Shown: positions 1 through 39,758 of the stretch, in pieces | Layout of the letters: each line of letters opens with the position of its first letter | How positions within the stretch are numbered: the first letter of the stretch is position 1 | Sequence record: KC814930 | Direction: 5' to 3' (one strand) | Source of the DNA: Shigella phage SfIV | DNA: 39,758 bases | Translations under genes and position numbers: made by a program | The notes under the pieces: generated by a model | The model's input: the letters and a program-made list of their open reading frames with translations, nothing else | The model's database searches: none | What the model was told of the DNA's origin: nothing

Positions 1-10037: not shown

Positions 10038-11937
10038 TAATTTTCAGCTGAAAGCCATCATCACCGCTGTTGACAGGCTGTCCGGCCCGCTTAAAGGTAT
10101 GCAGCGTCAGCTTAAGGGATTTCAGAAAGAAGTCTCCAGCCTTGCTCTGGGCGCTGCCGGGGCGGGTACTGCAATAATGGGGGCACTGGCACTCCCTGTA
10201 AAATCAGCCATCACCCTTGAATCGAAGATGGCTGATGTCCGCAAAGTGGTGGACGGTCTGGATACGCCGGATGCGTTTAAGGCCATGACGGAGCAGGTAC
10301 GCGCTTTGTCTACTGAGCTTCCCATGTCTGCAGACGGGATCGCGGAAATTGTGGCGGCTGGCGGTCAGGCCGGGATTGCACGTGATGAACTGATGCAGTT
10401 TGCCACTGATGCGGTGAAGATGGGCGTGGCCTTTGATACCACGGCTGAAGAGTCCGGGCAGATGATGGCCCAGTGGCGTACTGCGTTTAATATGACGCAG
10501 GATGAAGTGGCCGGGCTGGCTGACAAAATCAACTACCTTGGTAATACCGGCCCAGCGAACGCGAAGAAAATCTCCGATATTGTTACGCGTATTGGTCCTT
10601 TAGGTGGTGTTGCAGGTGTGGCTTCCGGCGAAATCGCGGCAATGGGGGCAACCATTGCCGGGATGGGCGTGGAGTCAGAAATTGCCGCCACAGGGGTCAA
10701 GAACTTCATGCTTTCCCTGACCGCGGGAAATTCTGCGACAAAATCGCAGAAACAGGCATTGCGTTTTCTGCGGATCAATCCGAAGAAATTAGCTGCTGAT
10801 ATGCAGAAAGATGCCCGGGGCACCATGCTGTCTGTACTGGATGCGATGGCTAAAGTGCCTAAAGAAAAACAGGCAGCTGTGCTGAATGCCCTGTTCGGGA
10901 AAGAGTCTCTGGGCGCGATAGCACCTCTGCTGACTAACCTTGATTTGTTGCGTACCAACTTCAGGCGGGTTGCGGATTCCCAGCAGTATGGCAGTTCGAT
11001 GCAGAAGGAATATGCTTCGAGGGCAGCGACGACGGAAAACCAGCTTTTACTTCTGCAAAATCAACTTGATGCCATTTCTTCCACGCTGGGGGAAACGTTT
11101 CTTCCTGAGGTTAATGATGGTCTTGAAGCGGTAAAACCGCTCCTTGAGGAAGTGAGAACGTTTGTCCGTGAAAACCCGGAGCTCGTTAAGACCATTGCTA
11201 AAATCGGTCTGGCTTTACTGACAGTGGGGGCCGCTGCAGGCTCTTTGTCCAGAATCATGAAAGTTCTCGGCGGTGTGATGAATATGACGCCTGCTAAGGG
11301 GCTGATTGCTCTTCTGGTTGGTGGCGCTTACCTCATTATTGATAATTGGGAAACCGTAGGCCCTGTCATAAAAAAAGTCTGGCACGTGGTGGATGAAACG
11401 GCGCAGGTGATGGGGGGATGGGAAACTGTTCTGAAAGCGATTGCCCTGTTTATGGCAACCAAATGGGTTGCTGACGTTACCAAATCCATTACCGCAGTGA
11501 CCAGAGAGATGCGTACGCTGGGGAAGGTATCGGCAGAAACGGGATTGATGGGGAAAGGCCGCGGCTTTATCGGGAAGGCCGGGGTATATGGTTTTTTGGG
11601 AACCCTGATGTATGAGCCGGTTAAAGATACTCTGGAAAGTGTTGTTCCTGAAGATACGGTTAACTGGCTGGATAATAAAGGGCTGTTTCTGGCTTCAGAC
11701 TGGACGCCTTTTTTTGATCGTAAAGAGTACGAGCAGTATCAGGCCAGCCTGAGCCAGTACAAACCCAATGTTCCGCTGTTGAATCCATCTTCTTCCATGA
11801 CACAGCACAGCGAGCTGAAAGTCACGTTCGAGAATGCTCCGCTAGGTATGAAGATAATTGATGTACCGGGCAAAGCCGATCCCCTGATGAAAATCACGCA
11901 CGATGTGGGGTATTCCCCTTTTCGTTTTCCACGATAA
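10030..11937 (+). CDS. tail tape measure protein
   Basis: 635 aa, Ala/Gly-rich with long predicted helical segments, directly after the chaperone pair. Confidence 0.85.
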   Translation: MADNFQLKAIITAVDRLSGPLKGMQRQLKGFQKEVSSLALGAAGAGTAIMGALALPVKSAITLESKMADVRKVVDGLDTPDAFKAMTEQVRALSTELPMSADGIAEIVAAGGQAGIARDELMQFATDAVKMGVAFDTTAEESGQMMAQWRTAFNMTQDEVAGLADKINYLGNTGPANAKKISDIVTRIGPLGGVAGVASGEIAAMGATIAGMGVESEIAATGVKNFMLSLTAGNSATKSQKQALRFLRINPKKLAADMQKDARGTMLSVLDAMAKVPKEKQAAVLNALFGKESLGAIAPLLTNLDLLRTNFRRVADSQQYGSSMQKEYASRAATTENQLLLLQNQLDAISSTLGETFLPEVNDGLEAVKPLLEEVRTFVRENPELVKTIAKIGLALLTVGAAAGSLSRIMKVLGGVMNMTPAKGLIALLVGGAYLIIDNWETVGPVIKKVWHVVDETAQVMGGWETVLKAIALFMATKWVADVTKSITAVTREMRTLGKVSAETGLMGKGRGFIGKAGVYGFLGTLMYEPVKDTLESVVPEDTVNWLDNKGLFLASDWTPFFDRKEYEQYQASLSQYKPNVPLLNPSSSMTQHSELKVTFENAPLGMKIIDVPGKADPLMKITHDVGYSPFRFPR

Positions 11938-11961
11938 CGCAGTCCTTTTTGAGGTCAGTCT

Positions 11962-13338
11962 ATGGATTTATCCTCATTTCCCACCCGACCTTCATTACTT
12001 TCGTCGTCTTCAGGCTGGCGTGACAGACTTCAGGACGCGTCATTTCGCGGCGTGCCGTTTAAGGTTGAAGAAGAAAGTGCGGGAACCGGTCGCCGTGTGG
12101 AAACACATGAATACCCGAACCGCGACAAACCCTATACCGAAGACCTGGGGAAAATCACTTTTCGCCCGTCCATCACGGCTTATGTGGTGGGAGATGACTG
12201 CTTTGACCAGCGCGATCGCCTGATTGACGCGCTGAATAAACCCGGTCCCGGCACGCTTGTCCATCCGACATACGGTGAGCTGAAAGTCTGTGTTGACGGA
12301 GAAGTTCGGGTCAGCACATCGAAGAGTGAAGGGCGTATTGTCCGCTTTGACCTGAAGTTTGTCGAAGCGGGAGAACTCTCTTACCCCACATCAGGTGCGG
12401 CGACGGCGCAGACGCTGATGTCATCCTGTTCTGCACTGGATGACTGCATCAGTGACAGCTTCAGCGGTTTCAGTATCGATGGTGTGGCGGATTTCGTGCA
12501 GAACGACGTTATCGGTAATGCCAGCATAATGCTGGGGTATGTTTCTGATGCGATGAAAGTGGTGGATTCTGCCGTATCGGATGCCGCCAGGCTGTTGCAG
12601 GGGGATATCTCGGTACTTCTGCCGCCGCCATCGTCAGGCAAAAATTTCGTTGAGCAGGTGCAGAAAATGTGGCGTACCGGGAAACGCCTTTATGGTAACG
12701 CCAGCGACCTGGTCACCATGATCAAAACGCTTTCCGGTGTCAGCCTCGGCAGCGATCTGCAACCCCGCGGCGTCTGGAAAACGGACAGTAAAACCACCGC
12801 CACGGCGACGCAGCAGCGTAACGTGGTTGCCAGCACCCTTCGTACGACCGCAATCAGCGAAGCGGCGTATGCCGTCACCCGATTGCCTGCGCCAACAACT
12901 TCCGCGGTGATGCAGAATGCCGCAGTGGGGCAGGCAACAACACCCGCGCAGAGCACTTGCTGGCCTTCCGTCACGCATCCGGCACTGAACAATGCACCGG
13001 CGGTGAAAAACACGGTTGACCTGCCGACGTGGGAAGAACTGACTGACATTCGCGACACACTGAATACGGCAATTGATAAGGAGTTGTCCCGTACAACCAG
13101 CGATGCGCTGTTTCTGGCGCTGCGCCGGGTGAAAGCAGATCTGAATGCGGATATCAACACGCGCCTTGAACAGTCTGCACGGATCATTCAGCGCACACCG
13201 GATGAGGTTTTACCCGCGCTGGTGCTGGCGGCGACCTGGTTTGATAACGCGGCGCGTGACGCGGACATTATCCGGCGTAATGCCATTACGCATCCCGGCT
13301 TTGTGCCGGTGATCCCTCTGAAGGTGCCAGTGCAATGA
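11962..13338 (+). CDS. DNA circularization protein (Mu N-like)
   Basis: 458-aa ORF after tape measure and before the baseplate hub, the conserved position in Mu-type tail modules. Confidence 0.7.
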   Translation: MDLSSFPTRPSLLSSSSGWRDRLQDASFRGVPFKVEEESAGTGRRVETHEYPNRDKPYTEDLGKITFRPSITAYVVGDDCFDQRDRLIDALNKPGPGTLVHPTYGELKVCVDGEVRVSTSKSEGRIVRFDLKFVEAGELSYPTSGAATAQTLMSSCSALDDCISDSFSGFSIDGVADFVQNDVIGNASIMLGYVSDAMKVVDSAVSDAARLLQGDISVLLPPPSSGKNFVEQVQKMWRTGKRLYGNASDLVTMIKTLSGVSLGSDLQPRGVWKTDSKTTATATQQRNVVASTLRTTAISEAAYAVTRLPAPTTSAVMQNAAVGQATTPAQSTCWPSVTHPALNNAPAVKNTVDLPTWEELTDIRDTLNTAIDKELSRTTSDALFLALRRVKADLNADINTRLEQSARIIQRTPDEVLPALVLAATWFDNAARDADIIRRNAITHPGFVPVIPLKVPVQ

Positions 13339-14414
13339 ACGACAATGTCACGCTACGGGTAAATGGCCGGGAGTGGAATGGCTGGACATCGGTGCGCATC
13401 GGTGCCGGTATTGAACGGCTGGCGCGGGATTTCAGTGTGGAGATCACCCGCCAGTGGCCGGGAGATGAGGGTATTACCACGCTTCAGCCGCGCATTAAAA
13501 ACGGTTCAAAAGTGGAGGTGCTGATTGGTGATGAGCTGGTGATCACCGGCTGGGTGGAGGCGACGCCCGTTCGTTACGATGCCCGTTCGGTCAGCACCGG
13601 TATTGCCGGACGCAGTCTGACCGCTGACCTGATTGACTGTGCAGCCGAACCGACACAGTTTAACGGACGATCGCTGGTACAGATTGCGCAGGCGCTTGCT
13701 GCGCCTTTCGGCATTGAGGTGGTGAACAGCGGTGCGCCGTCGGGTGTTATTCCTGATGTTCAGCCTGATCACGGTGAAACGGTGATTGAGGTAATCAACA
13801 AAATACTCGGTCAGCAGCAGGCACTGGCTTACGACGACCCGCACGGCAGGCTGGTGATTGGCGGTATTGGCTCAACGCGGGCACATACTGCGCTGGTACT
13901 CGGGGAAAACATCCTTTCCTGCGATACGGAGAAGAGTATCCGGGAGCGATTTTCTGTTTACCAGGTGGCGGGGCAGCGTGCCGGAAACGACGATGATTTC
14001 GGTGAGGCCACCACCACCGCGCTGCGGGCCCGCACAGAGGACGCATTTATTGCCCGTTACCGTCCGATGTATATCAGGCAGACAGGGCAGGCTACGGGGG
14101 CAGGCTGTATTGCGCGTGCTGACTTTGAAGCCCGGCAACGGGCGGCGCGGACGGATGAAACCACCTATGTGGTGCAGGGCTGGCGACAGGGTAACGGTAC
14201 GCTGTGGCAGCCCAACCAGCGGGTGATTGTCTTTGATCCGGTCTGTGGTTTCGACAATACCGAACTGCTTGTTTCGGAAGTCACGTTTACTCAGGACCAG
14301 AACGGCACCCTGACGGAAATCCGTGTCGGCCCGCCTGATGCTTATCTGCCTGAACCCGAAGCCCCCGGCGCGCGGAAAAAGAAAAAAGCCAGAGTACAGG
14401 AGGACCCGTTCTGA
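13335..14414 (+). CDS. baseplate hub protein (Mu P-like)
   Basis: 359 aa, translationally coupled within the baseplate block. Confidence 0.7.
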   Translation: MNDNVTLRVNGREWNGWTSVRIGAGIERLARDFSVEITRQWPGDEGITTLQPRIKNGSKVEVLIGDELVITGWVEATPVRYDARSVSTGIAGRSLTADLIDCAAEPTQFNGRSLVQIAQALAAPFGIEVVNSGAPSGVIPDVQPDHGETVIEVINKILGQQQALAYDDPHGRLVIGGIGSTRAHTALVLGENILSCDTEKSIRERFSVYQVAGQRAGNDDDFGEATTTALRARTEDAFIARYRPMYIRQTGQATGAGCIARADFEARQRAARTDETTYVVQGWRQGNGTLWQPNQRVIVFDPVCGFDNTELLVSEVTFTQDQNGTLTEIRVGPPDAYLPEPEAPGARKKKKARVQEDPF

Positions 14415-14962
14415 TGAGGACGATTGAAGCCATGCAGCGACAACTCCTCGGCCTGATTGGGCGGGCAGTGGTGAAAAGCATCAGTGCCGCCACGAAATGT
14501 CAGACCGTGGATGTGTCCCTGATTGCCGGTGAACCCAAAGCCGGGATTGAACATCTTGAACCCTACGGTTTTACCGCAAGGGCAAACAGCGGTGCGGAAG
14601 CGGTGGTGTTGTTTCCGGATGGCGACCGTTCTCATGCGGTGGTTGTTACGGTGTCGGACCGGCGCTACCGCCTGAAAGGGCTGCAGACGGGTGAGGTGGC
14701 TGTCTATGACGATCAGGGGCAGTCTGTGACGCTGACCCGGGAGGGGATCGTGGTGGACGGTGCAGGTAAAACGATCACGTTTCGCAATGCGCCTAAGGCA
14801 CGTTTTGAAATGGACCTGGAAGTGACAGGACAGGTGAAAGACCTGTGCGACTCCGGCGGCACCACCATGTCAGCGATGCGGCTTGCCTATAACGGGCATC
14901 GTCACAGAGAGAACGGTCAGGGCAGTAACACCGACAAACCTGATAAAGCGATGGAGGCATGA
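14414..14962 (+). CDS. baseplate assembly protein V / spike
   Basis: 182 aa, position in baseplate block. Confidence 0.7.
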   Translation: MRTIEAMQRQLLGLIGRAVVKSISAATKCQTVDVSLIAGEPKAGIEHLEPYGFTARANSGAEAVVLFPDGDRSHAVVVTVSDRRYRLKGLQTGEVAVYDDQGQSVTLTREGIVVDGAGKTITFRNAPKARFEMDLEVTGQVKDLCDSGGTTMSAMRLAYNGHRHRENGQGSNTDKPDKAMEA

Positions 14963-15387
14963 TGGAACTGTGGCTGACGGTGAACGGTAAACGCACCTGC
15001 GCCAGCGCACCGCTGGATCCGCTGACCCGCGCCGTGGTGATTTCCCTGTTTACCTGGCGGCGGGCGGAGCCTGATGACAACGCCGACGTCCCGATGGGAT
15101 GGTGGGGGGATACCTGGCCTGCGGTACAGAATGACCGTTACGGCTCCCGACTGTGGCTGCTTCAGCGCAGCAAACTGACCAATCAGCTGGTGCAGACGGT
15201 AAGGGGATATATCCGCGAATGCCTGCAATGGATGATTGATGACGGCGTGGTGTCCCGTATTGATCTGGATATCCGCCGCACCGGGATTAATGAGCTGGGT
15301 AACAGTATCACCCTCTGGCGTCGTGATGGACCAGTAATGATTTCTTTTGATGATCTGTGGAGTGCGATAACGCATGGCGGACAGTGA
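14959..15387 (+). CDS. baseplate wedge protein (GPW/gp25-like)
   Basis: 142 aa, precedes the J-like baseplate gene as in Mu/P2 modules. Confidence 0.7.
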   Translation: MMELWLTVNGKRTCASAPLDPLTRAVVISLFTWRRAEPDDNADVPMGWWGDTWPAVQNDRYGSRLWLLQRSKLTNQLVQTVRGYIRECLQWMIDDGVVSRIDLDIRRTGINELGNSITLWRRDGPVMISFDDLWSAITHGGQ

Positions 15388-16432
15388 ATTTCAGCGCCCG
15401 ACGCTGGCAGAAAATATCAGTATGCTCCGTAACGATTTATTCGCCAGGCTGGACGTCAGCGACACGCTCCGGCGCATGGATGAAGACGTGCGGGCAAAGG
15501 TGTATGCGGCGGCGCTGCATACGGTTTACGGTTACATCGATTATCTGGCAATGAACATGCTGCCTGACCTGTGCGATGAGTCCTGGCTGGCGCGACATGC
15601 TGCGATGAAACGGTGTCCGCGCAAGGGGGCCACGGCTGCCAGCGGGTATATGCGCTGGGAAGGTGTCAGCGATGGCCTGAAGGTGACCGCCGGGAGTGTT
15701 ATTCAGCGCGATGACCTGGTGCAGTACACGGCAACTGCCGATGCAACCAGCACCGGTGGTGTCCTGCGCGTGCCGATCGCCTGCTCAAGTGCAGGCGCGG
15801 TCGGTAACGCTGACGACGGTACGTCATTAATCCTGGTCACGCCGGTGAATGGTCTGCCGTCTTCCGGCGTGGCAGATACCCTGACAGGTGGATTTGATAC
15901 TGAAGAGCTGGAAACGTGGCGCGCCCGCGTCATTGAGCGGTATTACTGGACGCCTCAGGGCGGGGCTGACGGGGACTATGTCGTCTGGGCTAAAGAAGTG
16001 CCCGGCATTACCCGCGCATGGACATACCGACACTGGATGGGAACGGGGACTGTCGGTGTGATGATTGCCGGCAGTGACCTGATTAATCCCATTCCGGAAG
16101 AATCAACGGAAACGGCGGCAAGACAACATATCGGGCCACTGGCCCCGGTGGCAGGCTCTGATTTGTATGTATTCAGGCCGGTGGCGCATAAAGTGGATTT
16201 TCATATCCGTGTGACGCCGGACACACCGGAAATACGGGCTGCCATTACCGCCGAGTTGCGTTCGTTCCTGCTGCGTGATGGTTATCCGCAGGGAGAACTG
16301 AAGGTGTCACGTATCAGTGAAGCGATTTCCGGTGCGAACGGGGAATACAGCCATCAGTTGCTTGCACCGGCGGACAATATCTCCATTGCAAAAAATGAAC
16401 TGGCGGTACTGGGGACGATTTCATGGACGTGA
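15374..16432 (+). CDS. baseplate J-like protein
   Basis: 352 aa, conserved position. Confidence 0.75.
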
Positions 16433-17007
16433 CAAACGATGATTACATCCGTCTGTTGTCGGCACTGTTGCCACCCGGTCCGGCGTGGTCAGCCAGAGAT
16501 CCGGCGATTGCCGGTGCGGCACCGTCATTAACCCGCGTTCATCAGCGTGCGGATGCCCTGATGCGGGAGCTGGATCCGCACACCACCACTGAACTGATAA
16601 ACCGCTGGGAGCGTCTGTGCGGTCTGCCGGATGAATGTATTCCCGCAGGGACACAGACCCTTCGCCAGCGTCAGCAACGACTGGATGCGAAGGTTAACCT
16701 GGCGGGCGGCATCAATGAGGATTTTTACCTTGCACAGCTTGCTGCCCTGGGCAGACCAGACGCTACCATCACGCGATACGACAAAAGCACGTTCACCTGC
16801 TCATCTGCCTGTACTGACGCGGTGAATGCGCCGGAATGGCGGTATTACTGGCAGGTCAACATGCCAGTCGCCACCAACACCACCTGGATGACATGTGGCG
16901 ATCCCTGTGATTCCGCGCTGCGCTTCTGGGGGGACACCGTTGTCGAGTGTGTGCTTAACAAACTCTGCCCGTCGCATACCTATGTGATTTTTAAATATCC
17001 GGAGTAA
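16423..17007 (+). CDS. tail protein (Mu gp48-like)
   Basis: 194 aa, last gene of the baseplate block before the tail fibre. Confidence 0.65.
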
Positions 17008-17010
17008 TCC

Positions 17011-17661
17011 ATGCATCGTATAGACACGAAAACCGCGCAGAAGGATAAGTTCGGCGCGGGTAAGAACGGTTTTACCCGTGGTAACCCCCAGACTGGCACG
17101 CCTGCCACCGATCTGGATGATGACTACTTTGACATGTTGCAGGAGGAGCTTTGCAGCGTGGTGGAGGCATCCGGTGCCAGCCTGGAGAAGGGGCGGCACG
17201 ATCAGTTGCTTACCGCACTTCGCGCGCTGCTGTTAAGCCGCAAGAATCCGTTTGGCGATATCAAATCGGATGGCACGGTGAAAACGGCTCTCGAAAACCT
17301 TGGTTTGGGAGAAGCAGCTAAAAGGAATGTAGGTACAGGGGCGAATCAGATACCTGATATGAGCCTGTTCGCGTCAAGTAATACCGCAACGGCTGCTGCG
17401 CAAAAATTTCCGTCTGGATTAATTTTACAGTGCGGTCAGTTGAATGGCTCCCCTAATGTATCTTCAACATACGGGATGAGGTTCCCGATGACATTCTCAA
17501 GAGTCCTTGCTGTCACAGTTACATTGAACGTTACTGGCGCGGCTGGGCAGCCGACTGTATCGGCGACAAATGTCCATAACACTGGATTTAATATTACTGT
17601 GTCGCCCGGTTCAGGATATGGTGCATCTTCTGATGCGTATTACATTGCAATGGGATATTAA
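17011..17661 (+). CDS. tail fibre protein (short)
   Basis: 216 aa, immediately followed by a tail-fibre assembly gene; unusually short for a tail fibre. Confidence 0.65.
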
Positions 17662-17665
17662 CGAA

Positions 17666-18085
17666 ATGTCATATTTTTATTCTGCATCGACAAACGGATT
17701 TTATTCGACTGAATTTCACGGCACCAATATTCCTGATGATGCAGTGGAAATCTCGGAATCAGAGTGGAAAACACTGATTAACTCACAGAGTGTAACAAAA
17801 ATGATTACCTGTGGTGAGAACGGTCATCCTGTCATTGTTGACCGTCCTTCTCCAACACCAGAACAATTAGCCTTAATAAATGATGAAAAGAAATCTGCAC
17901 TGATAGCAGAGGCAACGAATGTAATAGCGCCGCTTCAGGATGCGGTTGATTTAGGTATGGCAACAGATGATGAAACGAAACTGTTACTGGCATGGAAAAA
18001 ATATCGCGTGCTATTGATGCGTGTTAATACTTCAACAGCACTCGATATTGAATGGCCTACGCCTCCGGCAGTTCAGGCCAGATGA
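17666..18085 (+). CDS. tail fibre assembly protein (Tfa)
   Basis: ATG at 17666; C-terminus [28 protein letters not shown] is the Tfa signature; N-terminal part ...[14 protein letters not shown] is also typical. Confidence 0.8.
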
Positions 18086-18569
18086 CATCCGGCGCGGTGC
18101 TGGTATCTGTTGCCGTCACCGCGTCAATGTAATCCAGCACAGCGTTAAGGCGGGTTGTTTCTGCCTGCGTCAGTTTACGTCCGGCCTGCAATTTCAGCTG
18201 AATCAGACTGATGGAAGCCATAGCAGCATCAACCAGAGACTGGCGCTGTACTTCTGCTGCACCTACTGCGGCGCTATGCTGTGCCTCAGTATCCGTCACC
18301 CATTTCTCACCATCCCATTTATCATATGGCGTTAACGGGGCGATAGTGGTTGTATTTTCAGGGTAATCACCCAGAGCTGTGATTTCTTTCGATTCTCCTG
18401 TTTCGGTGCTATAAACGTTTTCACCGCGATGGTCTGGCACATATTCCCATGAGTTAAAATCTGCAGAACGGCAAATTGCATAACCAGCTTTATATGAGCC
18501 AGGAGCATCTAAACAGGAATATGCAGGGATACCGACACCCACAGCAAGATATTCAGTTGATGCAGAAAT
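18057..18569 (-). pseudogene. second tail fibre assembly gene, 5'-truncated by IS insertion
   Basis: Minus-strand reading frame ends ...[17 protein letters not shown] (Tfa signature), convergent with the plus-strand tfa; its 5' end runs into the IS3-family element at 18570 and the first ~45 codons of the track ORF are IS-derived. Confidence 0.7.
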
Positions 18570-18588
18570 ATGAATCGCCACAGATAAT

Positions 18589-19401
18589 CTAGACACTTCC
18601 GAGCCGCTGATAATATTGGTTTTCGTATTCAGTTGGTGGCATATGATCACTCGAACCATGCCGACGCTTACTGTTATAAAACATTTCGATGTAATCAAAA
18701 ATATCACCGCGAGCTTCTTCTCGCGTTCCGTAGATCTTTTTCTTTATCCGTTCACGTTTCAGTAGCTGGAAAAAACTTTCTGCGACTGCGTTGTCATGAC
18801 AGTTACCGCGACGGCTCATACTGCCCTCCAGCCCGTGTGATTTCAGGAACGACTGCCACTCATAGCTTGTGTACTGACTGCCTTGATCAGAATGAACCAG
18901 CACCTGCTTTTGAGGATTACGTCGCCACACGGCCATCAGAAGTGCATTCAGGACAATATCCTTTGTCATCCGGGGCTGCATTGACCAGCCAATAACTTTG
19001 CGCGAGAACAGGTCAACAACCACAGCCAGATACAGCCAGCCTTCGTGAGTCCGGATGTAGGTGATGTCCGTTACCCAACGCTCATCCGGTGCTTCCGAGT
19101 TGAACTGCCGCTGGAGCCTGTTGGGCGTCACGATGCTGGTTTCACCCTTACGTGCCCGTGGGCTACGGTACCCGACCTGAGCCCTTATCCCGGCACGCTT
19201 CATCAGTCGCCAGACACGGTTAACTCCGCACTGTTGTCCGGTATCCCGCAGGTCGAGGTGGATCTTGCGATAACCATAAACGCAACCCGACTCCAGCCAG
19301 AACTGCTTTATCAGCCCCGTCAGCCTCAGGTCAGCATGATGCCGCCGTGAATCCGGCTGCTGAAGCCAGGCGTAAAAACCACTCGGATGCACATCCAGCA
19401 C
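18589..19401 (-). CDS. IS3-family transposase OrfB (DDE catalytic domain)
   Basis: 270 aa; its frame is open upstream into the orfA 3' end, as expected for an OrfAB frameshift fusion. Confidence 0.85.
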   Translation of the reverse strand: MLDVHPSGFYAWLQQPDSRRHHADLRLTGLIKQFWLESGCVYGYRKIHLDLRDTGQQCGVNRVWRLMKRAGIRAQVGYRSPRARKGETSIVTPNRLQRQFNSEAPDERWVTDITYIRTHEGWLYLAVVVDLFSRKVIGWSMQPRMTKDIVLNALLMAVWRRNPQKQVLVHSDQGSQYTSYEWQSFLKSHGLEGSMSRRGNCHDNAVAESFFQLLKRERIKKKIYGTREEARGDIFDYIEMFYNSKRRHGSSDHMPPTEYENQYYQRLGSV

Positions 19402-19438
19402 CCGACAAAGCAGTCGGACAGGCCAGCAATGGGTGTTG

Positions 19439-19741
19439 TCACGGATAAAGGCGTACCTCAGTCGGACAGCTTTGCGAAGTACGCCGCTGTAGATTCAATA
19501 TGTCCCGTTCGTCGGTAACCCGCTTCAGCTCTTTCTGGAGGCGTCGGATCTCAGCCTGAGCGTCTGACTGGACTTTATTGGTTGAGGAATCCGGGCCATA
19601 TGCCTTTATCCAGGCATAAAGACTGTGGGTGGTGATACCGAGACGTGTTGCCACGCTGGAAACAGAATGGCCGCGATCAACAACCTGTTTTACCGCTTCA
19701 ATTTTAAACTCTTCGGGATAACGCTTACCGCTCATGGGCAC
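19439..19741 (-). CDS. IS3-family transposase OrfA (HTH)
   Basis: 100-aa ORF, N-terminal HTH-like segment, upstream of orfB within the IS. Confidence 0.8.
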   Translation of the reverse strand: MPMSGKRYPEEFKIEAVKQVVDRGHSVSSVATRLGITTHSLYAWIKAYGPDSSTNKVQSDAQAEIRRLQKELKRVTDERDILNLQRRTSQSCPTEVRLYP

Positions 19742-19904
19742 CTCTCTTTAAGTCATCTTAAATGACTCTGAGGTGTCTGTTAAACCTGTGGCGATTCATT
19801 ATTAACTCTAATTTTAACAATAATTCCAGCCAGTACCCCGTCAGCCAGGTTGTAGTATTGGGCGGTAATTATTCTTACCCGGAAGGGGTTAAGATGACAC
19901 TAGA

Positions 19905-20373
19905 GATGCGCGGTAATACCTGCCTTGGGGTTGGCTATACGGCAAGCGCATCGAGGCCAGATGTTAGTATAAGTGGATATTCCGCCAATGAGCAGGCTAT
20001 TTTTATCGATTATGATAACTTATGGATCCCATCACAATCACCGGTTGTGGATGCTACTGTTAAATGGAAAAGCTCTCCTGACTTCGCTTTTGGTGTGAGC
20101 GTTGTTGGTGCGACTGGAGCAATGGGAAACAGGAGAAATATACTCAGTGTTACAAGGGGAGCGACTGGGGTTTATACAGTAAATGCAAATCATGATATAG
20201 CAAACGTGGCTGTAGAAATAACTACTGTAGGGGTACCAGGATACGGAATAATAGGTGGTTATCCTACCGCAAACTCATTCGTTGTAAGGATGTACAATAC
20301 TGCAGGCGCTCCCACTGACATAGATTTCATAGCATTAGGAAAAGACTATAGAGCAAGATTTAACGCTACATAA
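19905..20373 (+). CDS. hypothetical protein
   Basis: ORF 19762..20373 begins inside the IS; the first ATG outside the IS is at 19905 with a purine-rich stretch upstream. Followed by a strong hairpin. Confidence 0.45.
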
Positions 20374-20374
20374 A

Positions 20375-20405
20375 ATCCCCCCCCCAGGATAACTGTGGGG
20401 GGGAT
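20375..20405. terminator. bidirectional stem-loop between convergent genes
   Basis: atccccccccc...gggggggat with about 9-bp G/C arms, between the 19905..20373 (+) gene and gtrC (-). Confidence 0.5.
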
Positions 20406-20407
20406 GT

Positions 20408-21721
20408 TTACTTATAAATTCCTGATGCTACCTTATCCAATATAATTGATAGTACTATAAATATCATTAGGTCAAATGAAAAGTTCATTGCAAAAAGATG
20501 CTTGTCTAAATCTCTATATCCTTCGCCAATGAAGCTAATATAAAACTGAGAGATGCTAAAAGCAGATAATGTAAAGATTGCAACAGAATATTTTTTTCGG
20601 ATAAAAATCAGTGATGCTATCATGGCTATAAATGCAACAGGAATCCTCACAGTTGATAGAGCAGAGTCTTTTATTTTTTGAACTTCATTCAAAAAAACAC
20701 TCTTACTTATTATTAGCTTATTTTCCTTGAAGACATGGAAGTAATCTTCAGTTAATTGGGTTCGAACTCCAGAATCAAAAGGAAGAAGGAGGAACATGGA
20801 AGGTTGCTTTAGCATCAAAAGCAAAGAATCCTTCAATCCCCTTTCTTTATTTTTTGCGAAGCAGGCTCCAGCATCTTTTGTGGTAACAGCTCCCTTATCC
20901 AAATCAAATTTATTTCCCCATGCATCAACACCAATGCATTCGTCCACGGCCCACGATGGATTTTCTTTTCCATTGCTTTTATTGTATAGCAAAGTCCCGA
21001 AATAAAGGGAGTGATAGCTGTTATATTTAGTTGCGCTTGGCGAGAAAAATGAAAATGACAATGCAATTATCGTCGCAATTACCATAGCTAAGTGAAATTT
21101 TTTATCTCTTATGTCAATAAATATTATTGAAATTAAAGAAATTAAAATGGGAATATAGAAGAACTGAGATTTTGATGTGGCGATTAGCGCTGCGCATGCA
21201 ACTAGTAATACTTTATCAAACCTTGATATTTCTTTTTTAAGAATTATATAAGTAATTACCGGAAGTAAAGTGATTACTATTTGCTCCTGATAAAATGCTG
21301 TGAATTGTGAAAGTATGGAAGGAGTAAATAGCAATAATGCTGATACCGGAAATAAAAGATAAGAATATTTTTTATTGTTTATTTCTACAAATAGTTTATA
21401 TAACGCACAAATATACACGATTTTGGAAAGAGATGACCATAACCTAAGATCAAATGTGTGTGTGAATATCGATATAACATAAGCGTATAAATAAAGAATA
21501 TAACTAAATGAGCTTTTATACTCATAGTTCACAATTGAACTGAAATTTTCCTTCAGGGTATAAAGTAATGTGCCATCATGTGAGAACTGTCTGATCCCAT
21601 TCATGAAAGGTGTTATGGCCCTATCGAAGTCGCCATTATTCATCATCCATATGTCAATTGACTCCTTGCACAGTAATGCACAAAAAATTGCAAGGAATAC
21701 ATACCTTATTCTTTCAGCCAT
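20408..21721 (-). CDS. serotype-specific O-antigen glucosyltransferase (GtrC-type, polytopic membrane protein)
   Basis: 437 aa, strongly hydrophobic with many predicted TM segments, very AT-rich, immediately downstream of gtrB and gtrA. Confidence 0.7.
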   Translation of the reverse strand: MAERIRYVFLAIFCALLCKESIDIWMMNNGDFDRAITPFMNGIRQFSHDGTLLYTLKENFSSIVNYEYKSSFSYILYLYAYVISIFTHTFDLRLWSSLSKIVYICALYKLFVEINNKKYSYLLFPVSALLLFTPSILSQFTAFYQEQIVITLLPVITYIILKKEISRFDKVLLVACAALIATSKSQFFYIPILISLISIIFIDIRDKKFHLAMVIATIIALSFSFFSPSATKYNSYHSLYFGTLLYNKSNGKENPSWAVDECIGVDAWGNKFDLDKGAVTTKDAGACFAKNKERGLKDSLLLMLKQPSMFLLLPFDSGVRTQLTEDYFHVFKENKLIISKSVFLNEVQKIKDSALSTVRIPVAFIAMIASLIFIRKKYSVAIFTLSAFSISQFYISFIGEGYRDLDKHLFAMNFSFDLMIFIVLSIILDKVASGIYK

Positions 21722-21722
21722 T

Positions 21723-22637
21723 TTATTTCTCTTTTAACAAGTAGCGAGGTCTCTGTTTAACTTCGGTATAAATCCGGCCAATGTACTCGCCCAAAACTCC
21801 GATACCAATGAGCTGCACACCACCGAGAAAAAGTATTGATACCAGCAATGATGGATAACCGCGCACAGGATTCCCGAATGCAAGCGTATCAATGATCATC
21901 CAGGCACCGTACAGGAAAGCCAGGCCTGCAACGAACAGGCCAATGTACGTCCACATGCGTAACGGAAATGTTGAGAAGCTGGTAATCCCTTCAAGCGCCA
22001 GGTTCCAGAGCTTCCAGCCATTAAACTTAGTGCTGCCAGCAACACGCTCAGCGCGAGCATATTCAACAACATCTGTACTCCCACCAACCCAGCTCAATAC
22101 TCCTTTCATGAACAGGTTGCGTTCTGGTAATAATTTAATGTTTTCCACAACTCCGCGAGACATTAGTCGGAAATCGCCGACGTTCTCCTCAATCTTTGGA
22201 TTGCTTATTTTATTGTGAAGTTTATAGAACCACTCAGCAGTCATGCGCTTCAGTCTTCCGTCTGTAGAACGGTCTGAGCGCTTAGCCAGTACCATATCAG
22301 CACCTGCCTGCCACTTTTCAATAAGATGAGGGATAACCTCAATCGGGTCCTGCAGATCGACATCAATAGGAATTACAGCATCGCCGCTTGCATGGTCTAA
22401 CCCTGCAAATAAGGCTGGTTCTTTACCAAAGTTGCGTGTAAATGACAGCGGAACAACTAGCGGGTCTGAAACAGCCAGCGCGTTAATAATTGACTCTGTG
22501 GCATCTTTACTTCCGTCATTTATGAATACAATTTCTACTTCATATGGCTTCAACTCTTGGAATTCACGTACCGTTTTATAGAAAACAGGTATCGCTTCTT
22601 CTTCATTGAAGACAGGAACGACAAGAGATATTTTCAT
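21723..22637 (-). CDS. gtrB: bactoprenol glucosyltransferase
   Basis: 304 aa; N-terminal GT2 features ([26 protein letters not shown]) and C-terminal TM helices. Confidence 0.85.
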
Positions 22638-22996
22638 TTCGCATCCCTAAAGACAATGAACTTTGAATAGACGAAACCGCACACCAGACTGATGGCGGAG
22701 AAGGTGATAAGAGTGACTATTGGAGGAAGTGAGCATTTATCAGCTGCCCAACCAACAATCACACTCAATATTCCCATAAATCCCACGTATAACATGTAGC
22801 GCATCGCTGTAGTCGATGCTTTGAATGTGAATCTTGCATTCGCGAAGAAGCTAAAGCTCACAGCCACTACGAAACCTGTGAAGTTTGCCAGAGCCTGACT
22901 GGTATGTGCGGCATAGATACATACACCAAAAACCACCCAGTGTATAAGTGTGTTCAGCACACCTATAGATGTGTACTTTACAAATAACTTTAACAT
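22634..22996 (-). CDS. gtrA: bactoprenol-linked glucose translocase (flippase)
   Basis: 120 aa, four predicted TM helices, overlaps the gtrB start. Confidence 0.8.
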
Positions 22997-23197
22997 TTAT
23001 TTAATCAATGAGCTCTGAAAGGCATGAAGTCTATCATCCAAGTCTCAATTGATCGATACTTGCTATGTCTGATGAGACAAAACTGAGACACATAAGGCCT
23101 CACAATGGCTTGCAAGGCTTTACATGTTTTGATGTGGTGGGACGTGTGAGCGCAGTGTTGATGGGGTAATGCTTTGAATTAGAATCGGATTCTTATA

Positions 23198-23243
23198 ATT
23201 CGTAATGCGAAGGTCGTAGGTTCGACTCCTATTATCGGCACCA
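23198..23243 (+). other. attP core: 3' 46 nt of tRNA-Thr (thrW-type)
   Basis: attcgtaatgcgaaggtcgtaggttcgactcctattatcggcacca matches the anticodon-stem-to-CCA portion of enterobacterial thrW as I recall it; the 5' half of the tRNA is absent; integrase gene ends 15 nt away. Confidence 0.8.
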
Positions 23244-23257
23244 TTAAAATCAATAAG

Positions 23258-24421
23258 TTACACATCATTAGTACCTTCCTTATTTTTTGACTGGGACAAA
23301 TTTGGGACCGATGGGTTCAGGATCGAGTCTATTTGCCGTGCGTGTTCGGTAAGGTGATTAGGTGCAAGGTGAGCATATCGACGAACCATTTCGATAGACT
23401 CCCAGCCTCCCATTTCCTGTAAAACTGACAACGGGACTCCGGCTTGAACCAGCCAACTTGCCCAGGTGTGTCTCAAGTCGTGAAATCTGAAATCATCAAT
23501 ACCAGCCCGTCTCAGCGCCGCTTTCCAGGCTGTGTTTGCGTCATACCGCATCTTCCTTACTGTTGGCGCTTTCGTTCCGTCTGGTTTGGTACAGCTTTCC
23601 TTGTACACAAATACCCAACGGTGATGATTCCCGATTTGTTTTTTCAATACGCGACATGCAGTATCATTCAGCGCAACGCCAATTGCGCGGTTTGATTTAC
23701 TCTCTTCCGGGTTTATCCATGCCACCCGGCGCTGCATATCTATTTGTTGCCATTCAAGGTTGATGATGTTCGAGCGTCTTAAGCCTGTTGCCAGTGCAAA
23801 TTCAACAACAGACTTTAATGGCTCCGGACATTCATCAATCAGCCTTTGTGCTTCATGGGGCTCCAGCCAGCGGATCCGTTTATTCTTTGGTTGAGGCACT
23901 TTAATAATTGGTGCCTTATCCAGCATTTTCCATTCACGCTCTGCGGCTCTTAGTAGGGCCTTTATAAATGAAAGATGCGTAGCCTTCGTTGCAACGGACG
24001 CTGGTTTTGGCGTGTATTCTGGAACAGGTTTCCCTTTTTTTCTGCATGCTTCTGCCCTGAGTTTCCAGTTTTCCTCATGACGCCGGTTCGTCATTTTCTG
24101 CATTGCTGAATAAATTTTTGATTCAGTAATGTCTCTTAGTTGCATTCCTGCGAAATGTTGAAGCCAGAATCCGATCCGGCTTTTGTCATCGTCCAGTGAT
24201 TTTTTATGTGCTTTCTCTTCAAGCCACCTGACACACGCTTCCTCGAACGTTATATCAGGTATTTCACCAAGTTTGCTGACCCGCCATGCTTCAGCCTTTA
24301 GCTTGTCATGGAGTTCTGTCGCCTGCCTTTTGTCCTTTGTTCCAAGAGACTGTTTAAATCTTTTACCGTTCGGCAATGTGAAACTGGCGTACCATATTTC
24401 ACCTCTGCGGAAGAGTGACAT
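23258..24421 (-). CDS. int: tyrosine integrase (P22-type)
   Basis: 387 aa; N-terminus [34 protein letters not shown] and C-terminal catalytic region ([10 protein letters not shown]...VRRYAHL) typical of phage tyrosine integrases; adjacent to attP. Confidence 0.9.
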
Positions 24422-24648
24422 TTTCTTTCCTCTGTTATGCCATCACCCGCGCTCACCTGGACAGTATGCAGCGGAGACTGAAGAGCCGCAATGCAGGCTT
24501 GTCGTGTTGTGAGGTAAGGAGATTTATTCTTAGTGGGATCTTTGCGTGTTGCCTGAAGACGCCCTGTGCGTATCCAGTTAATGGCAGTCGGTCTGGATAT
24601 CTTGAGAAAATGACAGGCCTCATCGAGTGTGAGGCTGTATGGCTCCAT
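24298..24648 (-). CDS. xis: excisionase-like HTH protein
   Basis: Internal ATG at 24648 gives [31 protein letters not shown], an excisionase-type HTH; overlaps the int 5' end. Boundaries uncertain. Confidence 0.55.
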
Positions 24649-24953
24649 TATTTCACCTCTTGCTGTGACATTGTTGAAAAATGGATACCAGCTCGTTGCT
24701 GCCAGACGATCCAACCGAGAGTCATATCCCATGCCATGTATTCGTTATCGCCGTTTTTTGCTCTCCGACGATCTACTAAGTCACCGAAACGCTTTTCCAT
24801 GAATAATTCATAAGCTTCGCGTTCATCTGGTTCTACTTCCAGAGATAGGAGTGCGATTTCATAAGCACGGCGCTCAATATCGTCTCGCACGTCAAGGCTG
24901 CTGATACGCTCTTTAATTTCTTTAATCAGTTCTTTGTCGGTAAAAGTGGTCAT
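24648..24953 (-). CDS. hypothetical early protein
   Basis: 101-aa ORF, in operon with neighbours on the minus strand. Confidence 0.45.
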   Translation of the reverse strand: MTTFTDKELIKEIKERISSLDVRDDIERRAYEIALLSLEVEPDEREAYELFMEKRFGDLVDRRRAKNGDNEYMAWDMTLGWIVWQQRAGIHFSTMSQQEVK

Positions 24954-25315
24954 TATGCTCCAGCCTCCGGTGCTTTTGGCATTACTGCCCAGTGAGTGAT
25001 ATTGACGTTTTCAAGGTCCCCGACCTGAAATGTCCACTGCCATTCTCCGGTTTCTTTTTGTCCCCAGGTGTACCAGAGAGAACGCCAGCCAATTAGCCAG
25101 CCTTCTCCGTTAGCATCGAATAACAAAACACTTTCATTTGCTGGTGGCAGTTCAGTTGACACTGGTATTACTTTGTTTTCCTGTGCTGCACATTTAGCTT
25201 CAAGCGCATCGAATTTACGCACCAGGTATTCAGCATCTGTTTCATTTACTTTCAGATCTCGCGGTACACATCTCCCACGAAGAAACCCTTCCATTTCGAA
25301 AACATTCATGCGCAT
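24953..25315 (-). CDS. hypothetical early protein
   Basis: 120-aa ORF, translationally coupled in the early-left operon. Confidence 0.45.
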   Translation of the reverse strand: MRMNVFEMEGFLRGRCVPRDLKVNETDAEYLVRKFDALEAKCAAQENKVIPVSTELPPANESVLLFDANGEGWLIGWRSLWYTWGQKETGEWQWTFQVGDLENVNITHWAVMPKAPEAGA

Positions 25316-25842
25316 TTGCGTAACTCCGATAACTCGTTAAAGCGTTCCATAAACATCCCGTAGGCATGGCCCGGTGCCAGTGGAATCACGTTGAACATCT
25401 CTGTTGCCGGGATACCTTCCAGTACAGGCCAGAAAGAGCCATCATCAAGCCCGAGATCGCGGCGTTCGGTTGCCAGCATGATGAGATCGGCATATTTCAC
25501 GGGCGTACTCATAACTGGGGGTAACCCGTATTTCTCACGGATTACGGCGTCTATTTTTTCTTCCATTTGTTTATAGTCAGGAAGAAGGCGTTTCAGTGGT
25601 GCGGGAATGTCCTGGCAATACGCTTCTGTTGCATCATGCATTAACGCTTCAAAAGCAAATTCCTGCGGCACCAACTGGCTGCAAAGAACCGCATGTTGGG
25701 CGACGCTGTAGAAGTGCGAAAGATGACCGGCAAAGCGACAGATATTTGAAAGGGAAACCGCGATATCGTTAATATCGATGTCGTCTTTATTTATCCTGTC
25801 ATAATAAAAATGCTTCCCGGAAAAAGTTTTAATAAATGACAT
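25306..25842 (-). CDS. HD-domain phosphohydrolase (YfdR-like)
   Basis: ATG at 25842 with SD ggag; contains H...HD metal-binding motifs (FAGHLSH..., ALMHDATEAY). Confidence 0.6.
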   Translation of the reverse strand: MSFIKTFSGKHFYYDRINKDDIDINDIAVSLSNICRFAGHLSHFYSVAQHAVLCSQLVPQEFAFEALMHDATEAYCQDIPAPLKRLLPDYKQMEEKIDAVIREKYGLPPVMSTPVKYADLIMLATERRDLGLDDGSFWPVLEGIPATEMFNVIPLAPGHAYGMFMERFNELSELRKCA

Positions 25843-25969
25843 TTTGTTCTCCACGTATATGCGCTGCACCGCGCTGAATTCTGGTAAAAAGAATCCCTCA
25901 CCATCCGGCGATTATTGAGTAAATTACGTTTCCATAAATGCCCCCGCAGGGGCATTTGCAGTAATGAAA

Positions 25970-26794
25970 TCAGGCGGTGAAAGTACCAATAAAGGTTTCT
26001 ACTTTGCTGTCCTTGAATTTCTCAACAAGCAGATCACGAAATTCGTTAGCCATTTCTTCCTGCACCGCCTCCAGCTGAATAATGCGCAGAACCAGTACAG
26101 GACGATCGCCAGTGATAATACTGAGGCGTAATTTAAACGGACGTTCTTTCAGACCTTCAAACGGAACGCATTTAAATTCAAATGCCACTGGCATAATGTC
26201 TTTGGTCTTCGCTTCGACAGACTCCATCAGGGAGCGTTTGCCGCTGAAGTCATTATCTTCAAAATCAGCGGTCTGGTTTGCTTCAATCGTGATTTTACGG
26301 ACAGCCGCAGCCGCTTTTGTTGCCTGAATAGCGTCACCATTAGCATCAAAGCCCACAAGATAGTCGGCCCAGTCTTCAATCCATTCTGCCAGTGACTTCT
26401 GGGAGTTACGCTCGCCGTTAACAGACAACAGAGCAGAGAACGGTGCTGTCTTTTTCAGTTTGAGTGTGGCGGTGTTATCTGCGTGACCTGGTTCATCAAT
26501 AGTACCCAGGTTAAGCACACTGACGGCACGCATATTATCAGCATCGATAAAGCAGCGGGTGCCTTCATCTGCAAGATCTTTAGAATAACGGGTAAAGTCA
26601 TCGATGCTGGCAGTGGAAAGCGCACCACGGAAACGGAAGCGATTTAAATTAAATTTTTCCAGATCATGAATGCGGAAATTCTCAGGCAATGCCACAGCAT
26701 CGGCACCAATCTTACTGATAATTTCATTAACACCCTGAGCAGAAATAAGGGCATGGATTTGATTAATTGCGGTTGCGTCTAAGTTCTGAGACAT
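25970..26794 (-). CDS. conserved prophage protein (YfdQ-like)
   Basis: 274-aa ORF with SD gagga upstream; recalled similarity to E. coli CPS-53 YfdQ, unverified. Confidence 0.5.
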
Positions 26795-26859
26795 AATAAG
26801 TCCTCACTATATAAAGATATTCAGTGATGAGATAAATAATCAGTTAATTAAAAACGATA

Positions 26860-27222
26860 TTAACGACCTGCTGCGCGGAGTTTTCCGTCAGGTTCACCGG
26901 CAAGAGTCAGTAACTGTCCCTGGTCTTCCTGCAGAATAGTCAGGCGACCACCGCGATTGACATACATCGGCGTTTCGGTGGTGTCTTCTTCGGAAATTTT
27001 CCCGCGGTTAGTCGGGCGAACATATGAGAGTTTGTGTTTGATTTTCACACGGTTCTCATCAAATGGTTCGATTTCCAGGTTGAGTGAGACCTTACCTTTG
27101 GTTTTCGTGTTCATCACACCGGAAGCGACTTCACTGAGAACTGCGCCGATTTTGGTTTCAAATACGCCGCCGTCCAGCTCCCCGATAAATGCCTGCACAT
27201 CAGTACTGCGTTCGCTAGCCAT
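26860..27222 (-). CDS. hypothetical early protein (YfdP-like)
   Basis: ORF 26860..27540; ATG at 27222 has SD gaggag upstream and gives a 120-aa protein; the upstream extension lies in GC-rich, structured, probably non-coding sequence. Confidence 0.5.
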   Translation of the reverse strand: MASERSTDVQAFIGELDGGVFETKIGAVLSEVASGVMNTKTKGKVSLNLEIEPFDENRVKIKHKLSYVRPTNRGKISEEDTTETPMYVNRGGRLTILQEDQGQLLTLAGEPDGKLRAAGR

Positions 27223-27690
27223 TTTGCTGCTCCTCATCATATCGACCCTGCAAGGCCGATTAGTTTCTCCACAAAACAGAGAAGAACACCTGCGGTGGCA
27301 GCCGCCCGGATGGATTGGGTTATGAGCCCGTCGTCCGGTGATGCTCTTCTCTGTTTTGTAAAAAGGACGGTACCAGCCGGAAGCAAGGGTACAAACTGGT
27401 ACCTCCAGGACTACACACAGCATAAAGTTGTGGTGCCGGGTGCCTCCCGGTGCCTGGCGAAGGTTGCACACCAGACGGGTGGGTATCCACAGAAGGTCGA
27501 CTGTCAGCCTCAACCTTAACCCGCGTGCGCTGAGCCGCATTCACCACAACGCTAAGGATTCTCTCTGGTTAAAAATACTTAGCTGTTATGTGCCTGCTTT
27601 TAGCCACATCAGGCGAGGTGGACCTGGTTATTTCCCAACAACAAGGATTCGGTTAATCTGGTTATCCCCAACAACGCAAAAGGAAAAGAA

Positions 27691-28125
27691 ATGTCCGGTA
27701 ATATCTACACGCTGTACAAATCCCACTGTGAAAATGTTGGAAAGTATCGGGGCATTGAAATCAGTGGGGTAGTGTCATCAGTCGAAATAAGCAAAGTGGA
27801 ATCAAGGGCAACATTACTTACTCTTCTGGACCTTGTCTTACATGAGCACCGGAAGAAATTCGGCACTCCCTATAATCAGTTGAATGGGAAAAAGGCTCTG
27901 GTTCACCTTATTCTGATGAAGCATCACTGGATGCCAAAACAGATTAATGAGATGAAATTTGATGAACTTCTTCTTTCAATTCAGGATGAACTCACACTTG
28001 ATAAAATAAGCGTAACCGCCCAGAAATTTTTAGATTATCGAGACTGGAGATCACAAATTCATCACTTTGATGATTTTGACGAAAATGAATGGGATCCTAA
28101 TTTGTCTGCACAATATCTAAAGTAA
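27691..28125 (+). CDS. hypothetical protein (AT-rich moron)
   Basis: 144-aa ORF on the opposite strand to the surrounding early-left operon, AT-rich, SD aaggaaaag upstream, two direct repeats in its upstream region. Confidence 0.55.
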   Translation: MSGNIYTLYKSHCENVGKYRGIEISGVVSSVEISKVESRATLLTLLDLVLHEHRKKFGTPYNQLNGKKALVHLILMKHHWMPKQINEMKFDELLLSIQDELTLDKISVTAQKFLDYRDWRSQIHHFDDFDENEWDPNLSAQYLK

Positions 28126-28303
28126 CATCCTGTGATAAAACCGTGATTTCCTGATCCAGTTTTTTTAAGGAGTCTATTGTTTCCTGTCGATAAGACAGCA
28201 CTTCACGAAGCTGGTTTATAGCTGCCAGCTTCTTTGCCATCCACTCGTAAATTTCCTCATTTGTGTATCCGGGCGCGACGATTTTGGGTTCTGTTTTGTG
28301 CAT
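28097..28303 (-). CDS. small protein at the first position of the leftward operon
   Basis: ATG at 28303 with strong SD gaggagg 6 nt upstream; 68 aa, predicted helical; no arginine-rich motif, so not an obvious N homologue. Confidence 0.5.
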   Translation of the reverse strand: MHKTEPKIVAPGYTNEEIYEWMAKKLAAINQLREVLSYRQETIDSLKKLDQEITVLSQDVTLDIVQTN

Positions 28304-28362
28304 TTCACACCTCCTCAAGTTATCAGTTACTTGTTGATGGGGACCAGATTGTTAAAGAGCTA

Positions 28363-28386
28363 AGCGTCCTGTAGGGCGCTTTTTTG
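28363..28386 (+). terminator. rho-independent terminator (plus strand)
   Basis: agcgtcc-tgta-gggcgct stem followed by TTTTTT. Confidence 0.5.
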
Positions 28387-28453
28387 TTGCTAACGAATCA
28401 CCCTAGACTTTATATGCCCCAGGCGGCTACTTCGTGGGCGTCCTGCCTGTTCG

Positions 28454-28483
28454 TTGTTTCTCTTGGGTACATTATGTATCTCG
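28454..28483. promoter_or_regulatory. putative OL-type operator repeats
   Basis: Two copies of tgggtacatt (28454..28463, 28474..28483) sharing the GGTACA core with the palindromes between cI and cro. Confidence 0.4.
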
Positions 28484-28500
28484 TGGGTACATTGTCAAGT

Positions 28501-28525
28501 ATAAAAAAACCTGCCGAAGCAGGTT
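28501..28525 (-). terminator. rho-independent terminator downstream of cI
   Basis: aacctgc-ttcg-gcaggtt followed on the minus strand by TTTTTAT, 13 nt after the cI stop. Confidence 0.6.
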
Positions 28526-28537
28526 CATAAACATTGA

Positions 28538-29212
28538 TTAGGCTTTGATTTTGTATCTTCTTGGTTTTCCTGAGAAAATCACAGTTCCAATTATAGAGCA
28601 ATTACCGTTGATCTTAATGTAAGGCTCAGGCCAGTTTGGGTTTAACGCTTTGAGATAACGCTGTGTCCCATCTTCTATCAACCTTTTGAAGGTGGTTTCA
28701 CCTGTATCGTGCATCAATGCAATAACGTCGTCACCGTGGCAGGCTGGTACTTCAGGATCGACAAAAATCATGTCTCCCGGGCGGTACTCATCAATCATTG
28801 AATCACCTATCACCCGCAAGATATAAGTCATTTCCCCACAGGGTACAGGGCAGGGATACGTTTCTGCTGTGCTCAAATCAACCTCAGAATATCCAACTTC
28901 TTTCCATGCTCCGGCCTGTACCCATGATATGACAGGGACTAATGTGATTTGTTTATTAGTGATTGAAACATCAGGTTTTTTTGTGATGTTCGTTGTCTGG
29001 TGTTCTTGATCGAGCCATCCAACAGGCAGGTCGAAACATTTTTCGATGTGTCGTGCCATGCTGTCACCGATATTTTTAGTAGCACCATCTCCCATAAACC
29101 TGCTGGTCTGGGTTGGCTCGCGATCAATCATAGTGGCAAAGGAAGAATTCCCGCCAACACCATCTCTCAGTTTTCTGGCGTTAGACCGCCGGATGTCATG
29201 GATTGTTTTCAT
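28538..29212 (-). CDS. cI: CI-type repressor (HTH + S24 LexA-like peptidase domain)
   Basis: 224 aa; N-terminal HTH region and C-terminal S24 signature (VIGDSMIDEYRPGDMIFVD ... TFKRL); divergent from a cro-like gene across palindromic operators. Confidence 0.85.
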   Translation of the reverse strand: MKTIHDIRRSNARKLRDGVGGNSSFATMIDREPTQTSRFMGDGATKNIGDSMARHIEKCFDLPVGWLDQEHQTTNITKKPDVSITNKQITLVPVISWVQAGAWKEVGYSEVDLSTAETYPCPVPCGEMTYILRVIGDSMIDEYRPGDMIFVDPEVPACHGDDVIALMHDTGETTFKRLIEDGTQRYLKALNPNWPEPYIKINGNCSIIGTVIFSGKPRRYKIKA

Positions 29213-29227
29213 AACGAAATTAAAACC

Positions 29228-29300
29228 CTTGTACCGTTAAGGTACAAGTATCTTGAAGGTTCATTTTAATCATGTAATATGTACACCGGAGGTACATATT
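29228..29300. promoter_or_regulatory. OR operator region with two palindromic operators
   Basis: cttgtacc-gttaa-ggtacaag (29228..29248) and aatatgtac-accggag-gtacatatt (29276..29300) in the 90-bp cI/cro intergenic region. Confidence 0.7.
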
Positions 29301-29302
29301 GT

Positions 29303-29503
29303 ATGAAAGCGTATTGGGACTCTTTAACCAAAGAACAGCAGGGCGAGTTGGCCGGAAAAGTTGGCTCAACACCTGGCTACTTACGGCTGGTTTTCAATGG
29401 CTATAAAAAAGCCAGTTTTGTGCTGGCTAAAAAACTTGAGCAATGCACGTCAGGTGCAATTACGAAATCTGACTTAAGACCGGATATCTATCCGAAAGAT
29501 TAG
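29303..29503 (+). CDS. cro: Cro-like HTH regulator
   Basis: ATG at 29303 immediately after the second operator; 66 aa; divergent from cI. Confidence 0.7.
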   Translation: MKAYWDSLTKEQQGELAGKVGSTPGYLRLVFNGYKKASFVLAKKLEQCTSGAITKSDLRPDIYPKD

Positions 29504-29534
29504 CAGAACACTTTCAATTTTTAACCACAGAACG

Positions 29535-30098
29535 ATGAGGCTAACCGTGGGTAAGCATCACTGGAAAGTAGAAAAACAGCCTGAGTGGTACGTGAAAGCT
29601 GTCAGAAAAACTATCGCAAAGTTGCCGGGTGGTTACGCTGAAGCAGCTGACTGGCTGGATGTAACAGAGAACGCATTATTTAACCGCCTTCGTGCCGATG
29701 GCGATCAGATTTTCCCGCTGGGATGGGCAATGATTTTGCAACGTGCTGGTGGAACTCACTTCATTGCTGACGCTGTGGCGCAGTCTGCAAATGGCGTCTT
29801 TGTGTCTCTTCCTGACGTCGAGGATGTGGACAACGCCGATATTAACCAGCGTCTGCTGGAAGTCATTGAACAGATCGGCAGTTATTCAAAACAGATTCGT
29901 TCAGCAATCGAAGACGGTGTAGTGGAACCGCATGAGAAGACAGCAATTAACGACGAGCTGTACCTCTCAATTTCGAAGCTGCAGGAGCATGCAGCACTGG
30001 TCTACAAAATTTTTTGCATTTCAGAAAGTAATGACGCCCGCGAGTGTGCAGCTCCGGGCGCCGTGGCGTGTCGTGACTGTGGAGAAACTAACGCATGA
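29535..30098 (+). CDS. regulatory protein in the CII position
   Basis: 187-aa ORF following cro; assignment is by position only. Confidence 0.4.
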
Positions 30099-30433
30099 AC
30101 AGTTTAACAACACACTACCGTCGCTCGCAACTGATTGCGCTTCCTGTACCGGGTGGAAAAGCGAAGGTGGAGTATTGCTATGCAGTGAATGTACCAGGTG
30201 ACAGGGAAATTGTAACCCACAGCTTTGCAGAGTGGGCTGTGGGGGATTTCAACCGGCAGAAGGAGACAGTCCTTTGCGACAAGTTAATCGCTGGTTCAAA
30301 GATCACTACGGAGTGCCCGTCAGAGTCATTCGTTGGGAGCCGGAAACACAACGGGTTATCTACCTCCGTGAAGGCTATGAGCATGAGTGCTTCAGCCCGC
30401 TCGAACAGTTTCGTCGTAAATTCAGGGAAATAG
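30095..30433 (+). CDS. hypothetical protein (frame ambiguity with 30274..30453)
   Basis: ATGA-coupled to the upstream gene; a second frame (TTG at 30274 with strong SD aaggaga) encodes a more protein-like 59-aa product ending at 30453. Confidence 0.35.
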
Positions 30434-30442
30434 AGGTCGGTC

Positions 30443-31384
30443 ATGAGCACTAAATTAACCGGCTATGTATGGGATGGTTGCGCAGCGTCAGGCATGAAAT
30501 TATCCAGCGTGGCAATTATGGCCCGCCTGGCTGATTTCAGTAATGACGAAGGTGTGTGCTGGCCATCAATTGAAACCATTGCCCGTCAGATTGGCGCGGG
30601 GATGAGTACCGTCAGAACGGCTATCGCACGGCTGGAAGCAGAAGGCTGGTTAACGCGTAAGGCGCGTCGCCAGGGTAACCGCAATGCGTCGAATGTTTAT
30701 CAGCTTAACGTTGCGAAGCTTCAGGCAGCGGCATTTTCTCAACTGTCAGATTCTGACCCGTCAAAATCTGACGCATCAAAATCTGACCCGTCAAAATTTG
30801 ATGCGTCGAAATCTGGCAAAAAAGCGGGTTTTCACCCGTCAGAATCTGGCGGGGATCCGTCAGTAAAATCAAAACATGATCCGTCAGATAAAAAAACTTC
30901 TCGTCCGGACGCTTCGCAACCGGACACGCAGACGGCTGAACAGGAGTTTTTAACTCGCCATCCTGATGCGGTTGTATTCAGCCCTAAAAAGCGCCAGTGG
31001 GGAACGCAGGATGATTTGACCTGCGCACAGTGGCTCTGGAAAAAAATCATCGCCCTGTACGAGCAGGCCGCCGAATGTGACGGCGAGGTGGTTCGTCCCA
31101 AAGAACCGAACTGGACAGCCTGGGCAAACGAAATTCGCCTGATGTGTGTGCAGGATGGTCGTACTCACAAACAAATCTGCGAGATGTACAGCCGCGTCAG
31201 CCGCGATCCGTTCTGGTGCCGTAACGTGCTCAGCCCGTCGAAGCTGCGGGAAAAATGGGATGAGCTTTCCCTGCGCTTATCGCCGTCCGTCAGCACGTAC
31301 ACAGAAAAACGCGAAGACCCGTACTTCAAAGCCAGTTACGACAACGTGGACTACAGCCAGATCCCGGCAGGATTCAGGGGGTGA
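30443..31384 (+). CDS. replication initiator (lambda O-like, iteron-binding)
   Basis: 313 aa; N-terminal HTH-like region; central low-complexity segment (SDSDPSKSDASKSDPSKFDASKSG) encoded by the iteron repeats. Confidence 0.7.
   Translation: MSTKLTGYVWDGCAASGMKLSSVAIMARLADFSNDEGVCWPSIETIARQIGAGMSTVRTAIARLEAEGWLTRKARRQGNRNASNVYQLNVAKLQAAAFSQLSDSDPSKSDASKSDPSKFDASKSGKKAGFHPSESGGDPSVKSKHDPSDKKTSRPDASQPDTQTAEQEFLTRHPDAVVFSPKKRQWGTQDDLTCAQWLWKKIIALYEQAAECDGEVVRPKEPNWTAWANEIRLMCVQDGRTHKQICEMYSRVSRDPFWCRNVLSPSKLREKWDELSLRLSPSVSTYTEKREDPYFKASYDNVDYSQIPAGFRG
30743..30897 (+). repeat. iteron array (candidate origin of replication) inside the O-like gene
   Basis: At least six direct copies of a ~15-bp unit (gacccgtcaaaatct, gacgcatcaaaatct, gacccgtcaaaattt, gatgcgtcgaaatct, cacccgtcagaatct, gatccgtcag...), followed by an A-rich run. 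Confidence 0.7.
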
Positions 31385-31386
31385 TC

Positions 31387-31875
31387 ATGAGTCTTTTGAA
31401 TGAAGTTCAGAAATACATTGAAGCCCATCCGGGGTGTACTTCCGGAGACATTGCGGATGCTTTTGCAGGTTACTCACGGCAGCGCGTTCTGCAGTCAGCA
31501 AGCAAGTTACGTCAGAGTGGGCGTGTGGCTCACCGTTGTGAAGGGGATACACGCAGACATTTCCCGCGCCTGACTGAGAGAGCGCAGGAGGCGGAACCGC
31601 AACCAGTTCGTGAAACCAGACCTGTGCGCAATTTCTATGTCGGCACTAACGACCCGCGGGAGATTTTGTGCCTGACCCGCCAGGCTGAAGAACTGGAGTC
31701 CAGGGGCTTATACCGTCGTGCTGCAACGGTGTGGATGGCGGCATTCCGTGAAAGCCACTCCCAGCCAGAACGAAACAATTTTCTGGCGCGTCGTGAGCAG
31801 TGTTTACGGAAAAGCAGCAAGCGCGCTGTATCGAGTGATGAGTGGTATCTGTCAGGGAATTACGTGGGGGCGTAA
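31387..31875 (+). CDS. PerC-family transcriptional regulator-like protein
   Basis: ATG at 31387; C-terminal half carries GLYRRAATVWMAAF, resembling the PerC/Pch core motif as I recall it; occupies the lambda P position. Confidence 0.45.
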   Translation: MSLLNEVQKYIEAHPGCTSGDIADAFAGYSRQRVLQSASKLRQSGRVAHRCEGDTRRHFPRLTERAQEAEPQPVRETRPVRNFYVGTNDPREILCLTRQAEELESRGLYRRAATVWMAAFRESHSQPERNNFLARREQCLRKSSKRAVSSDEWYLSGNYVGA

Positions 31876-32201
31876 TGACGACGTTAACTCAATGCCAGCA
31901 GCAGGTGCTGGATATGCTGATTTCTTATCAGAAAGAACGTGGCTTCCCGCCAACCAATCAGGAGGTGGCAACCATGCTGGGATACCGTTCGGTGAATGCA
32001 GCGGTGGAGCATCTTCGCGCACTGGAGAAAAAAGGCGTCATCACGATAAAGCGTGGTGTGGCCCGGGGGATCACGCTTCATACCGTGGTGAAGGACGACG
32101 ACAGCGAGGCGGTCGGGATTATCCGCTCACTGCTTGCCGGTGAGGAAAACGCCAGGCTGCGTGCAGCCCACTGGTTACATGAGAGGGGCCTGAAAGTATG
32201 A
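31875..32201 (+). CDS. LexA DNA-binding-domain-like protein (no S24 peptidase domain)
   Basis: ATG at 31875 overlapping the upstream stop; MTTLTQCQQQVLDMLISYQKERGFPPTNQEVATMLGYRSVNAAVEHLRALEKKGVITIKRGVARGI parallels the LexA N-terminal winged helix; only 108 aa. Confidence 0.65.
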   Translation: MTTLTQCQQQVLDMLISYQKERGFPPTNQEVATMLGYRSVNAAVEHLRALEKKGVITIKRGVARGITLHTVVKDDDSEAVGIIRSLLAGEENARLRAAHWLHERGLKV

Positions 32202-32593
32202 AGCTGATCCTTCCTTTTCCGCCCAGCGTGAACACGTACTGGCGACACCCCAACAAAGGGGCGTTTGCTGGTAAGAGCCTGATAAGCGCGGCGGGGTGAA
32301 AATTCCAGAGCGCGGCGTGCGCAGCAATAGTTGAGCAGTTACGTCGTCTGCCGAAACCAACGTCGGCACCTGCTTCAGTGGAGATCGTTTTGTTTCCTCC
32401 GGATAACCGGATCCGCGATCTGGACAACTATAACAAGGCGCTGTTTGACGCCCTGACCCACGCGGGTGTGTGGGAAGACGACAGTCAGGTGAAAAGAATG
32501 CTGGTGGAGTGGGGACCGGTTATCCCGGAGGGGAAGGTCGAGATCACTATCAGTAAGTACGAAAAAGCGAGTTGCAAATTAGCAACTCGGTAA
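32198..32593 (+). pseudogene. rusA: rusA-like Holliday junction resolvase with in-frame TGA at 32297..32299
   Basis: Reading from ATG 32198 gives MKLILPFPPSVNTYWRHPNKGAFAGKSLISAAG then TGA; the same frame continues with ...RDLDNYNKALFDALTHAGVWEDDSQV..., the RusA catalytic region. Confidence 0.65.
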
Positions 32594-32638
32594 CGGAATT
32601 GAGCAACACCCTAAATTTGGGTATTACCTCGTTAAAGA

Positions 32639-32658
32639 TACTGTATTTATGAACAGTA
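32639..32658 (+). promoter_or_regulatory. SOS box (LexA operator) upstream of the antirepressor gene
   Basis: tACTGTatttatgaACAGta: perfect CTGT-N8-ACAG core with flanking TA, about 100 nt upstream of the KilA-N gene start. Confidence 0.7.
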
Positions 32659-32755
32659 TATCCTTGATAACTATTAAAAATCGCAGTAAGTTCATCCTGC
32701 ATCAACGAAAAGGGAGTGCAGTCCCGCTCGTGGATAAAAATTTGTGGAGAAACCA

Positions 32756-33571
32756 ATGAATCAGTTGCTTGTAATTGATGGCGTTTCTGTGCGCCAGTAC
32801 TTCGAATCTAACTACTGTCTTAACGACCTTCAGAAAGCTGCTCTTCTTGCCGCTGGTGAGAATCGCTCCTCCCGTTCGCTGGAAGTTCACGAGTTTATGC
32901 GTCGTCCTGAAACGAAGGCTCTTGTGGAATTATTGGAAGAAGAAACTACGGGAGATTCCCGTAGTATTCCTGTCATCACCATTCAGGGGCGCAATGGTGG
33001 GACGTATGTCTGTAAAGAGCTGGTCTATGCATATGCAATGTGGATCAGCCCGGCATTCAGCTTAAAAGTGATACGTACTTTTGATGCGCTTCATAATTCA
33101 TCACCAGAAGAAACCACATCCGACAAAATTAAATCCGGGGTCATTCTGCTTGAATCAGCAGCAAAGACTCTAAATCTGTCAAACTCCTCGAAACTTGGTG
33201 CATACCAGAAATTATCAAAGGTAGCTGGTCTTCCTGAACTTATGCCGATCTATGCCATTGATGCACCTGCTGATGCGCCAGATGGTTCAAGCCGCCCTAC
33301 GCTGTCGCTGAGTGCACTGCTGAAGCAGTATGGTATCCGCCTGACGGCTAATCAGGCATATCACCAGATGGTGAAGCTGGGGATCGTCGAGCAGCGCGAA
33401 CGATACAGCCGTACCTCGATTAACAACATCAAAAAATTCTGGTCGCTGACAGCGAAAGGCTGCATGTTCGGCAAGAACATCACCAGTCCCGCAAATCCGC
33501 GCGAGACGCAGCCGCATTTCTTCGAATCCCGATTCCCTGAGCTGTTAAAGCTGCTCGATACCGTTCATTGA
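32756..33571 (+). CDS. KilA-N domain antirepressor-like protein
   Basis: ATG at 32756 with SD ggag; the N-terminal ~110 aa look like a KilA-N domain (recognised by eye); SOS box upstream. Confidence 0.6.
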   Translation: MNQLLVIDGVSVRQYFESNYCLNDLQKAALLAAGENRSSRSLEVHEFMRRPETKALVELLEEETTGDSRSIPVITIQGRNGGTYVCKELVYAYAMWISPAFSLKVIRTFDALHNSSPEETTSDKIKSGVILLESAAKTLNLSNSSKLGAYQKLSKVAGLPELMPIYAIDAPADAPDGSSRPTLSLSALLKQYGIRLTANQAYHQMVKLGIVEQRERYSRTSINNIKKFWSLTAKGCMFGKNITSPANPRETQPHFFESRFPELLKLLDTVH

Positions 33572-33572
33572 G

Positions 33573-34568
33573 GTGACTGTGAGAGCACTACTGACCCCTG
33601 AAATTGCCCCGCGTATGGGGATCGTATTGTTCAGACCTGGTTCAGAGCTGATGCCCCTGTTTATGCAGGGGCGTGTCCTGCTGGAGCCTGAGCCGGAACG
33701 TTATTCATCTTTCGCCAGCGGTGCCGTTCCGGCGGCATCACAACCGCTGGCGGATGATCCTGCCGTTCGGGCCGTGTTCCGCAATGAGGCAGTGATCCGT
33801 CGTGCTGGTGGCGTGGAATGTCTTGAAAGCTGGTTACTTCGTGAAAAAGGCTGCCAGTGGCCTCATTCCGACTGGCACAGCGAGAACATGACCACAATGC
33901 GACACGCTCCGGGCGCAATCCGTCTGTGCTGGCACTGCGATAACCAGCTGCGCGATCAGTTCACGGAACGGCTGGAATCAATGGCAACGGATAACTGTGC
34001 CCGCTGGGTGTTGTCTGTTGTGCGTCGGGATCTCGGTTTTGATGATAGTCACGTTGTGACAATGCCGGAACTGTGCTGGTGGCTGGTTCGTAATGACCTG
34101 GCGGATGCCTTACCGGAAAGTGCAGCCCGTAAGGCACTGAGATTACCAAAGCCTGTTGTGCCGTCTGTCACCCGGGAAAGTGACCTTGTGCCTTCGGTTC
34201 CTGCCACCAGCATCATCCAGGATAAGGCAAAAAAGGTGCTGGCGCTGAAAGTGGATCCGGAGTCGCCGGACTCTTTTATGTTACGCCCAAAACGTCGCCG
34301 CTGGGTTAACGAAAAGTACACGCGTTGGGTTAAGACGCAGCCGTGCGCATGTTGTGGAAAACCTGCTGATGATCCCCACCACCTGATAGGCCACGGTCAG
34401 GGGGGAATGGGTACAAAAGCGCATGACCTCTTTGTGTTGCCTTTGTGCAGAAAGCATCACGACGAGCTGCATGCGGATACCGTGGCATTTGAAGAGAAGT
34501 ATGGCTCTCAGCTGGAGCTGATATTTCGTTTTATCGATCGTGCGCTGGCAACTGGCGTGCTGGCCTGA
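33573..34568 (+). CDS. DUF968-type prophage protein with C-terminal Cys/His motif
   Basis: 331 aa; C-terminus CACCGKPADDPHHLIGHGQGGMGTKAHDLFVLPLCRKHHDELH is a zinc-binding/HNH-like signature. Confidence 0.5.
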   Translation: MTVRALLTPEIAPRMGIVLFRPGSELMPLFMQGRVLLEPEPERYSSFASGAVPAASQPLADDPAVRAVFRNEAVIRRAGGVECLESWLLREKGCQWPHSDWHSENMTTMRHAPGAIRLCWHCDNQLRDQFTERLESMATDNCARWVLSVVRRDLGFDDSHVVTMPELCWWLVRNDLADALPESAARKALRLPKPVVPSVTRESDLVPSVPATSIIQDKAKKVLALKVDPESPDSFMLRPKRRRWVNEKYTRWVKTQPCACCGKPADDPHHLIGHGQGGMGTKAHDLFVLPLCRKHHDELHADTVAFEEKYGSQLELIFRFIDRALATGVLA

Positions 34569-34585
34569 TTTTGTGGAGAAATTTG

Positions 34586-34948
34586 ATGCGTGATATTCAG
34601 ATGGTTCTTGAGCGTTGGGGGGGATGGGCTGCTAGTGATAATTCAGGCGTTGACTATTCTCCAATCGCAGCAGGATTTAAAGGGCTTTTACCACAAACAG
34701 GTAAAAACAGACTCTCATGTACTGATGCCGACGGATTAATCATTGAGGGGTGCCTTGCTCGGCTGAAGAAGAAAAAACCTTATGAGCATTCGTTACTAGT
34801 AGCACATTATTTGTATGGTCTTTCTAAGAGAAAAATTGCTAAAGAAAAGAAAAAGGACGAGAAACTTATACGCATTGAGATTAAAATGGCTGAAGGATTT
34901 ATCGAAGGTTGTCTTTCAATGTTGGATATTAGATTAGAAATGGATTGA
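34586..34948 (+). CDS. Q: late antiterminator Q
   Basis: ATG at 34586 with SD ggag; MRDIQMVLERWGGWAA... N-terminus; a late promoter/terminator pair lies downstream. Confidence 0.7.
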   Translation: MRDIQMVLERWGGWAASDNSGVDYSPIAAGFKGLLPQTGKNRLSCTDADGLIIEGCLARLKKKKPYEHSLLVAHYLYGLSKRKIAKEKKKDEKLIRIEIKMAEGFIEGCLSMLDIRLEMD

Positions 34949-34955
34949 AGAAAAC

Positions 34956-34985
34956 AAAAAGGCGGATTTCAATCCGCCTTTTTGT
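34956..34985. terminator. bidirectional rho-independent terminator
   Basis: aaaaaggcggatttcaatccgccttttt: 8-bp stem flanked by A-run and T-run, between the convergent Q and membrane-protein genes. Confidence 0.7.
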
Positions 34986-35240
34986 TTAATGAGTCTATAA
35001 ATTCTTTCGTTTTTTTATTCGCTTCAGCTCTGTGTAATAAGATGCTTTTAAATCTCTGTATTTCGCTGTTTATTGAGCTGATAAAGAAAAAAGAATACAT
35101 TGCAGCAGCAATGCCTCCTCCACAAGCAGATATAAAATATAGATAAACTATCGACTCTCTGGAAATAGCGAACATACCAATTGCTGGTGATGCTGCCAAC
35201 TTACTGATTTAGTGTATGATGGTGTTTTTGAGGTGCTCCA

Positions 35241-35516
35241 GTGGCTTCTGTTTCTATCAGCTGTCCCTCCTGTTCAGCTACTGACGGGGTGGTGCGTAAC
35301 GGCAAAAGCACCGCCGGACATCAGCGCTATCTCTGCTCTCACTGCCGTAAAACATGGCAACTGCAGTTCACTTACACCGCTTCTCAACCCGGTACGCACC
35401 AGAAAATCATTGATATGGCCATGAATGGCGTTGGATGCCGGGCAACAGCCCGCATTATGGGCGTTGGCCTCAACACGATTTTACGTCACTTAAAAAACTC
35501 AGGCCGCAGTCGGTAA
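35241..35516 (+). CDS. insA: IS1 InsA
   Basis: 91 aa, [43 protein letters not shown]... Confidence 0.9.
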
Positions 35517-35938
35517 CCTCGCGCATACAGCCGGGCAGTGACGTCATCGTCTGCGCGGAAATGGACGAACAGTGGGGCTATGTCGGGGCTAAATCGCGCC
35601 AGCGCTGGCTGTTTTACGCGTATGACAGTCTCCGGAAGACGGTTGTTGCGCACGTATTCGGTGAACGCACTATGGCGACGCTGGGGCGTCTTATGAGCCT
35701 GCTGTCACCCTTTGACGTGGTGATATGGATGACGGATGGCTGGCCGCTGTATGAATCCCGCCTGAAGGGAAAGCTGCACGTAATCAGCAAGCGATATACG
35801 CAGCGAATTGAGCGGCATAACCTAAATCTGAGGCAGCACCTGGCACGGCTGGGACGGAAGTCGCTGTCGTTCTCAAAATCGGTGGAGCTGCATGACAAAG
35901 TCATCGGGCATTATCTGAACATAAAACACTATCAATAA
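35435..35938 (+). CDS. insB: IS1 InsB frame (expressed as InsAB' by frameshift)
   Basis: 167-aa ORF overlapping the insA 3' end in the -1 frame. Confidence 0.9.
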
Positions 35939-36283
35939 GTTGGAGTCATTACCCCAATTGCTCCTGAAAAAGCAGCAATAAGATAAAAAAAGATAAGAAA
36001 TCCAAGATGTCTTTTTTTTGCATCAATTATCGGTCGTAATCTTCTTAGTTCATTATCTGATAGTGATGTGTTTTCGTCGGCTTCAGAAACTTTAAAAAAG
36101 GCTGCGATACAATAACTGAAAGGGAATGCTAATAAGGTTATTAATGACCATGGAGTAGATATGCCACTTAAGTCAATTTTTCTAGATGCAAAGTAAAATA
36201 TTGCAAACCCAAAAGCGAAGGCGGATAAGAATCTTATAATAAATTTAAAGAAGCTCATTTCCGCCTCCTGTTGGTTCTAGTTT

Positions 36284-37354
36284 TTAACTTTTACTTCTCC
36301 AGTTTGAACCTTTGAAGTCAGCCATTTGTAAATATAAATCATTTTCATCAATAAGTCCATTGTTATATTGGACGTTTACTTTACCGGATAGTTTTAAATC
36401 ACTGCCTTTAATTATGCCACCACCTTGAAGGTTTATACTAATATCTTCATTGTCTATATTTCTGAGTGAAGTTGCTAAAGTATCGAGTACACGTTGACCA
36501 TCTTTGTTTGTCTTGCGGAAATAGGTTATTTCTAGATTAACTTGTAAATTGGATTCATCAAGAGAATCTTCCAGTTGTAAATTATTAAACCATGCTTCGC
36601 CAAAAGCAGCTTTTATAATATCGCCACCTTTACCAGTTGGCATGAATTTTATTTTCTTAACTTTTTCGACCTGTTCTTTTATTGTTGTGGGGAGGTCGTT
36701 TGTGTTACTTATATTATTTATTTTAACTACATCTTCAGAATCAGAATTTTTGATTGGGATACTGCCGAAATTTATTTTCTTGACTGGACTTTCATGCATT
36801 TTTTTTATGGTGTCTTCAGTTGGTTTATCTTGAAGTACAAGGAAGTCGTCACCATTAAAAATAGTGCTAAATGAATGGATTAACCAATTAAGATGGCTTT
36901 CTATGTCTTTAGTCCTTAGAGCCGGTGATTGGACGATCATCACATGATTATCACGAATCCCAAAGTAAAGTATTGAATCAATAAATTCTCGTGTTATTTT
37001 TTGTTTTTCAGCTTCACTTATTTTTTCGTCTTCGGCTAATTTAATTTGCTTCGATGTTATAGCATTGATGTCATAATAATTGACATCATCAGCGATTGTC
37101 ATAAGTGTTTGGCTTTTACCTTGTTCAAACAAAATAAGTTGCCCGAATAACACTGTCTTGAAAGTGCTGCTGCGGTTAACCACTCTAAATCCACTATTGC
37201 TATCGGAGGGGTTAATCTGTTCTCTTCTTGCGCTAACTTTATAGGCTGCGCCATTTTCAGAAATTATAGATTCTATGATCTGTTGAAGCGTTGCTGTGCA
37301 ATTAGGGATGACTGCACGTTTATATTGAATGACCTTGCTGCGGCTTTCTTTCAT
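36284..37354 (-). CDS. hypothetical 356-aa protein, first gene of AT-rich two-gene module
   Basis: Long ORF with SD aaggaa upstream, very AT-rich, Lys/Asn/Ile-rich, no family or catalytic motif recognised by eye; immediately upstream of the split membrane gene. Confidence 0.6.
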   Translation of the reverse strand: MKESRSKVIQYKRAVIPNCTATLQQIIESIISENGAAYKVSARREQINPSDSNSGFRVVNRSSTFKTVLFGQLILFEQGKSQTLMTIADDVNYYDINAITSKQIKLAEDEKISEAEKQKITREFIDSILYFGIRDNHVMIVQSPALRTKDIESHLNWLIHSFSTIFNGDDFLVLQDKPTEDTIKKMHESPVKKINFGSIPIKNSDSEDVVKINNISNTNDLPTTIKEQVEKVKKIKFMPTGKGGDIIKAAFGEAWFNNLQLEDSLDESNLQVNLEITYFRKTNKDGQRVLDTLATSLRNIDNEDISINLQGGGIIKGSDLKLSGKVNVQYNNGLIDENDLYLQMADFKGSNWRSKS

Positions 37355-37464
37355 TAACTTTGTTCCTTATCTAGTTAATGTAATCATTTGATTTTTTGGT
37401 TTTTATGGTTTGGGTTGATATGATTTATAGGCAGTGGTTTCTTGTGTTCAATAAGATAAATCAA

Positions 37465-37510
37465 AAAGTTGAAAAAATCACTAACGCGGTCCGCATTTTC
37501 TAGATTACTG
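37465..37510 (+). promoter_or_regulatory. candidate late promoter (pR'-like)
   Basis: ttgaaa -35-like hexamer and downstream AT-rich -10 candidates about 50 nt upstream of a terminator and 250 nt upstream of the holin gene; exact hexamers uncertain. Confidence 0.3.
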
Positions 37511-37544
37511 TGTTAAGAGTGGTTACTTCGCCACACAGCTTAAA

Positions 37545-37571
37545 CCCGCCGTCGAGCGGGTTTTGTCGTTT
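37545..37571 (+). terminator. rho-independent terminator (tR'-like)
   Basis: aacccgc-cgtcga-gcgggtt followed by ttgtcgttt, upstream of the lysis genes where Q-dependent antitermination acts in lambdoid phages. Confidence 0.5.
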
Positions 37572-37715
37572 CTTGGGCTGGGGATTCGTTGGTCCTGGTC
37601 TATCCCACATTTATCCATTGACTCGGCTTCTTTGACGTTTCCGCTTCTGATGTGCGGTACGTGGTATTCCCTCAATTGGCACCTCCTGTATTGGCGAGGT
37701 GAGAGATAACTACAA

Positions 37716-38042
37716 ATGCCTCATAACCCAAATACTTGGCTGGAGTTGTTCCAGAGCTGGTGGCGTGGAGACACACCGCTGGGCGCAGTGATTATGTCGA
37801 TTGTTATGGCTGGTTTACGTATTGCCTATTTTGGCGGTGGTGGCGGCTGGAAGCGAAAAACACTCGAAATTCTACTCTGTGGCGCTCTGACGCTGACTTT
37901 TGCATCCGCTCTTGAGTATGTCGGATGGCCTAAATCACTATCTGTTGCCATTGGTGGTGGTGTGGGGCTGATCGGTGTTGATGCTATTCGTGGGGCTGCA
38001 ATGCGAGTAATCGGTAATAAGTTTGGTGGCTCTAAGGAGTAA
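37716..38042 (+). CDS. holin
   Basis: 108 aa with hydrophobic segments and charged C-terminus, first gene of the lysis cassette directly before the endolysin. Confidence 0.75.
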   Translation: MPHNPNTWLELFQSWWRGDTPLGAVIMSIVMAGLRIAYFGGGGGWKRKTLEILLCGALTLTFASALEYVGWPKSLSVAIGGGVGLIGVDAIRGAAMRVIGNKFGGSKE

Positions 38043-38045
38043 TTT

Positions 38046-38522
38046 ATGCAGGTACTAAATTCCCAGCGTATAGCTTTCCTCGATATGGTGGCATGGTCAG
38101 AAGGAACGGATAACGGGCGACAACCGACACGTAACCACGGTTATGATGTTATTGTTGGCGGCGAACTGTTTACTGATTACTCTGATCACCCTCGCAAACT
38201 TGTCACGCTAAACCCAAAACTCAAATCAACAGCCGCCGGACGTTACCAGCTTCTTTCCCGTTGGTGGGATGCCTATCGCAAGCAGCTTGGCCTGAAAGAC
38301 TTCTCTCCGAAAAGCCAGGACGCTGTGGCATTGCAGCAGATTAAAGAGCGTGGCGCTTTACCGATGATTGATCGCGGCGATATTCGTCAGGCTATCGATC
38401 GTTGCAGCAATATCTGGGCGTCGTTACCTGGTGCAGGTTACGGTCAGTATGAACATAAAATCGGTGACCTGATTTCCCGGTTTAAAGAGGCTGGTGGGGT
38501 GGTAAATGAAGTTGAGCTATAA
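38046..38522 (+). CDS. R: endolysin (lambda R-type lytic transglycosylase)
   Basis: 158 aa; FLDMVAWSEGTDNGRQPTRNHGYDVIVGGELFTDYSDHPRKLVTLNPKLKSTAAGRYQLLSRWWDAYRKQLGLKDFSPKSQDAVALQQIKERGALPMIDRGDIRQAIDRCSNIWASLPGAGYGQ closely matches lambda R as I recall it. Confidence 0.9.
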   Translation: MQVLNSQRIAFLDMVAWSEGTDNGRQPTRNHGYDVIVGGELFTDYSDHPRKLVTLNPKLKSTAAGRYQLLSRWWDAYRKQLGLKDFSPKSQDAVALQQIKERGALPMIDRGDIRQAIDRCSNIWASLPGAGYGQYEHKIGDLISRFKEAGGVVNEVEL

Positions 38523-38898
38523 GCTGGCTATCTCTGCATTCTTCTTTACTGTCATCGGTTCTTTCATCTGGTCTGCTAACCACTACTACAGCAAATATCA
38601 GCACGAAAAGAAACGTGCTGATGAGGCTGTACGAAATGCTGAATCAGCAACAGCCATTACCAATAACGTCCTGCAATCACTACAAATCGTCAATACAGTT
38701 CTGGAGGCTAACCAGCATGCAAAACAACAGATCGCACTGGAGTCACAGAGAACCCAGGCTGATATCAAAGTGGCTGTTGCGGATGATGATTGTGCTGTAC
38801 GCCCTGTGCCTGCTGCCGCTGCTGACCGGTTGCGAAAGTTCGCGGACAGTTTACGTGCCAGTTCCGGCTATACCGTTACCGGCGAGTCTGACCGCTGA
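38506..38898 (+). CDS. spanin inner-membrane subunit (Rz-like)
   Basis: 130 aa, N-terminal TM segment, overlaps the endolysin 3' end. Confidence 0.7.
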   Translation: MKLSYKLAISAFFFTVIGSFIWSANHYYSKYQHEKKRADEAVRNAESATAITNNVLQSLQIVNTVLEANQHAKQQIALESQRTQADIKVAVADDDCAVRPVPAAAADRLRKFADSLRASSGYTVTGESDR

Positions 38899-39058
38899 AA
38901 CCCCGCAACCAGCCATTTCTGAACCGCTGACTTATGCGGGTAGCCTAGATTTGAATGTCAGTCTGTTGTCGGCGCTAGGGCAGTGCAATCTGGATAAAGC
39001 GGGGATCAGAAGGATAGAGGCGAGCCGGTCAGGTAGAAGTGAATCAGGCTCAAAGTGA
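38783..39058 (+). CDS. spanin outer-membrane lipoprotein subunit (Rz1-like)
   Basis: +1 frame relative to Rz; MMIVLYALCLLPLLTGC lipobox signal, proline-rich mature region; extends beyond the Rz stop. Confidence 0.65.
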   Translation: MMIVLYALCLLPLLTGCESSRTVYVPVPAIPLPASLTAETPQPAISEPLTYAGSLDLNVSLLSALGQCNLDKAGIRRIEASRSGRSESGSK

Positions 39059-39349
39059 AGCGGAAAAGGTCTTCGGCATAAGGTGACGTAGTAATAATTA
39101 CAGTCAACTGACTTTTGGAACGAAGCATGTTGAACCTCCTTAATTGATGTTATTTGAGTGAGGAAGGCATTCTGTCCTTCTAAAGTGTCACCTAAATCAA
39201 GTAGGCAACTCGTCCAACGCGTTGGACATGCCTCCCCATTAGTGAGTCGTATTGATTGCGACTCTTCAAAGAATCCATTACTGCGTTGATGAAAAAGGTT
39301 TACTACGAATGAAGGCAGCTATTTCGCTGGTTTCTTCATTGGAGTACAT

Positions 39350-39700
39350 ATGCCCCCACGAACCCCAAAAGCCTGCCGTGTTCGCGGCTGCTCCCATACC
39401 ACCACTGACTCGTCAGGCTATTGCGAAAGCCACAAAAGCGAAGGCTGGAAGCAATACAAGCCAGGCCAGTCCCGTCATCAGCGCGGCTACGGTTCGAAGT
39501 GGGACTGTATCCGCGCGCGTGTCCTGAAGCGTGACAAAGGCCTGTGTCAGTTATGTCTGCGTGCTGGTGTGGTGCGTGAGGCGAAAACCGTTGACCACAT
39601 CATCCCTAAAGCGCGTGGCGGCACTGATGCCGACAGTAATCTACAGAGCCTGTGTTGGCCGTGTCATAAGGCGAAGACGGCCCGTGAATGGCTGAAGTAA
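39350..39700 (+). CDS. HNH endonuclease (terminase-associated)
   Basis: 116 aa; Cys-rich N-terminus and HNH core (VDHIIPKARGGTDADSNLQSLCWPCHKAKT); located just before the presumed cos and the terminase genes. Confidence 0.85.
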   Translation: MPPRTPKACRVRGCSHTTTDSSGYCESHKSEGWKQYKPGQSRHQRGYGSKWDCIRARVLKRDKGLCQLCLRAGVVREAKTVDHIIPKARGGTDADSNLQSLCWPCHKAKTAREWLK

Positions 39701-39758
39701 GAACCAGTTCCCACTGCCAGAGGGGAGGGGCGGGTCAAATCCCTGTGACCTGACGTCT

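Follow-up and report, generated by a model that had tools for sequence, protein, structure and literature searches.

An internal opal codon in the rusA resolvase gene of Shigella phage SfIV, probably an ordinary nonsense lesion

The genome of Shigella phage SfIV (record KC814930), analysed here over its whole stretch of 39,758 nucleotides and referred to below as the window, contains a reading frame resembling the Holliday-junction resolvase RusA in which a TGA stands at codon 34. This locus raises the question of whether the opal codon is a plain nonsense mutation or a point at which the ribosome reads on, and the original prediction had left both possibilities side by side. We consider it very probable that rusA is an ordinary nonsense pseudogene of a decaying SfV/SfII-like prophage, created by a single C to T change (CGA to TGA, R34*). 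The features on which the argument relies are collected in Table 1.

Table 1. Features of the rusA locus, lesions of rusA in relatives and insertion sequences of the window (nt, position within the rusA gene).
Feature	Position	Strand	Basis or remark
LexA-DNA-binding-domain gene, upstream	31875..32201	+	RefSeq, PF01726, sequence
rusA pseudogene, frame of a RusA-family Holliday-junction resolvase	32198..32593	+	translation, PF05866, 1Q8R, RefSeq label
33-aa N-terminal peptide MKLILPFPPSVNTYWRHPNKGAFAGKSLISAAG, without catalytic residues	32198..32296	+	ORF list, 1Q8R alignment
Opal TGA, codon 34 (Arg34 CGA to TGA, C to T at 32297)	32297..32299	+	DNA alignment, allele counts
Residual 71-codon C-terminal ORF, GTG start	32378..32593	+	ORF list, sequence
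Catalytic codons D74 (32417-32419), D76 (32423-32425), K80 (32435-32437), D95 (32480-32482)	32417..32482	+	1Q8R/2H8C alignment
KilA-N gene, downstream	32756..33571	+	RefSeq, PF04383
+T frameshift	near nt 201, relatives L031, L037, L127		
K26*	relatives L078, L117		
Insertion of ~1.3 kb in rusA	relative L087		
K53*	relative L134		
Apparent indel	near nt 111, relative L132		inferred from shifted mismatch pattern
IS3-family element	~18589-19741	-	ORFs of 270 and 100 aa
IS1, 768 bp	35186-35953		ORF 35435-35935 matches Pfam DDE_Tnp_IS1, E 5.9e-78

The rusA frame and its predicted products

On translation, the rusA frame comprises 131 codons followed by a TAA and is broken at codon 34. From the ATG at 32198 to the terminal TAA at 32591-32593 it remains a single frame without any frameshift, interrupted by the in-frame TGA at 32297-32299. 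The base 3' of this TGA is an A, which gives a UGA-A context, and position 32297 lies between homopolymer runs of G and A (GGGG-T-GAAAA). With the stop masked, the translation matches the Pfam family PF05866 with an E-value of 1.8e-14 (54.9 bits for a cut-off of 22.8) over residues 6-118, that is, model positions 1-123 of 124. Likewise, phmmer aligns residues 3-120 of the masked translation, without a break, to residues 6-116 of the E. coli RusA chain 1Q8R (E 3.8e-18). Because both alignments cross codon 34, the similarity to RusA is continuous through the TGA, in agreement with the earlier claim of a single in-frame opal codon in a RusA-like frame free of frameshifts. Scored alone against the Pfam RusA model, the C-terminal 71 amino acids are still recognized (E 1.6e-11); the N-terminal 33 amino acids, a fragment too short for this purpose, stay below significance. 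Altogether, the TGA at codon 34 leaves no uninterrupted ORF for a RusA subunit of ~14 kDa, and rusA is therefore classed as a pseudogene. As far as its sequence tells, the window copy is a pseudogene of the RusA family, whose characteristic activity is the Mg2+-dependent cleavage of Holliday junctions by a dimer, and not a functional member of it.

The residues on which the activity of E. coli RusA depends are the DNA-binding Arg69 and the catalytic Asp70, Asp72, Lys76 and Asp91 (PMC10956419). In the alignment with 1Q8R and 2H8C, D70, D72, K76 and D91 correspond to D74, D76, K80 and D95 of the window frame, and R69 to R73. The window thus still encodes the whole Asp-Asp-Lys-Asp set together with the equivalent of Arg69, in a segment (RDLDN..K...DD) conserved with respect to 1Q8R. 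The codons for these five residues span 32414-32482, entirely downstream of the TGA. We propose that ribosomes reach rusA, probably through coupling with the LexA-like ORF that overlaps it, and that termination by RF2 at codon 34 would free a 33-residue peptide devoid of DNA-binding and catalytic residues. This peptide is the sole product to be expected in quantity and, judging from the alignment, no active resolvase dimer would be formed. Translational coupling is suggested by the overlap between the TGA stop of the LexA-like gene (32199-32201) and the ATG of rusA, which share the sequence ATGA at 32198-32201.

RusA from E. coli K-12, encoded by the DLP12 prophage (structures 1Q8R, 2H8C and 2H8E), belongs to the same fold family as the window copy and shares with it the conserved catalytic and R69/R73 positions, but the two are distantly related in sequence (phmmer E 3.8e-18 for an alignment of 118 residues). 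Both genes encode prophage-borne resolvases that the host normally leaves unused. The K-12 gene is silent unless an upstream IS insertion activates it (PMC10956419). Its ORF is intact and the silencing occurs at the level of transcription, whereas in the window the ORF itself is broken.

Downstream of rusA, a gap of 162 nt precedes the KilA-N gene. Since a scan of 31300-33000 found no sigma-70-like promoter, the KilA-N, DUF968 and Q genes are probably co-transcribed with rusA, and Rho-dependent polarity exerted on these three genes by the premature stop would be conceivable. The same scan found no terminator-like hairpin on the plus strand of this interval, where only minus-strand ones were reported. 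Among the latter is a hairpin with an 8-bp stem (CGAGTTGC-loop-GCAACTCG) at 32568-32589, which overlaps the last codons of rusA and was scored as terminator-like for the minus strand alone.

Ancestry, frequency and origin of the stop allele

A megablast search with positions 32100-32700 as the query (601 bp) retrieved closely related sequences from 48 phage records, the best match in INPHARED reaching 99.2%, and from 2299 of the 5426 complete E. coli genomes. The complete E. coli genomes together contain ~2977 copies of rusA. RusA genes of SfII/SfV/mEp460-type phages and of E. coli prophages (WP_000767110.1 from strain ST3; PhiR49_1) resemble that of the window with 96-99% nucleotide identity. 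These relatives also share its gene order, namely a replication gene, PerC/YfdN, (Dam), the LexA-like gene, rusA, KilA-N, DUF968 and Q. In the DNA alignment, codon 34 is CGA (Arg) in PhiR49_1, E. coli ST3 and Shigella phage SfII, as it is in all the intact relatives compared, whereas the window has TGA and differs by one C to T transition at 32297. The ancestral codon had been predicted to be either TGG (Trp) or CGA (Arg), and the comparison with related phages decides for the latter. Apart from the stop, the RusA protein of the window is identical to those of PhiR49_1 and E. coli ST3.

Missing from the window is the Dam methyltransferase gene, which PhiR49_1, ST3 and SfII carry two genes upstream of rusA. 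This gene of ~650 bp, of the Dam-type N6-adenine methyltransferase kind, is found in these three relatives between the yfdN/PerC-like and LexA-like genes, and it is absent from both the window (31381-32201) and E. coli CFSAN061762. A mosaic junction is also visible within the last ~30 nt of rusA (window ~32562-32593). Two alternative C-termini of RusA exist, ...YEKASCKLATR in a 396-nt gene and ...YEKTAGAAA in a 390-nt gene, and each of them goes with its own downstream KilA-N module, the intergenic distance being 162 nt and 19 nt, respectively.

Allele frequencies were obtained by megablast with 31-base queries that have the variant base in the middle, an arrangement in which no 28-base seed word can miss it; the genome counts given for the T and C alleles are lower bounds, as copies with another SNP in the 31-mer escape. 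The T allele was found in 2 of the 5426 complete E. coli genomes (CFSAN061762 and 14EC007) and the C allele in at least 1130 of them, at 1227 places, which puts the T allele at about 0.2% of copies. Exact 31-mers in IMG/VR gave a similar picture, with T on 3 contigs and C on at least 120. At the loci that were fetched, codon 34 reads CGA in 117 cases and TGA in 7, three of the latter being fragments of the CFSAN061762 record that overlap one another. When the truncated 71-aa product was looked up, it was found on 4 public contigs, one of which, Logan ERR15609806_3023, added a further identical T allele. The TGA 31-mer had no match in a species-representative genome collection holding one genome per species. 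The stop is thus not conserved at codon 34 among homologues (CGA in 1130 genomes, TGA in 2); it is a single derived substitution of low frequency relative to the intact orthologues, one C to T at ~0.2%.

The 601-bp rusA region is 100% identical to that of E. coli CFSAN061762 (NZ_CP042901.1), where the gene, CA898_RS18370, is labelled by RefSeq/PGAP as a pseudogene with an "internal stop". The identical sequence, stop included, is thus already flagged in public annotation. That the lesion is a fresh nonsense mutation, as originally proposed, agrees well with a single C to T change, a rare allele and a protein otherwise identical to intact copies. The word fresh nevertheless has to be qualified: the TGA allele is neither a read error nor a private mutation, the identical gene being present in several assemblies.

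The T allele occurs on two rusA haplotypes. Haplotype A comprises the window, CFSAN061762, the IMG/VR contig L009 and the Logan contig L131; haplotype B comprises 14EC007 and the IMG/VR contigs L008 and L010. The two haplotypes show 8 differences in their first 365 nt and diverge at the 3' end (genes of 396 nt and 390 nt), and the prophages that carry them have different repressor, replication and Q modules. Within each haplotype, by contrast, the assemblies are near-clonal, with at most 1 mismatch in 2.8-11 kb. Since the CGA-bearing L115 is an exact twin of haplotype B except at nt 100, the simplest reading is that the T allele probably arose twice, by independent C to T events. Alternatively, the shared T may come from a conversion tract that lies within nt 72 to 151 and is shorter than 78 bp. 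As for the age of the lesion, haplotype A differs from the nearest intact haplotype by 3 further nucleotides, and all three changes are synonymous; had they accrued after inactivation, such an outcome would have a chance of about 0.01-0.03 (85:278 synonymous to non-synonymous sites). The stop is for this reason probably younger than haplotype A itself.

Finding R34* on two haplotypes could be a hint of a mutational hotspot or of selection. In rusA, 47 single substitutions, 11 of them transitions, create a stop, and the gene has 2 CGA codons. Four independent nonsense events were counted in the sample, namely R34* twice, K26* and K53*. Spreading these four events equally over the 47 or the 11 routes, our own arithmetic gives a same-site coincidence by chance of ~12-46%, and on these route counts the recurrence of R34* is unremarkable and compatible with chance. 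Two possible sources of the mutation were considered by eye, and neither found support. The direct repeat AGCGCGGCG (32284-32292 and 32309-32317) puts no T at the matching offset, as a templated mutation would, and the mutated C lies outside any Dcm site (CCWGG), where a methylation hotspot would be looked for.

Other copies of rusA have been inactivated by unrelated lesions (Table 1). On the other hand, the 70 gap-free rusA haplotypes contain 47 synonymous and 21 non-synonymous segregating changes (pN/pS ~0.14), which shows that purifying selection acts on the intact gene in this group of phages. Altogether, the patterns of polymorphism and loss describe rusA as a useful yet dispensable accessory gene that is repeatedly lost in prophages.

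Readthrough and other readings of the opal codon

A UGA followed by an A is a comparatively weak terminator, and the readthrough values obtained in K-12 may exceed what holds for natural isolates, which have a more active RF2. In K-12 reporters, misreading of UGA by Trp-tRNA amounts to ~2% at 37 C and 4% at 25 C (PMC10570021). Codon 34 of the window is comparable to the UGA codons concerned by this background readthrough in E. coli, at which RF2 competes with Trp-tRNA; the phenomenon is a general property of UGA, whereas the window locus shows no conserved context or structure. An Rfam scan of 31800-33000 (E<=10) returned nothing near the stop and three chance-level matches elsewhere. When the 81 nt from the stop onwards (32290-32370) were folded in search of a SECIS-like or stimulatory structure, the z-score was -0.74 and 48 of 200 shuffled sequences did equally well or better. 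Traces of full-length RusA(R34W) are possible through passive UGA leakiness, and full-length protein would arise solely through this background misreading by tRNA-Trp, with no programmed signal. A Trp at residue 34 might be tolerated, since the E. coli RusA residue aligned with Arg34 in 1Q8R, Gln32, does not figure among the catalytic or DNA-binding residues (PMC10956419). The original prediction had offered low-level UGA readthrough as its second option; what holds of it is the passive leakiness of any UGA-A, whereas conserved or programmed recoding finds no support.

One could go further and assume that the UGA-A has been kept as a leaky attenuator, tRNA-Trp readthrough providing a low amount of RusA(R34W) and limiting a nuclease that is maybe harmful in lysogens. 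Readthrough of ~2-4% in E. coli K-12 reporters (PMC10570021), the A after the stop, the alignment of Arg34 with a non-catalytic glutamine and the presence of R34* on two haplotypes would all agree with this proposal. We nevertheless regard it as highly improbable. The allele is present in only ~0.2% of copies, each haplotype amounts in essence to a single clonal lineage of prophage, and the other lineages lose rusA by frameshift, insertion or other stops, which are not leaky alike. Moreover, neither Rfam nor folding against shuffled sequences points to a stimulatory structure, and the recurrence is compatible with chance by our own arithmetic. A bolder version, to which we grant an even slimmer chance, would make R34* a recurrently selected 'dimmer' that arises independently in different SfV/SfII-like prophages and supplies RusA(R34W) at the percent level without the cost of full expression in lysogens.

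A sequencing or assembly error, the true codon being CGA, could be invoked on the grounds that the lesion concerns a single base located between G and A homopolymer runs. It is a substitution, though, and not an indel; an identical T-bearing rusA is found in the complete genome of CFSAN061762, in IMG/VR UViG_2703718856_000009 and in Logan ERR15609806_3023, and the same T is present in three haplotype B assemblies, which makes an error very unlikely indeed.

We see just as little likelihood in a split gene, whose 71-residue C-terminal ORF would be re-initiated at the GTG and act as a shortened resolvase. This fragment retains all the catalytic residues and scores as RusA (E 1.6e-11), and gene callers have annotated the 71-aa ORF on 4 public contigs. 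However, the GTG at 32378, the first in-frame start past the TGA, lies 78 nt after the stop, and no Shine-Dalgarno sequence precedes it (32363-32373 reads gtcggcacctg). The product would also miss the first 60 residues of RusA, roughly half of the fold in the 1Q8R alignment, and RusA works as a dimer that requires the entire fold (PMC10956419). Re-initiation yielding an active enzyme is thus unlikely, given the lack of a Shine-Dalgarno sequence and of these 60 residues, and the truncated gene calls are a by-product of various upstream lesions with no conserved architecture.

Finally, programmed recoding, by selenocysteine insertion or by an alternative genetic code in which UGA means Trp, has for it merely a UGA codon followed by a continuing frame and is of practically negligible probability: the codon that is ancestral, and by far the most frequent, specifies Arg (CGA) and not Cys, Sec or Trp, selenocysteine or another structured recoding is ruled out by the Rfam scan and by the shuffle folding, which gave no match and no significant downstream hairpin, and an alternative code is ruled out by the termination of 17 of the 32 window genes at TGA, including the overlapping upstream LexA-like gene, in a phage whose host, E. 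coli, uses the standard code.

The prophage around rusA

Nonsense decay of rusA, the reading that we prefer, would be understandable in a host that has RuvABC and RecG, since these would make rusA dispensable enough to decay; being dispensable, its TGA allele would persist in a prophage lineage that is also gaining IS insertions. The correct label for the locus is a rusA pseudogene (R34*, CGA to TGA), and neither two small ORFs nor a recoding site. The locus adds a further case in which lambdoid and SfV-like prophages carry accessory genes for recombination that are dispensable in RuvABC-proficient hosts and repeatedly lost by unrelated lesions. Beyond the correct annotation, its importance is small.

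The CFSAN061762 prophage, which is SfV/SfII-like and integrated at the tRNA-Thr gene thrW beside proA, allows the lineage to be followed outside rusA. It is 100% identical to the window over 30608-35185, TGA included, and 99.3-99.9% identical elsewhere; within 29523-35185, all the SNPs between the two fall in 29619-30607. Opposite window positions 28455-29523, on the other hand, CFSAN061762 has a different immunity (repressor) module, with flanks that are 99.3-99.6% identical, as if a mosaic exchange of modules had taken place inside the lineage that carries the rusA nonsense allele. A segment of 64 bp (23198-23261) maps to both ends of the CFSAN061762 prophage at thrW and, on this mapping, is the att core; matching both prophage ends, it indicates that the window is in the excised, cos-first order and is not an integrated prophage. 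No tRNA gene was detected in the window.

Together with the rusA stop, two insertion sequences mark the phage genome as being in early decay. The IS1 copy, absent from CFSAN061762, is flanked by a 9-bp target duplication (35177-35185 and 35954-35962). It disrupts a hypothetical gene located on the opposite strand between the antiterminator Q gene and the lysis genes, and it could affect late transcription. The IS3-family element sits among the tail-fibre assembly genes, and the assembly gene adjoining it is annotated as incomplete in CFSAN061762. The prophage may be tail-defective, or one of its alternative fibre sets may be gone.

The window also carries opposite-strand, moron-like cargo between Q and the holin gene (35932-37354, minus strand), made of an ORF of 356 aa and what is left of an ORF of ~170 aa. 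RefSeq labels both as 'hypothetical' and neither has a Pfam match; they could represent an uncharacterised pair of lysogenic-conversion or defence genes.

Follow-up and report, generated by a model that had tools for sequence, protein, structure and literature searches.

Two lesions in a probable Rex-like gene pair of Shigella phage SfIV: an IS1-split membrane-protein gene and a frameshifted partner

The complete genome of Shigella phage SfIV, a stretch of 39,758 nt that constitutes the whole window analyzed here, carries an IS1 element between two short minus-strand open reading frames (ORFs). Are these ORFs two genes or the halves of a single one, what would the interrupted gene have encoded, and why was it lost? 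The presence of IS1 in SfIV is already published. The accessible part of the 2013 SfIV paper lists orf-47 as IS1 transposase B, treats orfs 47 to 49 as a low-G+C "moron" and gives a wild-type strain as the source of the phage isolate, and it contains no mention of a gene being interrupted by the IS (PMC3851460). What is new here is a corrected reading of the SfIV moron, a second lesion within it and, probably, a Rex-like pair from a large unannotated family. As a whole, the data are best explained, with high probability in our judgement, by a single IS1 event and a later slippage that would have left a Rex-like operon dead at both genes and subject to neutral decay.

IS1 and the membrane-protein gene that it interrupts

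In the lambdoid SfIV genome, the Q antiterminator gene and the lysis genes enclose the two-gene operon, which is oriented antisense. Q (34571..34948, plus strand) forms the left border of this cargo site, and a lambda-family holin gene (37716..38042, plus strand) stands on its right side. The element within the operon is a full-length IS1 of 768 bp (35186..35953, plus strand). Its terminal inverted repeats, at 35186-35208 and 35931-35953, are 23 nt long and imperfect, agreeing at 18 of the 23 positions (GGTGATGCTGCCAACTTACTGAT / GGTAATGACTCCAACTTATTGAT). The insA gene (35241-35516) matched both InsA Pfam domains, Zn_ribbon_InsA and HTH_Tnp_IS1, over their full length, and the insB frame (35435-35938), open to 35938, matched DDE_Tnp_IS1 over Pfam positions 1-131 of 131. 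The A6C motif for -1 frameshifting, AAAAAAC, is present at 35492-35498, and a fused InsAB product of 232 aa was predicted by the gene caller in L003, an assembly with the same IS1-split locus. Identity to the IS1 copies of phages P1 and GER2 was 98.7-99.5%. In its length of ~768 bp, its ~23-bp imperfect inverted repeats, its insA/insB' genes with the A6C site, its 9-bp target duplication and its sequence identity, the SfIV copy differs in nothing from the IS1 of E. coli and Shigella and is a plain member of the family.

The element is flanked by perfect 9-bp repeats, CCAATTGCT, at 35177-35185 and 35954-35962 (sequence read directly, coordinates scripted), and the distance between the two copies is exactly 768 bp. 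Identity between the flanks ends exactly after 9 bp, the next bases being GGTG and CCTG. A duplication of 9 bp is typical of the IS1 family, and with the ends of the element fixed by the inverted repeats, the probability of a chance 9-base flank match is ~4^-9 = 4e-6. A 768-bp IS1 with identical 9-bp flanks was thus present as the original prediction had described it, on the evidence of sequence, inverted repeats, Pfam domains and identity to IS1, and its proposal of a simple transposition is supported by the target duplication. With just one IS1 copy, located within an ORF and bordered by a clean duplication of 9 bp, the SfIV insertion represents one simple IS1 transposition, an event that is routine in itself.

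The ORFs on either side of IS1 lie at 35932..36258 (108 aa) and 34969..35199 (76 aa) on the minus strand, and they had been proposed to be one gene. In-silico deletion of 35186..35962 yielded a single continuous minus-strand ORF of 170 aa. When the restored locus was searched by megablast in 5,426 complete E. coli genomes, two IS-free prophages, in strains CFSAN061762 and RM9088, were found to cover it fully at 99.4-99.6% identity. The restored ORF is 100% identical in protein to WP_049592588.1 and shows zero DNA differences from the gene of both prophages, and RefSeq annotates WP_049592588.1 as one 170-aa coding sequence in the same Q-holin interval. These relatives carry one gene, not two, in agreement with the proposal. 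Among the loci compared, we found no IS-free relative with two separate genes and no differing junctions.

In the membrane gene, the left duplication (35177..35185) spans, on the minus strand, codons A100-I101 and a portion of G102, and at the insertion point, codons A100-I101-G102, the third of the four predicted helices ends. The 5' part of the gene (35954..36258, minus strand) comprises native codons 1-102, with TM1, TM2, the conserved cytoplasmic loop and TM3. It reads into the end of IS1 and stops at 35932, giving the 108-aa product that was deposited as AGY37099.1. In this product TM1-TM3 are kept and six IS-encoded residues are added, and TM4 is severed together with the conserved cytoplasmic tail. 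The 3' part (34969..35185, minus strand) comprises native codons 100-170, with TM4 and the conserved C-terminal cytoplasmic helix that includes F144, R151 and K156; other records carry it as a 76-aa "hypothetical protein" with a TTG start inside IS1. Judged by sequence, the 108-aa and 76-aa "hypothetical proteins" of the databases are halves of one gene. The AF2 model of the intact small protein (mean pLDDT 80) shows four helices and a long cytoplasmic C-terminal extension. The assignment of the interrupted gene to a membrane protein of the module accordingly agrees with a predicted four-helix membrane protein that is always paired with the gene upstream.

The IS-free loci also bear on the origin of the module. 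[quoted passage not shown] The module does look foreign, with ~32% G+C versus ~50% for the phage. This delivery hypothesis is, however, contradicted by the two E. coli prophages (L001 and L002), since they hold both genes at the same Q-holin site, at 99.4-99.6% identity, without any IS. Their origin by precise excision of IS1, which would leave a single copy of the repeat, would be a rare event. The single IS1 copy with its clean duplication inside an ORF is the mark of a simple insertion, and the G+C content of IS1 (~55%) is unlike that of the module. We regard delivery of the neighbors by IS1 as hardly credible. IS1 did not import orf-48 and orf-49; rather, orf-48 was broken by IS1, and orf-49 is frameshifted, as described below.

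A second lesion, and the spread and order of the two

The partner gene (36284..37354, minus strand), for which a RexA fold is predicted, precedes the membrane gene within the operon. It encodes 356 aa in SfIV (gp49, AGY37100.1 / YP_008766913.1) and 361 aa in its intact form. Alignment of SfIV with the IS-free loci revealed an 8-bp gap near 36322. The deletion, at 36322..36330 on the minus strand, changes CCATTTGTGCATTTGTAAAT of the intact alleles to CCATTTGTAAAT in SfIV and removes one unit of a near-perfect 8-bp tandem repeat, a loss that is typical of replication slippage. The frame is shifted after M344, so that the tail HKWLTSKVQTGEVKVKN is converted into ADFKGSNWRSKS and the last 17 codons of the gene are frameshifted; the conserved HKWLxSK tail, including the invariant W347, is gone. 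Every homologue inspected keeps the HKWLxSK tail. W347 is invariant in an alignment of 51 sequences, and among 38 aligned distant members only three positions are invariant, W347 being one of them. Because the HKWL tail is conserved in homologues and W347 is invariant, the frameshift is, by comparison of sequences, derived and damaging. In other S. flexneri alleles the partner is split into 176 and 193 aa, which looks like continued decay.

The insertion is not confined to SfIV. The 108-aa N-terminal fragment is indexed in 276 blocks of a public collection, and the members of its cluster are named almost entirely S. flexneri; many of them are marked "partial" because draft contigs end in the IS. 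An IS1 insertion with the identical right junction and, where a contig extends that far, with the identical left junction and IS occurs in several hundred public assemblies, mostly of S. flexneri. The right junction was identical in all five independent assemblies that were fetched (L003-L007), and in L003 and L004, the two contigs that span the element, the left junction and the IS are identical as well. Since independent assemblies share its junctions, the insertion is no assembly artefact. The intact 170-aa protein was found on 109 contigs named E. coli, and the IS1-split allele was absent from all 5,426 complete E. coli genomes. The module was also absent from the deposited phages of the phage collection, in which only IS1 matched this region. 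Given that the same insertion recurs in several hundred assemblies, it is inherited and not SfIV specific, namely, a single event in an ancestor of a prophage lineage that is now common in S. flexneri.

The distribution of the two lesions also shows their order. In L003 and L006 the partner next to IS1 is still the intact 361-aa form, whereas L004, L005, L007 and SfIV combine IS1 with the 8-bp deletion; the partner gene is intact in all IS-free alleles. As IS1 is found with an intact partner while no IS-free allele has the deletion, parsimony places IS1 first and the 8-bp deletion second, in a sub-lineage that includes SfIV. The insertion had been called probably recent, and this holds in part. 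The gene halves carry no substitutions relative to the intact allele, in line with a young event, but the insertion is common to many S. flexneri assemblies and is older than the deletion in the partner gene.

A two-gene family and its probable Rex-like character

The large protein belongs to a sizeable family. A word-indexed search returned 90 clusters, and an exhaustive profile search with the large-protein family returned 818 representatives at E<=1e-3, typically of 315-360 aa. Pairing with a small membrane protein is without exception, since all 31 loci with downstream sequence carry a co-oriented downstream ORF of 161-225 aa with 3-4 hydrophobic segments within ~50 nt. These 31 loci comprise 28 of the 29 species representatives of the genome scan (the remaining one runs off its contig) and the E. 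coli, Aeromonas and Vibrio loci. The small partners are mutually homologous, with 12-52% identity, and all except the Vibrio partner reach at least 20%. They conserve G17, P46, E70, R72 and R73, the last three in the TM2-TM3 loop, as well as three tail residues, F144, R151 and K156, which lie past the point of IS1 insertion.

The pair is found in several genomic contexts. A sister subfamily with 53% identity, whose proteins have 340 and 168 aa, was seen in E. coli LF82 and in L008, a metagenomic contig of E. coli; 43 of the 5,426 complete E. coli genomes carry this version, with "hypothetical protein" as the annotation of either gene. The order in LF82 is cI-type repressor-340aa-168aa-kil-gam-bet-exo, L008 likewise has the pair directly after a cI-type repressor and before kil-gam-bet-exo, and in L047 too the pair adjoins a cI-type repressor. 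The Aeromonas pairs (L009-L012) follow a P4-type primase, which is probably the context of a satellite element, and in Vibrio, Pseudomonas, Marinobacter and Methylomonas the pair resides on chromosomal islands. The family thus uses several prophage cargo sites: one by the repressor, one in the Q-holin interval and one behind the P4-type primase.

Existing annotation resources say little about the two proteins. PADLOC gave no match for either of them; Pfam returned only a sub-threshold hit to Anthrone_oxy and NCBIfam only one to MAG1210. Both fall into PHROGs families of unknown function (phrog_3482 and phrog_16807). A literature search on the protein accessions found no paper, and Rex is not mentioned in the DefensePredictor paper.

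By structure, the large protein is predicted to have a two-domain RexA/RdgC-like fold, with RexA as the best structural match by a wide margin; the model has a mean pLDDT of 70, which is moderate, and leaves residues 198-274 unmodelled. Neither lambda RexA nor RexB appeared by name among the Foldseek matches to viral models. For the membrane protein, rank 4 among the viral models was a 165-aa protein of phage Sbash (TM 0.57, probability 0.99, E 0.27), a candidate gp31 that we treat as a lead only. The uncultured phages ctylc9 and ctgr818 each appeared in the Foldseek lists of both proteins. At the sequence level, none of 39 family members matched PF15969/DUF4747 in Pfam. In hhalign, comparison with lambda RexA alone and with a 24-member RexA profile gave a probability of ~0.1%, and comparison with lambda RexB gave 0.1%. 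The family profile found nothing among PDB sequences, and phmmer against PDB gave nothing meaningful. These data indicated that, by sequence, the family is not RexA or RexB.

We then compared the module with known systems. In a RexAB-type exclusion system, encoded beside the prophage repressor and expressed in the lysogen, the large subunit dimerizes and binds DNA non-specifically, and superinfecting phage is excluded by the pair via loss of membrane potential. With lambda RexAB (PF15969; PDB 8TWQ) it shares the RexA/RdgC-like fold, in the predicted model, and an adjacent co-oriented gene for a four-helix membrane protein, but not the RexA and RexB sequence families. The large protein is longer than RexA (361 versus 279 aa), and so is the small protein relative to RexB (170 versus 144 aa), with a long conserved cytoplasmic C-terminal helix in addition. 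Lambda rexAB lies in the immunity region, whereas the SfIV module is antisense between Q and the holin gene, away from the repressor; the rexAB position by the repressor is occupied by the sister subfamily in LF82 and L008, and this synteny is a separate line of evidence for the Rex-like reading. The Rex-like systems of actinobacteriophages (Sbash gp30/gp31, CarolAnn gp44/gp43 and Butters gp30/gp31) are close in size, with RexA-like proteins of 337-372 aa versus 361 aa, and each has a 4-TM partner, as does the SfIV module, although the host phylum differs from that of SfIV. In the Rex-like pair gp30/gp31 of Sbash, the conserved central cytoplasmic loop of gp31 is essential, and the substitutions R70A and D73A abolish defence (PMC6426596). 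In the SfIV family, E70, R72 and R73 of the equivalent loop are among the most conserved positions. A DUF4747 motif was reported for Sbash gp30 and RexA, unlike the SfIV family, in which Pfam finds no such match.

For the P. putida system RexABpp (PP_5643/PP_5644), RexApp reaches RexA by HHpred at 98% (PMC12894663), whereas the SfIV family does not reach it by hhalign. The RexABpp termini deduced from the published primers (MHRTAT..., ...VYNKINHSTDV) matched none of 320 proteins or the fetched loci, and RexABpp is probably a different family. Kiwa, a phage-defence cargo composed of KwaA (4-TM) and KwaB (DUF4868), likewise combines a small multi-pass membrane protein with a cytoplasmic protein of ~300 aa. 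Its gene order is opposite, with the membrane gene first. We rejected a Kiwa reading on this opposite order, on the lack of any KwaA or KwaB match of the SfIV module in PADLOC or Pfam, and on the fold match to RexA instead.

Could the module have a role other than defence, such as assisting the adjacent lysis cassette (in lysis timing or as a holin-antiholin accessory), forming a toxin-antitoxin pair or acting as a virulence moron? It adjoins the holin gene, it has no sequence homology to any defence family in PADLOC, Pfam or NCBIfam, and a role in pathogenesis is speculated for the moron in the accessible part of the SfIV paper (PMC3851460). The pair nevertheless moves as a unit to sites unrelated to lysis (the repressor, the P4-type primase and chromosomal islands), the best structural match of its large protein is RexA, and the Q-holin site of other prophages holds TIR and KAP NTPase genes. 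A non-Rex role thus appears unlikely to us; holin-antiholin and toxin-antitoxin readings in particular were rejected on the lysis-unrelated sites and the RexA fold match. By analogy, we infer that the two-gene module is a distant, sequence-unrelated analogue of lambda RexAB, and it is probably best filed as a new Rex-like pair. A wider formulation, to which we give an even chance, would be that of a large unnamed family of RexAB-type abortive-infection systems (at least 818 clusters at 50% identity, mainly in Gammaproteobacteria), having only fold and architecture in common with lambda RexAB and occupying several cargo sites, whose S. flexneri copy is doubly inactivated and whose effector loss is favored in Shigella. 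As a sizeable family that lacks a Pfam or PADLOC model, it offers intact alleles ready for testing the generality of the Rex mechanism.

Proposed mechanism, cause of the loss and the cargo site

If the Rex-like reading holds, the cytoplasmic RexA-fold protein of 361 aa would sense infection, probably via DNA or a phage product, and would activate its 4-TM partner, probably via the conserved TM2-TM3 loop. The activated partner would then depolarize or permeabilize the membrane, leading to cell arrest and abortion of the superinfecting phage. A comparable Rex mechanism has been proposed for lambda, Sbash and P. putida (PMC6426596, PMC12894663). In SfIV the system should be null because membrane partner and sensor both lack conserved C-terminal parts: the channel-like partner is without TM4 and the conserved tail, and the sensor without the helix that bears the invariant Trp. 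The products of orf-48 and orf-49 should not be studied as intact virulence or defence factors in SfIV. The phage would stay viable with the module as dispensable cargo. Both genes are broken in SfIV, which is described as an isolated phage, and this implies that the phage can do without them. A viable infectious phage can keep an IS only in dispensable DNA.

The original prediction had further proposed that the insertion reflects counter-selection of a toxic module, that is, that the intact module is toxic or costly in Shigella. The split allele is indeed found in S. flexneri assemblies and the intact allele is reported from E. coli; the partner gained further lesions, both the 8-bp deletion and the alleles split into 176 and 193 aa; and Rex-type effectors can arrest growth if misactivated (PMC12894663). 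Selection of this kind is nonetheless improbable in our view. All the evidence is of one insertion event, with the same right junction in every fetched assembly and no recurrence, and descent within one prophage lineage accounts for the frequency of the split allele. Later lesions in the partner are, moreover, what relaxed selection after the first loss predicts. Neutral loss explains the data equally well and is the simpler reading, and the proposed counter-selection is thus not supported. IS1 is present in very high copy number in Shigella genomes, those of S. flexneri among them, and it inserts preferentially into AT-rich DNA. Neutral decay in a host rich in IS1 is the most likely cause of the loss of the module.

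The module, at ~32% G+C, is the most AT-rich stretch examined. Between the stops of Q and the membrane gene lies a G+C-rich hairpin (GGCGGAT-TTCA-ATCCGCC, 34953..34985) that is flanked by an A-run and, on the opposite side, by a T-run, and it looks like a putative bidirectional terminator that closes the module. A moron, as an autonomous cargo cassette, would be expected to combine atypical base composition with a promoter and a terminator of its own and to be dispensable for the phage. A consensus scan found no promoter upstream of 37354. Alignment upstream of the holin gene placed the beginning of the sequence common to prophages with other cargo at ~37472; this shared sequence contains a terminator-like hairpin at 37542-37563, and no convincing late promoter candidate was seen in the aligned region. 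Across the SfIV genome, no RNA family was detected by Rfam, and tRNA genes are absent. Elsewhere among E. coli prophages, the Q-holin site is occupied by a TIR-domain gene, by a KAP NTPase gene, or by a DUF6731 gene with two small genes, all of them antisense, and the probable Rex-like pair adds one more cargo type to this hot spot of lambdoid prophages.

Lesions in the two genes of the pair

The RexA-fold partner gene (36284..37354, minus strand) carries a lesion of its own, an 8-bp slippage deletion at 36322-36330 between CATTTGT repeats, by which its final 17 codons are frameshifted and the invariant W347 is lost. This deletion is present in some IS1-bearing relatives and absent from others, indicating that it arose later than the IS1 insertion.

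The RexB-like membrane gene, split by IS1 (35186..35953), has been deposited in public databases as two separate "hypothetical proteins" encoded on the minus strand, one of 76 aa (34969..35199; WP_134798395.1) and the other of 108 aa (35932..36258; AGY37099.1). Many "partial" versions of these halves are also found, since draft contigs break inside the insertion sequence. Across the left end of IS1 lies a promoter-like site (35199..35171, minus strand), recognized by consensus match only. Its TTGGCA falls within IS1 and its TATGTT, with an upstream TG, in the flanking gene; therefore, the site points outward, into the 3′ gene fragment. A transcript from this site would begin past the first usable in-frame ATG.

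The cargo site between Q and the holin gene

A cargo hot spot occupies the interval from 34949 to about 37472, between the Q antiterminator and a conserved stretch upstream of the holin gene. At this position, other E. coli prophages (L015, L016, and L017) carry a TIR-domain gene, a KAP-family NTPase gene, or DUF6731 plus two small genes, and every one of these cargoes has the opposite orientation to Q and the holin gene.

Among prophages whose cargo differs, the block at 37472-37570 is kept. It holds a small GCGGACCGC hairpin and, some 150 bp upstream of the holin gene, a strong hairpin of terminator-like form (37542-37563) with a T-run after it. The block resembles a late-promoter plus tR′-type region, and no promoter could be assigned. 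If this is the late-promoter region, the cargo would be situated upstream of the late promoter, and IS1 would exert no polar effect on the lysis genes.

Sister and possible more divergent forms of the pair

In E. coli LF82 (NC_011993.1, 1178432-1179982) and in the metagenomic E. coli contig L008, the pair is represented by a sister subfamily (340 aa and 168 aa, 53% identity). The order is repressor, pair, kil, gam, bet, and exo, with the sister pair occupying the exact position of rexA-rexB in lambda. It is found in 43 of 5,426 complete E. coli genomes, in which both of its genes are annotated as "hypothetical protein." Two uncultured phages, Siphoviridae sp. ctylc9 and Myoviridae sp. ctgr818, are each among the BFVD structural matches of both the large and the membrane protein. 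These double matches suggest that still more divergent forms of the pair exist.

A second insertion sequence in SfIV

SfIV contains a second insertion sequence, an IS3-family element at about 18571-19798, which is named ISEhe3 in the SfIV paper (PMC3851460). The element has inverted repeats at 18570-18603 and 19766-19799 and encodes OrfB with an rve domain (18589..19401, minus strand); no clean target duplication was seen at its ends. The adjoining tail-fibre-assembly (Caudo_TAP) ORF (18057..18707, minus strand) extends at its 5′ end into the element, and a TAP gene lies opposite on the plus strand (17570..18085). This arrangement may be what is left of a tail-fibre cassette, alternative or invertible, that the insertion sequence has cut.

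Follow-up and report, generated by a model that had tools for sequence, protein, structure and literature searches.

In the Shigella phage SfI (JX509734), direct run-off sequencing of the virion DNA termini left a 10-nt gap, 5'-TGCCCGCCCC-3', with respect to the prophage (PMC3636060). The paper gives no polarity; since 3' overhangs would leave such a gap in both run-off reads, we infer 3' extensions for SfI. In HK97 (NC_002167) the overhangs are 10 nt long and 3', with +1 corresponding to position 1 of the record (PMC11331095; PMC9410871, Fig. 1 legend), and cleavage is assisted by the HNH protein gp74 (PMC11331095; PMC9410871). The second of these papers is inconsistent: the legend to its Fig. 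1 gives 10-nt 3' overhangs, whereas its Discussion gives a 10-nt 5' overhang for lambda and a 12-nt 3' overhang for HK97. The numbers in the Discussion appear to be swapped, and we used 10 nt, in line with PMC11331095. The site of the HK97 small terminase (TerS) extends from +15 to +29, where the protein contacts a G and relies on the adjacent A/T tract, with an ACCCG-like core (PMC11331095). The assembly of the Edwardsiella phage EPP-1 is described as "corrected using PhageTerm" (PMC11043334). For the Burkholderia phage phi644-2, a 10-base 3' extension, 5'-CGCCCGCTTC-3', has been published, and the record of the Stx2e phage phiP27 carries an annotated 10-nt "cos-site," CGCCCGCCCC, directly after GGGAC.

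For SfIV itself, the published values are 39,758 bp and 50.29% GC, and its cos site was given as identical to that of SfI, SfII, and SfV (PMC3851460). Its cos-type packaging, its kinship to these three phages, and its internal attP are already published. Here, we analyzed the complete stretch of 39,758 bp (GC 50.297%), which we call the window, with a focus on the junction that forms when its two ends are joined. Our overall reading, to which we assign a probability of roughly 0.85, is that the window is a re-cut prophage record, that its junction holds an HK97-type cos unit of ~90 bp with the cohesive end at positions 8-17, and that an inverted repeat shared by the two ends is a by-product.

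Origin of the record and adjacency of its ends

The reads behind the SfIV sequence came from genomic DNA of the host strain SFL1522, i.e., from the prophage and not from virions; the prophage was taken out between int and gtrA, joined in silico via its 46-bp attP core, and re-linearized (PMC3851460). Window base 1 aligns to base 1 of the SfV record (U82619 / NC_003444), and window base 39758 to its final base. The first and last homologous bases are exactly the same in both (TCCGGAC... and ...GACGTCT), although the SfV genome has a different length (37,074 bp) and carries gtrV instead of gtrIV. The SfIV record is therefore an in silico circularized prophage, re-cut per the convention of the SfV record, which is the source of this linearization, and it is not virion DNA. 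In a virion-derived record, the packaged DNA has been sequenced and its ends mapped, and the SfIV record is not of this kind. The original prediction had seen the window as a complete packaged genome and not a prophage segment. This holds insofar as the two ends meet in a cos neighborhood, but not with regard to provenance, as host DNA was sequenced and the prophage was circularized and re-cut computationally. An internal and intact attP had been thought to fit a packaged genome. The 46-bp core (23198-23243, plus strand, between gtrA and int) exactly matches the attP core annotated in SfI and occurs a single time in the window. That this core is internal and intact results from its reconstruction out of the prophage ends; being there by construction, it therefore provides no independent evidence on the physical form of the DNA, and this argument falls away. 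No tRNA genes were found within the window.

The ORF coordinates in Table S1 of the SfIV paper (68..562; c20408..21721; c23258..24421; 39350..39700) are those of the window ORFs, which, along with the agreement in length and GC content, identifies the window as the SfIV record KC814930. They correspond to the small terminase gene terS (orf-1, 68-562, plus strand), the gene for the 437-aa GtrIV (20408-21721, minus strand), the integrase gene (23258-24421, minus strand), and an HNH endonuclease gene (orf-54, 39350-39700, plus strand), which is the last gene ahead of cos. The same table lists an ISEhe3-type insertion sequence (orfA/orfB transposase), located at window positions 18589-19735 between the tail-fiber genes and the gtr cluster. 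With its ATG at 68, terS starts 67 nt from the beginning of the window, and the window ends 58 nt past the HNH gene, both as predicted. The order HNH - cos - terS - terL, with cos spanning the junction, bears out the HK97-type cos neighborhood proposed for the window ends.

SfIV TerS belongs to the P27 family (Pfam PF05119, Terminase_4; E-value 2.3e-21, 76.5 bits; cut-off, 24.7). The large terminase gene terL (559-2292, plus strand) encodes an HK97-type protein with ATPase and nuclease domains (PF03354, PF20441). It matches HK97 gp2 with 26% identity over ~520 aa (BLASTP E-value 4e-31), and the Pfam domains are common to both. The HNH protein (PF01844, E-value 4e-16) is 38% identical to HK97 gp74 over 65 aa (E-value 1e-10), with both proteins matching PF01844, and it has a full-length match to the HNH endonuclease of PDB entry 5h0m (E-value 2.8e-12). 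Portal, protease, and capsid are also of HK97 type, as judged by Pfam and BLASTP. SfIV TerS, in contrast, showed no BLASTP similarity to HK97 gp1, which itself matches no Pfam family, and no match to PDB by sequence; its single-sequence AlphaFold model had a pLDDT of 38.8 and a pTM of 0.18. The lambda terminase proteins Nu1 and gpA belong to families other than those of the SfIV terminase, and Pfam detected no lambda-type terminase families in SfIV, giving only Terminase_4 and TerL_ATPase/TerL_nuclease.

A gene for an HNH protein occupies the equivalent position in phiP27, EPP-1, phi644-2, and a Klebsiella phage. In the SfIV paper, orf-54 was hypothesized to control the timing of lysis (PMC3851460). 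Because of its homology to gp74, its match to 5h0m, and the placement of its counterparts directly upstream of cos in phiP27, phi644-2, and EPP-1, we consider it a packaging-associated HNH protein, likely the nuclease partner of TerL rather than a lysis timer. In the Klebsiella phage ST101-KPC2phi6.3 (L003, MK416017), the plus-strand ORF at 1056-1433 is an unannotated HNH endonuclease (PF01844, E-value 3.7e-15), where the annotation has instead a hypothetical minus-strand ORF (locus 1146-1499) with no Pfam match; the latter is probably a wrong-strand gene call.

In nature, the two ends of the window do lie side by side. Of 80 IMG/VR relatives, 72 carry the 60-nt junction uninterrupted with at most four mismatches, 29 of them exactly. 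The junction is likewise unbroken in a Shigella flexneri chromosome (L013), within long chromosomal contigs (prophages) of many Enterobacterales, and in the permuted records of SKA5, vB_EcoM-720R4, S.Typ Adana, and a Klebsiella phage.

Two of the records searched deserve mention in their own right. The IMG/VR sequence IMGVR_UViG_2571042487_000016 (L054), with 39,757 nt one base shorter than the window, encodes, midway along the contig, a TerS with 100% identity and is probably the same phage in another permutation. The Salmonella phage 118970_sal3 (KU927493.2, L009), of 77,375 bp, has two matches to the HNH/cos region, at ~37.7 kb and ~77.3 kb, with the 10-mer TGCCCGCCTC. Its size is about twice that of its relatives, and this "complete genome" may consist of two concatenated prophage-like genomes.

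Probable position of the cohesive end

The 10-mer identical to the SfI run-off gap lies at positions 8-17 of the window (plus strand), where we predict a 10-nt cohesive end with a 3' single-stranded extension. SfI and SfIV are nearly identical over the ~125-nt HNH-terS intergenic region and share the 10-mer, the HNH, TerS, and TerL genes, and the attP core; a single base differs just past the 10-mer (GTCG vs. ATCG). The SfI record was cut right after the 10-mer, so that it ends with TGCCCGCCCC and begins at the homolog of window position 18, whereas the window was cut 17 nt earlier.

Ends mapped or annotated in other phages fall on the homologous 10-mer as well. The HK97 record ends with ...TGAC followed by CGCCGCCAAA, the EPP-1 record with ...GTAC followed by TGCCCGCCTC, and the phi644-2 record with ...GGAC followed by its published extension, which is the positional homolog of the window 10-mer; together with SfI and phiP27, five phages thus share this position. 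To place HK97 in the same register, we derived a position weight matrix spanning the G-run through the 10-mer from 38 prophage cos regions and scanned the circular HK97 genome on both strands. The sole positive match scored 31.2 bits at 39679, with the next best at -11.7 and a background of -78 +/- 15.5. In this register, the family 10-mer falls on HK97 positions 39723-39732, which are the last 10 nt of the HK97 record. A literature search for TGCCCGCCCC and the other 10-mers returned unrelated primer matches only.

The real cohesive end of SfIV is thus very probably at 8-17 and not at the window edge. By homology, nicking would occur at 17/18 on the top strand and at 7/8 on the bottom strand, yielding 10-nt 3' extensions. 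Because the ends of five phages fall on the homologous 10-mer, the physical ends would be set in from the left edge of the window, by 7 nt on the bottom strand and by 17 nt on the top strand.

The original prediction had read the window ends themselves as cos termini. If positions 39758 and 1 were the true virion DNA termini, the overhang would begin or end there. The SfV record does begin and end at the same homologous bases, a note on SfII sets "cos" at bp 59-125, equivalent to window 1-67, and the convention might trace back to an experimental observation on SfV. The SfI authors, however, speak of the SfV cos mechanism only as "postulated" (PMC3636060), and the SfIV ends were picked in silico. 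The boundary precedes the 10-mer by 7 nt and falls in a weakly conserved segment between conserved blocks, while the virion-mapped ends of SfI, and those of HK97, phi644-2, EPP-1, and phiP27, are all at the 10-mer. We therefore regard true termini at the window edges as very unlikely, and retain the cohesive end at 8-17. That the SfIV and SfV records start off the physical end is relevant to the design of cos plasmids, to end mapping, and to the interpretation of PhageTerm results; its value is mostly one of annotation hygiene.

Architecture of the cos unit

We aligned 40 distinct cos regions on the invariant anchor CCGCGAAA and obtained an alignment without a single gap over ~95 nt. The relatives include Shigella, Salmonella, Klebsiella, Citrobacter, Serratia, Xenorhabdus, Photorhabdus, Morganella, Gilliamella, and Cupriavidus. 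Joining the window ends reconstitutes a genuine HK97-type cos site, which is rigid, ~90 bp long, and composed of four parts: the G-run with TCAAATC (39722-39745), a 24-nt segment ending in GGAC, the 10-mer TGCCCGCCCC (8-17), and the ATACCCGCGAAAAATGAAATTTAA block (23-52). Conservation is concentrated in three blocks, namely, the G-run with (T)CAAATCxCT (39722-39745), G[GT]AC with xGCCxxC... (4-14), and aTTTTTAtacCCGCGAAAAATGAAaTTtAA (23-52).

The left block (39722-39745, plus strand; -54 to -31 from the predicted top-strand nick) consists of the G-run followed by TCAAATCCCT, includes GGGGCGGG (39727-39734), and is conserved in the 40 gapless-aligned relatives. In 36 of 38 loci, 54 nt separate its AAAT from the CCGCGAAA anchor, and HK97 has the same block (GGGGGGGGGATCAAATC) at identical spacing. 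By analogy with lambda cosQ, it may act as a positioning or termination signal on the TerL/HNH side. From TCAAATC to the 10-mer runs the 24-nt segment, whose first part (39746-39758, plus strand) continues at 1-7; its sequence varies with low information content, but its length is fixed, with zero indels among the 40 relatives. The end of this segment (1-7, plus strand), TCC plus the conserved G[GT]AC at 4-7, abuts the 5' side of the 10-mer at the predicted bottom-strand nick. G[GT]AC precedes the 10-mer in SfI, EPP-1, phi644-2, phiP27, and HK97 (in HK97 as GAC).

The right block, TTTTTTATACCCGCGAAAAATGAAATTTAA (23-52, plus strand), hardly varies among phages ranging from those of Shigella to those of Cupriavidus and Burkholderia. 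It is 28 nt from G[GT]AC in 37 of 38 loci, whereas the terS start lies anywhere from 30 to 102 nt away. The constant spacings of 28 and 54 nt, compared with the variable distance to terS, indicate one rigid unit tied to cleavage, and not a translation signal of terS. Every phage with a P27-type TerS that we examined (phiP27, phi644-2, EPP-1) carries the right block. Like SfIV, phi644-2 / phiE125, phiP27, and EPP-1 have the HNH gene directly upstream of cos and the block, as CCCGCGAAA(A/T)..., at equal distance. They differ from SfIV in host, tail type, and 10-mer (CGCCCGCTTC, CGCCCGCCCC, and TGCCCGCCTC in phi644-2, phiP27, and EPP-1, respectively), and in phi644-2 the left block is degenerate. 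We also considered an IHF-like site in TCAAATCCCTG; judged by eye, it departs from the IHF consensus, WATCAANNNNTTR.

HK97 shares with SfIV the order HNH - cos - terS - terL, homologous TerL and HNH proteins, and HK97-fold head genes, although HK97 is a siphovirus and SfIV has a Mu-like contractile tail. At the DNA level, the G-run with TCAAATC, the 24-nt segment, and GAC plus the 10-mer are common to both. The differences are in the 10-mer sequence (CGCCGCCAAA in HK97), in TerS, which is unrelated in sequence, and in the right-hand block. HK97 has CTAACCCGATTTTTT there, whose ACCCG core is 4 nt more distant from the nick than in SfIV; the SfIV-type right block is absent, and a matrix for it scored at best about -5 in HK97. 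Hence, the homology of TerL and HNH but not of TerS is paralleled in the DNA, where the left block and nick region are common to the two phages but the right block is not. The interval +15 to +29, which contains the TerS site in HK97, corresponds in SfIV to window 32-46 (CCCGCGAAAAATGAA) and falls inside the right block. For this reason, we assign the right block to TerS, as a putative recognition site of the P27 family equivalent to cosB, and the left block and nick region would be read by TerL and HNH. By this analogy, and from the conservation of the block, TerS binding at 23-52 appears plausible. We know of no protein-DNA structure for P27-family small terminases, and the three-block architecture offers candidate sites for their biochemistry.

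By homology with HK97, the following course of packaging can be proposed. TerS would bind the right block on concatemeric DNA; TerL, aided by the HNH endonuclease encoded next to cos, would then nick the top strand at 17/18 and the bottom strand at 7/8, producing the 10-nt 3' cohesive ends; and packaging would run from the terS side toward the HNH side, up to the next cos. The lambda cos site (cosQ - cosN - cosB) has a 12-nt 5' overhang and a partly symmetric cosN, and is cut by the Nu1/gpA terminase with no HNH partner. SfIV resembles lambda in that its site has several parts, with an element upstream, a place for nicking, and a binding site for the small terminase downstream, and in that packaging would proceed processively from cos to cos. 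It differs in its overhang, 10 nt and 3' by homology, and in showing no two-fold symmetry at the nicks.

The inverted repeat and mosaic relatives

An imperfect inverted repeat between the two ends had also been pointed out. Both strings exist, with coordinates shifted by 1-2 nt: GGGGCGGGTC is at 39727-39736 (not 39729-39738) and GACTGCCCGCCCC at 5-17 (not 6-18). Exact complementarity is limited to 8 bp, pairing GGGGCGGG (39727-39734) with CCCGCCCC (10-17), and extending it by GA/TC takes a 3-nt indel. When segments of 58 and 67 nt were compared, 155 of 5000 mononucleotide shuffles contained an exact inverted match of this length or longer, as did 236 of 5000 random pairs of window segments; the repeat is thus only marginally above chance (P roughly 0.03-0.05). 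GGGGCGGG also occurs at 10159.

As in lambda, such a repeat could be a functional two-fold symmetric, cosN-like element for a symmetric terminase dimer. Beyond the exact 8-bp match itself, the one finding in this direction comes from three Gilliamella prophages (L044, L046, L048), in which the left block and the 10-mer share an 8-bp complementarity of their own, TAGGGGGG / CCCCCCTA, at almost the register of the window. We consider this coincidental given the G- and C-rich composition of the two regions, and it is the sole hint of covariation. Against the idea, besides the 3%-5% chance expectation, stands the geometry: once the ends are joined, 33 nt separate the arms, and the right arm lies inside the cohesive 10-mer, i.e., it is the overhang itself, so that the repeat is not centered on the cleavage sites. 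Conservation argues in the same direction. Among the 40 relatives, the longest stretch of complementarity linking the left block to the cohesive-end region has practically the same mean within loci (5.47) as between unrelated loci (5.33). Of 43 distinct sequences, just 7 retain all eight pairs, and 26 have GG or CC as the central pair. Six recombinant relatives (L074, L104, L105, L110, L122, L131) keep the right side and TerS but have GGGGGAGG where the window has GGGGCGGG, and equivalent complementarity is absent from HK97. The suggestion that the two ends would join into a symmetric cosN is therefore not sustained on the sequence, with no covariation, arms off-center, and no repeat in recombinants that keep the 10-mer and TerS, and a recognition element of this kind is very improbable. 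The inverted repeat is a by-product of a G-rich left block facing a C-rich cohesive end, not a recognition palindrome.

We give equally little credit to an explanation unrelated to packaging, in which the GC-rich arms and the T-run at 22-28 form a terminator or another RNA hairpin between the HNH gene and terS. The joined 75-nt RNA does pair the arms, at -29.5 kcal/mol, with TTTTTTT 4 nt past the stem. This stability is unexceptional, however (z-score -1.78; 11 of 200 shuffles as stable), and a loop of ~33 nt is much too long for a terminator. Scanning the two window ends and the contiguous Shigella flexneri junction for promoters and terminators gave nothing at the junction, and no terminator was predicted in either place. 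RNAalifold on 42 relatives found almost no consensus structure (-1.75 kcal/mol), and the T-run is part of a block with fixed spacing to the cleavage motif. Headful (pac) packaging, which would deprive the window ends of physical meaning, is most improbable: a record built from a prophage cannot prove cos ends by sequence alone, but nothing specific speaks for a headful mechanism, and against it are the HK97-type TerL and HNH, the conserved rigid cos unit, the defined ends with a 10-nt gap in the near-identical SfI, and the lack of terminal redundancy or direct repeats in the window (longest common direct run of 8 between the first and last 300 nt).

In the six IMG/VR recombinants named above, the TerS side matches the window from about CCTTCCGGAC onward (~1110-1140 in each), and TerS is 99%-100% identical to that of the window, while the left side consists of a Citrobacter/Kluyvera-like HNH gene and left cos block. 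As the left and right affinities differ, a mosaic joint must lie inside the poorly conserved part of cos (window 39746-39758 and 1-3). We tentatively propose, with somewhat less than even confidence, that the cos unit is modular across Proteobacterial phages. The left block and GAC plus the 10-mer would travel with TerL and HNH, and the right block with the TerS family; the left block (-54 to -31) would be an uncharacterized cosQ-like signal read by TerL or HNH, and the poorly conserved portion of the 24-nt segment would serve as a preferred recombination joint for swaps of packaging specificity. Two of the six recombinants, L074 and L122, differ from the window at the first base of the 10-mer.
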